Source of the DNA: an uncultured Porphyromonadaceae bacterium
GTDB taxonomy: Bacteria; Bacteroidota; Bacteroidia; Bacteroidales; UBA12481
Reading direction: 5' to 3'
Assembly (NCBI GenBank): GCA_964457845.1
Contig: CAYWHP010000003.1
Coordinates: 19,943-82,770, forward strand
Length of the DNA: 62,828 bases
Part shown: in pieces, positions 1 through 62,828 of the stretch
How positions within the stretch are numbered: position 1 is the stretch's first letter
Layout of the letters: the number at the start of each line of letters is the position of its first letter
Program-made: the position numbers and the translations under genes
The notes under the pieces: model-generated
Database searches by the model: none
Told to the model about the DNA's origin: nothing
Seen by the model: only the letters and a program-made list of their open reading frames with translations

Positions 1-1334
1 TACCGACCTCCTATCTGCATTTCTTTAACTCGGATTGTTGGTGAGGCGAATCCCCTGTTGTAGTCGATATCATTGCCGATCATGTCGATATTACCAAGGA
101 TATCGAAGGCATTGCCGGCGATGGTGACACCCTGCACAGGATGCCTGATTTCGCCCTTTTCAATCCAGAATCCTGCAGCGCCCCCGCTGAAATTGCCGGT
201 GACAGGGTCGATTCCGTAGCCGGTTACCTCCTTGAGCAGCAAGCCCTTGTCGGTTAATTTGATGATATCTTCAGGGGTCTGGCTGCCCGCTTCAACGATC
301 AGGTTATGTGTTCCGATACCGGGCAGGCTTGTAAACCCACTCCTCGAAGCGTTCCCTGTAGCTTTGGTTTTTGCCCTGGCAGCGGCTATCGTATTGTAAA
401 TAAATCCTCGCACAACACCCTTTTCAACAAGTACCTGTTTACCAACCGGTACGCCTTCACCGTCGAATGGGGCGCTGCCCATTCCCTTCGGTCGTGTTCC
501 GTCGTCGGTGATGGTCAGCAGCGGTGAGGCGAACGGCTTATCCATGTAATCCTTAAGGAAGCTTGCTCCCTTGCTCACGCTCTCCCCGTTGAGTGCGGCG
601 ATAACCCCGCCGAGCAGCGAACCTGCCACATCCGGATGAAAGATCACCGCGGCGCGCTGGGTAGGGATCATCATCGGATCGAGCAGCTCCCAGGCCTTGC
701 GGGAGGCTGCCACAGCGATCTCCTCCAGCGGTTTCAGATCGGCAAAAAAGCGCCGTGCGCAGGATTCACCGCCGGGATTTTTTTGCTCGCCCTTTTCGGC
801 TACCACATATACACCGATGCCACATTCAGAGGCTTTGTAATGCTTCGACAGGCCGTTTGAATTTGCGATAAAAACCTCCCCCTCCCCTTCCGACCAGCCG
901 GCGCCGGAGCTTTTGGTGATCTTCGGGTCGCTCATCGCAAGCTTTTCCAGGTCGATGGCCATCCGGATCTTCGTCTCCATCGGCACACCGGCAATGGCAG
1001 GATCATACAACCCTTCAATATCGGGCGATTCCATGCTGGCAGGAAGCTGATTGCTTTCGTCGGGTGAAGTGAGCTGCGCGAAGGCGATGGCCCGCTTCAG
1101 CGTATCTTCCAGTGCCGCTTCGTTCAGGTCGTTGCAGAAGCTGAAGCCCAGCCTGCCACCCACAATGACCCGGAAGCCGACGCCGGTTGATGAGGCCTCC
1201 TCGATGGTCTCGATTTCACCATCCTGCACCTGGATAGAAAGGTTCCGGCCTGTTTCGAGATACACCTCGGCGGCATCGGCGCCGAATTTCTTCGCTTTCC
1301 CAACCAGTGATTCTGTAAGCTTTATGTAGTCCAT
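1..1334 (-). CDS. pmbA: PmbA/TldE family protein, non-catalytic partner of TldD; stop codon cut by the window edge
   Basis: My translation from ATG at 1334 gives MDYIKLTESLVGKAKKFGADAAEVYLETGRNLSIQVQDGEIETIEEASSTGVGFRVIVGGRLGFSFCNDL... and ends ...GVTIAGNAFDILGNIDMIGNDIDYNRGFASPTIRVKEMQIGGR then TA at the edge. These are typical PmbA termini, and the gene lies directly downstream of tldD. It is absent from the ORF track because the stop is incomplete. Confidence 0.9.
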   Translation of the reverse strand, partial: MDYIKLTESLVGKAKKFGADAAEVYLETGRNLSIQVQDGEIETIEEASSTGVGFRVIVGGRLGFSFCNDLNEAALEDTLKRAIAFAQLTSPDESNQLPASMESPDIEGLYDPAIAGVPMETKIRMAIDLEKLAMSDPKITKSSGAGWSEGEGEVFIANSNGLSKHYKASECGIGVYVVAEKGEQKNPGGESCARRFFADLKPLEEIAVAASRKAWELLDPMMIPTQRAAVIFHPDVAGSLLGGVIAALNGESVSKGASFLKDYMDKPFASPLLTITDDGTRPKGMGSAPFDGEGVPVGKQVLVEKGVVRGFIYNTIAAARAKTKATGNASRSGFTSLPGIGTHNLIVEAGSQTPEDIIKLTDKGLLLKEVTGYGIDPVTGNFSGGAAGFWIEKGEIRHPVQGVTIAGNAFDILGNIDMIGNDIDYNRGFASPTIRVKEMQIGGR

Positions 1335-1362
1335 GGTAATTTCTGATTTAATTAGTTGCTTG

Positions 1363-2895
1363 TCAAACCCTTGATCCCCCAACGTTTATACCCCTGATGC
1401 GGACGGTGGGCATACCGGCATCCACTTCGGCACTCTGGCCTTTCCCGCAAATCCCCGGACCGAAATCCAGATCGGTTCCAACCGCGTCGATACCGGCAAT
1501 AACCCCAAGACAGGAGCCGATCAGTGTGGCGCCCTTTACCGGTACGGTTTTTTTACCGTTCTCAATAAGATAGGCCTCACGGCAGGTGAAATTGAACACA
1601 CCGCTCACGGCATCCACGCTGCCGCCGCTCAGGCTCTGCACATATAGCCCTTTTTTTGTTGAAGCGAGGATATCGGCCGGATCACTTTCGCCGCGATCGA
1701 TGAACGTGTTGGTCATCCGGGGGATCGGAATGTAGCGGAACGACTCGCGCCGCCCGTTGCCGGTGCGTTCCATGCCGAGTTGCCTGGCGCTGAGGATATC
1801 GTTCATATACCCTTTCAGGTATCCTTTCTCAATCAGCACATTCCGTTTTGCCGGCGTACCTTCATCATCGAAATTGATTGTTCCGCGGGCGTTGGAAATG
1901 GTACCGTCGTCGACCATGGTAAACACATCCGATGCCACTTTCTGACCGACCTTCCCGGTGAAGGCACCGATCTTTTTGGCGATGGTATCGGCTTCCAGCG
2001 GATGGCCAACGGCCTCATGCACGAGCACCCCGCCCCATCCGTTCTGCATCACCACATCCATCATGCCCGCCGGTGCATCAGTGGCATCCAGCATGGCGAT
2101 GGCCTCCCGGGCGGCGCGCTCTGCCACCATTTCGGGCGTAGAGGTGTCGAACATTTCGAATCCCATGTGCCTGCTTAGCCGTTCGCGCGCCATGTGTCTG
2201 GCCTTACCGTTGTCGCTCATCGTCTGAACAATGAAAAACATCAGCGGCAGCTCATCCTGCAGATAAACCCCTTCGCTGTTGGCGATGATCCTGCCGCGCA
2301 CCTCATCGTAATAATTCACCATGGCCATTTTGATCCGTTTATCGTAATCCATGGCGGCCTGGTCGGCCCGTTTCATGATTTCGATGCGCTTTTCATCGGC
2401 GATGTCGCCCAACGGCCGGCCAACAGTTATAAAGGACGGCATCTGTGCTTCCGTAATCGCAACCGGTGTGATTTTGGCGCCGCTTTGAGCCACATAGGAG
2501 GCCACTTCGGCAGCACGCATCAGCTTCTCCTCGGTTATCTCCTCGGTGTAGGCATATCCCGTTTTATTGCCGGATAATACTCGCACGCCGGCGCCCTGAC
2601 TGATCCCGTAGAGGCCGCTCTTGAACATCGACTGTTCCATCACGATCTGGCGGGAGGCACGGTTCTCGACATACACTTCGGCGAAGTCCCCGCCTTTGGC
2701 GAGCGCCCGGGCAATCACCCGGTTCAGAAGTGCCTTGTCGATGACATTTGCCGATGCAGGCGCTGCCCCCGGCGAACAGGACGTAAGAAACTGGCTGAGC
2801 AAGGGGGAAGTTGCCGCGAGGACCATCCCGCCCTTGATGCTCATTTCGAGGAATTTCCGGCGCGGTATGTCGCGCACCTGGTATTTGGGTGTCAT
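1363..2895 (-). CDS. tldD: TldD metalloprotease with an N-terminal Tat/lipoprotein-like leader
   Basis: HExxxH motif (LVHEAVGH), DDEG motif, PIPRMTNT, and C-terminal GICGKGQ. The N-terminus has PRRKFL followed by a hydrophobic stretch ending in LTSC. Confidence 0.93.
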   Translation of the reverse strand: MTPKYQVRDIPRRKFLEMSIKGGMVLAATSPLLSQFLTSCSPGAAPASANVIDKALLNRVIARALAKGGDFAEVYVENRASRQIVMEQSMFKSGLYGISQGAGVRVLSGNKTGYAYTEEITEEKLMRAAEVASYVAQSGAKITPVAITEAQMPSFITVGRPLGDIADEKRIEIMKRADQAAMDYDKRIKMAMVNYYDEVRGRIIANSEGVYLQDELPLMFFIVQTMSDNGKARHMARERLSRHMGFEMFDTSTPEMVAERAAREAIAMLDATDAPAGMMDVVMQNGWGGVLVHEAVGHPLEADTIAKKIGAFTGKVGQKVASDVFTMVDDGTISNARGTINFDDEGTPAKRNVLIEKGYLKGYMNDILSARQLGMERTGNGRRESFRYIPIPRMTNTFIDRGESDPADILASTKKGLYVQSLSGGSVDAVSGVFNFTCREAYLIENGKKTVPVKGATLIGSCLGVIAGIDAVGTDLDFGPGICGKGQSAEVDAGMPTVRIRGINVGGSRV

Positions 2896-2940
2896 AGTTG
2901 GGTTGCTTTATGGTTCTAAATTAATAAGAATCTTGAAAAG

Positions 2941-3110
2941 TGACGAGTGACGCGGGGGAATCGTGACGCGTGATGCGTGACGCGGGGGAATCGTGACGCG
3001 TGACGCGTGACGCGGGGGAATCGTGACACGTGACGCGTGACGCGGGGGAATCGTGACACGTGACGCGTGACGCGTGACGCGGGGGAATCGTGACGCGTGA
3101 TGCGCGATGC
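2941..3110. repeat. Tandem array of five ~30-bp units built from TGAC(G/A)CG heptamers
   Basis: Units of TGACGCGGGGGAATCGTGAC(G/A)CGTGA(C/T)GCG start at 2948, 2978, 3008, 3038 and 3075, with one extra heptamer at 3068-3074. There are no unique spacers. Confidence 0.95.
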
Positions 3111-3124
3111 GTCGTTGCACCGCT

Positions 3125-3148
3125 GTCATCCCCGCGCAGGCGGGGATC
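3125..3148 (+). repeat. REP-like palindromic hairpin (GTCATCCC type)
   Basis: GTCATCCCCGCGCAGGCGGGGATC: stem ATCCCCGC/GCGGGGAT with a 4-nt loop. Related to the copies at 48527 and 49253-49344. Confidence 0.8.
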
Positions 3149-3222
3149 GCTACCCTTGCACGAACTGCCGGCAAAGCGTTATTTTTCCTATTTTTAGGAA
3201 CGCTGAACCAATACCATTTCCG

Positions 3223-6120
3223 ATGCCAAAAAGAACTCTCATCGCAATCGCCTTATTATCAATCATTTTTACCAACACTCAATCGCAGGATATCCAGGGA
3301 TTCCGGGTACCCGACCTGACGCCGGTACCGCTGAAGGTTGCCGGAGTTGAAAAACCCGTGCAATCGCTGAACGGCGAGTGGACCTTCAGGATTAAGGATA
3401 AGGGAGGCGCCGAGCGCCCCATTCTGGTACCCGGCGAATGGGAGATGCAGGGGTTTTCCGTTACTGAAGGGGAGACGGCCGTTTACACCCGCCGGCTAGC
3501 GATACCTGCCGACTGGAAGGGAAAACCGGTATATGTGCGGTTCGATGCGGTGAGTTCGCACGCACGTGTTCTGGTAAATGGCAGGGAGGTGGCGCAGCAT
3601 GAAGGGAGTTTTGCACCCTTCAGCACCGAGATCGGCGGTGCGCTGAACTTCGCGGATGACCTGCTGGAGGTTGAGGTACAGGCACTCACCATCAGCGACC
3701 GGCTGGCCTGCACGTCGCAGTATGCCTGCCATACGGTTGGCGGAATACTGAGGAAGGTTACCCTGTTTACCACCCCACCGGTTCACCTGTCGGAAATCGT
3801 TATGAATACGAAGTTCGACAAGGCTTTCCGCGACGGGGTGCTTACGGTGACATCGGCAATTGTCAATCCGCCGGGCGTTAAAGCAGAAATACGGTATAGC
3901 CTTGTCGATGCAACCGGCAAGGAAATCAAATCCGCAGCCGTAAACGTTAATCCCGCCAAGCCGGAAGGCCGTGCAACAGCGACGGTTCCGGTTAAACGGC
4001 CGGAACAATGGAATCCTGAGCACCCCTATCTGTATACATTACTAACCCGAATCCTGATGGACGGAAAGGTTATCGGTTCGTACACCAATAAGGTCGGATT
4101 CCGGCAGGTGGACATCCGTGGCAACATACTGATGGTCAACGGAAAGCCGGTGAAACTGCACGGCGTGAACCGCCACTCGGTGTACCCGCTCACCGGGAGG
4201 AGTATAAGCCCGGAGCTCGACAGGCGGGATGCCGAACTGTTTCGGGAGGGCAATTGCAACTACATCCGTACGTCGCACTACCCGCCGTCGGAAGAGTTAC
4301 TCGACGCCGCCGATGAGCTTGGTCTTTTTGTTGAGAGCGAGGCATCGCTGTGCTGGATCCAGCACGGCGCGGCGCCGATATGGAAACTATGGAACTATCT
4401 GGATGACAAATACCTGCCCTATATGGTGCGGGCAAACATGGACAATATCCTTAACGGCCGGAATCACCCGTCGGTGATCATCTGGTCGCTGGGAAACGAG
4501 AGCCGCTGGAGCCCGCTTTGGGCAAAGGTTCTCGAAACGGTCAGGGCGCTCGACCCATCGCGGCCCACCACCTTCCACGACCAATGCTGGGGCGGGTACA
4601 ATAACGCCTGGAGCACGGCCGACATAGCGGTTTATCACTATCCCGGCCTGAACGGACCGGCAGCAGCGGATACCGGCAAACGTCCGGTGCTTTTCGGCGA
4701 ATATGCTCACCTCTCCTGCTACAACCGCCGTGAACTGCTCACCGATCCCGGCATCCGGAGCGCGTACGGACCTCCCCTGGTGCAGTTCTATGACAGCATC
4801 TACTATTATGGCGGTTGCCTTGGAGCAGCCATCTGGAGCGGGGTCGACGACATCTTTCATATGCCAGACGGCCAGATCGTGGGATATGGTCCGTGGGGCC
4901 CGGTTGACGGGTGGCGGCGGCAAAAACCCGAATGGTGGGGAATGAAAAAGGCGTACTCACCGGTAAGGGTGCTCTCAGCCGATTTTTCCGGCAAAAGTAT
5001 GGGCTATATCACGCTTACCGTTGAAAACCGATACGATTTTACCTCACTGAGCGAGATCAGGATTACCGCCGAATCAAACAGCATGAAGCTTCCTGTGGAG
5101 GCCTCGGTTCCGCCTCACGGAAAGGGTACCATACAGATTCCGGTGGAACCGGTGGCACCTGAAGTTCTGGTCACCTTTCATGATCCCCGGGGGTTTGCCG
5201 CGGCCGAAGAACGCTATAGGTTTGATGGTGAAACAGGCGTCGGGGTGGTAAAAACCGAATTGTCCATGTCCGAGAACGAGTCGGCGGTTTTTGTCAGGCA
5301 AGGTGAAATCATGTACACGGTAAGCAAACTCACCGGCATTATAACCAGCGCTTCAAAAGCCGGAAAACCCATGCTTACCCGCGGCCCGGTGTTCTGCCTG
5401 GTGCCCATGAACAGCGACAACGGCGGGAAACCAAACGTTGCCGGAGAAACCTATCAGAATAACATTTACCCGCTCAAAAATTATCCGTTGTACACCCTTT
5501 ATGCCTCCAGGATGGCAACCACACGCAGTGAGGAGGGCATCTCCATCGATATGGATCTCAGCTATACCGACGGAAAGGGCAGGCAAAGCTACCTGTTTAC
5601 GCCCGACGGCAGGCTGATTGCCGGATACGAAGTGCAATACAGCGGAGCCGACTCGGTTCCCTACCAATACGGATTTCTGCTGGAGCTGCCTGCCGCGATG
5701 GAGCGTCTCACCTGGAAGCGAAACGGAGAGTTCAGCATCTATCCTGCTAACGACATTGGCAGGACCGAGGGCACAACATTGCTGAACGCACGCCATATGG
5801 CCGGGGTGGAAGTACCGGGCGAAAAACCCGCAGGCGACTGGAAGGACGATGCCAATGATCTGGGAAGCAATGACTTCAGGTCAACCAAACGATTTATAGT
5901 TCATGCATCGCTCAACGACCGGGAGGGGAATTCCGTAACGGTTACCTCCAACGGACAGCAGCACTCCCGGAGTTGGTTCCAGGATGGGCATATCCAGTGG
6001 CTGATTGCCGATTACACCAACAACGGAAGCGAACCGTTTTATGGCACGCCCCATACCGACGGAAGGATCAGAACCGGCGGCCGGAAACTGTCGGGGAAGG
6101 TCGTTTTACATTTGCGCTGA
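3223..6120 (+). CDS. Glycoside hydrolase family 2 (beta-galactosidase-like), secreted
   Basis: GH2 motifs GVNRH, RTSHYP, WSLGNES (acid/base) and FGEYAH (nucleophile). Start reassigned to MPKRTLIAIALL (signal peptide); the ORF-track extension from 3097 runs through repeat sequence. Confidence 0.9.
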   Translation: MPKRTLIAIALLSIIFTNTQSQDIQGFRVPDLTPVPLKVAGVEKPVQSLNGEWTFRIKDKGGAERPILVPGEWEMQGFSVTEGETAVYTRRLAIPADWKGKPVYVRFDAVSSHARVLVNGREVAQHEGSFAPFSTEIGGALNFADDLLEVEVQALTISDRLACTSQYACHTVGGILRKVTLFTTPPVHLSEIVMNTKFDKAFRDGVLTVTSAIVNPPGVKAEIRYSLVDATGKEIKSAAVNVNPAKPEGRATATVPVKRPEQWNPEHPYLYTLLTRILMDGKVIGSYTNKVGFRQVDIRGNILMVNGKPVKLHGVNRHSVYPLTGRSISPELDRRDAELFREGNCNYIRTSHYPPSEELLDAADELGLFVESEASLCWIQHGAAPIWKLWNYLDDKYLPYMVRANMDNILNGRNHPSVIIWSLGNESRWSPLWAKVLETVRALDPSRPTTFHDQCWGGYNNAWSTADIAVYHYPGLNGPAAADTGKRPVLFGEYAHLSCYNRRELLTDPGIRSAYGPPLVQFYDSIYYYGGCLGAAIWSGVDDIFHMPDGQIVGYGPWGPVDGWRRQKPEWWGMKKAYSPVRVLSADFSGKSMGYITLTVENRYDFTSLSEIRITAESNSMKLPVEASVPPHGKGTIQIPVEPVAPEVLVTFHDPRGFAAAEERYRFDGETGVGVVKTELSMSENESAVFVRQGEIMYTVSKLTGIITSASKAGKPMLTRGPVFCLVPMNSDNGGKPNVAGETYQNNIYPLKNYPLYTLYASRMATTRSEEGISIDMDLSYTDGKGRQSYLFTPDGRLIAGYEVQYSGADSVPYQYGFLLELPAAMERLTWKRNGEFSIYPANDIGRTEGTTLLNARHMAGVEVPGEKPAGDWKDDANDLGSNDFRSTKRFIVHASLNDREGNSVTVTSNGQQHSRSWFQDGHIQWLIADYTNNGSEPFYGTPHTDGRIRTGGRKLSGKVVLHLR

Positions 6121-6174
6121 GCCTGATCGGTTTATCAGCAGCGGAAATCCGGGCAAATTTAATAGGCTTGCAGA

Positions 6175-6279
6175 ATGGCAGAGTGGTTGCAGTTTTTTCG
6201 ATTGCGCAGCATAATGATCGACAGTGAACCCGGAAAAGGAAGCACCTTTACACTGGTTCTGCCGGCTCTTCACGCCTGA
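6175..6279 (+). pseudogene. Remnant of a sensor histidine kinase C-terminus (HATPase_c G2 box)
   Basis: 6211-6279 translates as IMIDSEPGKGSTFTLVLPALHA*, matching the usual last strands of HATPase_c domains. No other kinase sequence lies upstream. Confidence 0.6.
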
Positions 6280-6309
6280 GCCAATCCCGCAAAATGATCG
6301 CCGTCAGAA

Positions 6310-7854
6310 TCAGAGTTCGAGCACCACAACGGATTTTGAGGGCATGGTTACCAGGAATGTTCCGTCGGTGGTCTTCTTATAACCCTTAAAATCAATCGGT
6401 TTAACAACATTTGGCTTGTCAAATGAGTTGAATGAGTTATACTCCGGTGCCGTGAGTACCGAGGCGGTTTTCACATTCCCGAAGTTTTTGCCGGCAAGCT
6501 GCACGGTCAGGGATATCTCTTTGTCGGGATTCAGGTTGGTGAGTGTTATATGAATTTTTCCGTCTTTATCCTCTGAAACCGAGCTGGTGAGTGCGGGGAT
6601 CTTCTTTCCGTCCATTTCGTAATCTTCGCAGATCAGGTAGCCCGGCAGCAGCTTTGCATCCTGGTGCACCGAAAACATTTTGAAAACATGATAAGTCGGG
6701 GTAAGCACCATCCGGTCACCTTCGGTGAGTATAACCGCCTGCAGGACATTGATTGTCTGGGCAATATTGGCCATCTTCACCCGATCGGCATGGGTGTTGA
6801 AAATATTCAAGGTAAGTGCGGCGATCAGGGCATCGCGGATGGAATTCTGCTGAAACAGAAACCCCTCATTTGTGCCGGGCTCCACATCTGTCCATATTCC
6901 CCACTCATCAACCATAAGGCCTACCTGCTTGCGCGGGTCATATTTGTCCATGATGTCGGAGTGCTTCTCAACCAGCTCATTGATTTTCAGCGCCTTTTCA
7001 AGTCCCGAGAAATAATATTTCTTCTCGAATCCGGTAGCCGGGGATTTATCCCCCCAGCTGGCGCCGGCGATGGTGTAATAGTGCAGTGAAAGACCGCTCA
7101 TGGCTCCCGGGCGCTGTTTCATCACCACATCGGTCCAGTTGTAATCGGCACCATTAGCGCCACAGCCAATCTGCTGCAGCTTCCACTGACCATAGATCCC
7201 TGCCATTTCGGAATAGTTGCGGAGCAGGTTCACATAGTAGTCGGGGGTCATTGATCCCCCGCATCCCCAGCTTTCGTTACCGATGCCGAAAAACTTGACG
7301 TTCCATGGCTTCTCCCTACCGTTCTGGCGGCGAAGATTGGCCATCGGAACATCCTTGTCGGAATTCATGTATTCGATCCATTTGGTCATCTCCACCACGG
7401 ATCCGCTGCCGACGTTTGCCGAAATATAGGGTTCGCAGCCCAGCATCTCGCAAAGGTTCAGAAACTCATGGGTGCCGAAGGTGTTGTCCTCCACCACACC
7501 GCCCCAGTGGTAATTCATCATTTTCGGACGCTGACTCACCGGCCCGATACCATCCATCCAGTGGTAAGTATCCGCAAAACAGCCGCCTGGCCATCTCAGA
7601 ACAGGGATTTTCATCTCCTTGAGCGCATTCACGATATCGGTCCGGTAACCGTTGATATTGGGGATCTTCGAATCGGGCCCCACCCAGATGCCGTCATAAA
7701 TGCAGCGGCCAAGATGTTCTGCGAAGTGACCGTAGATGTGCTTGCTGATCTGAGCGGTGCCCTTCGAGGCATCAATGGTGAGCTTGTTGTTGTCCTGGGC
7801 AATCAGCCCGGCGGCCAGGCAGATGGCCAAAGCGGAAAGGAGGATGCGTTTCAT
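6310..7854 (-). CDS. abfA: GH51 alpha-L-arabinofuranosidase, secreted
   Basis: YGHFAEHLGRCIYDGIW, RWPGGCFAD, GNESWGCGG (acid/base), DEWG (nucleophile), MANIAQTINVLQ; signal peptide. Confidence 0.93.
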   Translation of the reverse strand: MKRILLSALAICLAAGLIAQDNNKLTIDASKGTAQISKHIYGHFAEHLGRCIYDGIWVGPDSKIPNINGYRTDIVNALKEMKIPVLRWPGGCFADTYHWMDGIGPVSQRPKMMNYHWGGVVEDNTFGTHEFLNLCEMLGCEPYISANVGSGSVVEMTKWIEYMNSDKDVPMANLRRQNGREKPWNVKFFGIGNESWGCGGSMTPDYYVNLLRNYSEMAGIYGQWKLQQIGCGANGADYNWTDVVMKQRPGAMSGLSLHYYTIAGASWGDKSPATGFEKKYYFSGLEKALKINELVEKHSDIMDKYDPRKQVGLMVDEWGIWTDVEPGTNEGFLFQQNSIRDALIAALTLNIFNTHADRVKMANIAQTINVLQAVILTEGDRMVLTPTYHVFKMFSVHQDAKLLPGYLICEDYEMDGKKIPALTSSVSEDKDGKIHITLTNLNPDKEISLTVQLAGKNFGNVKTASVLTAPEYNSFNSFDKPNVVKPIDFKGYKKTTDGTFLVTMPSKSVVVLEL

Positions 7855-7886
7855 GGTTTGTTAATTAGTGTATGGAATACATTTAT

Positions 7887-7894
7887 CAAAGATA
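7887..7894 (-). promoter_or_regulatory. Bacteroidota -7 promoter element for the GH51 gene
   Basis: TATCTTTG on the minus strand, ~33 bp upstream of the ATG at 7854; matches TAnnTTTG. Confidence 0.55.
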
Positions 7895-7904
7895 ATGATT
7901 CCTT

Positions 7905-9086
7905 TCACCCTTCACCCAGGTTCTTCTGGTAATGTGGCAAACTAACCAGCAGAAAAAAAAGCAGTCCGGCCAGCGTAAGAATGGCGCCTGCCATATAGGT
8001 GCGGGAGAGCCCGATCGGTGCGGCCAGCATGCCGGTCACCACCGAACCAATGCCTATTCCGAGATCGAGGCCGGTAAGAAAGGTTGAATTTGCGGCACCG
8101 CGCCTTTCGGGTGTCACAAGGTTGTTGGCCATGGTCTGCAAGGTTGGAAAGAGGATGCCGAAGCCGGTTCCGATAAGGAAACCCGAAGCCAGCAGCGTAA
8201 GGACAACCGGCGCCTGCGAGAGGATGAGAAGCCCGGCGGATACCGACAGGATCGACAGAACCGAGATCCATGTGGGGCCATACCGGTCAAACAGGTGCCC
8301 CGAAAAAACCCGGGTGAGTGCAGTACCGATGGCCATTACGGTAAAGAACCATCCCGTTTCGCTGCTGAGATTATTCTCCCTGGCATACAGGGTTATGAAA
8401 GTAATAACCCCGCCATAGGCGGCTGCAATAATCAGGATATTAACAGACACCGGTAAAGCAGGCTTGGAAATGAGCATTTTCAAACTGAACTTCGTGTTTT
8501 GGGGCGGATAAAACCTGGGGTAGCGGATCAGTGCCGCCAGCAGGATACCCGCAATGGATACCAGCCCAGCCGTAAGGAAAAGGTTGGTAAAATGATCGTT
8601 ACCCATCACATTAAGGCCGATCAGCGGCCCTATCGACATGCCCACAGTGAACGAAAGGCCAAAATAGCTGATCCCCCTGCCCCGCTTCTCATAGGGGACC
8701 AGATCAACAACCAGCGTAAAGCCGGCGGTGGTGGCCGCTCCCCAGTTGAGGCCCTGCATGAACCGCAGCAGAATTAGCGGTGCAACAGCCACGGCGAATG
8801 GATAAAGGAAAAACAACATCGAAAATACCATGACGGAGAAGAGAAATATCATTTTCCGGCCAAACGAATCCAGCAGATAACCCGATACCGGTCGAACCAG
8901 AAGCGCCGCAAGGGTGTAGGTCCCTATAATGATACCCACCTGCCGCTTGCTCGAATGCAAAACCTCCTGCAAATAAACCGGTAAGGTCGGCATCAGGATA
9001 TAAAACGCCGTCGACATCAGGAATACTGACAGGGTGAGGTTTATGAAATTGCGAGAAAACAGGATGGAACCGTGTGGCTGGGGCAT
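7905..9086 (-). CDS. MFS transporter
   Basis: About 12 hydrophobic segments; motif A-like GYLLDSFGRK and GHLFDRYGP; EKRGRGISYF and ERRGAANSTF loops. Confidence 0.92.
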   Translation of the reverse strand: MPQPHGSILFSRNFINLTLSVFLMSTAFYILMPTLPVYLQEVLHSSKRQVGIIIGTYTLAALLVRPVSGYLLDSFGRKMIFLFSVMVFSMLFFLYPFAVAVAPLILLRFMQGLNWGAATTAGFTLVVDLVPYEKRGRGISYFGLSFTVGMSIGPLIGLNVMGNDHFTNLFLTAGLVSIAGILLAALIRYPRFYPPQNTKFSLKMLISKPALPVSVNILIIAAAYGGVITFITLYARENNLSSETGWFFTVMAIGTALTRVFSGHLFDRYGPTWISVLSILSVSAGLLILSQAPVVLTLLASGFLIGTGFGILFPTLQTMANNLVTPERRGAANSTFLTGLDLGIGIGSVVTGMLAAPIGLSRTYMAGAILTLAGLLFFLLVSLPHYQKNLGEG

Positions 9087-9187
9087 GGATTTTAGGTACC
9101 TTTTTCTTTTCTAATTTGAACAAATAGCCTGACACCTGCAAAGAAATGGCTAATTTTGATATTTAAGGACATAAAAAATCTCCCGTT

Positions 9188-11251
9188 ATGAAATACAGGC
9201 TCCTGACCTATTTACTGATTGTGATATTGTTCACCGGTTGCAAACCTGTGCCGGTTGATTACCTGGTGGAAACCAAAGCCGACAAAGATGCCCGCATGGA
9301 ATGGTGGCGCGAAGCCCGTTTCGGCATGTTCATCCACTGGGGCCTCTATGCCGTTCCGGCAGGAGAGTGGAAAAGCCAGACCAACCACGCCGAGTGGATC
9401 CGTGAATCAGCCCAGATCCCGCTTGAGGAGTACGACAAGTTCGTCGGGCAGTTCAATCCGGTGAAATTCAACGCCGACGAATGGGTAAAAATGGCCAGTG
9501 ATGCAGGCATGAAATACATCGTTATTACATCAAAGCACCACGATGGATTTGGCTTGTACAACTCCCGGCAAACCGAATTCGATATACTGTCGACTCCGTT
9601 TAAAAGGGACATCCTCAAGGAACTCTCAAAAGCCTGTCAGAAACAGAATATGACGTTCTGCTTCTACCATTCCATCATGGACTGGAACCATCCCGACTAT
9701 CTGCCGCGCCGCAGCTGGGAAAAAACACGCAGCGCCGACGGGGCCGATTTCGACAGGTACCGCACCTACATGAAGGCACAGCTCAAGGAGCTGCTCACCG
9801 GATACGGCAAAATCGGCGTTCTCTGGTTCGACGGCGAGTGGGAAAACACCTGGACCAGTGAGTACGGCAAAGACCTCTACAACCATGTCCGCAACCTGCA
9901 ACCCTCTATCATTGTCAACAACCGCGTAACCGTTGGCCGCTCCGGCATGGCAGGCATGACGGAAGGCGAAGAGTTTACCGGCGATTTCGGCACCCCCGAG
10001 CAGGAGATCCCTGCAACCGGGATTCCGGGCGCCGACTGGGAATCCTGCATGACAATGAACGACCACTGGGGGTACAATAGAAACGACAAAAACTTCAAAT
10101 CATCTGCTGAAATGCTTCACATGCTGGCAGATATAGCTTCAAAAGGCGGCAATTACCTTCTCAATATCGGGCCCACAGCCGACGGAGTGTTTCCGCAGGA
10201 GAGCATCGACCGCTTGAAGGAGATCGGTAACTGGATGCGCATAAATGGCGAAGCCATCTATGGTACACAGGCCAGCCCTTTCAAAAACCTGCCATGGGGC
10301 CGATGCACGCAGAAAAAGATGACCGGCAGCACGCGCCTCTACCTGCATGTTTTCGATTGGCCAACCGATGGAAAGCTGATGGTTCCGGGCCTTGGCAGCA
10401 AGGTAATCCGTGCCTACCTGCTGTCCGATCCCGGCCAGGAAGAGATCCCGGCCAACCCGGTACCGGGAGGCATCACCATCGATGTACCCATCTCTGCCCC
10501 CGGCACAGTTAACAGTGTTATTGTACTCGACATCGAGGGCGACCCCGCCGTTTTCGACACCCCGTTGATCGAAGCCGGCCCCGGCATTTTCACAAGCCAG
10601 GCAGCTGTCACCATAACCAAACAGGAGTCACTGTCCGAAATCCGGTTTACAACCGACGGAACTGAACCGACACCATCCTCTCCCGTGTACTCGGCTCCGC
10701 TCACAATCACCGGAACCACCATCATCAAGGCCGCCTGCTTCAGGGATGGCCAGGCAATGTCGGGAACTGCCTGTGATACGGTGACTAAAGTGATCCCTAA
10801 GCCCGGCAGAGCACTCCCCCAGGCGGCTGCCGGCCTTCTGTTCAAACTCTACCGCGGCGAGTGGGACAAAGTGCCCGATTTCAACGGCATGAAACCAAAC
10901 CTCTCCGGTATCGCCACCGATTTCAGTCTGGCGAACAAGCCGGCAGATGAAAATTTTGCCATCGATTACCAGGGTTTCATCAGCATACCCGAAGATGGCA
11001 TTTATACCTTTGGCCTCTCTTCCGATGACGGCAGCCTCCTCTATATTGGTGAAAATATTGCCGTCAACCACGACGGCCTCCATGGCGCAACCATGAAATC
11101 ATCAACACTGGCGCTTGGGAAAGGCCTTCACGCCATCCGGATCTCCTACTTCGAAAAAGCTGGCGGCAACAGCCTGCAGCTTACCTGGAAAACGGGTGGC
11201 GGAAATGCTGAGGCTGTGCCCGCGGGGGCATTCTTCTATTATCGGCAATAA
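9188..11251 (+). CDS. GH29 alpha-L-fucosidase lipoprotein with chitobiase/fn3-like and PA14 C-terminal domains
   Basis: Lipobox LFTGC; WWREARFGMFIHWG, KHHDGF, WFDGEW; EIRFTTDGTEPT module; PA14-like FGLSSDDGSLLYI. Confidence 0.93.
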   Translation: MKYRLLTYLLIVILFTGCKPVPVDYLVETKADKDARMEWWREARFGMFIHWGLYAVPAGEWKSQTNHAEWIRESAQIPLEEYDKFVGQFNPVKFNADEWVKMASDAGMKYIVITSKHHDGFGLYNSRQTEFDILSTPFKRDILKELSKACQKQNMTFCFYHSIMDWNHPDYLPRRSWEKTRSADGADFDRYRTYMKAQLKELLTGYGKIGVLWFDGEWENTWTSEYGKDLYNHVRNLQPSIIVNNRVTVGRSGMAGMTEGEEFTGDFGTPEQEIPATGIPGADWESCMTMNDHWGYNRNDKNFKSSAEMLHMLADIASKGGNYLLNIGPTADGVFPQESIDRLKEIGNWMRINGEAIYGTQASPFKNLPWGRCTQKKMTGSTRLYLHVFDWPTDGKLMVPGLGSKVIRAYLLSDPGQEEIPANPVPGGITIDVPISAPGTVNSVIVLDIEGDPAVFDTPLIEAGPGIFTSQAAVTITKQESLSEIRFTTDGTEPTPSSPVYSAPLTITGTTIIKAACFRDGQAMSGTACDTVTKVIPKPGRALPQAAAGLLFKLYRGEWDKVPDFNGMKPNLSGIATDFSLANKPADENFAIDYQGFISIPEDGIYTFGLSSDDGSLLYIGENIAVNHDGLHGATMKSSTLALGKGLHAIRISYFEKAGGNSLQLTWKTGGGNAEAVPAGAFFYYRQ

Positions 11252-11263
11252 CTTGAGTGAAAA

Positions 11264-11360
11264 CAATCGTAACGCGTGACACGTGACGCGTGACACGTGA
11301 CACGGAAAAATCGTAACACGATGCCTCGTGTTACGCGTCACGTGTTACGCGTCACGATTG
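11264..11360. repeat. Inverted heptamer array between convergent genes (long stem-loop)
   Basis: 11264-11290 and 11334-11360 are reverse complements at 25 of 27 positions. An inner perfect 9-bp hairpin CGTAACACG/CGTGTTACG spans 11312-11335. Confidence 0.92.
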
Positions 11361-11363
11361 CTC

Positions 11364-13763
11364 TCACTTGCCCAGAAATTTCATCCTGTAGAGCGCCTTC
11401 CCCTCCACCTTGTTCCGGCTGACGTAATCGGTATGATAACCGTTCGTCACGTACATCTGCGTCTGATCGCAGTAATGCTTGCTGGCAGGTATGCCGGATG
11501 TCCCGGTAGGAATCACGGTAAGCGAACGATCCCAGTCGCCCGTATCGAAAATGTGACGCTCCGAAGCCCCGTGGTTTACTTTTGAATTCTCATCCAGCGG
11601 ATTCGAGTAGGGCCCTACTGTGTGGAAGCTGCCCCCTACCTGGTAAGGACCACGGTTCAGCTTGAATACCTTTTCCAGCAGCTTTACACTCGCCATAGGA
11701 TGCTCAAGGGTAATGGTATGGGCATCACCCCATCGCCATGAAGCCGCATCGCTTCCGTGGCTGGCTTTCAACTGACCGATGGCCTGCCTGAAGCTGGCTC
11801 CGATGATGTCACCGAAAGTCTCCTTCACCCCGGCCGTGGAAACATCATCAATCCAGGCATCGCTGGGGGCCACCAGCATGTTTTCCATGAAATTCTGAAA
11901 AAAGCTCTTCTCGTCGATGAAACCGGCCAGTATGGTGGAATCCATCTGGTCCTTAACAAGGTTTAACCCGGTGAGATAATACCACTTTTCAAAAATTAAC
12001 GCTTCCGGACGCTCCTTCAGCAAAACAAAGTCCCAGTGCCGCATCAATTCATAAACCTCCTTCTCCTCTTCAGTCAGGCCGCCACTGGCCTTCATGCGGG
12101 TAACAAAATAGCTGTTGAATTTCCCGGCAAGCTTCGACTTCTGGTCACCCTGCATCTCTATGAAATCCAGCGCCGACAATTTCTCCTTCGCCGTGAGCAT
12201 CTCCCCTATCCGGTCCATTCGGTATGGCAAAACGTACCAATCGCTTATGTAATAGGGATAATCGTTTGGAGCCGTCTTGCAGTTGGCCGATGAAACATAC
12301 CCGCATTCCGGATTATAACTGTATGGCAACTCTTCAAAAGGCACAAGCCCTTTCCAGTCGTACAGACTCGTGTCGCCGGGATAAACAAGCGTACGGTCGC
12401 CCGGACGGATGGGGATCCCGATGGCTGACTGAAGGCCGATATTGCCACTTACGTCCGCATAAACGGCGTTCTGGTTGACGGCTACAAAAAGCCTCATGGC
12501 ATCGCGGAAATCGGTCCAGTTTTTTGCACGGTTCAGCAAATAAACGCCCTTCACCTCGTTACTATCTTCACTGCCAAGCCAGTGCATCGACAAAACCTGG
12601 CCTTCAACTTTCTTGATTTCGGATACCACCGGACCCCGGTGGGTAAAACGATTTAAACGAATAACACTGTCACCCCCCTTGATACGGATCACTTCCTCAA
12701 CCTCTTTCAATTCCCGCCAGGCACCATCGAACCGGTACTGTTTAGGGTTTGCCGGATTGATGGTCTCTTCGTAGAAATCGGCATCATCGGTCATCACGTT
12801 GGTAAAACCCCAGGCAATTGAGTCGTTATGACCGGCAATGATCATGGGCTGACCGGGAAGTACCACGCCGGTAACATTAAGCTTTCCGGGAATCACTTCG
12901 TGCATCTGGTACCAGATCCCGGGAATATTCAATCCAAGATGCATATCATTGGCCAACAGCGGCTTGCCGGTTACACTCTTCTTACCGGATACAGCCCAGT
13001 TGTTGCTTCCCCGAAATACGTCGAGACCGAGCTCATCCACAATGGAAACCGTTTTGGCCAGTGCTGAAAATGCAGCGGCGGTTGCCTGACCGATCTGGTA
13101 ATCAGGAAAAACGGCAGTCCGGTGAACAGAATCCATATCCGGCACCATATAGGCAGCCAATTCGGGACCCAGCTTGCTGATCATCTGCCCAAGCAGCACA
13201 TCGTATGGCCAGCCGGTTGAAAGGTCCCAGGCCATGTAGCCGATAAGGTTAAGCGATTGATAGGGCTGCCAGGGCTCCGGCCGGTAGCCGAGGATGGCAA
13301 ATTCGGGTGGGAGCCTGCTGCCAGCCTGCTCAATGTATTGGTTCACACCATTGGCAAAAGCTGTCAGGCATTCATTCATCATCGGTTCAATCCGGCTGAA
13401 CATCCGCTCTGATTTCTCAGAAAAACGGAGCGCGCGGAAGAGCATATCAGCCTCTACCAGGTTCTTGCCAAAAATCTCGGAGAGACGCCCCTGGGTTACC
13501 CGGCGCAGCAAATCCATCTGCCATAACCGGTCCTGCGCCATTACATAGCCAACAGCCATGTACAAATCCCTTTCATTCTCCGCATAAATGTGCGGAATGG
13601 CCAATGAATCGCGGATGACCGTAACTTCAGCAGTAAGGCCCTCCAGCCTGACATCTTTGTCATAATCCGGCAGAGCCTTGGTTTTCAGATTATTGAGAAA
13701 AATAAATCCGGCCAGAAGCAGTACGATGAGCACAGAGCCCGTGATGAGCAGTATCTTTTTCAT
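11364..13763 (-). CDS. Penicillin acylase family (S45) Ntn hydrolase with N-terminal anchor
   Basis: IPHIYAEN, GYVMAQDRLWQMDLLRR, GSNNWAVSG (N-terminal Ser nucleophile), LLANDMHL, TGTSG. Start reassigned to MKKILLITG at 13763 because the longer ORF-track N-terminus is translated repeat. Confidence 0.92.
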   Translation of the reverse strand: MKKILLITGSVLIVLLLAGFIFLNNLKTKALPDYDKDVRLEGLTAEVTVIRDSLAIPHIYAENERDLYMAVGYVMAQDRLWQMDLLRRVTQGRLSEIFGKNLVEADMLFRALRFSEKSERMFSRIEPMMNECLTAFANGVNQYIEQAGSRLPPEFAILGYRPEPWQPYQSLNLIGYMAWDLSTGWPYDVLLGQMISKLGPELAAYMVPDMDSVHRTAVFPDYQIGQATAAAFSALAKTVSIVDELGLDVFRGSNNWAVSGKKSVTGKPLLANDMHLGLNIPGIWYQMHEVIPGKLNVTGVVLPGQPMIIAGHNDSIAWGFTNVMTDDADFYEETINPANPKQYRFDGAWRELKEVEEVIRIKGGDSVIRLNRFTHRGPVVSEIKKVEGQVLSMHWLGSEDSNEVKGVYLLNRAKNWTDFRDAMRLFVAVNQNAVYADVSGNIGLQSAIGIPIRPGDRTLVYPGDTSLYDWKGLVPFEELPYSYNPECGYVSSANCKTAPNDYPYYISDWYVLPYRMDRIGEMLTAKEKLSALDFIEMQGDQKSKLAGKFNSYFVTRMKASGGLTEEEKEVYELMRHWDFVLLKERPEALIFEKWYYLTGLNLVKDQMDSTILAGFIDEKSFFQNFMENMLVAPSDAWIDDVSTAGVKETFGDIIGASFRQAIGQLKASHGSDAASWRWGDAHTITLEHPMASVKLLEKVFKLNRGPYQVGGSFHTVGPYSNPLDENSKVNHGASERHIFDTGDWDRSLTVIPTGTSGIPASKHYCDQTQMYVTNGYHTDYVSRNKVEGKALYRMKFLGK

Positions 13764-13799
13764 GCATGTAGGATTTAGGTCAGCGAAAGATAAATAAAT

Positions 13800-13950
13800 T
13801 CGTGACGCGTGACGCGTGACGCGCAGGAATCGTGACACGCGTCACGTATCACGAATCCCAAGCTTTAGGTGTCACGCGTCACGCATCACGCATCACGAAT
13901 CTCCCGCATCACGTGTCACGCGTCACGATTCTTCCTCGTCACTCGTCACT
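13800..13950. repeat. Inverted heptamer array (CGTGACG arm, then CGTCACG/CATCACG arm)
   Basis: TCGTGACGCGTGACGCGTGACGCGCAGGAATCGTGACACG followed by a longer run of GTCACGC/ATCACGC units ending CTCGTCACTCGTCACT. Confidence 0.92.
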
Positions 13951-13951
13951 A

Positions 13952-14683
13952 TCACCTTAACGAGGCCTTACTGAACACCGCCTCCGGAATCCCGCTGTTG
14001 AACAATATCTCCCTGATGATGAACTCCGTCCCGTCACCCGTCCTGAGCATGTCCCGGTAAACCATCCGCATCGGGAACCAGCGGCCGTCAACCCTTTTCA
14101 CGTCGTGGAGTGTGGTCTGTTTAAGGAGTTTACCTGCCCGGGCGTACCACTCTTCGCGCAACGGGATGCTGCGCTCCTGGTCAACCCATATCTTCATCCG
14201 CCAATAGGCTATTTCTTCGGATTTGGCCCGCAGCTCGAGCACCCAGCAAGGGCGACCGTCTACCTGATCGGGGCCGATGACCTCAGCATTGTAAATATCG
14301 GTCAGTTTCCGGTCGTCCATCATATCCTCATAAGAGAGATCCGACCCCATCACGGATTGCCGCAGCATGTGCCCTGAAATCTGGATAATACGGTCGGCCG
14401 ACGGGGAGAACATCCAGAGCTGGTCATCCAGTTTAAGCATCTTGGTACCTTTTTCGCGTGCCGGTGCCAGGTATTCGGTAAATGACTTCTTCGTTCCCTC
14501 CGACCACACCTTCATTTCCACGGTACGGTCGCCCCGCGGGCTGTGAACCACCATGGCGGCCGTCATTACCCGGCTGCTCGATGCCATATTCCTGTCGATC
14601 TGTTCAATAATCTGGCTGGCCGACGGATCCTGTCCGGCAAGCAGTGCCGGAAGAAGGGCCATCGATATCAGTAGTTTTCTCAT
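13952..14683 (-). CDS. Outer-membrane lipoprotein-sorting (LolA-like) periplasmic protein
   Basis: Signal peptide; EYLAPAREKGTKMLKLDDQLWMFSP, SVMGSDLSYED, GRPCWVLEL; overlaps the upstream permease stop (TAATG). Confidence 0.8.
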   Translation of the reverse strand: MRKLLISMALLPALLAGQDPSASQIIEQIDRNMASSSRVMTAAMVVHSPRGDRTVEMKVWSEGTKKSFTEYLAPAREKGTKMLKLDDQLWMFSPSADRIIQISGHMLRQSVMGSDLSYEDMMDDRKLTDIYNAEVIGPDQVDGRPCWVLELRAKSEEIAYWRMKIWVDQERSIPLREEWYARAGKLLKQTTLHDVKRVDGRWFPMRMVYRDMLRTGDGTEFIIREILFNSGIPEAVFSKASLR

Positions 14684-15951
14684 TATTCCAGTTCCTTAAA
14701 AAGTTGTGCCGTATTTCTTTTGTAAATCCCGATCCCTGAAAGCGAAGTACCCAGTACCGTTGCCAGCAGGCCGGGAATGAAACCGATGTAAAAAGAGGTT
14801 GGTGAAATTTCGGCGCGATAAACAGATGGCAGCATCATGGAGGCATTCTCCATGAACGACGATACGTCGAGGCCATTTTTTTGCATCCACCAGGCCAGCG
14901 AAAGCGCACCTGCGGACCCGATAACCGACCCGATGATCCCGACAAAAACCGATTCTGAAATCATCGAACGGTAAACATGGCCCTTGGTCTCGCCAACAGC
15001 CAGCCGGACACCAACTTCACCATACCGCCTGAGTCCGCCAAGAAGACCGGCATTCCAGAGTACGAGTGACATGGCCAGTACAAAAATCCCGACAAAAAGA
15101 GCGGAAACCACATCCATGTAATCAACCATGCTGCTGAGTCCGTTCTGGTCGCGAAGGCTGAGCATAACAGGGGTGAAAGGATTATCCGGCTTACTCTTTT
15201 CCATAAAGCCCGCGACAACTGAAGCGGCTGCTTCCTTGTTGAACACCCCGGTCCGGAAGTAACCCAGCACTTCACTGGCAGCATCCTGCATGTCGAGGGC
15301 AACCTGAACATCCCGCAGATCAGCGATTATGGCTCCCCGGTCGATTACGGATGTGCCGAACCGGACCGTACCGGCCACCCTGAAATTATAAACCGACATA
15401 CTCCCGTACATGGTCGATCCAACCAGTGTAATCCGGTCGCCCGGCACCACCTTGAGCTTATTGGCAAACTGCTCGCTCAACAGCACTTCACCGGGCCTTT
15501 CGGGCAGCCGTCCGGCAACGATTGACTTTGGTATGCTCATCCGTTCTGCTTCCCGCGAACCGGGTGAAAGCAGGTCGATCCCCCATCCTATTGCAGGGCC
15601 CTGCGACCGGGTTTCTCCATTTTCGTCCGGTGCATCAATCAGTCCGCCGAACCGGATCCGCTGGATCCACTCAAGATCCGGGTATTCCGCGTTTAACTCA
15701 CCGATCAGCCCGGCCGTATTCGAGAGTGCGAGATCGTTGGGCATCTGGTCAACCCGCTCGGCAAAGGAGCGTGTAGTTACCTTAACATGTCCGGTGGAGA
15801 AACGCGCATTGAAATCAACCAGGTCGCCAAGAACACCCGACATCAGGCACTGCAGGAATACAGTGAGAAAGACCCCGATCACAACAACAATAACCGGAAG
15901 CAGGCTTCGCTGGCGATCACGCCACAACCCTTTGAACAGGAATACTATCAT
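14683..15951 (-). CDS. ABC transporter permease, LolE/FtsX/MacB family
   Basis: KGLWRDRQRSLL start, large periplasmic loop, RRYGEVGVRLAVG motif, three C-terminal TM helices. Confidence 0.9.
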   Translation of the reverse strand: MIVFLFKGLWRDRQRSLLPVIVVVIGVFLTVFLQCLMSGVLGDLVDFNARFSTGHVKVTTRSFAERVDQMPNDLALSNTAGLIGELNAEYPDLEWIQRIRFGGLIDAPDENGETRSQGPAIGWGIDLLSPGSREAERMSIPKSIVAGRLPERPGEVLLSEQFANKLKVVPGDRITLVGSTMYGSMSVYNFRVAGTVRFGTSVIDRGAIIADLRDVQVALDMQDAASEVLGYFRTGVFNKEAAASVVAGFMEKSKPDNPFTPVMLSLRDQNGLSSMVDYMDVVSALFVGIFVLAMSLVLWNAGLLGGLRRYGEVGVRLAVGETKGHVYRSMISESVFVGIIGSVIGSAGALSLAWWMQKNGLDVSSFMENASMMLPSVYRAEISPTSFYIGFIPGLLATVLGTSLSGIGIYKRNTAQLFKELE

Positions 15952-17120
15952 TGTATTTTTCCTTTTATTGCTTCAGTTGGATTCATTCGGGAAATCCGGC
16001 GAGCCGGAATATAACTCACAATCGTCGCGGTGACCAGAACAATAAGTATGGTCAATGCGATCAAGCCAAGTCCGTATACCGGAAATATCTTATCGGCAAT
16101 GGCAAAGCCCATATTGTCAGTCCCTTCCGGCATAGGTATCCCGCCTCTGGCTGAGGAGATCAGCAGGGGAATACCATAGGCGGCTCCAACCAGGGCGGCA
16201 AGAACGGCATGCATGGCGCCTTCAACGGTAAACAAACGGACCACCTGCCCACGGGTCATACCAAGGGCGATCTCCGTTCCGATTTCACGCTGGCGGCGGA
16301 AAATCGACAGCACCTGCGTATCGAAAATGGCCAGCATGGCGAGGGAAAGAAGGATCACATACATGATACCGGTTGAAAACGATTTTGCCTTAATAACCTT
16401 GTCAACGTCCTCGGTAAGTGTTTTCTGGTCCCTGGTTACCCATCCTGCAGGCAAACCGTCAGGCCAGCCGGCCTTACCACGGATGATCAGGGTTGCACCG
16501 TCCGGAACACCCATCATCTGCTGCAACCTTTCAAGAGGGATCCATATCTGGCCTGCATCAACCGAGCCTACATTACAGCTGAAAACCGCGGTTATCTTCA
16601 CATCGGCGGCATCGAAAGTTCCCAGTCTGTTGCGCCAGCGTACCGTAACTTCATCACCAACCTTCAACCGGTTGGTCGCCGCCATCCGCTTCCCGATAAT
16701 CGCCGGAATACTGGTATTCCCGCCCGTCATGGAAGCGGTTGGCAGGTCGAGAACCTTCTGATTTACGGGTATTCCTTTCAAAAGGATGCTTTGTATTCTC
16801 CCTTCAGGATAGAAAGCCCCCATGGTGATGAGAACCGGTGCCAGGTTCCCCTTTTCTATATCACCGCGCAAAAGGTCCGGAACAGGGGCAATACTGTTCT
16901 GGAGCGTAAACGGATCAACAGGATCGTAATTAGTATTCCAGAGCTGGCCCTGACCGGTGTCCCAGTGGATCATGTCGGACTTTGCCTGTATGTTCCACCC
17001 GTCGAGCATGCCATGCATGTAAATGATAACCACATAGGAAAGAGACAACACCAGCACGTTGAGCCACGTCCGCAGTCCGGCCCCCAGGAGGTTCTTTATG
17101 GCGAGTTTAACTATCAGCAT
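15948..17120 (-). CDS. ABC transporter permease, LolE/FtsX/MacB family
   Basis: LAIKNLLGAGLRT start, RRQREIGTEIALGM motif, ends YIPARRISRMNPTEAIK. Confidence 0.92.
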   Translation of the reverse strand: MLIVKLAIKNLLGAGLRTWLNVLVLSLSYVVIIYMHGMLDGWNIQAKSDMIHWDTGQGQLWNTNYDPVDPFTLQNSIAPVPDLLRGDIEKGNLAPVLITMGAFYPEGRIQSILLKGIPVNQKVLDLPTASMTGGNTSIPAIIGKRMAATNRLKVGDEVTVRWRNRLGTFDAADVKITAVFSCNVGSVDAGQIWIPLERLQQMMGVPDGATLIIRGKAGWPDGLPAGWVTRDQKTLTEDVDKVIKAKSFSTGIMYVILLSLAMLAIFDTQVLSIFRRQREIGTEIALGMTRGQVVRLFTVEGAMHAVLAALVGAAYGIPLLISSARGGIPMPEGTDNMGFAIADKIFPVYGLGLIALTILIVLVTATIVSYIPARRISRMNPTEAIKGKIQ

Positions 17121-17132
17121 ATTGGTCCCTCC

Positions 17133-17834
17133 TTACTTTGCAACGGTTTTATCTTCGGCAACTTTACCGTCGAGCAGGCGAATGATCCTCCGGAGGTACC
17201 CGATTACCTTTTCATCATGGGTGGCGAAAACAAAGGTTGTTCCGAGGTTTCGGCTGATCTGCTCCATGGTTTTCAGGATATGGTGCGAATTTTCAGCATC
17301 CAGGTTTGCCGTGGGTTCATCGGCAAGAACTATTTCGGGTTTCTTTACCACTGCCCTGGCGATGGCAACACGCTGGCATTCCCCGCCCGACATTTGCGCG
17401 GGCCTCGACTTCGCCTTATCGGCAAGCCCCACCCATTCGAGTGCGTCAAGCACCGACTTCCTCCGCTGGTCGCCTGTCATCTTTTGGAGAAGCAGCGGGA
17501 ACTCCACATTTTCGTAAGCGCTGTATACAGGCAACAGATTGAATGTCTGAAAAATAAATCCGATTTTCATATTCCGCAGGTGGGCAGCCTGCTTTTGATT
17601 GAGCTTGCCGACCGAACTGCCCAAAATGATCGCCTCCCCCTCGGTAGGCATATCGAGCGAGCCCATGATGTTGAGAAGAGTGGTTTTACCCGAGCCGCTC
17701 GGCCCCACCAAACCGGAGAATTCCCCTCCATAAAATCTAAGATTGATGCCGTTCAGCGCAGTAAATTCCCGATTACCCATCGGGAAACTCTTCACAAGGT
17801 TCCGGATTTCAATAACACACTTATTGGATTCCAT
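17133..17834 (-). CDS. ABC transporter ATP-binding protein, LolD/MacB type
   Basis: Walker A GPSGSGKT, signature MSGGECQRV, Walker B VLADEPT, H-loop ATHD. Confidence 0.95.
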   Translation of the reverse strand: MESNKCVIEIRNLVKSFPMGNREFTALNGINLRFYGGEFSGLVGPSGSGKTTLLNIMGSLDMPTEGEAIILGSSVGKLNQKQAAHLRNMKIGFIFQTFNLLPVYSAYENVEFPLLLQKMTGDQRRKSVLDALEWVGLADKAKSRPAQMSGGECQRVAIARAVVKKPEIVLADEPTANLDAENSHHILKTMEQISRNLGTTFVFATHDEKVIGYLRRIIRLLDGKVAEDKTVAK

Positions 17835-17854
17835 GTTGTTGTATATGAAGGTAT

Positions 17855-19000
17855 TTAATGATTCCAGATAAAAAGAAGCTGCAGGCCCTTGCCGCCCATC
17901 AAATTTGTATTGCCCGTGTTTTGATACAGGTCGAATTTATCAGGGTTCCAGAATGCCATCAGGTAAAAGCTAACCTTCCGGAGGCTGATTTTCCAGCTGA
18001 TGAAGCGGTACCAGTCGCTGGACATCCAGTTATAGAAAACCATAGCAGAAAGCGTATGGGTCATCGTTATCGGGTATGCGAGCGAAATGGCGGTAAAATC
18101 CGTTTCCATAGCTGTTTTCGAAAACGATGGACCGGTTTGGTAAATGAACTGTTCCGCGACCAGGGTCATGCCGTTTCCAACCGGAATCGTATAATCGGTT
18201 CCAACGGTTAGCATACGGATTTGTTTCATTTCCGGCATAGGCAGCTGCTGCCAGGTATAGGTTCCTTCGAACCAGATTCCGGGCCCGACATCCCACTTGC
18301 CGTCGAGTCCCAATCGAAATTCCGGCGCACGGTTATCGAGCGTAACCGGAAATACCGATCCCGTCTGATCGGTTCCGAGCCAACGAAGGTGAGTCGACAG
18401 GGCGAGCTCCCCCTTCCCGGCAGGCACCTGCAATCTGCCGCCCATTTCCGGAATTCCCGGATCGCTGTTGAAATACTCCCAGCCTTTCACGCTTTTCCCG
18501 GGCCAGACGCCCCATATCCAGAGATTGGCATTGTTCTGAAAAAAATAGCGGCCCAGTAAAGCGTACACCCCATCGGTCATTTGCAGCGGATCGCGGGGGT
18601 CCATTTTGTCGAACCACATAAGCGGCCTCAGCATAGTTGCACTTCCAAAGCTGATCTTCTGAAGGCCGAGCCGGGCCTCGAACCGCTCCGACGAGATGCG
18701 GCCCCATACACGATAGGGTTTCAGCAGCGCATCGGTATAAAGAGTGTCGTGCTTTTGAACACCCGCCTGTCCGTAAAGATTGGCCGATGCCTCCAGACCG
18801 AATTTCCAGGTGTCGCCTAACGGTTTGTTCCACCTGATTTCCGGAATGTACCGCACCGAAGTAAGAAAGTGCCAGTACATGCCCGGCTTTGCCAGGATCT
18901 GGGTGGACAGCTGTCCGCTGAATTCCGGTTTCTGTCCGTTAACCCGAAGCGGCACTATTAACAAAATCAAAAAACCAACCGATATAAATACTGTTCTCAT
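17855..19000 (-). CDS. Putative outer-membrane beta-barrel protein of the ABC/LolA-like module
   Basis: Signal peptide; amphipathic aromatic-rich strands; RLGLQKISFG...DKMDPRDPLQMTDGV; C-terminal LLFIWNH. Confidence 0.6.
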   Translation of the reverse strand: MRTVFISVGFLILLIVPLRVNGQKPEFSGQLSTQILAKPGMYWHFLTSVRYIPEIRWNKPLGDTWKFGLEASANLYGQAGVQKHDTLYTDALLKPYRVWGRISSERFEARLGLQKISFGSATMLRPLMWFDKMDPRDPLQMTDGVYALLGRYFFQNNANLWIWGVWPGKSVKGWEYFNSDPGIPEMGGRLQVPAGKGELALSTHLRWLGTDQTGSVFPVTLDNRAPEFRLGLDGKWDVGPGIWFEGTYTWQQLPMPEMKQIRMLTVGTDYTIPVGNGMTLVAEQFIYQTGPSFSKTAMETDFTAISLAYPITMTHTLSAMVFYNWMSSDWYRFISWKISLRKVSFYLMAFWNPDKFDLYQNTGNTNLMGGKGLQLLFIWNH

Positions 19001-19031
19001 CGATCTGCATTTTCACACCTCACCTGCCCTT

Positions 19032-19061
19032 CGCGTCACGCGTCACGTGTCACGTGTCACG
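19032..19061. repeat. Four tandem CG(C/T)GTCA heptamers
   Basis: CGCGTCA CGCGTCA CGTGTCA CGTGTCA CG, immediately after the stop codon at 19064-19066. Confidence 0.9.
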
Positions 19062-19063
19062 TT

Positions 19064-21376
19064 TTACAGGTCTCCATATATGGCCACCTCATGCCTGCCC
19101 CGGCTGTCGGCACAAGCGCGGTACATACCTGGTGAATTGAATACGAGGGCGATATTACCGTCCTTGTCAACCGCAATAATACCACCTTCTCCGCCGGCCG
19201 GCTTCAATCGCTTCATGATCACCTCGTCTGCCGCCTGCTGAACAGTCATCCCCTTGTATTCCATAAGCGCGGCGATCTCCCGGGCAACGGTGTAGCGTAT
19301 AAAGAACTCACCGTGGCCTGTTCCGGAAACCGCACACGATTTATTGCTTGCGTAGGTGCCGGCACCGATCACAGGAGTATCACCGATCCGGTTCCATCGC
19401 TTGTTGGTCATGCCCCCCGTGGATGTCCCTGCGGCGAGATTGCCGTTTGAATCGAGCGCCACACAGCCAACCGTGCCAAACTTGTTTTCCTTCTCCCGGG
19501 CAATGGCCCGCTGAAGATCCTTCCATCTTCGTTCGGTATAGAAATAGGTGCTGTCGACGATTTCGAGCCCGTTCTCCCTTGCGAACTGTGTGGCACCGGC
19601 GCCCGAAAGCATAACATGCGGCGATGCTGTCATCACCTTGCGGGCCAGCGTAATCGGATTCTTAACGTTCCGCACCCCGGCCACGGCCCCTGCCATGAGG
19701 TTGGATCCATCCATCACTGAGGCATCAAGCTCGTTATAGCCTTCATGGGAAAAGACCGCGCCCTTTCCGGCATTAAAAAGCGGGCAATCCTCCATAACCC
19801 TTACTACATTTTCAACCGCATCCATCGAGGTACCGCCTGTCGCAAGAATGCGGGTGCCAACCGTCAGCGCGGAGTCGAGCATGTGCAGGAACTCTTTTTC
19901 CAGCTCGGGCGGCAAATTCGCTTTAAGGATCACACCTGCCCCGCCGTGTATGGCGATGGCATATCGCGGCCTCTCCTGCGCCCCGGCAACTCCGGCGGTC
20001 AACAGCAGCAATACAAGCAGTCCGGCACCCGGGAGCATGCTCATCGTGCTCTTCAAGGGTCTGCCGAGTTTTTCAAGTCTTCTTTTACGCATCATATAAA
20101 TTAGATATCCGGAGACGATAAATAAAAGGAAAAACAGAATTTTTAACCATGCCTTTAAATCATAAATAATGATCAGTCCAAAAAAGACAACCATCAGGAG
20201 ACCCACCGAAACAGATACTTTCAGCCAGAATGGTGACAACCTGAATACGGATCTTGCATATGCATCCGGATACTTCTTCGGAAACCTCCAGGCTGCCAGC
20301 AGTATCGGCAGAAAAATAACCAGCCCGCCCAATGAGGCATAGGAGGCAAAGGTATTCAGCGAGAAACCCGATACTACACCCAATATCGACAGAACATAAA
20401 TTAAGGTCAGCAGCACCCACGGAACCTGGTGACGGGCCGTCAGCCGCCCCATCCAGAATGGAAGCATGTTGTCCTGCACCATCATCAGCAAGGATCGGGT
20501 ACCAATGATCAGCAGCGAGTTAAGTGTTGTGAGCAACGCGAGAACCGCTCCGCCAAGAATGAAAAAGATGTATACCCCGGATGAGAGGTTAGCCTTTCCA
20601 GCCACAACCAGCGGTTCTTCAGCACCAGCAAGCGATGCAGCAGGCACCGAACCGACCGTAACCCATGCAACCCCGATATAGAGCAATGCCACCAGCGGAA
20701 ACGCAATAAAAAAAGCCCTGGGGATGTTCTTCCCCGGATTCCGGATCTCGGATCCGATCTCGATAATCCCGTTGCCCCCGAAATAGGTAAAGGTGAGCAG
20801 GGCAAAACCCAGAATAAGATTGCCTGGCCCCTTTTCCAGCAAAGGCTTGAAATTTCCGGGATCAACCCGGTCGGAGCCTCCGGCAATAAAAATCACCAGC
20901 GCCCCGATCAAAAGGATAACCAGTACCCCCTGAATCTGCGCAGCAATGCGAACACCGAGCAGGTTTATCAGATAGAAGAATGTTAAAATGGCAATCGCAA
21001 CAGGGATGATCTCAATGCCGGGCAAAAGTGCCTGAATATATCGGGCACAGCCAATAAGGTAAAGCGGAATCTGGCCAAAAAATGAAGCCAGTGCATATAC
21101 CCAGACTCCGGTAAAGGCGAGCCCGGGCGAAACCATCCGGCTGGCATACATATAGTTAGCCCCGGATACTGGCATGGCCGACCCCAGCAGTGCCAGCGGC
21201 AGCATACTGATGAATACGGGAATCACTGCCAGGGCATAGGCGAGCGGCAGTGCCTGGCCACAGTACCGGTAAACGATACCGGTATAAACAAAAATCCCGC
21301 CGCCGATCATGAACCCGATCACGATGTACGACACCAGCGCGAGGCCGATCTTGTTCCGGAACTGGATGGAACTCAT
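19064..21376 (-). CDS. APC-family amino acid permease fused in frame to an isoaspartyl peptidase/L-asparaginase type 2 (Ntn hydrolase)
   Basis: aa 1-444 is a multi-TM APC permease (IGGGIF, YFGGNGIIEIGSEIRNPGKNIPRA). aa 445-770 has a signal-like segment, then AIHGGAG, PLFNAGKG and FGTVGCVA (Thr nucleophile). No stop separates the two parts. Confidence 0.85.
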   Translation of the reverse strand: MSSIQFRNKIGLALVSYIVIGFMIGGGIFVYTGIVYRYCGQALPLAYALAVIPVFISMLPLALLGSAMPVSGANYMYASRMVSPGLAFTGVWVYALASFFGQIPLYLIGCARYIQALLPGIEIIPVAIAILTFFYLINLLGVRIAAQIQGVLVILLIGALVIFIAGGSDRVDPGNFKPLLEKGPGNLILGFALLTFTYFGGNGIIEIGSEIRNPGKNIPRAFFIAFPLVALLYIGVAWVTVGSVPAASLAGAEEPLVVAGKANLSSGVYIFFILGGAVLALLTTLNSLLIIGTRSLLMMVQDNMLPFWMGRLTARHQVPWVLLTLIYVLSILGVVSGFSLNTFASYASLGGLVIFLPILLAAWRFPKKYPDAYARSVFRLSPFWLKVSVSVGLLMVVFFGLIIIYDLKAWLKILFFLLFIVSGYLIYMMRKRRLEKLGRPLKSTMSMLPGAGLLVLLLLTAGVAGAQERPRYAIAIHGGAGVILKANLPPELEKEFLHMLDSALTVGTRILATGGTSMDAVENVVRVMEDCPLFNAGKGAVFSHEGYNELDASVMDGSNLMAGAVAGVRNVKNPITLARKVMTASPHVMLSGAGATQFARENGLEIVDSTYFYTERRWKDLQRAIAREKENKFGTVGCVALDSNGNLAAGTSTGGMTNKRWNRIGDTPVIGAGTYASNKSCAVSGTGHGEFFIRYTVAREIAALMEYKGMTVQQAADEVIMKRLKPAGGEGGIIAVDKDGNIALVFNSPGMYRACADSRGRHEVAIYGDL

Positions 21377-21434
21377 AGGAAAGGTATTAGTGAGGGGAAG
21401 ATAAACATTTTCCCGAACAGACGGTTTTATTAGT

Positions 21435-21552
21435 GGTATCAGGTTTCGGGTATCAGGTTTCGGGTTTCGGGTATCAGGTTTCGGGTATCAGGTTTCGGGT
21501 GTCAGGTCCTCCACAGAAGCGCCCGATACCTTGTACCCGATACCCGACACCC
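21435..21552. repeat. Second heptamer family: GGT(A/T/G)TC(A/G) x10 with a shorter inverted arm
   Basis: Ten units of GGTATCA/GGTTTCG/GGTGTCA at 21435-21504. The inverted arm CGATACC TTGTACC CGATACC CGACACC lies at 21524-21551. Confidence 0.92.
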
Positions 21553-21569
21553 AAAAACAACAAATTAAG

Positions 21570-22499
21570 ATGAAAAACTTACTTCTATTTGGTTTTATAA
21601 TAACAACAGCAATGACATCAACCTACGGCCAGTCGAAAAATCACCGGAACGAACTGACCGCTGAAGAGAAGCGGGTGATCATCAACAAGGGGACCGAAAG
21701 GCCGTTTACCGGCAAGTTTGAAAAATTCGAACAAAAGGGGACCTACACCTGCAAATGGTGCGATGCTGATTTGTACCGGTCTGATTCCAAATTCGATGCT
21801 CATTGCGGCTGGCCAGCCTTCGACGATGAAATAGCCGGTGCCGTAAAACGGAATCCCGATCCAGACGGCAGCCGTACCGAGATCGTTTGCGCGAATTGCG
21901 GGGGACATCTTGGCCATGTATTCACCGGAGAGGGTTTTACCTCGAAAAACACACGTCACTGCGTAAACAGCATATCTTTAAACTTTAAACCCGTTGAGGC
22001 AATGGAAAGTCAGAATAAAACCGAAACCGCGATTTTTGCCGGAGGCTGTTTCTGGGGCGTGCAGCACTATTTCGATATGGCACCCGGGGTGTTGAAAACC
22101 GTGGTCGGTTATACCGGAGGCACCAAAGCGAATCCTACCTACAAGGAGGTTTGCGCTCACACAACAGGCCATGTGGAAGCCATTGAGGTAACCTACGATC
22201 CTTCAAAGACATCCTATGAGACCATGGCCCGGCTTTTCTTCGAGATCCATGATCCCACCCAGGCTAACGGCCAGGGGCCCGATATTGGCCCGCAGTACCT
22301 GAGTGAGCTGTTTTATGCAGATGAAAGCCAGCGATCCGTGGCAGACAACCTGATCACCCTGCTGAAAATAAAGGGTTACAAGGTGGTGACAAAAGTACGT
22401 CCGGCATCGAAATTCTGGCCTGCCGAAGATTACCATCAGGCCTATTACGACAAGAAGGGTGGCACCCCCTACTGTCACGCCTATACAAAGCGGTTCTGA
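21570..22499 (+). CDS. msrAB: Bifunctional methionine sulfoxide reductase MsrB-MsrA, exported
   Basis: MsrB with CKWC/CANC Zn pairs, GWPAF and RHCVNS, followed by MsrA with FAGGCFWG and AEDYHQAY. Start reassigned to MKNLLLFG (signal peptide). Confidence 0.95.
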   Translation: MKNLLLFGFIITTAMTSTYGQSKNHRNELTAEEKRVIINKGTERPFTGKFEKFEQKGTYTCKWCDADLYRSDSKFDAHCGWPAFDDEIAGAVKRNPDPDGSRTEIVCANCGGHLGHVFTGEGFTSKNTRHCVNSISLNFKPVEAMESQNKTETAIFAGGCFWGVQHYFDMAPGVLKTVVGYTGGTKANPTYKEVCAHTTGHVEAIEVTYDPSKTSYETMARLFFEIHDPTQANGQGPDIGPQYLSELFYADESQRSVADNLITLLKIKGYKVVTKVRPASKFWPAEDYHQAYYDKKGGTPYCHAYTKRF

Positions 22500-22502
22500 A
22501 GA

Positions 22503-22547
22503 AGACAGAAGACATTAGACGGAAGACATCAGACAGGAGGACAGGAG
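22503..22547. repeat. Third heptamer family: AGACnnn x5
   Basis: AGACAGA AGACATT AGACGGA AGACATC AGACAGG followed by AGGACAGGAG; fills the gap between two convergent stops. Confidence 0.8.
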
Positions 22548-22549
22548 GA

Positions 22550-24874
22550 TTACAACGATTTTATTTTAAGGCCTATATAGAAGGTTCGTGGCGCAGATGG
22601 TCCATAGATGAAGTTGCTGTCGCGGTTCTTTCCGGTATCAAAATCACGCTGGTAGGAGTTTAGTATGTTTTTCACCCCGGCAAACAATTCCAGATCGGTA
22701 TCCAGGTGAGAACTCGTAAATGAGTACGCCAAGCGCACGCTTACATCGGCGAACGGGTTGGTAGTCAGATAGGTATCCTTGATCGGCAATTCCGGAGCAC
22801 CCGCCACATGAAGCAGAGTCATCGGTCCGGTGAAAACACCGGTAAGGGATCCGTTGAACCGCCCGTTTGGTGTCAGCGTAAAGGTGGTATAGCCATAAAC
22901 ATCCGGCGACCTCAGGTAGTAACTGAGAGGCTCAAGATCTTCCGACCAGGCAACGGGAGCGTCATACAGGCTCTTTTGAACCGTAATTCCGGCTTCGAGC
23001 TGGGCCTTTCGCCGGTAGTTGCCCCTGATTTCAGCCGTGGCACCGGTAACAGCCGAACCTCCGGCATTGCGTTTTTCGTAGATCAGTCCGAACGAATCGC
23101 TTCCCGACTCCTCCAGTACAAAGGTGTTTCGTAATCGCGTATGGAAGCCTTCGAAGGTGAATCCGTACACATAGTTTTCCGTTGGCCTGTCGAAGTTAAC
23201 GGAACCGTTGAAAGTGGTTGAATATTCGGGACCAAGGTCAGGTGAGAGAACGATCCTTGAAACACCTCCGCCGGCAAAACTGAAATGCATGTCGGAATCG
23301 AAGGCCTGCGGCGCCCGGAAGCCGGTTGCAAAAGAGGAACGCAGCTGAAGGTAATTGGCAAATTTGTACAGGACCGAAATCCTGGGATTAAAAATCCATT
23401 GCGAAAGAAAATTATGCTTGTCGGCCCTGACTCCGGTCAGAAGGGTGAATCCCTTGAAAGGGAGCCAGTCGCTTTGCAGAAATATGCCGGTGTTCCGGGT
23501 GCTCTGGTCGAGATGATAATCATATGCCCTGATCCGGTCATCGACATCATCCGACAGGAATTCCGCCCCTGCGGTAATAATATTCGGACCCAGCGGAAAG
23601 GCATTCCAGCGATGGTTCAGCTGAACTCCAGCCTGCATGGTGCCGTTGAGCGTATTGCCATACGGGGGATTCATGTAATGCCGCATCATGCCGGCCGAAT
23701 CATCCGGTATGATACCGGTATAATGTTTTCGGCTGTTCCGTTGCCCGGCCGCGTAAAAAATGAACGAGCTGTTGTCGCCGTTGAAGTCAAGCTCATAATC
23801 GATCCCACCCATCAAAAGATTGTGCGTTCGTTCTTCCGATTGCAGTGCCTCATGAGCAGCCAGATCGGTGATCTGCCCGCCATAGCGGTACTCGTATATG
23901 CTGCTGAGGCTGAATTCGAGCTTTTGGCCGGGGCCCGGTTTCATAAATGAGGTTAACCCGAAGGAGTTGTTCTTAAGCCGGGGCAGTTCGGAGAATCCGT
24001 CGCCGTTGTGATCGTACATGCTTCGATTGCGGCTCGACGCAAAAATCGACAGGCCGGCATTACGCTTTTGTGAAAGCACATTAATGTTGCCATTGAAGAG
24101 GTTATCTCCCACGCCCTTGCCAATCAGCCCCTGATTTACCATGAACTCATAGGAGTTCTTGTCGGGTGTTCGCGTAATGACGTTTACTGTGCCGCCGATC
24201 GCGCTCGAACCGTACAGCGCCGATCCCCCGCCCCGCACCACCTCGATGCGCTCAATCATGTTCGAAGGTATCTGCTCGAGCCCGTACAATCCCGTCAGCG
24301 GGCTGAAGACAGGCCGGCTGTTTATAAGGATCTGAGAATACGCCCCCCCCAAACCATTCATTCGTAACTGTGTATAATTGCAGGTCTGACAATCCGTTTC
24401 CAAACGGAGGCCAGGCTGAAAGACGAGACCTTCCGAAAGCGTATTCACCTGGATCAGATCCATCGTTTTGGCATCCAACACATTAACAATAACCGGCGAA
24501 TCCGTCCTGCGCTTGAAAGTTTTCGTTCCGGTGATTACCACGTCATCCAGGGAAATGATTTCTTCCTCGAGGTCGAAGTTTATTTCGATGGATTTCCCTT
24601 TGGCTAGGCTCACTTTTTTCGTCTGCTTCCGGTAACCGAGAGCCTGGGCAACCAGATCATAGTCGCCGGTTGGCAGGTTAATGAGCATGTAGTGGCCGGT
24701 TACGTCGGTGGTGGTACCAAGCGTAGTGCCTTCGAGATAAACCGTTACAAAAGGAACATGCTCACCTTTTGACTTTACATCGCCAAAGATATTGGCATCC
24801 GTTGTCTGGGCCTGAATGGAAAAACCGGCGATTACCGCCATCATCATGAAAAGAGTTGAAAAAAGTTGTTTCAC
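22550..24874 (-). CDS. TonB-dependent receptor with N-terminal carboxypeptidase-regulatory-like domain
   Basis: GTG start and signal peptide; plug signature IERIEVVRGGGSALYGSSAIGGTVNVIT; plug CxxC (DCQTCN); C-terminal YGPSAPRTFYIGLKI. Confidence 0.93.
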   Translation of the reverse strand: MKQLFSTLFMMMAVIAGFSIQAQTTDANIFGDVKSKGEHVPFVTVYLEGTTLGTTTDVTGHYMLINLPTGDYDLVAQALGYRKQTKKVSLAKGKSIEINFDLEEEIISLDDVVITGTKTFKRRTDSPVIVNVLDAKTMDLIQVNTLSEGLVFQPGLRLETDCQTCNYTQLRMNGLGGAYSQILINSRPVFSPLTGLYGLEQIPSNMIERIEVVRGGGSALYGSSAIGGTVNVITRTPDKNSYEFMVNQGLIGKGVGDNLFNGNINVLSQKRNAGLSIFASSRNRSMYDHNGDGFSELPRLKNNSFGLTSFMKPGPGQKLEFSLSSIYEYRYGGQITDLAAHEALQSEERTHNLLMGGIDYELDFNGDNSSFIFYAAGQRNSRKHYTGIIPDDSAGMMRHYMNPPYGNTLNGTMQAGVQLNHRWNAFPLGPNIITAGAEFLSDDVDDRIRAYDYHLDQSTRNTGIFLQSDWLPFKGFTLLTGVRADKHNFLSQWIFNPRISVLYKFANYLQLRSSFATGFRAPQAFDSDMHFSFAGGGVSRIVLSPDLGPEYSTTFNGSVNFDRPTENYVYGFTFEGFHTRLRNTFVLEESGSDSFGLIYEKRNAGGSAVTGATAEIRGNYRRKAQLEAGITVQKSLYDAPVAWSEDLEPLSYYLRSPDVYGYTTFTLTPNGRFNGSLTGVFTGPMTLLHVAGAPELPIKDTYLTTNPFADVSVRLAYSFTSSHLDTDLELFAGVKNILNSYQRDFDTGKNRDSNFIYGPSAPRTFYIGLKIKSL

Positions 24875-25051
24875 GCCATAAAGTATTTCCTACCATACAA
24901 CCGGAGAAAGGGATTGTTCAGCGCTGATGTATGCCGGGGAACCATGAAGCGTCGGAGAAAGCCGGCTGAATACATCTGCCCCGGAATGCTAAAAAACTGT
25001 TAATGCCAAACAATTTGTGATAACCGGTGTTTTGAATCCAAACACTTTATT

Positions 25052-25678
25052 ATGAAAAAAACAGTTACACTGTTCGCCTTCGTTGCATTGATCGTCTTTC
25101 AGGCTCATGCAGTTAAGCACACAATTACCTACAGCGGGTTCAACTATTCCCCGGCCACCCTTACCGTGCATGTCGGTGATACGGTAACCATCCAGGCCTC
25201 AGTGAGCCATCCGATTCTTCAGGTGAGCAAAGCCACATGGAACGCCAATGGCACAACCGGACTATCCGGAGGTTTCATGAAAACCACAAAGAATTATACT
25301 ATGACGGTAGCTTCTCAGGATACTATCTGGTACATCTGCATCGATCATGTTGAGTACGGCATGAAAGGAAAGATTGTTGTAGCAGCTCTTGCAGGAGTTG
25401 AGGATGCCCCCGGACCGGCAATAAATGTTTCATTTTACCCTAACCCGGTTTCCGAAAAAGGAACGGTAAAAATCTCAGGCGCTGAACAGGCATCCTTTAC
25501 TGTTGGAGTCTTCAGCATCAGCGGACAGCTGCAGCAGGATCTCTCCCGTTCACTCACCCGGATCGGAGGCGACCAGTATGCGACGTTCGACGCCAGCACC
25601 ATGCCGGCCGGCAACTATTTTGTTCTTGCCGCCAGCGGCAAGTCCAGGATGGTTAAAAAGTTTGAGGTCATCCGTTGA
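25052..25678 (+). CDS. Plastocyanin-like cupredoxin with a T9SS type A sorting domain
   Basis: Signal peptide; YSPATLTVHVGDTV; His in SHPI and CIDHVEYGM (C-x2-H-x4-M type-1 Cu set); CTD FYPNPVSE...GNYFV...KKFEVIR. Confidence 0.85.
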   Translation: MKKTVTLFAFVALIVFQAHAVKHTITYSGFNYSPATLTVHVGDTVTIQASVSHPILQVSKATWNANGTTGLSGGFMKTTKNYTMTVASQDTIWYICIDHVEYGMKGKIVVAALAGVEDAPGPAINVSFYPNPVSEKGTVKISGAEQASFTVGVFSISGQLQQDLSRSLTRIGGDQYATFDASTMPAGNYFVLAASGKSRMVKKFEVIR

Positions 25679-27463
25679 TTCGCACCCCAAGCCGAGGGCA
25701 ACGGCTTCTGCAAAATCCATAACAGGAATATCTGCGACCGGGCTAAAAGCTTTCTTGCATAGCGGGCAGGCGGTAACCAACAGGTCCGGATTAGCAGCAG
25801 CAAGTTCACCGAAGGCGGTACGGGCCACTGTTCGCCTGGTGGCCAGTGAAAGTGAAGGAGCCCCCAGGCTGCTGCCACAGCAAAGTCCACCGGTAGCCGG
25901 AGTGACATCAGCAGCAAAAAGCCTGGCCATAATTTCACGGGGCTCCCTGACAACCCCGGAACCCCTGCCAAGCTCGCAAGGCTCATGATACGCAGCTTTC
26001 AGCGCGGAACGCACAGGTCGTATCCGGTTCCAGTCCATCAGCTGCAAAAGGTATTCGGTATGATGCATGACACGCATCCCCGGCAATATATACTCTTCGC
26101 GAAACATGCGGTAGCAGATCGGGCACGAAGTAATAAGCAGTTCTGCCCCCGACGACAAAAAATCATCCTGGAGCTGTTCCCGGATACGTGCCGCCCCGGC
26201 GTCCTGTCCGGCCAGCTTTAATGGTCTCCCGCAGCAGGCCCTGCCGCCTGAATCGTAAAACTGCCAGTCGGCACCAGCTTCACTGAAAATCCTGGTCATC
26301 GAATGGATTATTCCGGGTGTCAGATGGGTCATGCAACCGGCAAAATAGAGCACTCTTCCTGTATGTTTGTTCTGTCGGCCGTGCCCCATGGTCACACACT
26401 GGGTGCCTAACAACACGTCCTCGCGTGAAAGGTGTCTTATCGGCATAAGGTCGAGGCCAACGGGACAAGCCTCCTCACAGCGGCCGCACTGCAGGCAATC
26501 CCATTGGATATCCGACTGTCGGCCATACCTCACCGATCGGATAAAGTAATTGCTTTGAATCCGTCTGCCGGGCAATGCATCCGTCAACTGGCAGGCATCC
26601 ATGCAAATACCGCAGCCGGAGCAGGCATGAAGCGAAAGGTCGGTAAAACCAGGCGAAGCTTTCGAAACCCGTATTCCGTACTTCCTCAGGAAAATCAGTA
26701 CGGCCTCGGAAGGAATATGGGCATATCGGGTGAATGGCAGGCTGATGAAGAAGACCATCAGAACAAATGAATAGGTCCACCAGAATGGCAAAACAAGCAG
26801 CGATGGATTCAGACCGGAGGCCAGAAGATGACCCAGGGTGCCCGTAAGAAAACTGCCTGTTCCATTGGCCCCGCAGGTGGCGCTTTCAGCCAGGAGCCGC
26901 ACCGGAAAAATCAGCCATAGTGCTGTCAGTCCGATACGGTCTGCAGGACGCTGACGGGTGGTATGCCGCATCCCCAGGGTGCGGGAATGAAGTCGTTTCC
27001 AAATGGCAAGGACCAGGCCGCTGAGCACCATGAGCAGAAAGAAATCCATCCAGAAAGCAAACCCGGGAAAGCCGGCCGCTTGCGGAAATGGCTGGCCCGG
27101 ATCGAAAAACCGCCAGAATACCGATACATAAATCGGCTTGAAAAGTCGCCCTGAATAATAGACGGATTCGATATTGCCGATCAGAATCAGCATGAACCAC
27201 CCAAACGCAAGACTCATGTGCATATACCCGAGCCGCCGGTTGGACAACCATATTTTCCGGTGAAGCAGAGACTCCCGTATCACCTCCAGTATTGCCCGCC
27301 AGGTTACAGCCGTGAACATTCCCCTGTTCAACAGCTCCTTATCGGCAGGCGACAGTTTCTCAATCCATCGTATAACCTTAAATATTAGGAATATACCGGC
27401 AAAGGTAAATCCAATGGTGAACAACACCACAAAAGGATCAAATGGATGGAATACCTTTTGCAT
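25550..27463 (-). CDS. Membrane-anchored Hdr-like Fe-S oxidoreductase: NarI/HdrE-like TM region, 2x[4Fe-4S] and two CCG domains (HdrD-like)
   Basis: About 5-6 TM segments with His in YMHMS and YAHIP; CSGCGICMDAC and CLQCGRCEEACP; AGCMTH/ACCGR/SCPIC and EPCEL/LCCGS/ACPLC. Confidence 0.85.
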   Translation of the reverse strand: MQKVFHPFDPFVVLFTIGFTFAGIFLIFKVIRWIEKLSPADKELLNRGMFTAVTWRAILEVIRESLLHRKIWLSNRRLGYMHMSLAFGWFMLILIGNIESVYYSGRLFKPIYVSVFWRFFDPGQPFPQAAGFPGFAFWMDFFLLMVLSGLVLAIWKRLHSRTLGMRHTTRQRPADRIGLTALWLIFPVRLLAESATCGANGTGSFLTGTLGHLLASGLNPSLLVLPFWWTYSFVLMVFFISLPFTRYAHIPSEAVLIFLRKYGIRVSKASPGFTDLSLHACSGCGICMDACQLTDALPGRRIQSNYFIRSVRYGRQSDIQWDCLQCGRCEEACPVGLDLMPIRHLSREDVLLGTQCVTMGHGRQNKHTGRVLYFAGCMTHLTPGIIHSMTRIFSEAGADWQFYDSGGRACCGRPLKLAGQDAGAARIREQLQDDFLSSGAELLITSCPICYRMFREEYILPGMRVMHHTEYLLQLMDWNRIRPVRSALKAAYHEPCELGRGSGVVREPREIMARLFAADVTPATGGLCCGSSLGAPSLSLATRRTVARTAFGELAAANPDLLVTACPLCKKAFSPVADIPVMDFAEAVALGLGCESTDDLKLFNHPGLAAGGKNKIVAGRHGAGVERRILVASDPGE

Positions 27464-27803
27464 GCTGCCGGTTCAATTGCATAATCTGAATCGAGAGGTA
27501 ACGGGTAGGAATACCGCGGGGGCACGCAAGCTGACATTTGCCGCACAGCATGCATGATTGCAGCGATAGCTGATCAGCTTCTTCTGCCGCAATCGATTGC
27601 CTTATCCGATAGTGGAGTTGCCGGAAATTGAATCTGCTGTTTTGCCCTGACGGACAGGTTGCCACACAGGATCCGCAATTTATGCATGACCTCCAGACCC
27701 CAATTACCTGATCAAGGCTTTCGGCCAGCCGGTTATCCGCCTCGTCGAGGTTGATCCTCCGGCTTTCACGGATGTCGAGACCAAATCTATTTGTTTTGAC
27801 CAT
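27438..27803 (-). CDS. HdrC-like 2x[4Fe-4S] ferredoxin
   Basis: CINCGSCVATCP and CMLCGKCQLACPRG. Confidence 0.85.
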   Translation of the reverse strand: MVKTNRFGLDIRESRRINLDEADNRLAESLDQVIGVWRSCINCGSCVATCPSGQNSRFNFRQLHYRIRQSIAAEEADQLSLQSCMLCGKCQLACPRGIPTRYLSIQIMQLNRQHAKGIPSI

Positions 27804-28860
27804 GCCCGTTTTTCCTCCTTAACCATGTAAATGCCTCTGCTGCTGCGCTCCGTCCGGAAGCGGCCGCTTCGGGTATACTAACCGGACCACCGCAGGCTCC
27901 TGCATAAAAGATGCCGTCTGTACCAGCCACGCTTTGACTGGTAAAGGGATTGTTTGATTTGATGAAACCGGTTTCCTCAACCACCGGCCTGGCACCGTCG
28001 ACGCCAACCGGGCATGAAGACGGCACCATTCCGGTGAGCAGCACCAGCCAATCGGCTGTAACCTTAAGCGGACGCGCCATTAGTGTGTCCTCGGCCTTCA
28101 GCACGATCCGGTGATCATGCGTTTCGGCGGCTTCGGAAACCCTTCCTCGTATAAACTGAATGTGGTGCTTTTCCTGTGCTTCGCGAAAGAGCTCCTCATA
28201 ACCGCTTCCGAATGCCCTCATATCGATATAAAAATTGATCACCCTGCACGCCGGGAATGCTTCGCGAATTTCAATCGCCTGCTTAATTCCCGTTATGCAA
28301 CAGAGACGGCTGCAATAATTGTTGCCAACCTGCTGATCGCGCGATCCAACGCAGTGCACAAAAGCCACGGTTGAGGGATCGCTTCCGCCGGCGCGAAGCT
28401 TGCCGGGATCATCAGCGAACATCCTCTCAAGATCGGGCGAAGTGATCACCTGTTTGTAGATGCCATAGCCGAACTCTTCCTTGAGCCCTGCGTCGAAGAA
28501 TTCGAAGCCGGTGGCCACAATAACCGAATCAGCTGTTCCCGCAATCCCATTGCCCGAAAGGAGCCGGAATCCCCCGTCGGCAGATTCGATTCCGCTGACA
28601 GCAGTACCGAAATGCAGAGATATCTCCTCGCGAGGTTCGTCGACGTTGAACTCAGCCAGCACATTTTCCGCCAAATCCCTGTCGGGAAAGAGACGGTGAT
28701 ACTCCTTTAGCTTGCCGCCAGCTTGCTTCTCCCTGTTGTACCAGTCGACCTGAGCCCCCAGGGCGGCGGCGGACTGCGCTGCGGAAATCCCGGCGGGGCC
28801 GGCCCCGATCACGGCAATCCGTGACCGTCTTACCGGTTTATCATCGTTGCTGTGCATCAT
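27787..28860 (-). CDS. hdrA: Short HdrA-like FAD/[4Fe-4S] oxidoreductase without ferredoxin inserts
   Basis: IAVIGAGPAG Rossmann fold, IVATG, FVHCVGSRD...NYCSRLCC, YIDMRAFG, DWLVLLTGM, YAGAC. Start placed at MMHSND (28860); the ORF track uses 28890. Confidence 0.85.
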   Translation of the reverse strand: MMHSNDDKPVRRSRIAVIGAGPAGISAAQSAAALGAQVDWYNREKQAGGKLKEYHRLFPDRDLAENVLAEFNVDEPREEISLHFGTAVSGIESADGGFRLLSGNGIAGTADSVIVATGFEFFDAGLKEEFGYGIYKQVITSPDLERMFADDPGKLRAGGSDPSTVAFVHCVGSRDQQVGNNYCSRLCCITGIKQAIEIREAFPACRVINFYIDMRAFGSGYEELFREAQEKHHIQFIRGRVSEAAETHDHRIVLKAEDTLMARPLKVTADWLVLLTGMVPSSCPVGVDGARPVVEETGFIKSNNPFTSQSVAGTDGIFYAGACGGPVSIPEAAASGRSAAAEAFTWLRRKNGHGQNK

Positions 28861-29905
28861 GAAAAGGTTGACACATTTCTGGTTCGCCAATTATCCGGCC
28901 ATCACGGTCGGAATATTTAGTTTCGGGATCATAGGGTATCCCAATCTTATCAAGCAACGATTCAACAGGCACCTGATGGGTCTGCAACCCAATTTCCCAG
29001 GGATCATAGCCAAGAACAATCCCCGCCAGCTCCTCGTGCGTAACAACAGGGATCTTCCTTCCTTCCGGTCCATACACGGTGCCCTCCGATTCCTCCAGTA
29101 CGTATTGCCAGCGATCGAGGAACATGGCGCAGCCCGGGCAGTTCGCCACGATCAGGTCGGGCTGGCATGGCTGCATCGATTCCAGCTTAATTTTCGATTG
29201 TGATATCGAATAGCCCCTGTTGGGCGGCATCAGGTAATTACGAAAACCAAAGCCGCAGCAGTGACGCCGCTCGGGATAGTCAACGGTTTCCCCTCCCCAG
29301 GCCGTTACCAGCCCTGCAAGCACCTGCGGAAACTCGGCACCGCCAACTCCACGCTCCGGAAAAGTCTTGGCATAGTGACAGCCGATGTGGTCAACCACCT
29401 TCAACGGCCGGCCCGTGACCCTGTCAACCAGCCGGAATTTCGCTATCGAGGCAATCTCTTCGCGGTATTTATAGAGAATATCGGAGGCATGAACCATATT
29501 GCCGGGTTCGGTAAAACTCCTCCCGGTGGCATCACTCAGAAAACCGGCAATCTTATCCTTCAGGTCGGGCTTGTGGTGCCACATATCCAGGATCTCGGAA
29601 TAGAGGCCAAAGGAGGTAACACAGGATACTACCAGGTTCCGGTATCCCTTTTCCTTCATCAGGGCAAACTGCCGCGCCACAACGGTCATCGTGGTTTCAA
29701 GAGGAATAATGTCGGTATGGTACCCGATGCCGGTGCAGGTTGTATGGTCGGCATCTTCAAAAATATTTTTTCCCAGCCGGTTGCGGAGTATATCAATAAA
29801 AAGGTTTTCAGCCCCCGGGAAAAAATTCTGCCGGATGCAGGAGCGGACGTAGAAGTAGTCGTCATCGGCTATCTCCTTTTGATAATCTTTCCAATATTTT
29901 GCCAT
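28841..29905 (-). CDS. hdrB: HdrB-like CCG-domain protein
   Basis: The second CCG domain is complete (IGCH, HCCGFG, NCPGC). The first is degenerate (RSC, TCTG, SCVTS). Confidence 0.85.
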   Translation of the reverse strand: MAKYWKDYQKEIADDDYFYVRSCIRQNFFPGAENLFIDILRNRLGKNIFEDADHTTCTGIGYHTDIIPLETTMTVVARQFALMKEKGYRNLVVSCVTSFGLYSEILDMWHHKPDLKDKIAGFLSDATGRSFTEPGNMVHASDILYKYREEIASIAKFRLVDRVTGRPLKVVDHIGCHYAKTFPERGVGGAEFPQVLAGLVTAWGGETVDYPERRHCCGFGFRNYLMPPNRGYSISQSKIKLESMQPCQPDLIVANCPGCAMFLDRWQYVLEESEGTVYGPEGRKIPVVTHEELAGIVLGYDPWEIGLQTHQVPVESLLDKIGIPYDPETKYSDRDGRIIGEPEMCQPFHDAQQR

Positions 29906-30553
29906 TCAACAACCTCCCGCTTCTGGTTCGTACGCTCCGCCTTCAATACTATCCCAATAGTCCATACATCCGGTAATCTCGAAGATCCGTGCGAGTTCTC
30001 CCAGTGCGGCAGGGCTGATTTTCCGCAAAAGACCCGGGCCGGCTTGATCGTATCCGCTGTCGAAGCGGCCATACACCTGATCCGCATTGCCTGACATCCA
30101 TTCCCATACGGGTCCCTGCTCGGGATGAGTGGCCGGATCTACCCGGGTTGGGTGAATGCAATAACCGGTTTCGAGGATGGTATGGCCGATGGCCCTTTTT
30201 ATTGAGAGCTGCTGTCTTCCCAGCCGGGAAGCAGTGAAAAGCCCTGTTCGTGTGGCAACCGAACGAAGAATCTGTATCATGGTCCCCGGCACGTTACCGC
30301 GCGGGCACCTGGGCTTGCAGCTCATACACTGGCCGCACTGCCAGATCATGTCCGACGAGAGCATTGCCTTTAGGGTTTCCTCATCCGCCTCAGTCACCAT
30401 GTTCATCATGATCCGCGGATCATAATCGTAATAGCCCGCTGCCGGGCATATTGCCGTGCAAACACCGCAGTTCAGGCAACTCCTGCATGCCTCCTCATAA
30501 CGTGGATCGGCCTGTATCAGAGCCAACAGATCGTCGTTTTTCATTTGTACCAA
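29906..30553 (-). CDS. hdrC: HdrC-like 2x[4Fe-4S] protein
   Basis: CRSCLNCGVCTAICP, YDPR, IWQCGQCMSCKPRCPRG. Confidence 0.88.
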   Translation of the reverse strand: MVQMKNDDLLALIQADPRYEEACRSCLNCGVCTAICPAAGYYDYDPRIMMNMVTEADEETLKAMLSSDMIWQCGQCMSCKPRCPRGNVPGTMIQILRSVATRTGLFTASRLGRQQLSIKRAIGHTILETGYCIHPTRVDPATHPEQGPVWEWMSGNADQVYGRFDSGYDQAGPGLLRKISPAALGELARIFEITGCMDYWDSIEGGAYEPEAGGC

Positions 30554-30645
30554 AACTACGTCAACCGATCCGTTCGCTTCTGCGAAGGAATACCGTAAAA
30601 CAGCGGAAAGGGTACCGAATTTCCGGAGTATAAATACCTACATTT

Positions 30646-31287
30646 TCACAATTCCACCAGCTTTTCCTTGATGGCATAAACAACGAGGCTGGCTGTATTC
30701 CGGCAACCGGTTTTAAGCAGAATGTTGGCACGATGGCTGTCGACCGTCCTTTTGCTCAGACAGAGGGAATCGGCAATTTCCTGTGTTGACATGCCCTTGC
30801 ATATCAGCAGGATAATCTCCTTCTCCCTGTCGGACAGCGGCGAATCCGGCGTCAGTTCTTCAGGTGCATTTTTAAGGGAGTTGACAAGGTTCATCAGAAG
30901 CTCCCTGGAAAAGTAATTGCCGCCCTCCATTACGGTTTCAAGGGCCATCCGCACCTCCGTAAAATCAGAATTCTTAAGCAGGAACCCTTTAACACCGGCA
31001 TCCACCATCTTGAAATAATAGTCCTGCTCCCCAAACATGCTGAGCGTAATGATTTTAAGGTCGGGATAAAGGGCCAGCGACTGCCGGGCCGCCTCAATGC
31101 CGTCCATTTCGGGCATCGCAATATCCAGCATCACGATGTCGGGCCTGGTAGTTCCAAGCATGTCCAGAAATTCAATCCCGTTGGAGGCCTCACCGGCTAC
31201 CTCAAAGCGGCCAAGTGTGTCGATCAGCATCCGAAGACCCTTACGGAAAAGTTTGTGGTCATCAACCAGCATTACCTTGTATTTCAT
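30646..31287 (-). CDS. NarL/LuxR-family response regulator
   Basis: MLVDDH, VMLDIAMP (phospho-Asp), GFLLKN, LSDREKEI...EIADSLCLSKRTVDSHRANI. Confidence 0.95.
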   Translation of the reverse strand: MKYKVMLVDDHKLFRKGLRMLIDTLGRFEVAGEASNGIEFLDMLGTTRPDIVMLDIAMPEMDGIEAARQSLALYPDLKIITLSMFGEQDYYFKMVDAGVKGFLLKNSDFTEVRMALETVMEGGNYFSRELLMNLVNSLKNAPEELTPDSPLSDREKEIILLICKGMSTQEIADSLCLSKRTVDSHRANILLKTGCRNTASLVVYAIKEKLVEL

Positions 31288-32243
31288 GGCTTTTTAGCAG
31301 CTTTAACTTTGATAAGGACACGGATCCCGAGGCCTGGTTTCGATTCCACCGTCAATTCGCCCCGGAGTGACTTTATCCTGGATTGTATATTGGTAAGCCC
31401 TGACCCTTCCCGGGTGTTTTCACGCATCGCCCGTTCGGCCTCAAAACCGATCCCGTTGTCCTGGTAATCAAGAATAAGTTCACCTGCTTCATGGGCAATA
31501 GCCATAACGGCCCGGCTCGCCTGGGCATGTTGTATGGTATTGTTGATCAGCTCGCTGGCTACCCGATACACAACCACCTCCACATTCTCATCAAAACGCT
31601 CGCTCCTCAGGCTGGTTTGAAAGGCAATATCGAGTTGACCTGTCTGGTTGATTTTCTGCACATAATTGGCCAAAGCCCTGATCATTCCGAAATTGGCCAG
31701 CACATGCGGACTCAGATGATCCGAAATCTCCTTAAGGCTCCGGATCGCTTCATCAACTGTTTCAGTGGCATTCCGGATAATGGTGAGGCTCTGCTTGTCG
31801 GCTGCCAGCTGCTCCAGGGTCGAAACCGACATCTTTACCGCACTCAGCAAAGGGCCCATCCCATCATGCAGGTCCTTGGCGATCCTCGTCCGCTCGGCCT
31901 CTTCGGTCTGAATAATTGCTGTCAGGAAACGCTTTTCCGTCTTCCGCCGCTCCGTCTCCACCTTCTTCATGTAATTGAATATCTGCTGGATCAGATAAAC
32001 CCCCACCGCAAACACCACTGAGGTAATTACCCCCATCCATATGTACAGTTCCCTGAAATAATCCGGCTTGTAGCTGCTTATGAAAGGAAGGAACTCGATA
32101 AACCGGAGAATAACCATCAAAAGAAACCCGATGGTAATGAGAATCCATGAAAGGGCGTATTTGGTGACACTGAACAATTTCAATGCGATGCCGGCAGCAA
32201 TCAGCTGGACGATAATCGAGAACGCCAGAACAAATTTGAGCAT
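31284..32243 (-). CDS. HisKA_3 (NarX/UhpB-type) sensor histidine kinase with a short intramembrane sensor region
   Basis: About 3 N-terminal TM helices; ERTRIAKDLHDGMG H-box; ELINNTIQHA, DNGIGF, GSGLTNI; 4-bp overlap with the response regulator. Confidence 0.93.
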   Translation of the reverse strand: MLKFVLAFSIIVQLIAAGIALKLFSVTKYALSWILITIGFLLMVILRFIEFLPFISSYKPDYFRELYIWMGVITSVVFAVGVYLIQQIFNYMKKVETERRKTEKRFLTAIIQTEEAERTRIAKDLHDGMGPLLSAVKMSVSTLEQLAADKQSLTIIRNATETVDEAIRSLKEISDHLSPHVLANFGMIRALANYVQKINQTGQLDIAFQTSLRSERFDENVEVVVYRVASELINNTIQHAQASRAVMAIAHEAGELILDYQDNGIGFEAERAMRENTREGSGLTNIQSRIKSLRGELTVESKPGLGIRVLIKVKAAKKP

Positions 32244-32260
32244 GATGAACCTTTGGTGTT

Positions 32261-32268
32261 CAAAGGTA
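32261..32268 (-). promoter_or_regulatory. -7 element for the HK-RR(-hdr) transcript
   Basis: TACCTTTG on the minus strand, ~18 bp upstream of the ATG at 32243. Confidence 0.55.
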
Positions 32269-32330
32269 GAAAGTTGGCACCAATTTTTGCCACACCGGCG
32301 CGCGAATCGCCAATCTTCCGTCCGAAATCT

Positions 32331-32338
32331 TACCTTTG
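32331..32338 (+). promoter_or_regulatory. -7 element for the PKD/FISUMP lipoprotein gene
   Basis: TACCTTTG ~18 bp upstream of the ATG at 32356; mirror image of the element at 32261-32268. Confidence 0.55.
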
Positions 32339-32355
32339 CCCAAACTCCATTTCAA

Positions 32356-33546
32356 ATGAAAAGGTATTTCCTTTCGGCCTGTTGCCTTTCGGTGTTTTAT
32401 ATCCTGATAGTCCTTTCAGCCTGCAAAAAAGAGAACATCCCTCCGTCGGCCCTATTCACAATCGACCCGGGCACCGGTAACGATGAAACGATTTTCATGA
32501 TGGATGCCTCCGGCTCCACCGATCCCGATGGGAAGGCCGATTCATTGCGAGTGATGTGGGACTGGGAAGGTGACGGTATTTTCGACTCCCAGTATGCCAT
32601 ACGTAAAAAAGCCGATCATAAATACAGTAAATCGGGTGATTACCAGGTAACACTCGTCGTTAAAGATCCACGCGGGCTTACGGATACCTTAAAAATACCG
32701 CTTTCCGTTTCCAGCTCAAACCTCCCCCCGGAGGCACCTTTCAACCCCCAGCCCGCCGACGGGGCAGTTGTCAAAACCGTTGGGCCCTGGATGAAATGGA
32801 GCTCCAGCGACCCCGATGGCGATCCCATGTTCTTCACCTGCTATTTCGGAAAAACCCAGACACCTCCCCAGTTTATCGCCAATCAGATGTTCGGAACCTT
32901 CAGCCCGGGCAAACTCGATTACAATACCACCTACTACTGGAGGGTTAAGGTTCGCGATACGAAAGGCAACATCACCGAGGGCCCGCTCTGGAGCTTTACA
33001 ACCTATGATCTGCATGTAGGCACGGTAACCGACTCACGCGACGGACAAATTTACCAGACAATCCAGATCGGAACGGCCTGGTGGATGTCGGAAAACCTTC
33101 GCTATGACGCCGGCCAGGGCAGCTATTGCTACGATGACAATGCAACAAAATGCCAAACCTACGGGAAGCTTTACACCTGGGAGGCGGCAATGCGGTCGTG
33201 CCCTGCCGGATGGCACCTGCCTTCAATCTCCGAATTCGAAACACTCCTGAATACCCTCGGCGGCACGGAACTGGCCGGAGGAAAAATGAAGGATTACGAA
33301 CTGCAGCTGTGGCGTGAAGTGAATGTCGGAGCAACCAACGAAGTCGGCTTCAATGCCCTGCCAGCCGGCCGGCGCTACGATTCCGGCCTCTATGCCGGTG
33401 TCAGTTATTACGCACAGTATTTTGCATCTACCGAATACAACAGCAAGGATGCGTACAATATGACCATCGGATACGACTATGGCAACGCATTCATTTACAA
33501 CTACAAAAAGGCTTACGCGATTTCGGTGAGATGTGTAAAAGACTGA
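32356..33546 (+). CDS. Lipoprotein with PKD, fn3-like and Fibrobacter succinogenes major paralogous (FISUMP) domains
   Basis: Lipobox LSAC; DASGSTDPDG/WDWEGDG (PKD); LDYNTTYYWRV; DSRDGQIY..IQIG..WWMSENL, YGKLYTW, CPAGWHLPS, SVRCVKD. Start reassigned from 32080. Confidence 0.88.
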   Translation: MKRYFLSACCLSVFYILIVLSACKKENIPPSALFTIDPGTGNDETIFMMDASGSTDPDGKADSLRVMWDWEGDGIFDSQYAIRKKADHKYSKSGDYQVTLVVKDPRGLTDTLKIPLSVSSSNLPPEAPFNPQPADGAVVKTVGPWMKWSSSDPDGDPMFFTCYFGKTQTPPQFIANQMFGTFSPGKLDYNTTYYWRVKVRDTKGNITEGPLWSFTTYDLHVGTVTDSRDGQIYQTIQIGTAWWMSENLRYDAGQGSYCYDDNATKCQTYGKLYTWEAAMRSCPAGWHLPSISEFETLLNTLGGTELAGGKMKDYELQLWREVNVGATNEVGFNALPAGRRYDSGLYAGVSYYAQYFASTEYNSKDAYNMTIGYDYGNAFIYNYKKAYAISVRCVKD

Positions 33547-33549
33547 CCG

Positions 33550-35307
33550 TCAGTCTTCCGACATCTCCTTCATGAACTCACGGTATTTCGAAAAGACCCG
33601 TGCCCGGCTGACGCAGCCGACGTACCTGCCGTTATCAAGAACCACGAGGATGTATTTACCTGATGCCTGTATCTTCCTGGCAATCTCCTCAACTGAATCT
33701 GCCACCTCCACAATGTATTCGGGCGTATACATAAGGTCACGGCACCAGGTATTCCGGTACAGTTCCGTTTTGAACATCACCGGCCTGAGCCGCTCCATGA
33801 TAATCAAACCAAGAAACATACCTTCCTGATCAAGCACGGGGAACACATTCCGTGTTGAGCGCGCCACCACCTGAACAAGATCACCGAGAGTCTGATCGGG
33901 GCCGACAGGCTCTATGTCTGTTTCAATTAATCCCCTGATATTCATTCGAGTGAGAGCTGCCTTATCTTTATTGTGCGTGATCAGTTCACCCCGGCTGGCA
34001 AGTCGTTTGGTATAAACCGAATGGGGCTCAACCAGTTGAGCGGTGAGATAGGATATGGCCACCGTAAGCATTAGCGGAATGATCAAAATGTAACCGCCCG
34101 TGATCTCCGCTATCAGGAACATCGCCGTGAGCGGCGACCGCATCACACCGGACATCACGCCTGCCATCCCCACCAGCGTGAAATGGGTTTCCGATACATT
34201 CATGATCCCGAGCGTATTCAGCAGCCTGGCCAGGAAAAAGCCGCTGATCCCCCCCAGAAAAAGGCTTGGTGCGAATACACCGCCTACACCGCCCGCACCC
34301 GTGGTAACCCCCGTGGCAATAACTTTCAGAAGGATAATACCAAAGATGACACCCAGAAATACCCAGGGGTTATTGATATCTCCGAACCAAAGACTGTTAT
34401 GAAGGATCTCGCCCGGATTGGCCTTTAGAAGGTTGGTGAGCGCTTCATAGCCTTCGCCGTAGAGCGGCGGAAAAAGAACGATAAGGGTAGCGAGAACTGC
34501 ACCTCCGATGGCCCATCGCAGCCATGGGGAACTGATCTTTTCCATTCCGCCCTCCACGATCCTGAGCCCTTGAGAAAAATAGATGGAAACAGCGCCCGTG
34601 AAAATACCGAGCAAAAGAAAAGCCGGCAGCTCCGAAACGGTGAAGATATCATTCAGGGAATAAGAGAAAAGCACGGCATCCCCCATAAGAAGCCAGGCAA
34701 CCGAGGTGGCGGTAACTGCCGCTATCATCAGTGGCAGCAGGGAGGCCATGGTGAGATCAATCATGAGCACCTCGAGTGAAAAGAGCAACCCGGCTATGGG
34801 TGCCTTGAATATACCCGCAACCGCTCCGGTGGCACCGCAGGCCACCAGCAGGGTAATCGATTTGTAATTAAGGTGCAGGCGCTGGCCAAGCCACGATCCG
34901 AAAGCAGATCCTGTAAGGACAATGGGAGCCTCCAGCCCCACCGAACCGCCTGAACCTACAGTGAAGGTACTTGCTACCATCGATGAATACATATTATGCC
35001 CTTTCAGCAGGCTGTTCTTCTTACTGATGGCATACAAAATCTTACTGATCCCATGTGAGATGGAGTCCCTTACCACATACCTCACGAAAAGAACCGACAA
35101 AAGCAGACCGGCAACCGGATAGAGCAGGTAAAGCCAGTTGGTTTCCGCAGCCCTGAAGCCGCTAGTCAGGAAAAGATGTGTATAGTGAACCGCATTTTTA
35201 AGAAGGAACGCCGCCAGCCCGCTCACAAGGCCCACCACCACCGCAAGAAGTATGATCTGACGGCTGTTTCCGTTTCGTCGGGGGCCTTCCACTAGTCTTC
35301 GCTCCAC
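33550..35307 (-). CDS. CLC-family chloride channel/transporter with CBS domains
   Basis: GGSVGLEAP, AGIFKAPIAG, GGVFAPSLF, SPLTAMFLIAEITGGY; C-terminal CBS pair; GTG start overlapping the paralogue. Confidence 0.93.
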   Translation of the reverse strand: MERRLVEGPRRNGNSRQIILLAVVVGLVSGLAAFLLKNAVHYTHLFLTSGFRAAETNWLYLLYPVAGLLLSVLFVRYVVRDSISHGISKILYAISKKNSLLKGHNMYSSMVASTFTVGSGGSVGLEAPIVLTGSAFGSWLGQRLHLNYKSITLLVACGATGAVAGIFKAPIAGLLFSLEVLMIDLTMASLLPLMIAAVTATSVAWLLMGDAVLFSYSLNDIFTVSELPAFLLLGIFTGAVSIYFSQGLRIVEGGMEKISSPWLRWAIGGAVLATLIVLFPPLYGEGYEALTNLLKANPGEILHNSLWFGDINNPWVFLGVIFGIILLKVIATGVTTGAGGVGGVFAPSLFLGGISGFFLARLLNTLGIMNVSETHFTLVGMAGVMSGVMRSPLTAMFLIAEITGGYILIIPLMLTVAISYLTAQLVEPHSVYTKRLASRGELITHNKDKAALTRMNIRGLIETDIEPVGPDQTLGDLVQVVARSTRNVFPVLDQEGMFLGLIIMERLRPVMFKTELYRNTWCRDLMYTPEYIVEVADSVEEIARKIQASGKYILVVLDNGRYVGCVSRARVFSKYREFMKEMSED

Positions 35308-37082
35308 TTTTTAAGCACCTGCCTGTACGAGGAGAAAAGTCTTGCCCGGGATATGAACCCCACATAATGCCCCCCGTCGATGACAGGAATATTGAAATCG
35401 CTCGACTGGTGAAACTTATGGGCAACCTCCTCCATACTTTCGCCCGGAGATATGGTAACCGGCGATTTAGCCATGATATTCCGGATAAATACGCTGTCAT
35501 ACAGTTCCGACCTGAACATGATCTCCCTGACATTATCCATATTCAGTACGCCGTAATAGTTGTTCTCGTCATCCAGCACCGGATAAAGGTTTCTCTTCGA
35601 AGTGGCGATCACCTTAACCAGATCACCAAGTGAAGCATCGAGCCGGATCGGGGAAAAATTGGTTTCAATAAGTTTATCGACCTTCATCAGCGACAGAACA
35701 ATTTTGTCCTTATCCTGAGTGAAAAGCTGCTTTCTGCGCGCCAGCTGAATGTGATAAAACGAAACCGGTTGAAAAAAACGGATGGTGATGTAGGAAACAC
35801 CGGCGGTTATCATCAGCGGAACAATCAGGTTGTATGCCAGTGTAATCTCTGCAATCAGAAATATTCCGGTCAGCGGCGCATGCAGCACACCGGCAAAAAC
35901 TGCGGCCATACCCATCAGGGCAAACAGTACCAGTGATACGTCGAGATCGAAAAAATAGTTAAAAACCGATCCGAAAAGGAGTCCGGCCGCCATTCCGGTA
36001 AACAGCGCCGGCGCTATGATTCCGCCAACGCCTCCGGCACCGACAGTCAGGGCAGCTGCCAGAACCTTCAGCAGCACCAGCAGTGCCAGCAAAAGGATGG
36101 TGGTACCGGCTTCACCTGAAAAGGTATAGTAGCCCGAATTGTCGAAAAGAAAGCCCATATCACCATGGAGTGCCCGGTTGATGGAATCGTACCCCTCGCC
36201 GTACAGGCTTGGGAAAAGGAAGATCAACCCACCCAGCAAACTGCCGGCAATCAGCCAGCGAAGCCATTTCGCCCGTATTCTTTTGAATAAATCATCAACC
36301 CCGGTGAAGAGGACCGTAAAGTAATACGACACGAGCCCTGCAAAAGCACCGAGCAGGATGAATAACGGAACATCCTTGAGATGAAATACTTCTGTAATCT
36401 TCAGTGAGATAAGCACATCCTGACTGTGGAAGAGGTACGCAGTGAGCGTTGCCGTTACCGAAGCAAACAGCAACGGCAGAAGCGACGAAAGCGTCAGATC
36501 GAGCATCAGCACCTCGATGGTGAAAATAATAGCAGCTATCGGGGATTTGAAGAGGGCAGCAAGAGCCCCGGTAACAGCGCAACCGATCAACAGGATAATC
36601 TGCCTGTAGTTGAGGTGCAGCATCTGTCCGAGATTTGAACCGATGGCACCGCCAGTCAGAACCGCCGGGCCCTCAAGGCCGATCGACCCGCCAAAACCGG
36701 CGGTCAGCGTACTGGTGAAGGCGGAGGAGAACATGTGGTGCGGCTTGATGGCTCCCTTGGTACCGGAAATGGCATGCAGGATCACCGGTATGCCGAGGCC
36801 GATCCGCACCCTGAGCACGTAATGCACCAATAGGACAACAATGGCAATACCTACGGCCGGATAAACAAAAAACCAGAAATTGTGCATCTCCATGCTAAAA
36901 CCCCTTGTCAGAAGGGTTCGGATCAGGTGGACGCCGTTCTTCATCAGCACCACCGCAAGACCCGAAAGAAGACCAATGATGATGGCCGTTACCAGGAAGA
37001 AATTCCTGTTTGACACCCGCCGGATCCTCCACCGGAGGAACCTGACTAAAAGGTTGTAACGCTTTCTTTTAAGTGCACTCAT
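35292..37082 (-). CDS. CLC-family chloride channel/transporter with CBS domains (paralogue)
   Basis: GLGIP, GGSIGLEGP, FKSPIAA, GGIIAPALF, HAPLTGIFLIAEIT; CBS pair. Confidence 0.93.
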   Translation of the reverse strand: MSALKRKRYNLLVRFLRWRIRRVSNRNFFLVTAIIIGLLSGLAVVLMKNGVHLIRTLLTRGFSMEMHNFWFFVYPAVGIAIVVLLVHYVLRVRIGLGIPVILHAISGTKGAIKPHHMFSSAFTSTLTAGFGGSIGLEGPAVLTGGAIGSNLGQMLHLNYRQIILLIGCAVTGALAALFKSPIAAIIFTIEVLMLDLTLSSLLPLLFASVTATLTAYLFHSQDVLISLKITEVFHLKDVPLFILLGAFAGLVSYYFTVLFTGVDDLFKRIRAKWLRWLIAGSLLGGLIFLFPSLYGEGYDSINRALHGDMGFLFDNSGYYTFSGEAGTTILLLALLVLLKVLAAALTVGAGGVGGIIAPALFTGMAAGLLFGSVFNYFFDLDVSLVLFALMGMAAVFAGVLHAPLTGIFLIAEITLAYNLIVPLMITAGVSYITIRFFQPVSFYHIQLARRKQLFTQDKDKIVLSLMKVDKLIETNFSPIRLDASLGDLVKVIATSKRNLYPVLDDENNYYGVLNMDNVREIMFRSELYDSVFIRNIMAKSPVTISPGESMEEVAHKFHQSSDFNIPVIDGGHYVGFISRARLFSSYRQVLKKWSED

Positions 37083-37224
37083 CGCTGATTTGCCGTCGGA
37101 AACCGATTTGGCGGGGTGAAGATAGGCAATTTCCCCGAACTGCTTATTTTACCCGGCTCCGGCAAGTCGATTCGGGTGGAATGCCTATATTTAACGGCCG
37201 AAAAATCAGTAAAAAAAACGAGTA

Positions 37225-38505
37225 ATGAAAAGAGATACAGCCATATTCAACCTGATTCGTGAAGAGCAGGAGAGGCAGCAGAACGGGATCGAGCTGATTG
37301 CCTCTGAAAACTTTGTCAGCAGCCAGGTTCTCGAAGCCATGGGCTCCGTAATGACTAATAAATATGCCGAAGGATATCCGGGTCACCGTTACTATGGCGG
37401 CTGTGAAGTGGTCGACCAGTCGGAACAGCTGGCCATCGACCGGTTGAAGGAGCTTTACGATGCCGAATATGTAAACGTGCAGCCCCATTCCGGTGCGCAG
37501 GCCAACATGGCGGTTTTCCTTACCGTCCTCAAACCGGGCGACACCTTCATGGGGCTCGATCTGTCGCATGGCGGCCACCTTTCGCATGGCTCACCGGTAA
37601 ACAGTTCGGGCATCCTCTATCGTCAGGTCGCCTATGGTGTTAAGGAGGAGACCGGCAGAGTGGATTATGACATGATGGAAGAGGTTGCGCTGCGCGAAAG
37701 GCCAAAAATGATCATCGGAGGAGCTTCGGCCTACTCCAGGGAGTGGGATTATGCGCGGATGCGGTCGATCGCTGACCGTATAGGCGCTGTTCTCATGATC
37801 GACATGGCACATCCCGCAGGCCTGATCGCAGCCGGCTTGCTCAGCAATCCGGTTAAATACGCACATATCGTTACCTCAACCACCCACAAAACCCTCCGTG
37901 GTCCCCGCGGCGGTATCATCCTGGTTGGCAAAGATTTCGAAAACCCCTGGGGTATAACTACAAAAAAAGGCGAGGTGCGGCCGATCTCTTCGCTCATCGA
38001 CTCGGCTGTTTTCCCGGGTGTGCAGGGTGGCCCCCTCGAACACATCATCGCAGCCAAAGCAGTAGCTTTCGGAGAGGCGCTTAGCCCCGAATTCAAGGTT
38101 TACCAGAAGCAGGTTCAGAAAAATGCCGCGGTTATGGCTGAAGAATTCATGAATAAGGGGTATAAGGTAATTTCAGGTGGTACCGACAACCACAGCATGC
38201 TGATCGACCTGCGAACCAAAGTACCGGCCATTACCGGAAAGATCGTTGAAAACACGTTGGTCAGGGCTGACATAACGGTTAATAAGAACATGGTGCCGTT
38301 CGACTCACGCTCCCCCTTCCAGACATCCGGACTCAGGGTGGGCACCCCGGCCATTACCACCCGCGGCCTTAAAGAGCAGGATATGCTAAAGATTGTGAGT
38401 CTCATCGACCGGGTCATCATGGCCATCGAGGATGAGTCTGTTATTGTCCGTACAAAGAATGAAGTCAACGAAATGATGAGCAGCTTGCCCATGTTTGCCG
38501 ACTGA
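37225..38505 (+). CDS. glyA: Serine hydroxymethyltransferase
   Basis: [39 protein letters not shown] (PLP Lys), SGLRVGTPA. Confidence 0.99.
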
Positions 38506-38521
38506 TCAAACACCTACATCC

Positions 38522-41293
38522 ATGAAAACCAAGAATATTCTGATAGCTTCCGGGATCGTTACTCTCGCGGTTGCTGCGGGCATCTCCGTCGTGCAGCTGA
38601 TCAAGCCCGATACCAGACGCCTGTACGAAAACTTCCTCGTTTCGGAATACCAGGGTCTTCCGACACCGGATTCCCAAAAAGGAGACAGCGGAAAGGAGAA
38701 GGCTGACCGGCCGGATGAGGCCGCTTTTGCAGAATACATCAAGACACTCGACCCCGCAATCCGGGCAGTGCCCTCCGAGCGCATCATAGCTGCCAATAAG
38801 GCTACCGACGCCCTCGCCAGCCTCAAGTCGGCCAACGAACAGCTGGTCTGGTCACAGCGGCCAACCAATATGGGCGGCCGGACACGGACGCTCATGTTCG
38901 ACCCCAACGACGCTTCCGCCCGAAAAATATGGGTTGGTGCGGTAACCGGGGGGTTGTGGTATAATGATGATCCTGCCGGCACTGGCGAATGGAAGCAGGT
39001 TAACGATTTCTGGCCCAATCTGGCGATCAGCTGCATGGCCTCCGACCCGAACAATCCGCAAACCTTTTATGTGGGTACCGGAGAAAGCCAGACAGCCCTG
39101 GTCATCTATCGGGAATCTTCGGGCCGCGGAACCGGCCTTCTGAGATCCACCGATGCCGGCCAAACCTGGGAACAGATGCCCTCAACCCTTAACTGGCCTT
39201 ATGTCACCGACATACTGGTGAGGAATGAAGGCGGCACAAGCATTATTTATGCAGGGGTTGTTTCCGGTGTTTATAAAGGAGCCGCACACAGGGCCACCCC
39301 CACCAACGGCCTTTACCGGTCGGCCGACGGAGGTAATACCTGGACACAGGTGCTCCCCAATATACCGGGCAAAGACTATTCATATCCCCCTTCGGATATA
39401 GAAACCAGTGCCGATGGTTCCATGATCTACATCGGCACAACCTATGGGGTTAATGAAGACGGAACCGACAGCGACCGTTCGGGTGCGGCCTGCATTCTGA
39501 ATTCAGCCGACGGCACCTCATGGACGGTAAATGACATCTACCAGCAGCGCATTCTGGCCGAAACCACCAATAAATATCCGGGAAGGGTCATGCTTGGCAA
39601 GGTCCCGTCCGACCCTAACCAGGTGGTTGCCATCATCGCTTCGGGTTATGTCAGATCAGACAAGTTTATCGGTTATGGCTGCCAGTTCCTTGTTAAGAGC
39701 ACCGATAAAGGAGCAACCTGGAGCGAACTGAACTTCCCCGCCACTTTCGCATCCCTGGCCTGGCACGCCTTCGTAATCACCGTGAGCCCGCTCAACCCCA
39801 ATATGATTTGGATCGGAGGCCTCGATACCTGGCGTACGGTAAACGGCGGAACCTCCTGGACCAAGCTGTCCGACTGGTCGGAAATGTACGGCAACGGTGC
39901 CGATGACTATGTGCATGCCGACATCCATGTCATCAAATTCCGACCGGGCTACGACACCGACCTGTTCATTGCTACCGACGGTGGCATTTTCGCAACCCGC
40001 ACAGCCAGCGCTCCCGATGCAGGCATGCGGTTTTTCGAGGTGGCAAAAAACTACAACACGCTCCAGTATTATTCCTGTGCCATGCACCCGGATGCCGGAG
40101 CCGTGCACTTCATGGGAGGCCTGCAGGACAACGGAACAATGTTCTACCGAAAAGGGGTGACACCCACCTTTCGCGATATGCTTTCCGGTGGCGACGGTGC
40201 GCTCTGTTTTATCGATCAGGACCAGCCTTCCATCCAGATCACAACAGTATATCACAATTCCATCTATCTGTACTCCGGTGACAAAGAAGCCAATCCTGTC
40301 AGCGCCGGTTACAAAGGCCTCGGAACAGGAACCTTTGTCAGCCCGATGGATTACGACTGGAAGGATAACATCCTGTTCGCCAACGGTGCCAATGAACAAC
40401 TGGATTACCTGAACACCTTTCATGTGCTCAATGTTACGGCCACCGGCATCACCGGAAGCAACACCGGCAAATTTCTGATGACCCGCTCTCTGGTACCCTA
40501 CTCCAATCTGAAATGGTCAGAGCACTCCCCCGCCGGCAAACCGAACGTCTTTATCGGCACCGCAGCCGGAAAGCTTTTCAAATTTACCGATGCATCACAC
40601 ACCGGTTCACTGGCCGAAAAAACGGGAGCCGACTTTCCGGCCGCCAACATCTCTTCCATCGACATTGCCGGTTCGGAAGACACACTCCTGGTTACCTTTT
40701 CAAACTATGGCGTTCCTTCTGTCTGGCTCAGTGTCGATGGCGGTGCCGCCTGGAAAAACGTTGAAGCCAACCTTCCGGATATGCCGGTGCGATGGGGTAT
40801 TTTCCACCCGAAATCAGGCAAGCAGGTGATGCTGGCTACTGAAACAGGCATCTGGACAACCGACAATATCCTGGCACAATACGTGACCTGGGCGCCCGAT
40901 AACGGGGGCATGGCCAATGTACGAACCGACATGCTCAACTTCAGGAAATCCGACAATACGGTGCTCGCCGCCACACACGGCCGCGGGCTCTTCACAACAA
41001 CCTGGCTTCCAAGCTACACCAATAGCATTGCGGATATCGCCAATACTTCCGGAGGAATATCCGTTTTCCCGAATCCCACCGATGGAAGGTTCGATGTACG
41101 TCTGACAGATCCCGCAAACTCATCCCTGGTCATCATGGATGCTACCGGGCGGATAGTTTTCCGTAAGGAAATCAACGCACGGAGCGGTAACCTGGTCCAG
41201 TCAATCGACTTGTCCGCCGAGGCGCGGGGCACATACCTTCTGCGGATTGAAGGCAAAGGGAAAACGCTGGTTTCCAGAATTGTTTTGCAATAA
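38522..41293 (+). CDS. T9SS-sorted BNR/Asp-box beta-propeller protein (sialidase/VPS10-like fold)
   Basis: Repeated SxDxGxTW boxes (STDAGQTW, SADGGNTW, STDKGATW, TVNGGTSW, SVDGGAAW); AATHGRGLF; CTD VFPNPTDG...GTYLLRI. Start taken at MKTKNIL. Confidence 0.8.
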   Translation: MKTKNILIASGIVTLAVAAGISVVQLIKPDTRRLYENFLVSEYQGLPTPDSQKGDSGKEKADRPDEAAFAEYIKTLDPAIRAVPSERIIAANKATDALASLKSANEQLVWSQRPTNMGGRTRTLMFDPNDASARKIWVGAVTGGLWYNDDPAGTGEWKQVNDFWPNLAISCMASDPNNPQTFYVGTGESQTALVIYRESSGRGTGLLRSTDAGQTWEQMPSTLNWPYVTDILVRNEGGTSIIYAGVVSGVYKGAAHRATPTNGLYRSADGGNTWTQVLPNIPGKDYSYPPSDIETSADGSMIYIGTTYGVNEDGTDSDRSGAACILNSADGTSWTVNDIYQQRILAETTNKYPGRVMLGKVPSDPNQVVAIIASGYVRSDKFIGYGCQFLVKSTDKGATWSELNFPATFASLAWHAFVITVSPLNPNMIWIGGLDTWRTVNGGTSWTKLSDWSEMYGNGADDYVHADIHVIKFRPGYDTDLFIATDGGIFATRTASAPDAGMRFFEVAKNYNTLQYYSCAMHPDAGAVHFMGGLQDNGTMFYRKGVTPTFRDMLSGGDGALCFIDQDQPSIQITTVYHNSIYLYSGDKEANPVSAGYKGLGTGTFVSPMDYDWKDNILFANGANEQLDYLNTFHVLNVTATGITGSNTGKFLMTRSLVPYSNLKWSEHSPAGKPNVFIGTAAGKLFKFTDASHTGSLAEKTGADFPAANISSIDIAGSEDTLLVTFSNYGVPSVWLSVDGGAAWKNVEANLPDMPVRWGIFHPKSGKQVMLATETGIWTTDNILAQYVTWAPDNGGMANVRTDMLNFRKSDNTVLAATHGRGLFTTTWLPSYTNSIADIANTSGGISVFPNPTDGRFDVRLTDPANSSLVIMDATGRIVFRKEINARSGNLVQSIDLSAEARGTYLLRIEGKGKTLVSRIVLQ

Positions 41294-41298
41294 GAAAA

Positions 41299-41340
41299 CG
41301 GGCAGGAAGGTTGAGATACGACTCACAACCTTTCTGCCCG
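41299..41340. terminator. Probable bidirectional hairpin terminator
   Basis: CGGGCAGGAAGGTTG ... CAACCTTTCTGCCCG (14 of 15 bp, one G-U-compatible pair) between convergent stops at 41293 and 41378. Confidence 0.7.
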
Positions 41341-41377
41341 CCATCTTCTTTCAATGAAATTCCTGTGACGACGCTGA

Positions 41378-42331
41378 TCAGAGAAGCTTAAACTTATACG
41401 TGATGGTGCCCTTTTGGGTAATGGGCGCATCCTGGCCGGTGACCTTGTTGAATTTTGCCGAGACGGCAGCTTTGCGGGCGGCCTCCCAAAGCCGTGAATC
41501 GGTGGTGGTTGTTCCTTTGGCTCCCGGCTTGGCATCGATCACATCGCCGTCCTTGTTCACCGTTATGGTAACAACCACATCGCCGTATTCATTTACGGCA
41601 TATTCCGGCTTTGCCAGCGACCCGATCACATTGCGGCCATTCAGGCTGAACGATACGCCTGCCCCGGTGCCGCCTCCCGGTCCGCGGTTTTTCGAATCCA
41701 CGGAACCTGTAGGATCCCCCTGGTTACCGGTTTTCTGGGTATTGCCCTCGCCCTGGGTGCCGCCGGTGGTTGAATTGCCGCCGAAAGATTTTCCGATCCT
41801 GCCCTTTATGGCATTCACCTGGGACTGCTGCTGTTCCTGCTTCTTGCGCTCGGCTTCAACTCGCTGCGCCTCGATCACAGCCTGACGCTTCTCTTCTGCT
41901 TCAATGCGCTGGCGCTCCAGATCAGCTTGCCGCTGCAGTTCACGTTCCTCGCGCTCCAGCCTTTTCTTTTCCTCCAGCTTCTTCTTCTCCTCCAGATCCT
42001 TCTCGTTATCCTGCTTTTTCAATGTCGGTGCCGCCTCATTCTCCTGCGTGAGGAGCTTCGGCGCCGTTTCACGGGCCTTCTCCTTAACCGGCTTAGCTTT
42101 TACCGGGGGCGCAACTACTGCCTTCACCGGCGGCTCCGGCTGGGCCGACTCCTGCATGGCAGGCTCCTCATCGCCCATCCCGGCTTCATCTGTGCCAAAA
42201 TTAATGGTGATACCCTCCGCATCCGGTAATTTCGCAGTGCCGTAAAGCTGCAGAATCAATAGCAAAGCAATGACGACACCGTGAAAAATCACGGTTGCAA
42301 CCATACCCCTAAATCGTGCGGCTTCTTCCAT
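41378..42331 (-). CDS. tonB: TonB/TolA family energy transducer
   Basis: N-terminal TM helix with FHG (conserved His), Pro/Lys-rich and coiled-coil linker, C-terminal GDVVVTITVNKDGDV...QKGTITYKF. Confidence 0.8.
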   Translation of the reverse strand: MEEAARFRGMVATVIFHGVVIALLLILQLYGTAKLPDAEGITINFGTDEAGMGDEEPAMQESAQPEPPVKAVVAPPVKAKPVKEKARETAPKLLTQENEAAPTLKKQDNEKDLEEKKKLEEKKRLEREERELQRQADLERQRIEAEEKRQAVIEAQRVEAERKKQEQQQSQVNAIKGRIGKSFGGNSTTGGTQGEGNTQKTGNQGDPTGSVDSKNRGPGGGTGAGVSFSLNGRNVIGSLAKPEYAVNEYGDVVVTITVNKDGDVIDAKPGAKGTTTTDSRLWEAARKAAVSAKFNKVTGQDAPITQKGTITYKFKLL

Positions 42332-42333
42332 CC

Positions 42334-42732
42334 CTATTTGGCCACGGTGGCCAATATCACTTTATACTTGTTGTTCTTGGCTATGTTCATTACCCGTACA
42401 GCCTCGCCAATCGGCACCGTCTCATCGGTATGCAGGCTGATAACCCGCTCCTCCTCCGGAACTCCGTCGAATTTCACCCGAAGCGCTCCTTCAAGGCGGT
42501 CAAACTCAATCGGCGACTTCTCTAAATAAAGCTGAAGATCCTTGGTGATCGAAACCGTCGTCAGCGGCTTGTCTGATACCTGCCCGTCACTGCGCGGGAG
42601 CAGGAGCTTGAGGGCATTCGGACTGATCATGGTGGTGCTGATCATAAAAAACAGCAGCAACAGGAATACGATGTCCGTCATGGATGCCATGCTGAACTCC
42701 GGCGTTATCTTATTTCGCGTTTTAATTGCCAT
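42334..42732 (-). CDS. exbD: ExbD/TolR
   Basis: FSMASMTDIVFLLLLFFMI and a periplasmic domain. Confidence 0.93.
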   Translation of the reverse strand: MAIKTRNKITPEFSMASMTDIVFLLLLFFMISTTMISPNALKLLLPRSDGQVSDKPLTTVSITKDLQLYLEKSPIEFDRLEGALRVKFDGVPEEERVISLHTDETVPIGEAVRVMNIAKNNKYKVILATVAK

Positions 42733-42752
42733 CTCTTGTATTTTTTCAGATG

Positions 42753-43448
42753 CTACTTGGCCGGTTCGTTGAGCAGGTCCATGAATTCCGAAGAACGGGT
42801 TTCGAGAACAAATACAACAGTTTCAATTTTCGAAACAAGGATGTTGTAGAAGAAGAATGCCGGAATACCTACCAGAAGGCCGGCCGCCGTGGTTACCATG
42901 GCCGTGTAAATACCGTTGGAAAGGATGCCGATGTCGATGGTGCTGCCGGCAAGCGACATGTCGAAGAACGCACGGATCATTCCGAGAACGGTTCCGAGGA
43001 ACCCAAGCATCGGGGCAGCACCTGCGGCAGCTCCCAGCGAGGCTAGCCCGCGCTCCAGCTTGTAAATCTCGAGCCTGCCAACATTCTCAATGGCGGAATT
43101 CACATCGGTCATCGGACGGCCAATCCGGGATATGCCCACTTCAATCATACGGGAAACAGGGGTGTTCGTCGACTGGGCCAACCGGATGGCGGCTTCGATC
43201 TTGCCGTCATGTATGAACTCCCTTACCCGGTTCATGAAACCCTGATCCTCCACACTCGCCTTGCGGATGGCAAAGTATCGCTCAACGAAAACATAAACAG
43301 CCAATATCGACAACAGGAAAATAGGAATCATTACCCACCCGCCCTTCAGGGTCAGTTCCCATACAGACAAACTCTGGTTGACGGTTTTAACCGCTGCATT
43401 TGCGGCAGGCGACTGAAATGCTGGACTTAACAAAAACATCAGACTCAT
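42753..43448 (-). CDS. exbB: ExbB/TolQ/MotA proton channel
   Basis: GGWVMIPI, APMLGFLGTVLGMI, AMVTTAAGL. Confidence 0.93.
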   Translation of the reverse strand: MSLMFLLSPAFQSPAANAAVKTVNQSLSVWELTLKGGWVMIPIFLLSILAVYVFVERYFAIRKASVEDQGFMNRVREFIHDGKIEAAIRLAQSTNTPVSRMIEVGISRIGRPMTDVNSAIENVGRLEIYKLERGLASLGAAAGAAPMLGFLGTVLGMIRAFFDMSLAGSTIDIGILSNGIYTAMVTTAAGLLVGIPAFFFYNILVSKIETVVFVLETRSSEFMDLLNEPAK

Positions 43449-43541
43449 GGTAATACGATTTAGTGATCCCGGTAAATTTATGGAAAAAACGTACCGACTG
43501 ACCTGTTTAGTATAAACGGTTATCAGACGAGTTGTTAACGC

Positions 43542-46500
43542 CTAATTCCGCTTCCGCTTATTACGGTACTTCTGAACAAGGTCGCCAAACGTGTCGAACT
43601 CTTCACGATAGAACAATCCAACACCTTGAGTATAAGGTGCATACTCATATAAAAGATGATCATTGGCTCGGGTAAAAGCCTTAACCCGAACTTTCCCCGA
43701 CTGCTTGATTTTATACTCGATTTCCACATCCCCGACAAGCTGGTTGGCATTGGTGGCAGACGGTCTTACATCGACATTACCGTTTACATTGATTGTCATT
43801 CGGTTATCGAGAAACTGCTTCGACAGGGCAACCTCCACCTCATCGCTGGTAAGCTGGTCGCCGGGCCTGTAGTTGAACCCCACGTCGAAATCCTTGCTTA
43901 TCTGCGAGAGCCAGTAATTCAACTGATTGGAGAGCAATTCCGTAGTAGTGGCCAAACCGGCACTCTCGTAGCGGCTCGCAGTGCCGCTGCCTGTTCCGGC
44001 CAGCGGGGTAAAACGGTTCAGGATAAGCAGGGAGATCACCTGCTTGTTCATATCCTCTTTCGTAAGGTTCTGTAACTGAGTCCGCGCCAGGTCATTGCTG
44101 GTGGGGGGGAGAATAATGTTGAAATCGATAGCAGGGGCCTCAAGCTGGCCGCTCATCATCAAATGGCACTCCACCGGAAGCCGCTGGGTAAGATCAGGAT
44201 TCGACTCATCCTGAAGCAGATCATACAGTGCTGCTTTGGTGCGGTACACGGCATCAATATTCAGTTGCGCCCCCGAAACATCTCCGGTCCATTTCAGTGT
44301 GGCACCCGGCTCGATCTCGAGCTTCTTAACCGGCATGTTCTGAAGTGTAAACTGATAATCCCCCTTCTCGATGGTGAAATCCCCGTTCAACGTCCATCGC
44401 GAGGTTGGCGGAATCTCCACACGGAGGTTGCCGCTGCCGCGTGCATGAATCACGTTGCCCACCTTGGAGTCGAAAATGAGCTGCACCTCGGCATCGGGAG
44501 TCGCTTCGAGATCAATGGTAACCATGGCGCCATACAGGTTTACGGCATAATCCGGCTCCACCTCTGCCGAGAAATCAAGCAGGTCGGCCTCCGTCTCCTC
44601 TTTCGGCTTTCCGATATAGGTAACGAAATCCATAAAACGAGCCTCATCCGTGGTGGTCACCGGGATGTAGAATTTCGTTTTGGGACTCGTCCGCGCAGAA
44701 ACATCAATTTTCAAACTCCGCAGGGGTCCGGTGAGTGTCCCGACACCGGAAGCGTATCCCCTGCCCCAGTAGCCCTCATTGCGGGATTCAACTTCGTTCA
44801 GCAGCACAAAATCCTTGAAATCCACCTTCAGATCGAGCCGTATTTTATTAAAATCAGTGTGCCGCACCGCCCCGTTTACAGAAGCATGATTCCCTTCGTC
44901 ATCCTGCAGGTCGAGGTTGGTCACGCTAAATGCATCCGGCGTGATCACGACATTGTGCGTGAAATAAAATCGCGTATTCAGGTAATTAACTATAAATGAG
45001 GCCTTCTGAGCCATAATATGTCCATAGATCAGCGGCTTTTTACTGCTTCCCCGGATCATCACCTTGCCGGTTGCCAGCCCCTTCACATCCAGGAGCTCAT
45101 CGTACACAAACGGGTTGGCTATGTCGAGCCGAAGCTTTTCAACACTCAGATCAAGGTTAAGACTGTCGGTTACGGGATTGTACTGCCCCTGCAGCTGGAG
45201 CGTCTTGATGGCGCCCCTTTTGACAAGGACGTCCATAAGCAGGGCATCCCCGTTCTCGGAGCTCCGGCTCGACAGCGTAGTCTGCCCCATCGGCTGGCCG
45301 TTGATCGCCAGGCTGTCTATCCGCATCTCCGTCAGGAAACGCAGGCGGTTGCGTATATCAAAAATCCGGGCCGATCCGGTGATACGGCCGTCAAGCACAA
45401 AATCCTTTCCGGTTATTCGTTTGAAATTTAGCAAATTAACCCTTTGCAGATCAATATATAACGTATCCGAAGGATTGCGCGAAACCGACCCGTTCACCTC
45501 CATCTTTTCCTCATTGTGAGCCAGGGCAAAATTCTCAATACTGATTTTATCCTTGTCGGCCGATACCGCAAACCGATTGATGGTCCAAAGGCTGTCGTTG
45601 AGCACGATTCTCGATTCGGGGAACAGAAAGCTTCCGGTGAGACTGCCATCCTCGCGCTGCGCCATACCGCCCACACAGGCTATTGAGCCCCTCGATCCCG
45701 ACTGGCCGTTTTCATTCCATCTGAGCTTCATGTCGGCCAGATTACCAGATAGATAACCTCCCAGATTAATTTTTTCAAAAAGAGTACTCCGGTCAATCTG
45801 GAGCTTTCCCAGATCACCGGAAAGCAACACAGAATCACCTCTCGACATGATTCTGAAATCCAGCCCGGTAAACTGCCGCCCCATGACAACGAACTGGGGT
45901 GAGGTTCCCTCCAGCGAAAATGCCTGCTCTGCCGCATCGTAAAAGCCACCGACACGGGTGTTGTCCTTGCACTGGAAGCCGGGTATCAGGACCGTGGTTA
46001 CCGGGCCTGAATTCTTGATCTGGACATTAAAGGCAAAGCTGTTCAGGTGATCCTGTCGCACCGGCAGATTGCCGGTGACAGCCGGAACGAATTTCGCGAT
46101 CAGCGAACGGGCCTGAGGAGCCAGGTCATCAATATGAACATTTCCCACGATCCGGGCGTCGACATATTCCGATGAGAAGATTATTTTCCGCTTACCCAGT
46201 TCGGGAACCGAGGTAAGCGACATATCAGTCACCGGCAGTGTTCCCCGGCTGTTGGTGTAGCTCGAATTCCTGATCCGTATTTCGCCGTCCATTTCATCAA
46301 TGGCACTGCCGGTAAAACTGCCATGGAGATCAAGCTGCAGGCGGGCCAGCGTATCGCTTTTTATCAGGTTGAGTGCATAGAGGTCAGCTTTTTTAACCAG
46401 CAGGTCGAAATCAACAGCCGGTGTATCCTTGCTGAAATCGAAATTACCGTCAAGGTCGAGGTTTGCATTCGGGTCACGCAGGTTGATTTTTCCGTTGAAC

Positions 46501-48008
46501 CGGCTCCCTGTTGCCCTTCCGCTTATATTAAGGTACTGGAAAGTATAGCCGTTCAGTGTGAACTGTGAAACCTCTCCCGCCAGCAGGGCATTCACCGATT
46601 TTGCGCCATCCCATACGCCATCCACATTCAGGTTGAACTCCATCCCGGAGAATCCGGATGGCTGCGTCATGAGCTGGTCGGGATTAAAATCGCTGGCCGA
46701 CACCGATCCCTTGAAATTATAACCGGCAACCGGCCTGTTCTTGTTCACCTCGAGATTGGTTGTGAAATCACCGTAATCGAAGCTCCAGTTGCCCGTGGTG
46801 ATGAAATTCTCAAATGTTCCGGTAAAGACCCCGCGGTAGGTGACCGTACCGATTTTTTTCACAGCATCCGGAACATCTAGCTCGAAACCGGGTATCTGAC
46901 CGGCCAGTACATCCTCGCTGAGATTGGGCATATTCAGCTCCAGGTAGCGGGTTTTCAGGTCGAAAAAAGCCTCCTGCAGGCGGCCCGGGTAATTGTAAAC
47001 CAGGTCGCCTTCAAACGCTACCAGGCCCGGCCAGTTGACCATTGCATTCATTAGCCGTCCATTATCGGGCGAGCCGTTGAACACCCCGGCAATCTCGATC
47101 GGGTCGGTCAGCCCGGTACTGATCCCCGTGAGCAGGGTCAGGTCGATCGGACTAACATACGTTTTCGTATCAAGAACGATGTCCATTTCGGGACCATGGT
47201 TGCCCGCCCCGCTGCCGAAGATGCCGGTAACATTGGCCCTGAGGGCGCCCACATGGCTGTTCCCCGTAAGCAGTTCCAGGTTCTCCGTAAACACACCCTT
47301 CTTGCCAACCCGAATCGCGGCAGAGAACTGATTAACAAGGAAACCGCTCTGCTCCTGAAAGGATATATGGTCGATCACCGCACGGGTTTCGTCACCCTGC
47401 ATGGCGAACCGCCTTAGTGCTGCCTCGAGCCCCGTCACCAGTAAATTATCAGGATCAACCTGACCGGGCTTCTCCAGTGTCCCGAATTTTCGATACTGAA
47501 GGGAGCCGCGACGGACGAAAATCTGATCGGCGGCAACCGACAGCGGCTTCGTGGATTTAACTGTATCCGAAGATTTAAAAGATTCGAGCAGCACTTCGTA
47601 ATTCATCAGACCGGAGGGAAGCTGCCGCAGTTGAATTTTCGGATCCTCAACCACCACACGCGACAGGCTGAGCCGGTTTTTATCGATGTTGTATTTTTTC
47701 ACTGAAAGCCGGACCGACGAGGCATAGAAAAGGGTATCGTTTACGGGATCAAGGATCAGCAGATCGACCAGTTCGATTCGGTGCGGCCATCGTACCAGCA
47801 CCTTTCCCACACTCAGCCGGCCGTCATAGCGCTCCTCGATATTCGTCAGGAAGCGGTTAACCAGCCAGGTTTGAACACTCCTCATCCTCAAACTGATAAA
47901 CAGACCCGCCAGCACTACAATGAGTACTGCCAATACCGTTAAGGTCCTATTTATCGCTTTTTTAGGCAAGGAATTAAACTTTAGTAATTTTGACCCTGAA
48001 AAAATCAT
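43542..48008 (-). CDS. tamB: TamB / translocation and assembly module (DUF490) protein
   Basis: N-terminal TM anchor plus SVQTWL; long beta-rich body; C-terminal QVISLLILNRF...GDVEIEYKI...YTQGVGLFYREEFD. True start is 48008 (ATG) or 47969 (TTG), not 48107. Confidence 0.88.
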   Translation of the reverse strand: MIFSGSKLLKFNSLPKKAINRTLTVLAVLIVVLAGLFISLRMRSVQTWLVNRFLTNIEERYDGRLSVGKVLVRWPHRIELVDLLILDPVNDTLFYASSVRLSVKKYNIDKNRLSLSRVVVEDPKIQLRQLPSGLMNYEVLLESFKSSDTVKSTKPLSVAADQIFVRRGSLQYRKFGTLEKPGQVDPDNLLVTGLEAALRRFAMQGDETRAVIDHISFQEQSGFLVNQFSAAIRVGKKGVFTENLELLTGNSHVGALRANVTGIFGSGAGNHGPEMDIVLDTKTYVSPIDLTLLTGISTGLTDPIEIAGVFNGSPDNGRLMNAMVNWPGLVAFEGDLVYNYPGRLQEAFFDLKTRYLELNMPNLSEDVLAGQIPGFELDVPDAVKKIGTVTYRGVFTGTFENFITTGNWSFDYGDFTTNLEVNKNRPVAGYNFKGSVSASDFNPDQLMTQPSGFSGMEFNLNVDGVWDGAKSVNALLAGEVSQFTLNGYTFQYLNISGRATGSRFNGKINLRDPNANLDLDGNFDFSKDTPAVDFDLLVKKADLYALNLIKSDTLARLQLDLHGSFTGSAIDEMDGEIRIRNSSYTNSRGTLPVTDMSLTSVPELGKRKIIFSSEYVDARIVGNVHIDDLAPQARSLIAKFVPAVTGNLPVRQDHLNSFAFNVQIKNSGPVTTVLIPGFQCKDNTRVGGFYDAAEQAFSLEGTSPQFVVMGRQFTGLDFRIMSRGDSVLLSGDLGKLQIDRSTLFEKINLGGYLSGNLADMKLRWNENGQSGSRGSIACVGGMAQREDGSLTGSFLFPESRIVLNDSLWTINRFAVSADKDKISIENFALAHNEEKMEVNGSVSRNPSDTLYIDLQRVNLLNFKRITGKDFVLDGRITGSARIFDIRNRLRFLTEMRIDSLAINGQPMGQTTLSSRSSENGDALLMDVLVKRGAIKTLQLQGQYNPVTDSLNLDLSVEKLRLDIANPFVYDELLDVKGLATGKVMIRGSSKKPLIYGHIMAQKASFIVNYLNTRFYFTHNVVITPDAFSVTNLDLQDDEGNHASVNGAVRHTDFNKIRLDLKVDFKDFVLLNEVESRNEGYWGRGYASGVGTLTGPLRSLKIDVSARTSPKTKFYIPVTTTDEARFMDFVTYIGKPKEETEADLLDFSAEVEPDYAVNLYGAMVTIDLEATPDAEVQLIFDSKVGNVIHARGSGNLRVEIPPTSRWTLNGDFTIEKGDYQFTLQNMPVKKLEIEPGATLKWTGDVSGAQLNIDAVYRTKAALYDLLQDESNPDLTQRLPVECHLMMSGQLEAPAIDFNIILPPTSNDLARTQLQNLTKEDMNKQVISLLILNRFTPLAGTGSGTASRYESAGLATTTELLSNQLNYWLSQISKDFDVGFNYRPGDQLTSDEVEVALSKQFLDNRMTINVNGNVDVRPSATNANQLVGDVEIEYKIKQSGKVRVKAFTRANDHLLYEYAPYTQGVGLFYREEFDTFGDLVQKYRNKRKRN
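47985..47992 (+). promoter_or_regulatory. -7 element upstream of tsaD
   Basis: TAATTTTG matches TAnnTTTG, ~57 bp before the tsaD ATG. Confidence 0.45.
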
Positions 48009-48048
48009 ACCAAAATTAGAATAAAAACGGTCGCGGCCGGCAGATCTT

Positions 48049-49242
48049 ATGAGCATCACCATCTTAGGCATCGAATCATCCTGTGATGACACCTCCGCCG
48101 CGGTCATCCGCGACGGCTACCTGCTCTCCAACCGCATTGCCAACCAGGAAGTTCACCGTTCATTCGGCGGTGTTGTCCCTGAACTGGCTTCACGGGCGCA
48201 TCAGCAAAACATTATTCCTGTGGTTGAGCTCGCCATGCGCGAGGCAGGAGTAAAACCGGAGGAAATTACCGCGGTAGCTTTCACCCGCGGCCCCGGCCTG
48301 ATGGGCTCTCTGCTTGTCGGCTCCTCTTTCGCGAAAGGCTTCGCCATCGCACGCAACATACCGCTTGTAGCAGTTAATCATCTGCAGGGGCATGTGCTGG
48401 CTTTGTTCCTTCAGAAGCCGGGGGAAGATCGTGACGCGGAGGATCGTGACGCGTTAAGCGTGACGCGTGACACGGGAGATCGTGACGCGTTACACGTGAC
48501 GCGTGACACGGAAGATGGCAATAGTGTTCTCATCCCGGCGAAAGCCGGGACCCCGTCCCAACCAGCCGAAGCCACCAGGGACTTACATCACGCGTCACGC
48601 GTCACGCGTCACGTCTCCCCTTCGTTTCCCTTCCTCTGCCTCCTCGTCTCCGGCGGCCACACCCAGATCCTTGTGGTGCGCGACCATCTCGACATGGAGT
48701 TAATCGGCCAGACGATTGATGATGCGGCCGGCGAGGCATTCGACAAGTGCGGTAAGGTTATCGGCCTGCCCTACCCGGCCGGACCGGTTATCGACCGGCT
48801 CGCAAAGGAGGGCGATCCGCTGGCATTTGAATTCAGCCGGCCGAGGATTCAGGCACTGAACTACAGTTTCAGCGGCCTCAAGACCTCCTTCCTCTACTTC
48901 CTGCGTGATCGCCTGAAGGAGGACCCCGCCTTTGTTGAAAAGAACCTGAACAGCCTCTGCGCCTCACTTCAGCATACCATCGTCGAAATACTGCTCAACA
49001 AGCTCCGGCAGGCCTCGCGCCAGACCGGCATCCGCGAGATCGGCCTCGCCGGAGGCGTATCGGCCAATTCCGCCCTGAAGGCAGCCGTACGTGAGGAAGC
49101 CGTTAAACGCAACTGGAACGTTTACATCCCCGAACTGGCCTACACCATGGACAACGCCGCGATGATCGGAATCACCGGCTACTTCAAGTATCTGAAAGGC
49201 GAGTTCGCCGGGCATGATGTAGTGCCGCTTGCGAGAATGTAG
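48049..49242 (+). CDS. tsaD: tRNA N6-threonylcarbamoyladenosine biosynthesis protein TsaD carrying a 63-aa repeat-derived insertion
   Basis: ILGIESSCDDTSAAV, GGVVPELASRAH, GPGL, NHLQGH, VSGGHT, DDAAGEAFDK, GGVSAN, DNAAMI. Confidence 0.97.
   Translation: MSITILGIESSCDDTSAAVIRDGYLLSNRIANQEVHRSFGGVVPELASRAHQQNIIPVVELAMREAGVKPEEITAVAFTRGPGLMGSLLVGSSFAKGFAIARNIPLVAVNHLQGHVLALFLQKPGEDRDAEDRDALSVTRDTGDRDALHVTRDTEDGNSVLIPAKAGTPSQPAEATRDLHHASRVTRHVSPSFPFLCLLVSGGHTQILVVRDHLDMELIGQTIDDAAGEAFDKCGKVIGLPYPAGPVIDRLAKEGDPLAFEFSRPRIQALNYSFSGLKTSFLYFLRDRLKEDPAFVEKNLNSLCASLQHTIVEILLNKLRQASRQTGIREIGLAGGVSANSALKAAVREEAVKRNWNVYIPELAYTMDNAAMIGITGYFKYLKGEFAGHDVVPLARM
48427..48615 (+). repeat. Composite repeat element (heptamer arm, REP hairpin, inverted heptamer arm) inserted in frame in tsaD
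   Basis: 189 bp. CGTGAC units at 48430-48510, hairpin TCCCGGC-GAAA-GCCGGGA at 48533-48550, and CATCACGCGTCACGCGTCACGCGTCACG at 48586-48613. Confidence 0.92.
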
Positions 49243-49252
49243 GCAGGGGACA

Positions 49253-49351
49253 GGGTCCCGGCTTTCGCCGGGATGACAATCCACCAGACTAACTTACGAT
49301 AAACGCTCGCCGGAGCGTTGTCATCCCGGCGAAAGCCGGGACCCCGTACCA
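49253..49351. repeat. Inverted pair of REP-like hairpins (BIME-like) after tsaD
   Basis: Perfect 27-bp inverted repeat TTGTCATCCCGGCGAAAGCCGGGACCC at 49253-49279 (minus) and 49318-49344 (plus). The spacer contains AACGCTC-GCCG-GAGCGTT. Confidence 0.93.
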
Positions 49352-49375
49352 TACACCGCACTTCGCACACCCCTA

Positions 49376-50686
49376 TTATAGCTGGTAGCGAAAAAGCCTT
49401 ACCCAGAAAGGCCACTTCTTTTCGGGGTACAAAAAATAAACAGCTCCCGCATAAACCGTGATCCGGCTCATGTCGGGATAATCCGGAAGCTGTATGGGAA
49501 GGCCGGTTTTACCCGTCCGCACATCAAGCGGAAACAGCATCCAGCGGAGACCACGATGCTCGAGCATATAAATGCCATGGCCGATGGGATCCGTAAGAAC
49601 CGTAATGTTCCGGTACTTATAATCGGTGCCGGTAATGGTTTCAATCTTCTCCCGGCAGGCTGAGAAGGTCACCGAACGCAGGAACTTTCCGTCGGGAGTA
49701 TAGGCAAGCAGGGAATCGAGATAAGGATTCACTGCAAAAAGGGTGTCCTTGCACGAAAATACCGGAACATTCCTGGGGTTGCTGATCATGGTTTCAATCT
49801 TGCTCATCTGCTGGCCACCCCGGCCCGACCCGCGCCGGCTCCTCCCGACTGCCGCATTGGAAGAGAGATCCGTCCACATGGATCCCACCTTGTATTCCAG
49901 CCGCTTGTCGCGCCGCTCGATTGCATCCTCAACAACCGTCAGAACCTGCCTAACCGGAACATAAGCCTCCCGATAATAAATTTCCGTCCGCCTCGACCAT
50001 GGATCCGTATCGGCATAAACCAGCTTGCCCGCAAACCCGGCCCGGATCGGGTCCATCATCTGAAAAAAGGAGGTGCGATCGATGGCATAGGGGAGCTCGA
50101 TTCTTCTGTGACCACCAAATAGCTGATAAACAGAATCTTTCATTACCATATAGGCAACACCGAAAACATCCCGGTAAAGCGATTCCGCATTCTCAACGGG
50201 AATAGAGGTGATGGTATCGGAGAACCAGCCGGAAAGCATCAGCCTGCCCCGCCCGGCCTGGTTGTTGGTATACGCAAGCAGCCACAGATACTCATCGTCG
50301 AAAACAAAATCACGGATGGAGTAATCTTCCCGTTCGGTGAGAATCCGGAGCCGTTTGGCGGTGATTTCCACTTCGCCGATTTCGCTCACCGACTGATCGA
50401 GTTCTGCAATTACTTCTCCTTTGGGTTTGGAATCCAGATAGATGACGGTTCCGGTATAAGAGACGTGGCTTATCCGTAGAGCGGCCGGGTATTTGTCGAT
50501 CTGAATACTAAAACGACCGTACTCACCGGATTGGGTGCCTGTGCCGTCGGGCAGGATGATGCTGGCGGCAATAACCGCCTCGCGTGTTTTGCGGTCGATG
50601 ATGCGGCCACGCACCTCCTGTGCCGCCGTCGTAGGGCCTGTTAAGTAAGACAACAGGATCAAAAACGGAATGAGGAAGCGTTTCAT
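49376..50686 (-). CDS. Exported protein with N-terminal carboxypeptidase-regulatory-like domain; C-terminal part unassigned
   Basis: Signal peptide MKRFLIPFL...; VRGRIIDRKTREAVIAASI...LRISHVSY...IGEVEITA. Start reassigned from 50725. Confidence 0.75.
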   Translation of the reverse strand: MKRFLIPFLILLSYLTGPTTAAQEVRGRIIDRKTREAVIAASIILPDGTGTQSGEYGRFSIQIDKYPAALRISHVSYTGTVIYLDSKPKGEVIAELDQSVSEIGEVEITAKRLRILTEREDYSIRDFVFDDEYLWLLAYTNNQAGRGRLMLSGWFSDTITSIPVENAESLYRDVFGVAYMVMKDSVYQLFGGHRRIELPYAIDRTSFFQMMDPIRAGFAGKLVYADTDPWSRRTEIYYREAYVPVRQVLTVVEDAIERRDKRLEYKVGSMWTDLSSNAAVGRSRRGSGRGGQQMSKIETMISNPRNVPVFSCKDTLFAVNPYLDSLLAYTPDGKFLRSVTFSACREKIETITGTDYKYRNITVLTDPIGHGIYMLEHRGLRWMLFPLDVRTGKTGLPIQLPDYPDMSRITVYAGAVYFLYPEKKWPFWVRLFRYQL

Positions 50687-50736
50687 CCCGTTAAGGTACG
50701 AAAAAGTAAAATTCGTTTGGCGCAATAACCCGTCTG

Positions 50737-51309
50737 TCAGACGATCCCGCTGAAACCCATGAAGGCCATGGCAAGTATGCCTGCCATGATGAGGGAGATC
50801 GGGAACCCCTGCATGCCTTTGGGAACGCCCTGAAGCTCGAGCCGCTCGCGCAGTCCGGCAAAGATGATGATTGCCAGGCCAAAACCGAGGGCATTGCTGG
50901 CGGTAAACACAATTCCCTGGATGAGATTGTATTCGTTCTGAATCGTGAGGATGGCGATACCCAGCACGGCGCAGTTGGTGGTGATCAGCGGAAGAAAAAT
51001 GCCGAGTGCCTGATACAGGCTTGGCGAGATCTTTTTCAGGATCGTTTCCACCATCTGAACAAGGGCGGCGATCACCAGGATGAAGACGATGGTTTGCATG
51101 AACCCGATATGAAACGGGTCGAGCACATATTTCTGAAGGAGGAAGGTTACGATGGTGGCAAGCACCATTACGAATGTAACGGCCGCCGACATGCCGGCAG
51201 CGGTCCCTACCCGGTTCGATACACCGAGAAACGGGCAGATGCCGAGAAACTTGGCCAGCACGATGTTGTTGACAAGTATCGCGCTTATAAATATGATAAT
51301 GTATTCCAT
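50737..51309 (-). CDS. rnfA: Rnf complex subunit A
   Basis: LVNNIVLAKFLGICPFLG, GIFLPLITTNCAVLG. Confidence 0.96.
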   Translation of the reverse strand: MEYIIIFISAILVNNIVLAKFLGICPFLGVSNRVGTAAGMSAAVTFVMVLATIVTFLLQKYVLDPFHIGFMQTIVFILVIAALVQMVETILKKISPSLYQALGIFLPLITTNCAVLGIAILTIQNEYNLIQGIVFTASNALGFGLAIIIFAGLRERLELQGVPKGMQGFPISLIMAGILAMAFMGFSGIV

Positions 51310-51327
51310 GATCGGGTTTCTTACGGG

Positions 51328-51918
51328 TTATTTCTTGCTTTTCAGGCGGTTGACAACTGCAATGAGATAACCGAGCGCTATGAAAGCGCCGGGGGAAAGA
51401 ATGAATACCAGTATGGTGCTGGCATCTTCGCTCACAAAGCGGATGTTGAAGATCGATCCGTTGCCCAGGGCCTCACGGATGGCGCCGAGCGTAGTGAGCG
51501 CCATGGTAAAGCCGAGCCCCATGCCTAGGCCGTCGAGAATCGAAGCCACAACAGTATTCTTCTGGGCAAAAGCCTCTGCACGGGCAAGGATGATGCAGTT
51601 TACCACAATCAGCGGGACAAATACACCCAGTGCCTTGTAGAGGGTCGGCACAAAAGCCTCCATTACCATCTGAACAATGGTAACGAAGGAGGCGATGACC
51701 ACTACGAAAATGGGTATCCTCACCTTATTGGGCACCAGGTTTTTGATCAGGGCGATCACCAGGTTCGACATCGTAAGCACAAAGGTGGTTGCCGCGCCCA
51801 TGCCAAGCCCGTTGATCGCCGAAGTGGATACGGCCAGCACGGGACACATCCCGATGAGGAGAACCAGTGTCGGGTTTTCCCTCAATATCCCGTTTGTAAA
51901 ATGTTTCAGATTGCTCAT
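51328..51918 (-). CDS. rnfE: Rnf complex subunit E
   Basis: ENPTLVLLIGMCPVLAV, VRIP, PLIVVNCIILARAE. Confidence 0.96.
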   Translation of the reverse strand: MSNLKHFTNGILRENPTLVLLIGMCPVLAVSTSAINGLGMGAATTFVLTMSNLVIALIKNLVPNKVRIPIFVVVIASFVTIVQMVMEAFVPTLYKALGVFVPLIVVNCIILARAEAFAQKNTVVASILDGLGMGLGFTMALTTLGAIREALGNGSIFNIRFVSEDASTILVFILSPGAFIALGYLIAVVNRLKSKK

Positions 51919-52487
51919 TTTTTTTCTCCTTTCTGCCAGGCGTCATAAGCCCTTACGATGGCATCGCAAAATGCACGGGAACTGATGGTTGCAGCTGTGA
52001 TGGCATCAACCTCCCCGCCGTCCTTCTTAACTTTCATTTTTCCGGAACCGGGATTCTTGCCGACAAACTGGTCCTTAAAGCGGGGTTCGGCCATTTTTGT
52101 GCCCAGACCGGGCGTTTCACGGTGCTCGAGTATCATGGTGTTAATGACTGTTCCATCAGGAGCCAGTCCGACCATCACGCTGAACTTGCCGCTGAATCCT
52201 TTGGCGGTGCGCGTGCTGATGGCGGTGCCGATCAACACGCTGTCCTTGCGGGCGGGGAAACACTCGAGGTCACCGAGATCTGACGGTACCGTGTACATCT
52301 CAGCGCCGGGATTATTATTGAAGCCGGGAACCACCTGGGCAATGGCTTCGAGTTTGGCCTTCTCCTTCGACTCGGCGATAGGCCCTTCGGTTATCATGTT
52401 CATGTACCCCAGGAGGCCGGAGGCCACTGCACAAACGCCGAGCAGGGAAAGCACCATGGTTTTCAGATTGGATTCAAGCTTGGCCAT
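51915..52487 (-). CDS. rnfG: Rnf complex subunit G
   Basis: GFSGKF, HRETPGLG, DAITAATISS (FMN attachment motif). Confidence 0.95.
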   Translation of the reverse strand: MAKLESNLKTMVLSLLGVCAVASGLLGYMNMITEGPIAESKEKAKLEAIAQVVPGFNNNPGAEMYTVPSDLGDLECFPARKDSVLIGTAISTRTAKGFSGKFSVMVGLAPDGTVINTMILEHRETPGLGTKMAEPRFKDQFVGKNPGSGKMKVKKDGGEVDAITAATISSRAFCDAIVRAYDAWQKGEKK

Positions 52488-53487
52488 TTTTCAGTTCCTC
52501 CCCGAACCTTTTGGGTTTAACATACTTATCGATCAGCGGCACAAAGGCGTTCATGATCAGGATGGCAAAAGAAACGCCTTCAGGATAGGCCCCGAAAACA
52601 CGTATCAAACAGGTTATCAACCCGATACCCACTCCGAAAATAATCATACCTACGGGTGACATAGGGGATGTCACCATGTCGGTTGCCATAAAAACGGCTC
52701 CCAGGATGATGCCGCCGGTTAACAGGTGGAACATCGGATCGGCATACTTCCCCGGGGCAACCAGCCAGAGGATGCCAGTAAAAAGGATCACTGTTGCCAG
52801 GATCGAAACAGGAATATGCCAGGTGATCACCTTTTTCCAGATCAGGTAGATGCCGCCGATAATAAGGGCCAGCGCGGATATTTCACCGAGGGAGCCGCCC
52901 ATATTTCCGATAAACATCTGGAAATATCCCGGCACCTCCTTCATCAATTCCGATAATGGCTGTCCGTTCTTGATGCCCTCTTTCAGAATGGCGAGCGGTG
53001 TTGCGCCCGTAACGGCATCCAGATAGGCAAAGCGGGATTCCACAGCTTTTGGCCAGCTGGTCATCTGCACCGGGAATGATATCAGGAGAAACACACGTCC
53101 TACCAGGGCCGGATTGAAAGGATTCTTCCCAAGGCCGCCGAACGACATCTTGGCAACACCGATAGCGACAAGGCTTCCGATGATGATCATCCATACCGGC
53201 AGGTTGCTGGGCACGTTGAAGGCGAGCAGAACGCCCGTGATGGCGGCTGATCCGTCCCACAGGGTTGAGGGTGCCTTAAACAGGAATTTTGTTATCAGGT
53301 ATTCGAAGAGCAGACAGGAAGCCACCGCCACGGATGTTACGATAAGCGCCCCAAGTCCGAAGAAGACCAGCGAAACGGCGAGTGCGGGCACCATGGCGAT
53401 CAGCACCCGGTACATGATCTTCTCAACCGATTCGGGGGCCGAGAGATGCGGAGAATGCGATACGGTTAGCAGGTTTATTGCGCTCAT
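52474..53487 (-). CDS. rnfD: Rnf complex subunit D
   Basis: SPHL, FGGLGKNPFNPALVGR, DAVTGATPL (FMN site), GSLGEIS, ATDMVTSP, YPEGVSFAIL. Confidence 0.96.
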   Translation of the reverse strand: MSAINLLTVSHSPHLSAPESVEKIMYRVLIAMVPALAVSLVFFGLGALIVTSVAVASCLLFEYLITKFLFKAPSTLWDGSAAITGVLLAFNVPSNLPVWMIIIGSLVAIGVAKMSFGGLGKNPFNPALVGRVFLLISFPVQMTSWPKAVESRFAYLDAVTGATPLAILKEGIKNGQPLSELMKEVPGYFQMFIGNMGGSLGEISALALIIGGIYLIWKKVITWHIPVSILATVILFTGILWLVAPGKYADPMFHLLTGGIILGAVFMATDMVTSPMSPVGMIIFGVGIGLITCLIRVFGAYPEGVSFAILIMNAFVPLIDKYVKPKRFGEELKNGQA

Positions 53488-54812
53488 TTGCCTCTGGTTC
53501 TGATTATTCGGTTAACACTATTCTTACCGGTGCGGATATGATCGAGCAGGGGCCGCGACGAGGGACAGGTGTAGCTGCAGCTGCCGCACTCCATACAGTC
53601 GGTAACCCGCTCCCGTTCAATATCATCCCACCGTCTGGCTTCCGTCAGCCCCATCAGGAGGTACGGTTCCAGCCCCATCGGGCAAACGCTGCTGCAGCGC
53701 CCACAGCGGATACAGTTTACCGTCCTGCGACGTGTTGATTCATTTTCAGCCATCAGCACGATACCCGATGTCCCTTTGGTCACCGGAACATCAAGTGTCG
53801 GCAGTGCCTTACCCATCATCGGGCCTCCGTTGATCACCTTACCGGTATCTTCCGGAACTCCGCCTGCGGCAGCGATCAGGTCGGAAACCGGTGTACCGAT
53901 TCTGACCAGAAAATTCGCTGTCCTGGTCATCGACTTCCCGGTAACGGTAACAATCCGCTCAAACAGGGGCTTATTCTTCGTTAATGCCTCGTAAACAGCA
54001 TAGGCTGTTCCTACGTTGTGAACCACCACACCCACATCAACCGGAAGGCGCCCCGATGGCACTTCCCGCCCCGCTATTGCGCGGATAAGCTGTTTTTCAG
54101 CTCCTTGCGGGTATTTTACCTTCAGCCCTTCCACAGTGATCCCCGTGTACTTTTTAGCCAGGTTTCCGATCGCCGCAATTGCATCAGGCTTGTTCCGCTC
54201 GATGCCGATAACTGCCCGGGTTACGCCCAGAGCCTTCATCAGCAGACTGGTACCCGTTAAGATTTCGTCACCCTTTTCTAGCATGAGGCGATGGTCGGAT
54301 GTCAGGTAGGGCTCACACTCTACACCATTTATGATGAGCAGTTCGGCCTTTTTGCCTTTGGGCACCGACACTTTCACATGCGAAGGGAAGGTGGCGCCAC
54401 CTAAACCGACAATTCCCATCTCGCCGATTTGTTTCACAATTTCCTCAGCAGTAAGATCAGGCGCTCCCGACAGTTTGGTCGACCTGTCGATTGTCTCAAC
54501 CCATTCGTCGCCATCCGTATCAATAAAAATGGCCGGTCTCCGGTAACCGCTGGCATCAGCGGCCGCCTCGATCTTCGATACCGTGCCCGATACCGGAGAA
54601 TGGATATTGGCCGAAACGAAACCGATGCTGCGTGCAATCAGCTGACCGGTTTTTACCCGGTCGCCCTTGGCAACCATCGCTTCCGCCGGCGCACCGAGGT
54701 GCTGCGACAAATGTATGCAGACCGATTTTGGCGGCGGAAGGACCTCAATAGGAGCTCCCGATGAAATCTTGCTTTCTGGCGGGTGAACGCCACCCATGGG
54801 AAAAGTATTCAA
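53484..54812 (-). CDS. rnfC: Rnf complex subunit C
   Basis: GGVHP, QHLGAPA, GLGGATFP, NGVECEPYLTSD, CIRCGRCSSVCP, CMECGSCSYTCP. Confidence 0.96.
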   Translation of the reverse strand: MNTFPMGGVHPPESKISSGAPIEVLPPPKSVCIHLSQHLGAPAEAMVAKGDRVKTGQLIARSIGFVSANIHSPVSGTVSKIEAAADASGYRRPAIFIDTDGDEWVETIDRSTKLSGAPDLTAEEIVKQIGEMGIVGLGGATFPSHVKVSVPKGKKAELLIINGVECEPYLTSDHRLMLEKGDEILTGTSLLMKALGVTRAVIGIERNKPDAIAAIGNLAKKYTGITVEGLKVKYPQGAEKQLIRAIAGREVPSGRLPVDVGVVVHNVGTAYAVYEALTKNKPLFERIVTVTGKSMTRTANFLVRIGTPVSDLIAAAGGVPEDTGKVINGGPMMGKALPTLDVPVTKGTSGIVLMAENESTRRRTVNCIRCGRCSSVCPMGLEPYLLMGLTEARRWDDIERERVTDCMECGSCSYTCPSSRPLLDHIRTGKNSVNRIIRTRGK

Positions 54813-54832
54813 TGAATAATCCTCCGGTTATA

Positions 54833-55699
54833 TTATTTTTCAATTGATTCTGATACAGCAGCTTCCGCCTCTTTAACCTTGCGTGGCGGGAAGTTGAACT
54901 CAATAATGGAATCGGTTGGGCACACCGGGATGCACTTTCGGCAGAAGGTGCATTTTACGGGATCGATATACGCTACCATATTTTCGATCGTAATGGCATC
55001 AAACTCGCACGCCTTCACACAGGCTTTGCATGCAATACAAGCTACGGAACAGGCCTTTTTGGCCACTGCGCCCTTGTCGCGGTTTACACAGGAGACGAAT
55101 ATCTTTCTGTCCTTTTTGGATTTCTTCCTGAGTTCGATGATCATCTTCGGGCATGCCTTCACGCACGCTCCGCATGATGTACATTTCTCGTCGATTACCT
55201 CCGGAAGCATCGTCACCGGGTTCATACGGATCGCATCAAAGGTGCAGGAAACCACGCAGTCGCCCAACCCGAGGCAGCCGTATGAGCATCCGGTATCTCC
55301 GCAGTAAAGGGCCGAAGCGATTTCGCAACTCGAAACGCCATCATAGCGGGCGGTCCTGACGCGATGGTCAGGGCTGCCGGAGCACCTGACCACAGCAACC
55401 CTGGGATCCTGAGCCACAGCTTGCTTTCCGAGTGCCGCAGCTACCTTTGCCATGCCGTCGTTGCCTCCGACAGGGCAAAACAAAACATCGAGCGATTCGG
55501 CTTTCACACAGGTCTCGGCAAATCCCCGGCATCCGGGATAGCCGCATCCGCCGCAGTTGGCACCGGGAAGCACCCCCTCGACATCATCGATCCGCGGATC
55601 TTCGAAAACCTTGAACTGCTGGGCAATAAGGTAAAGGATGAACCCCGAAAAGGCACCGATTACACTTAAACTGATGATCGTAATGACGACCGTATTCAT
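54833..55699 (-). CDS. rnfB: Rnf complex subunit B
   Basis: LPGANCGGCGYPGC, CPVGG, and several CxxCxxCxxxCP ferredoxin motifs. Confidence 0.96.
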   Translation of the reverse strand: MNTVVITIISLSVIGAFSGFILYLIAQQFKVFEDPRIDDVEGVLPGANCGGCGYPGCRGFAETCVKAESLDVLFCPVGGNDGMAKVAAALGKQAVAQDPRVAVVRCSGSPDHRVRTARYDGVSSCEIASALYCGDTGCSYGCLGLGDCVVSCTFDAIRMNPVTMLPEVIDEKCTSCGACVKACPKMIIELRKKSKKDRKIFVSCVNRDKGAVAKKACSVACIACKACVKACEFDAITIENMVAYIDPVKCTFCRKCIPVCPTDSIIEFNFPPRKVKEAEAAVSESIEK

Positions 55700-55702
55700 A
55701 TC

Positions 55703-56128
55703 TTACTGATTCTGTTTTCTCAACTTGAATTCCATCGACCGGGTGATCCTTGTCCGGAAAACAAAGAGCACCAGATAATAGGGAACCAGGCTCCCCAAAC
55801 CGATAAGGGCGGCAAAAGCATCCCTTCCTGTAACCGCATAAACGGTAAATATTACCGCCAGAAGAACAATAAGCGGCAGCCCGTATCCGTACCATACCGC
55901 CTTAAACCCTTGAGATTGTGCAAGAAGCACATCTACCCTGTCGCCGGCTTTCAGCCCGGGCTCCGGTGTCACCAGGTCAACAAACTTTTCCTCGGAATCG
56001 GAAACGGAACATACCCCTTTGGCATGGCATGCTGCGCAGGCGGAGTGGGCGACAAACCGCACCCGGACATTCTTCCCGGAAACCGCTTCTATCACCCCGT
56101 CATGAGCAACCGTTGCCCCGCTCTGCAT
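55703..56128 (-). CDS. rseC: RseC/MucC family (SoxR-reducing system) protein
   Basis: HSACAACHAKGVC, YGLPL, two C-terminal TM helices; heads the rnf operon. Start taken at MQSGAT. Confidence 0.85.
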   Translation of the reverse strand: MQSGATVAHDGVIEAVSGKNVRVRFVAHSACAACHAKGVCSVSDSEEKFVDLVTPEPGLKAGDRVDVLLAQSQGFKAVWYGYGLPLIVLLAVIFTVYAVTGRDAFAALIGLGSLVPYYLVLFVFRTRITRSMEFKLRKQNQ

Positions 56129-56185
56129 TTTTGTTAATCTAAAAACGATCAAAAGTAGACCCGAAGAAACTCTTAAAAATTGCTA

Positions 56186-56218
56186 TTTGTCAGGTTTTTC
56201 AAATTTCCGCTACATTTG
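56186..56218 (+). promoter_or_regulatory. Bacteroidota sigma-A promoter (-33/-7) for the M16 peptidase pair
   Basis: TTTG at 56186-56189, a 21-bp spacer, then TACATTTG at 56211-56218. Confidence 0.7.
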
Positions 56219-56235
56219 GTGTTTCATCGCCAAAT

Positions 56236-57480
56236 ATGGAATACATCAGACACCGGCTCGGCAACGGGCTAAGAATTCTCGTAAACAGTGATTTCAGTTC
56301 GCCCATGGTGGCCATGAACATCCTCTATGATATCGGCGCACGCGACGAGGACCCGGCCCAAACAGGATTCGCCCATCTTTTTGAGCACCTGATGTTCGGC
56401 GGATCCGCCAACATTCCCGATTACGATTCCCCGCTGCAGCTGGCCGGAGGTGACAACAATGCTTTTACCAACAACGACTATACCGACTATCACCTTACGA
56501 TTCCCTTTCAGAACCTTGAAACGGGTTTCTGGCTCGAATCCGACCGGATGAACGAATTGGATTTTTCACAGGAAAGCCTCGATGTTCAGAAAAAAGTTGT
56601 CATCGAGGAGTACCGGCAGCGATACCTCAACCAGCCCTACGGTGATGCCTGGCTTCACCTCAAACCACTGAGTTACAAGGCCCACCCATACCGATGGCCA
56701 ACCATAGGAAGGGAGATCAGCCATATAGAAAATGCCGTGCTGGATGATGTCCGTAATTTCTTTTATCGCCACTACGCACCCAACAATGCGGTACTTGCCC
56801 TCTCGGGTGCCATCGGCACCGATGAGGCACTGAAGATGGCTGAAAAGTGGTTCGGGCCGGTGCCGGCAAGACAGATCCATCCACGCAGCCTCCCCGTGGA
56901 GCCGGTCCAGACGGAATACCGTCACCTCGAACTCGAACGGCCGGTCCCGAGTGCAGCGGTTTATCTCGCCTGGCATATGGGCGACCGGTTCAGCCGTGAT
57001 TACTATGTGCTCGACATACTGTCGGATATTTTGTCAAATGGCATGTCGGCCCGCCTTTTCCTGAAACTCGTGAAGGACCGCAAACTCTTCAGCGACATCG
57101 ATGCGTATATCACGGGCGACCACGACCCCGGACTGTTTGTCATCAGCGGCCGCCTGGCCTCGGGGGTCAATCCCGGTGCAGGCATTGCCGCCATAAACGA
57201 TGAACTCGCTGCCATCCTCTCCGGCCCGATATCCGAACGCGAACTGAACAAGGTGAAAAACAGGGCCGAATCGCAGTTTATTTTCAGCAACATGAACGTC
57301 CAGAGCAAAGCCATGAACCTGGCCCATTTCGAGTGGCTCGGCGATGCCGCCCTCATCGGCATGGAAATGGATAAACTCCGGTCGGTAACGGTTCAGGAGA
57401 TCCGCGATACCGCCGAACGGATATTCGTTAAAACCAATTGCTCCTGCCTGGTCTATAACAGTAACGGGGGGAAAGAATAA
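56236..57480 (+). CDS. M16B zinc peptidase, catalytic subunit
   Basis: GFAHLFEHLMF (HxxEH), NNAFT, ESDRM, EEYRQRY. Confidence 0.95.
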   Translation: MEYIRHRLGNGLRILVNSDFSSPMVAMNILYDIGARDEDPAQTGFAHLFEHLMFGGSANIPDYDSPLQLAGGDNNAFTNNDYTDYHLTIPFQNLETGFWLESDRMNELDFSQESLDVQKKVVIEEYRQRYLNQPYGDAWLHLKPLSYKAHPYRWPTIGREISHIENAVLDDVRNFFYRHYAPNNAVLALSGAIGTDEALKMAEKWFGPVPARQIHPRSLPVEPVQTEYRHLELERPVPSAAVYLAWHMGDRFSRDYYVLDILSDILSNGMSARLFLKLVKDRKLFSDIDAYITGDHDPGLFVISGRLASGVNPGAGIAAINDELAAILSGPISERELNKVKNRAESQFIFSNMNVQSKAMNLAHFEWLGDAALIGMEMDKLRSVTVQEIRDTAERIFVKTNCSCLVYNSNGGKE

Positions 57481-58775
57481 TGGACAGAAAAACAATGCCG
57501 GCCATAAAAACCGTTACCCGCCTCAACCTGGCACGGCCGCAGAGCACATTTCTCAGCAACGGGATACCCGTTGTGATTGTACCGGCCGGCTCCGAACCGG
57601 TCTGCCGCCTCGATCTGGTGTTCGATGCCGGCTCCCGAAACCAGGATATCATTTTCCAGTCGTCACTCACCAACCAGATGATCCCCGAGGGAACCCCAGG
57701 CATGAACGGGGGCACCATCGCAGAGGAGTTCGAGTTTTACGGCAGTTATTTCAACGTTTCGGCCGACCGTGATGAAGCCGAAATCACCGTGCACAGCCTC
57801 GAAAAACATCTGGAACCGGTTTTAAACCTGATGAGCCAGGTGGTTCGTAATCCCTCATTCCCTGAAGACGAACTCGGCATCATCAAGGCCAACCGTGTGG
57901 AGTCGATGAAAGTGGACGACCAGCGCGTCGAAAGCCTGGCCCGCAAGGAATTCAACCGATTGATTTTCGGCATGTCACACCCGTATGGCGTCGTTGGTGA
58001 GATACCCGATGTTGATGCCGTAGGGGCAAGCCACCTGAAAGGTTTCCATGCCCGCTGGTATAACCCGGCGCACTGCCGGATCATGATCACCGGGCCAAAA
58101 CCGGATGAATACCTGGCTCTCGTTAACCGCTTTTTCGGCGACGGCTGGCCGCGCAACGAGCAGCACCCGGGCGCGGCACCGGTTTTGCCTGCTATCGAAT
58201 CCAGCCTGCTCAGACGATCGGTCATTCCCCGGATGGATGCCGTACAAACCGCCATACGGATCGGACGGCCGCTGTTCAGCCGGCTGCACCCCGACCACAT
58301 GGGGCTTACCATTGTAAACACCATTCTCGGCGGCTATTTCGGATCAAGGCTCATGAGCAACATCCGGGAACAAAAGGGGTATACCTATGGCATTTCTTCC
58401 CATCTGCCAACCCTCCGCGATTCCGGCTATTTCGTAATCGGTTCGGCCGTCGGCGCCGAAGTCTGGGAGGATACCGTAAAAGAGTGCTTTATCGAGATGC
58501 AAAAACTCTGCAGCGAAAAGGTGGCCGATCACGAACTGGAACTGGTGCGGAATTACCTCATCGGAATGATCCAGCGTTCACTCGACGGCCCCTTCCAGGT
58601 AGCCGACCAGCTGCGCTCCCTGTGGACACACAACCTGGGTCTCGACTACCTCACGGAATTTATGGAACTCATCAGTTCCATTACTGCCGGGGAGATAAGG
58701 GACCTGGCGGCCAGGCACCTGGATCCTTCCCAAATGACCGTTGTAGCTGCCGGCCCGATACAAACTACCGATTGA
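57480..58775 (+). CDS. M16B peptidase, non-catalytic partner subunit
   Basis: No HxxEH; LGGYFGSRLMSNIREQKGYTYGI motif; TAATG-coupled to the catalytic subunit. Confidence 0.92.
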   Translation: MDRKTMPAIKTVTRLNLARPQSTFLSNGIPVVIVPAGSEPVCRLDLVFDAGSRNQDIIFQSSLTNQMIPEGTPGMNGGTIAEEFEFYGSYFNVSADRDEAEITVHSLEKHLEPVLNLMSQVVRNPSFPEDELGIIKANRVESMKVDDQRVESLARKEFNRLIFGMSHPYGVVGEIPDVDAVGASHLKGFHARWYNPAHCRIMITGPKPDEYLALVNRFFGDGWPRNEQHPGAAPVLPAIESSLLRRSVIPRMDAVQTAIRIGRPLFSRLHPDHMGLTIVNTILGGYFGSRLMSNIREQKGYTYGISSHLPTLRDSGYFVIGSAVGAEVWEDTVKECFIEMQKLCSEKVADHELELVRNYLIGMIQRSLDGPFQVADQLRSLWTHNLGLDYLTEFMELISSITAGEIRDLAARHLDPSQMTVVAAGPIQTTD

Positions 58776-58807
58776 TTTGCTACTTTCACCCTTGAAACGC
58801 AACGGGA

Positions 58808-61027
58808 ATGTTTGAACTTACAACAGAGGAAAACGTCAAGATAGACGAGGCCTACCAGGACCTCGTCAACGGGCTTCAGAAAAACCTGACCAAAACCGAC
58901 AGGGAGCTTATCCGAAAGGCCTATCTGTTTGCCTGCAAAGCACATGGAAGCGAAAAACGCAAATCCGGCGAGCCTTACGTTCTCCACCCTATTGCTGTTG
59001 CCCGTATAGTTTCGGAAGAGATCGGACTCCGAACCCGCAGCATTGTCAGTGCCCTTCTTCATGACGTTGTGGAAGATACCGATTACACACTCGATGACAT
59101 CGAACGTGAATTCGGACAGCAGATCCGGCAGATCATCGACGGCCTCACCAAGATAACCGTTGTGATTGATGGCGACTCTTCCCTCCAGGCTTCAACTTTC
59201 CGAAAACTGCTGCTCACACTGATTGATGACGTCCGGGTTATCCTGATCAAACTGGCCGACCGCCTGCACAATATGCGCACACTGCAGGCGCTTCCGCGAA
59301 AAAAACAGATCAAGATCGCCAGCGAAACACTTTACCTGTTCGCCCCACTCGCACACAGGCTTGGCCTGTATTCCATCAAAACTGAACTGGAGGACCTTAG
59401 CCTCAAGCACAAAAACCCCGAAGTATATCAGGATCTGGCCAATAGAATCAACCACTCGGAGAAAATTTCCGCCCATTTCATCAATAAATTCATCGAGCCG
59501 ATCAAAGAAAAGCTTGAAGAGGAAAAATTTAAACTTGATGTATATGGAAGGCCCAAATCGATCTATTCCGTTTGGCGCAAGATGCAGGAAAAGAATTTGC
59601 CCTTCGAGCAGATTTTCGACATCCTGGCCGTACGGATCGTATTTAAACCAAAACCAAGGATTCCGGAAATCACCCAGTGCTGGCATATCTATTCCACAAT
59701 CACCCAACTGTACAAATCCAAAACCGACAGGCTCCGCGACTGGGTAAGCCAGCCCAAGGCCAACGGTTACGAAGCGCTGCACGCCACCTTTATGGGGCCG
59801 CATGGCAAATGGGTTGAAGTTCAGATCCGGTCGGAAAGGATGAACGATATCGCAGAACACGGTTTTGCCGCCCACTGGAAATATAAAACGGGTGATTCCA
59901 AGGAGAACGAAATCGACCGGTGGCTGAAAGGCGTGTCGGATATGCTCAAGAATCAGGAGACCGGCGACATCGAATTCCTCGAAGACTTCAAGCTGAACCT
60001 CTTCGATGCCGAAATGGTCACCTTTACCCCTAAAGGAAAAGAAATACAACTACCAAAAAACGCCTCCGCCCTCGACTTTGCCTACGAGATTCATACCGCA
60101 GTCGGGAAAAAGGCCATCGGTGCAAAGGTCAACCACAAACTGGTTCCGCTCTCAACCCGCCTCAACACCGGCGATCAGGTTGAGATCCTCACCTCCGATA
60201 TCCAGAGTCCGCAGCTGGAACAGCTCGATTTTGTAAAAACGGCCAAGGCAAAAGCATCAATCAAAAATTCCTTCAAGGAACAACGAAGAAAGCAAATATT
60301 CCGCGGTCAAAAAAACCTCGAAGAGCAACTCAAACAGTTGAACTACAAGCCACAGGCCAGCGTGTTCCGGAAACTTTTCGATGAATTCCAGGTCAACAGC
60401 AAGGACGACCTCTACCAGATTCTCGGGCGCGACGAAGTCGGGATCGAACAGATAAGAAAGATCCTGAAAAAACGGTCACGAAGCAAAACCGTACGATTCT
60501 GGAATCTCGAGTTCTTTACCTCTAAGAAGAGCGAGCAGCTGCCAATCAATACCGGCTCCAATTCGAGTCTCGTCATTCAGGGAAATCCGGGTGAAAATGA
60601 ATTCAGGCTTGCCCCCTGCTGCGAACCGATCCCCGGCGATGAGGTAATCGGATACCGTAACCATGAGTCCTCGGAAATCCTTATCCATAAAACTACCTGC
60701 CCTATTGCCAGCAAGCTCATGAGCAGCCAGGGAGAACAGATCGTTGCAGCCAAGTGGACATCCCACAAGGTGATGGCCTTCCTAGCGAGGCTGAACATGA
60801 CAGGCATCGACCGGCTCGGCCTGGCGAACGACGTTACCGGAATCATTTCAAAGGAACTGAACGTCAACATCCGGTCATTAAGCATGGAATCGCACGATGG
60901 TGTATTCGAAGCAAATTTCGACCTGTACGTGCATAACACCGAGGATGTCAATAACCTGATCCTTACCCTGAGCAAGGTAAAGGGAGTTGATAATGTAAAA
61001 CGGATTGAGAAAATTGAGGACAATTAA
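58808..61027 (+). CDS. rel: Long RelA/SpoT homologue (HD, synthetase, TGS and ACT domains)
   Basis: RKSGEPYVLHP, LLHDVVED, KLADRLHNMRTL, GRPKSIYS, NGYEALH, EVQIRS, AAHWKYK, TPKG...DFAY.IHT. Confidence 0.97.
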   Translation: MFELTTEENVKIDEAYQDLVNGLQKNLTKTDRELIRKAYLFACKAHGSEKRKSGEPYVLHPIAVARIVSEEIGLRTRSIVSALLHDVVEDTDYTLDDIEREFGQQIRQIIDGLTKITVVIDGDSSLQASTFRKLLLTLIDDVRVILIKLADRLHNMRTLQALPRKKQIKIASETLYLFAPLAHRLGLYSIKTELEDLSLKHKNPEVYQDLANRINHSEKISAHFINKFIEPIKEKLEEEKFKLDVYGRPKSIYSVWRKMQEKNLPFEQIFDILAVRIVFKPKPRIPEITQCWHIYSTITQLYKSKTDRLRDWVSQPKANGYEALHATFMGPHGKWVEVQIRSERMNDIAEHGFAAHWKYKTGDSKENEIDRWLKGVSDMLKNQETGDIEFLEDFKLNLFDAEMVTFTPKGKEIQLPKNASALDFAYEIHTAVGKKAIGAKVNHKLVPLSTRLNTGDQVEILTSDIQSPQLEQLDFVKTAKAKASIKNSFKEQRRKQIFRGQKNLEEQLKQLNYKPQASVFRKLFDEFQVNSKDDLYQILGRDEVGIEQIRKILKKRSRSKTVRFWNLEFFTSKKSEQLPINTGSNSSLVIQGNPGENEFRLAPCCEPIPGDEVIGYRNHESSEILIHKTTCPIASKLMSSQGEQIVAAKWTSHKVMAFLARLNMTGIDRLGLANDVTGIISKELNVNIRSLSMESHDGVFEANFDLYVHNTEDVNNLILTLSKVKGVDNVKRIEKIEDN

Positions 61028-61480
61028 ATGAAATGCACGCCTATACAAAGCACGGTTAAGGAGATTTTCTCCGAATACATCGAACGGAAAGGCCAGCGAA
61101 AGACCCCCGAACGGTATGCCATACTTGATGAGGTTTATGCCCGCGACGGCCATTTCGATGTAGAAGAACTCTATCTCCACATGAAAAACAACAATTACCG
61201 GGTTAGCCGGGCAACGCTTTACAACACCATGGAGTTGCTTCTCGATTGCGGGCTGGTGGTGAAACACCAGTTCGGGAAGAACATAGCCCAGTTTGAAAAG
61301 TCCTACCTGTGCAAACAACACGACCACATCATCTGCACAATCTGCGGCAGGGTTGATGAATACTGCGATCCGAGGATACATGAGATCGAAAAGACAGTGT
61401 CAACGGTGATGAAATACAGTATATCAAATCATTCCCTCTATTTTTACGGCACCTGCCAGTCGTGCCAAAAATCCAGGTGA
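61028..61480 (+). CDS. fur: Fur family transcriptional regulator
   Basis: RKTPER.AIL, HFDVEEL, VSRATLYNT, HDHIICTIC, CQSC. Confidence 0.93.
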   Translation: MKCTPIQSTVKEIFSEYIERKGQRKTPERYAILDEVYARDGHFDVEELYLHMKNNNYRVSRATLYNTMELLLDCGLVVKHQFGKNIAQFEKSYLCKQHDHIICTICGRVDEYCDPRIHEIEKTVSTVMKYSISNHSLYFYGTCQSCQKSR

Positions 61481-61510
61481 TCCATTTCCTCTCCGCGCCG
61501 CGAAAAATGC

Positions 61511-61518
61511 TATTTTTG
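61511..61518 (+). promoter_or_regulatory. -7 element upstream of purA
   Basis: TATTTTTG matches TAnnTTTG, ~45 bp before the ATG. Confidence 0.5.
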
Positions 61519-61562
61519 CAGTTTGGCCTGAGGGCAGAGTTATTCAATTAATACGGATTTTT

Positions 61563-62828
61563 ATGAAAGTGGATGTTCTTCTCGGTCTACAGTGGGGAGA
61601 TGAGGGTAAGGGTAAGCTGGTGGATGTGCTCACCGGGAAATATGATGTCGTTGCGCGGTTCCAGGGTGGACCTAATGCCGGCCATACACTGGAATTCAAT
61701 AATCAGAAACATGTTCTGCACACCATACCCAGCGGAATATTCCATACCGACAAGCTAAACCTGATCGGGAACGGGCTGGTGGTCGACCCGGTGATCTTCC
61801 GCAGGGAGGTAGACAGGCTCTCCGGATACGGAATGGACATCCGTAAAAACCTTTTCATTTCGAAAAAATCGCATCTGATACTGCCAACACACCGGCTGCT
61901 CGATGCGGCTTCCGAAACCAGCAAGGGAACGCTTAAAATCGGCTCCACACTTAAAGGCATCGGGCCAACATACACCGACAAAACCGCCCGGGAAGGCCTG
62001 CGCATCGGTGACATCCTGGAAGATAATTTCCTGGCCAGATACCAGTGCCTGCGCGATATGCACCTAAGCAAAATCAGCCACTACAATTTCCCTGTCGACC
62101 TTCAGCCCCTTGAAGAGGAGTGGCTGTCGGCAATCGACTTCCTCCGCACCTTCCAGCTGGTAAACGGTGAATACCTCGTAAACGAATGGCTCCAGTCGGG
62201 TAAAAACATTCTCGCCGAAGGAGCCCAGGGCAGCATGCTGGATGTGGATTTTGGCAGCTATCCATTTGTGACCTCATCAAATACCACCTGCGCGGGTGCC
62301 TGCACCGGTCTTGGTATTGCACCCGGCCATATCGGCAATGTTATCGGTATTTTCAAAGCTTACTGCACACGTGTGGGCAGCGGACCGTTTCCCACTGAGC
62401 TTACTGAGGCAACCGGCGAAATGCTGCGCACCTGCGGCAATGAATTCGGCTCCACCACCGGGCGGCCAAGGCGTTGCGGCTGGCTCGACCTGGTCGCCCT
62501 CCGGTATGCGGTAATGCTTAACGGCGTTACCTCCATGATCATGACCAAGGCTGATGTGCTCAGCGGATTTGAGAACCTCCGTGTAGCCACCGCTTATCTG
62601 GTTAATGGCAAAATTACCACCGAGGTTCCGTTCGACACCTACGCACATGTAGAACCTGTTTATTCTGAAATCCCGGGCTGGAAGGAAGATATCTCAGCCA
62701 TCCGCAAAAAAGATGACCTGCCTGAAAAGCTCAAGGCCTATGTCCGGTTTATCGAAAATTACATCGGCGTGCCGGTAAGCATCGTGTCGGTTGGACCCGA
62801 CAGGGAGGCTACCGTGATGATGGGTTGA
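61563..62828 (+). CDS. purA: Adenylosuccinate synthetase
   Basis: LGLQWGDEGKGK, RFQGGPNAGHT, EGAQG, GTYPF-like GSYPFVTSS, TTGRPRRCGWLD, SVGPDR. Confidence 0.99.
   Translation: MKVDVLLGLQWGDEGKGKLVDVLTGKYDVVARFQGGPNAGHTLEFNNQKHVLHTIPSGIFHTDKLNLIGNGLVVDPVIFRREVDRLSGYGMDIRKNLFISKKSHLILPTHRLLDAASETSKGTLKIGSTLKGIGPTYTDKTAREGLRIGDILEDNFLARYQCLRDMHLSKISHYNFPVDLQPLEEEWLSAIDFLRTFQLVNGEYLVNEWLQSGKNILAEGAQGSMLDVDFGSYPFVTSSNTTCAGACTGLGIAPGHIGNVIGIFKAYCTRVGSGPFPTELTEATGEMLRTCGNEFGSTTGRPRRCGWLDLVALRYAVMLNGVTSMIMTKADVLSGFENLRVATAYLVNGKITTEVPFDTYAHVEPVYSEIPGWKEDISAIRKKDDLPEKLKAYVRFIENYIGVPVSIVSVGPDREATVMMG

Follow-up and report, generated by a model that had tools for sequence, protein, structure and literature searches.

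We found that the only tsaD gene of this genome contains 63 extra codons built from repeat DNA, and we put the probability at about 0.72 that this 189-nt insert, translated and tolerated, is a passenger of a dispersed system of heptamer and REP repeats, akin to the Rickettsia palindromic elements (RPEs). On this reading, the encoded peptide would have no function, and the insert would be fixed repeat DNA residing in a permissive surface loop of a single-copy gene. Throughout, the window is the whole stretch of 62,828 nucleotides that was analysed; the features discussed below are listed in the table.

Features of the tsaD locus and related repeat loci, in coordinates of the window
Feature	Position	Strand	Remarks
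Intergenic array, heptamer family of the insert	2941..3110		30-bp super-repeat, followed by a REP hairpin
Intergenic hairpin, heptamer family of the insert	11264..11360		forward and inverted arm
Intergenic forward and inverted arrays, heptamer family of the insert	13800..13950		
Short reverse-orientation array, heptamer family of the insert	19032..19061		
tsaD, 397 aa including the insert	48049..49242	+	Pfam PF00814 at 8e-90
In-frame insert, 63 codons, 189 nt	48427..48615	+	missing in ~80 relatives outside the genus
Forward arm, CGTGAC(G/A) heptamers	48430..48516	+	three blocks of 15/36/36 nt, each ended by a CGGRRGAT spacer
TTA codon in first 36-nt block	48454..48456	+	family consensus has in-frame TGA
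TTA codon in second 36-nt block	48490..48492	+	in place of in-frame TGA
30-bp REP unit	48530..48559	+	hairpin TCCCGGC-GAAA-GCCGGGA at 48533-48550; peptide IPAKAGTP
Linker	48560..48585	+	no second genomic copy; in blastn of the insert centre, the REP part alone recurs
Inverted arm, CATCACG(CGTCACG)x3	48586..48613	+	peptide HHASRVTRH
REP doublet just 3' of the tsaD stop	49253..49351		sibling of the intragenic REP, outside the insert

The insert lies in a surface loop of an otherwise intact TsaD

TsaD (tRNA N6-adenosine threonylcarbamoyltransferase, of the Kae1/TsaD/Qri7 family) is an essential tRNA-modifying enzyme. The tsaD ORF of the window matched PF00814 with 301.6 bits (cut-off, 24.8), and the insert broke this match into two stretches. 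In a whole-genome search the one further PF00814 match was a TsaB-like paralogue. The insert is in frame and the gene has no second copy in the genome; the claim of the original prediction that new peptide has been added to TsaD is upheld; the added segment follows ...LFLQKPGE and precedes SPSFPF... in the protein. The catalytic motifs, which had been described as intact, are all unbroken: we located HLQGH (residue 111), SGGHT (201), DDAAGEAFDK (224), GGVSANS (335) and DNAAM (368), and the metal-binding HxxxH and the other TsaD motifs fall in invariant alignment columns.

The AlphaFold model places the insert between the HxxxH helix (residues 111-120) and the strand at 195-200, a site that lies between residues 125 and 130 of Thermotoga maritima TsaD (PDB 6n9a, chain D). 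The modelled core has pLDDT values above 90 and resembles the TsaD structures of Escherichia coli, Salmonella and T. maritima with TM-scores of 0.84-0.91, while residues 129-186 have pLDDT values below 50 and are without secondary structure. AlphaFold thus models the insert as a floppy, disordered surface loop on an unbroken TsaD core. This loop had been said to be short as a rule, and it is: among ~80 Bacteroidales relatives outside the genus it measures 9-17 aa, with one case of 24 aa. Because loop length varies in relatives and the model shows disorder on an intact core, the insert site appears to be permissive.

Among strain sequences, tsaD outside the insert shows strong purifying selection (pN 0.004, pS 0.109). 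Together with its single copy, this selection gives indirect support to the idea that the insert-bearing enzyme would still carry out t6A synthesis, and we infer that TsaD tolerates the insert.

The insert is a mosaic whose parts recur separately

The three parts that had been proposed, namely a forward arm, a GAAA-loop REP hairpin and an inverted arm, can be read directly in the sequence. Within the forward arm the heptamers themselves span 48430-48508, and its two 36-nt blocks are a tandem duplication. The arm aligns over 60-87 bp, at 87-91% identity, with arrays on six contigs of the genome (C110, C81, C5, C294, C129 and C16), and ~19 or more copies elsewhere in the genome match the REP unit at 100% identity over 25-32 bp. 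The reported identity between 48527-48560 and 49318-49351 was rechecked and stands at 32 of 34 positions; the second interval belongs to the doublet behind the gene, whose REP copies lie at 49255-49274 (-) and 49323-49342 (+) and whose Rfam matches, all below the gathering score, are generic hairpin matches. When the whole 189 bp was searched against the genome with blastn, no second copy was found and the parts alone recurred, so the idea of one discrete composite element had to be given up. The insert is instead a nested mosaic: a heptamer palindrome encloses unique linkers and a 30-bp REP unit that is dispersed on its own.

In the predicted RNA fold of the insert (-105.5 kcal/mol, z = -5.4), the inverted arm pairs with 48481-48510. 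The palindrome overshoots the limits of the insert by a few bases (GGGGAAGAT ... GTCTCCCC, about 48420-48619), which leaves an uncertainty of about 10 nt in where exactly the insert is bounded. No direct repeat flanks the insert, and no relative has an empty site that would define a target duplication.

The insert is present in independent assemblies and in RNA

The genome is a 299-contig draft in which many contigs end in heptamer or REP repeats, and the unitigs of other runs break inside the insert, as might be expected if the insert were a repeat-induced chimera of a metagenome-assembled genome. Such an artefact is next to inconceivable given the other assemblies. The 63 codons, which translate exactly as had been claimed, are kept at the same length in five independent assemblies from different samples; three JGI assemblies from other samples (L143, L144 and L145) give the same 1194-nt tsaD at 97-99% identity, with strain-specific substitutions inside the insert. 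Furthermore, contigs from two other lake metagenomes extend across both junctions, and contigs of other runs across the junction between the forward arm and the REP unit. These data establish that the insert is real.

The insert is also transcribed: it is present in contigs of metatranscriptomes, which may contain some DNA. The left junction is crossed by contigs from X18 (48181-48471), X19 (48300-48441) and X22 (48300-48437), and a contig from X12 covers 48426-48581. These contigs are short unitigs broken inside the repeat; none spans the whole insert, and none was seen across the right junction. No contig, whether of DNA or RNA, joins 48426 to 48616.

These observations bear on the proposal that the insert is removed before or during expression, by RNA excision, mRNA processing, translational bypass or protein splicing. 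The arms could form a long stem that would bring the flanks together, a point in favor of removal. Yet RNA contigs of three metatranscriptomes enter the insert from tsaD and none skips it; the insert has no family, intron or ribozyme match in Rfam above the gathering score; and its peptide matches neither a Pfam family nor an intein. Removal is further opposed by the reading frame, which is kept here and in 16 other genes together with the absence of stop codons. Likewise, no conserved gene was found to be interrupted out of frame by an array: 30 candidate arrays, with open frames on either side that do not continue into each other, look by eye and by start-codon position like intergenic arrays between co-directional genes or like antisense frames. 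We consider removal very unlikely, and the RNA-level version that the original prediction had raised found no support, either in the transcripts or in the replaced stop codons described next.

Stop codons have been replaced where forward arms lie in sense ORFs

The canonical form of the forward arm carries an in-frame TGA. We counted 252 copies of this form in the genome and found 0 of them in a sense ORF, whereas the TTA variant occurs nine times, and in six of these cases it lies within a verified gene in the sense direction. Forward runs on the sense strand never exceed two units; the reverse arm is open in all frames. The replacement of in-frame TGA by TTA is a constraint that makes sense only if the insert is translated, and we infer that it is. 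Tryptic peptides expected from the insert include DTEDGNSVLIPAK, AGTPSQPAEATR and DLHHASR.

Heptamer arrays and REP units are dispersed through the genome and its genes

The host is a freshwater, free-living Bacteroidales bacterium. Arrays of period 7 are strongly over-represented in its genome: at a TRF score of at least 50 there are 197 of them, as against three with period 6 and 48 with period 8. In the window, the heptamer pattern was matched 31 times (0.05 expected) and the REP core three times (0.01 expected); the pattern control gave 0 in this genome. The dominant family, CGTSACG, forms runs of at most four units separated by spacers of 8-9 nt, often arranged as forward and inverted arms, and the insert's family keeps one higher-order structure (3-4 units plus a CGGRRGA(A)T spacer) across more than 100 loci.

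As had been suggested, the insert shares its repeat families with intergenic arrays, and coding sequence has been colonised. Of 17 tested ORFs with in-frame arrays, 16 are conserved genes, which with TsaD brings the verified cases to 17; this is a lower bound, so that at least 17 genes of the genome are affected. They include IspG, AspS and NadD, and several are essential.

The wider REP family (GTCATCCCSGC-N4-GCSGGGA) has 123 copies in the genome, several of which lie inside ORFs and encode PAKAG and PAFAGMT peptides. Of 375 REP hairpins taken under a loose definition, 16 have an array within 100 bp where 8.4 were expected; this excess is noisy and was measured against a null that ignored the intergenic bias shared by both kinds of repeat, and we claim no association from it.

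A Y1 (IS200/RAYT) transposase was considered as the driver of the arrays and rejected, as its copy number does not track array load and the hairpins at its flanks are of another family. The genome has one Y1 gene (contig C190, 359-688), which is single-copy and flanked by its own hairpins; this family, CCCCGCACTTTAGTGTGGGG, has 31 copies and differs both from the REP of tsaD and from the heptamers. The protein reached 25.6 bits against the NCBIfam RAYT model (cut-off, 80) and scored as IS200-like instead. The gene is missing in the array-free congener G004, yet present in array-free genomes outside the genus. Nothing that we found ties the Y1 gene to the heptamers, and this search of Y1 transposases yielded no enzyme for the copying step.

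The same loops are occupied by other families in congeners

In 13 of 16 congeners, we found the same TsaD loop to contain repeats of other families, either heptamer arrays or REP hairpins; the loop is without an array in the genus members G004, G012 and G005. The loops of IspG and AspS in congeners are likewise occupied by other heptamer families or by REP hairpins, and in G008 a single family, CCGAYAA, sits at all three loci. (One congener's tsaD is broken across two contigs.) Sister species whose proteins are ~93% identical differ in the families that these loops contain: a short reverse arm, a short version of the inverted arm, is already present in the TsaD of the sister species (peptide RHSSPVTRHF), and its IspG has PDTRYPTPDT. 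With 13 of 16 congeners occupied and a short reverse arm in the sister species, the idea of a fresh insertion into an empty site was not sustained. Rather, the presence of other families at the same spots of TsaD, IspG and AspS indicates that the sites are conserved and their content is replaced.

Replacement of this kind speaks to whether the heptamers could have arisen and evolved in place in the TsaD loop, through local slippage and with no copying between loci. Some observations would fit slippage: the 36-nt blocks of tsaD are tandemly duplicated, and a strain variant of IspG has one extra 42-nt higher-order unit, a sign that the repeat system is still dynamic. In addition, heptanucleotides are the most over-represented long simple sequence repeats in many bacteria, with slippage as a proposed cause, according to Mrazek et al. 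2007 as cited in PMC4692102 and PMC4679880. Several results speak against slippage alone, and we think it quite improbable: one family with one higher-order structure is found at more than 100 loci, the REP unit is identical to copies elsewhere, a family can be reused at several loci of one genome, sister species differ in the family that fills a given loop, and runs are capped at four units, which is unexpected under open-ended slippage.

The peptide evolves freely among strains, and the DNA slowly

Across four strain sequences, the insert has seven nonsynonymous and one synonymous substitution, as against four and 31 in the rest of tsaD (Fisher p = 7e-5). The insert peptide thus evolves without constraint among strains. 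In contrast, divergence in the insert DNA is threefold lower than at the synonymous sites of tsaD (0.042 vs 0.125 per site, p = 1.6e-4). Homogenisation by other copies fits this slow divergence, and a DNA or RNA hairpin function fits it equally; a pure passenger model does not predict such a function.

We therefore weighed the possibility that the insert is functional as nucleic acid, the tsaD hairpin being a selected regulatory or processing element (a translation pause, an RNase target or a protein-binding array) and the peptide a by-product. The strong predicted fold, the length that is invariant across the five assemblies and the low polymorphism of codons that show no protein-level constraint all speak for it. 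Several results do not: unrelated families fill the loop of congeners, four of which (G010, G008, G018 and G009) have arrays there with no inverted arm at all; the three genus members named above do without an array; the same repeat DNA is found between genes and within 16 further genes whose functions are unrelated; and slow divergence would also follow if more than 100 sibling copies took part in gene conversion. On balance, we regard a selected hairpin as unlikely.

A model for the origin of the insert

We propose that the insert belongs to a genus-wide repeat system with two components, short tandem 7-bp units and a separately dispersed family of REP hairpins. In this model, a heptamer array would have colonised the TsaD loop in the ancestor of the core clade of the genus, and the content of the loop would later have been overwritten by the families active in each genome. 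Overwriting presumably proceeds by copying between dispersed arrays, whether through ectopic gene conversion, template switching or array-targeted insertion. The REP unit may then have nested into the tsaD array recently, and copy number would shift through slippage of higher-order units. Inside genes, selection would act only as a filter that passes lengths divisible by three, arrays with no in-frame stop, and hydrophilic, disordered peptides at a tolerant site.

A bolder version, which we hold to be speculative and rather doubtful, is that an undescribed active mechanism, either a dedicated enzyme or templated copying, writes or overwrites 7-bp arrays at existing array sites. If it exists, the fixed loops of TsaD, IspG, AspS and other essential proteins are being repeatedly re-coded with the current heptamer family of the genome, the nucleotide conservation of the insert reflects the needs of recognition or templating, and possibly many other Bacteroidales beyond the genus have the mechanism.

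If the insert is a passenger, as we favor, repeat DNA that is usually deemed intergenic can inhabit essential enzymes of a free-living bacterium and yield disordered segments that vary from one sister species, and even from one strain, to the next. New protein sequence can then arise quickly, beyond the Rickettsia paradigm. Sites that are conserved while their content is replaced, and conservation that shows in the nucleotides but not in the peptide, offer a concrete way to study how bacterial heptamer repeats, which came to notice in cyanobacteria and through genome surveys, originate and spread. On the practical side, in-frame repeat inserts break short-read assemblies, make predicted proteins come out longer, and can lead annotation and homology-based modelling astray.

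Comparison with known repeat systems

The central unit of the insert resembles REP and REPIN sequences (PMC3116915, PMC3733652) in being a short GC-rich hairpin with more than 100 copies, often in inverted doublets such as 49253-49351, in a genome that also has a single-copy Y1 transposase flanked by its own hairpins. REPs, however, are extragenic by definition, whereas such units are presumably translated inside tsaD and other genes, and there is no cognate RAYT flanked by the same REP, the hairpins beside the Y1 gene being of another family. As regards MITEs, the insert has inverted arms and no direct repeat at its flanks, and the flanks of the Y1 transposases, the autonomous elements searched, differ from the heptamers. 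The Borgs, extrachromosomal elements of Methanoperedens, reportedly carry fast-evolving tandem repeats that lie in frame in genes and produce disordered protein regions, a likeness to our case; these elements are archaeal, and their intragenic units are said to be multiples of three, whereas a 7-bp unit restores the frame only in three copies. Similarly, Elhai and colleagues reportedly described, in Nostoc in 2008, tiny mobile repeats nested in tandem heptamer arrays and inside genes, although in another phylum and with other sequences.

Heptanucleotide repeats provide a closer parallel. They are known as the STRR sequences of cyanobacteria (Calothrix and Nostoc) and the GGGAATC repeat of Xanthomonas (PMC4692102), and as TAACTGA in Beggiatoaceae, Cyanobacteria and a few Bacteroidetes (PMC4679880). 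Like the arrays reported here, they are 7-bp tandem units at many dispersed loci, with lineage-specific families, some inverted pairs, a preferred or limited run length (four units in Xanthomonas), loci that are also occupied in relatives but vary in content, and one orientation closed by stops while the other is open. The published cases, however, are described as mainly intergenic and under-represented in coding sequence, whereas here at least 17 conserved genes carry arrays that are presumably translated, fixed protein loops are filled by several coexisting families that displace each other, and the arrays are combined with REP hairpins. Our literature search found no description of in-frame heptamer arrays in Bacteroidetes.

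The RPEs, which the original prediction had named, proved to be the right precedent. In the account of Ogata et al. 2000 given in PMC10969869, they are dispersed palindromic repeats that lie in frame in unrelated housekeeping genes, add peptide at fold-compatible sites and are regarded as selfish passengers. The tsaD insert is likewise palindromic, belongs to a set of in-frame arrays in 17 verified conserved genes, and forms a disordered loop in the structural model. As that account describes them, RPEs are discrete elements of ~100-150 bp with a family consensus, whereas our insert is a mosaic that has no full-length copy and whose arms are tandem 7-bp units; its host is a free-living freshwater member of the Bacteroidales rather than an obligate intracellular alphaproteobacterium, and across the genus the same protein sites are occupied by different families.

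The only tsaD gene of the genome carries an in-frame repeat insert

We found that the 189-nt in-frame insert of tsaD and its translation agree exactly with the original prediction, confirming the observation of a repeat insert within TsaD; every TsaD motif listed there is intact in the insert-bearing protein, whose Pfam TsaD match (8e-90) is split in two stretches by the insert. A second, normal tsaD was sought and is absent: the only PF00814 matches in the whole genome are this gene and one TsaB-like paralogue. In about 80 Bacteroidales from outside the genus, TsaD has 334-343 aa and the LALF to PxFPFLCL spacing is 9-17 residues (24 in one), in keeping with the short loop of roughly 10-15 aa that had been expected. 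On T. maritima TsaD (PDB 6n9a chain D), the insert site falls between residues 125 and 130. An AlphaFold2 model built on a 46-sequence alignment has a confident core (264 residues at pLDDT >=90; pTM 0.80) that superimposes on solved TsaD structures with TM-scores of 0.88-0.91 and an rmsd of 2.1 Å. Residues 129-186 have pLDDT <50 and no secondary structure, and the insert is thus modelled as a disordered excursion between the HxxxH metal-ligand helix and the following strand. As listed, the opposite-strand TamB-like ORF shares 59 nt with the 5' end of tsaD; it probably begins further downstream. The gene order TamB - TsaD - CarbopepD_reg_2 is also present in the sister species.

Features of the insert, its surroundings and related arrays (insert blocks and linkers read directly from the DNA; positions are those of the window unless a contig, C, of the source genome is named)
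Feature	Position	Length	Sequence or remark
tsaD ORF	48049..49242 (+)	397 aa	
Insert	48427-48615	189 nt, 63 codons	
Block 1		15 nt	CGTGACG + CGGAGGAT
Blocks 2 and 3		2 x 36 nt	CGTGACG CGTTA(AG/CA) CGTGACG CGTGACA CGG(G/A)AGAT
In-frame TTA codons of the 36-nt blocks	48454-48456, 48490-48492		
First linker		11 nt	between forward arm and REP unit
REP unit	hairpin 48533-48550	30 bp	TCCCGGC-GAAA-GCCGGGA
Second linker		26 nt	between REP unit and inverted arm
Inverted arm	48586-48613		CATCACG(CGTCACG)x3
REP doublet 3' of tsaD	49246-49351		
TamB-like ORF	43542-48107 (-)	1521 aa	
Super-repeat array (example)	2941-3110		
ispG array	C124:8729-8872		
GDP-fucose synthase-like gene	C176:2028-3282		
TIM-barrel arrays	C59:22053-22099, C270:618-662		
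Y1 (IS200-like) gene	C190:359-688		outside the window

Three junctions are covered by contigs from two other lake metagenomes: left (48000-48472), forward arm-REP (48445-48552) and right (48591-49025). The 63-codon insert is also present in the protein database in 4/4 further same-species assemblies from other samples, three of which, obtained as DNA, are 97-99% identical to the window. The original prediction had raised removal of the insert from RNA, and the insert does have a long predicted stem, with 48481-48510 paired to the inverted arm (-105.5 kcal/mol, z = -5.4). Metatranscriptome contigs nevertheless cross the left junction between tsaD and insert (X18, 48181-48471; X19, 48300-48441; X22, 48300-48437), and one (X12) covers 48426-48581. 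None of the DNA or RNA contigs examined joins 48426 to 48616, with the caveats that the RNA libraries may include DNA, that unitigs break in the repeat and that contigs prove presence, not absence. Apparent joints hold other letters between their two sides and derive from sibling elements elsewhere in the genome, such as ACCGATCAGGACGACG, the centre of the AspS insert. These contigs and assemblies show a real, fixed and transcribed insert and lend no support to its removal from RNA.

The insert is a mosaic of dispersed repeats

The insert had been described as a composite repeat element. Its parts do recur in the genome, but blastn against the genome found no second full-length copy, making it a mosaic rather than a single element. 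Arrays on at least 8 other contigs align to the forward arm at 87-91% identity over 60-87 bp and have the same higher-order organisation, in which 3-4 units are followed by a CGGRRGA(A)T spacer. The 30-bp REP unit has about 19 other copies at 100% identity and 123 in its wider family; both linkers are unique. Within the window, the motifs recur far above chance (31 heptamer matches versus 0.05 expected; 3 versus 0.01 for REP), and the reported 32/34 match of the REP region to 49318-49351 is correct. On both strands, the REP doublet gives a hit of 48-51 bits to mir-629, an Rfam microRNA family; we rejected this identity as a generic hairpin match below the gathering score of 72.

Runs of at least two CGTGAC(G/A) units number 238 at 137 loci, and Tandem Repeats Finder (score >=50) returned 197 period-7 arrays versus 3 of period 6, a very strong excess of period 7. 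The families include, in canonical form, ACGCGTC, ACGAGTG, ACACGTG, ACCCGAT and ACATGAG, among others. Genome-wide, CGTGACN runs are capped at four units (125 runs of 2, 61 of 3, 58 of 4, 0 longer), and 8-9 nt CGGRRGA(A)T spacers between runs produce 29-37 bp super-repeats.

Arrays occupy other conserved genes and bear signs of translation

Seventy-seven array clusters lie inside long open frames. The original prediction proposed a search for such repeats in other conserved genes, and some are indeed affected: 16 of the 17 array-bearing ORFs scanned are conserved genes, giving 17 with TsaD. They encode IspG, AspS, NadD, a GltD-like protein, an FAD-binding protein, Gmd, GDP-fucose synthase, a CapD-like protein, a flippase, 2-oxoacid dehydrogenase E2, peptidase M3, two TIM-barrel paralogues, peptidase M1, alpha-L-fucosidase and a UvrA-like ABC ATPase. 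Their arrays encode hydrophilic 7-residue repeats (for example ASRVTRH, PDTRYPI and RQETEDx).

The GDP-fucose synthase-like gene holds three different in-frame inserts: one of heptamer plus REP (translation 'GVTRHASLEPAPAKAGVT') and two that are copies of a G-rich unit ('PLLNKEGAGGGQGAGGG'), a family also found at the start of the peptidase M1 ORF on contig C98. The paralogous xylose-isomerase-like TIM-barrel genes carry arrays at equal positions from different families ('ERQKTEDIRQKTEDGR' and 'KTLDRRHETLDRRHE').

Three consecutive forward CGTGACG units place TGA in every frame, whereas none of the three frames is closed in reverse orientation. Within genes, sense-strand runs have at most 2 units when forward and reach 3-4 when reverse. 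Both 36-nt blocks of tsaD have TTA where the family consensus has its single in-frame TGA. Of the nine genomic occurrences of this variant (GTGACRCGTTAnnnGTGAC), six read in the sense direction of verified genes: two in TsaD and one each in NadD, AspS, the FAD protein and the flippase. By comparison, none of the 252 copies of the canonical TGA form is on the sense strand of an ORF array. Ascertainment accounts for part of this contrast, since the collection was limited to open frames, but it still reveals the forms that persist within genes. That TTA is used uniformly suggests either a shared coding-competent subfamily or a mutational bias. Among the candidates inspected, no array breaks the frame of a conserved gene. 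The TGA-to-TTA replacement and the run limits, as read from sequence, are signs that the inserts are translated.

The insert's peptide is unconstrained, and its DNA changes slowly

Among 4 DNA sequences of the species, the insert carries 7 nonsynonymous and 1 synonymous changes, versus 4 and 31 in the rest of tsaD (Fisher p = 7e-5). The ratios indicate that the insert's peptide is without purifying selection, while TsaD itself is under strong constraint (pN/pS about 0.04). Segregating sites per site are 0.042 in the insert versus 0.125 at synonymous sites outside (binomial p = 1.6e-4), and the insert DNA is therefore more constant than neutral, whatever the codon position. This slow divergence fits homogenisation by sibling copies, and a function at the nucleic-acid level would also fit. 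Several substitutions turn one known variant of the family into another, such as TTAAGC to TTACGC and CTCATCCC to GTCATCCC.

Between strains, the IspG protein (including P0209) varies by one extra 14-residue (42-nt) unit, 'DPSRHSSLVTRHSS', and one H/R change inside the array, and is otherwise identical. IspG is an essential enzyme of isoprenoid synthesis, and this polymorphism indicates that arrays in essential genes still change copy number in frame.

Array sites recur across the genus and differ in content

Heptamer arrays, of differing families, are abundant in all searched same-genus genomes but G004; in genomes from beyond the genus they are scarce or absent. The TsaD loop contains (CGAGACA)n plus (CCGATAC)n in G014, where the contig is broken within the array; CCGAYAA in G010, G008 and G018 (translation 'TDNRQPITDN'); CCGTCAN in G007; CCGATAC in G009; GACSGMW arrays with inverted arms in G011 and G017; and a REP hairpin ('SVIPANAGT') in G006. 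It is short (9-15 residues) and repeat-free in G004, G012 and G005. In the sister species, about 93% identical outside the loop, it holds only 'ERHSSPVTRHF', a short reverse arm. The IspG loop holds CTGGTCA, CCGAYAA, CCGATAC plus REP, REP alone or nothing across congeners ('PDTRYPTPDT' in the sister species, a family other than that of the source genome), and the AspS loop CGTCACT, CATCACT, GGTTTCG, reversed CCGAYAA or long composites.

The split tsaD of G014 lies on two contig ends (C144 and C501 of that genome; loci L098 and L099): at least 10 perfect CGAGACA units precede CCGATAC units, all spanned in an ENA assembly (P0003, 385 aa). It is a long, slippage-prone array in an essential gene, of a kind that breaks short-read assemblies.

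With relatives aligned, a recent insertion at an empty site does not hold: the loop is occupied in most congeners, so random insertion is insufficient. In-place slippage alone is also insufficient, since one family occupies many loci per genome, with TsaD, IspG and AspS alike carrying CCGAYAA in G008 and CGTSACG in the source genome. The simplest reading is that the loops were colonised once, in the ancestor of the genus core clade, that array content would later have been copied between dispersed arrays, and that slippage would act in addition. The selfish-repeat interpretation is supported in substance once three points are corrected: a mosaic takes the place of a single element, the site is ancient rather than freshly invaded, and RNA removal is unsupported.

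We rejected Y1 transposases as the driver of the arrays, as Y1 does not track array load. G004 (98% complete) has 0 heptamer arrays, no Y1 transposase and repeat-free TsaD, IspG and AspS loops, and offers a natural negative control in the search for the machinery.

Comparison with known systems

The single Y1 gene of the source genome is bracketed by inverted hairpins CCCCGCACTTTAGTGTGGGG of a 31-copy family and preceded by three 48-bp tandem repeats, each with a TCCCCGCCTGCGCGGGGA hairpin; the arrangement resembles that of a RAYT accompanied by a REP family of its own. The insert's central hairpin is REP-like, yet no cognate RAYT was found in the genome. The closest functional analogue of the insert is the Rickettsia palindromic element (PMC10969869), which is defined by a discrete consensus element that the insert lacks. 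Our literature search brought up no account of heptamer arrays being translated in Bacteroidetes. The heptamer component falls among the bacterial heptanucleotide repeats, which are over-represented, unexplained and described as mainly intergenic (PMC4692102, PMC4679880); a preference for four units, like the CGTGACN maximum here, is reported too for the GGGAATC repeats of Xanthomonas.
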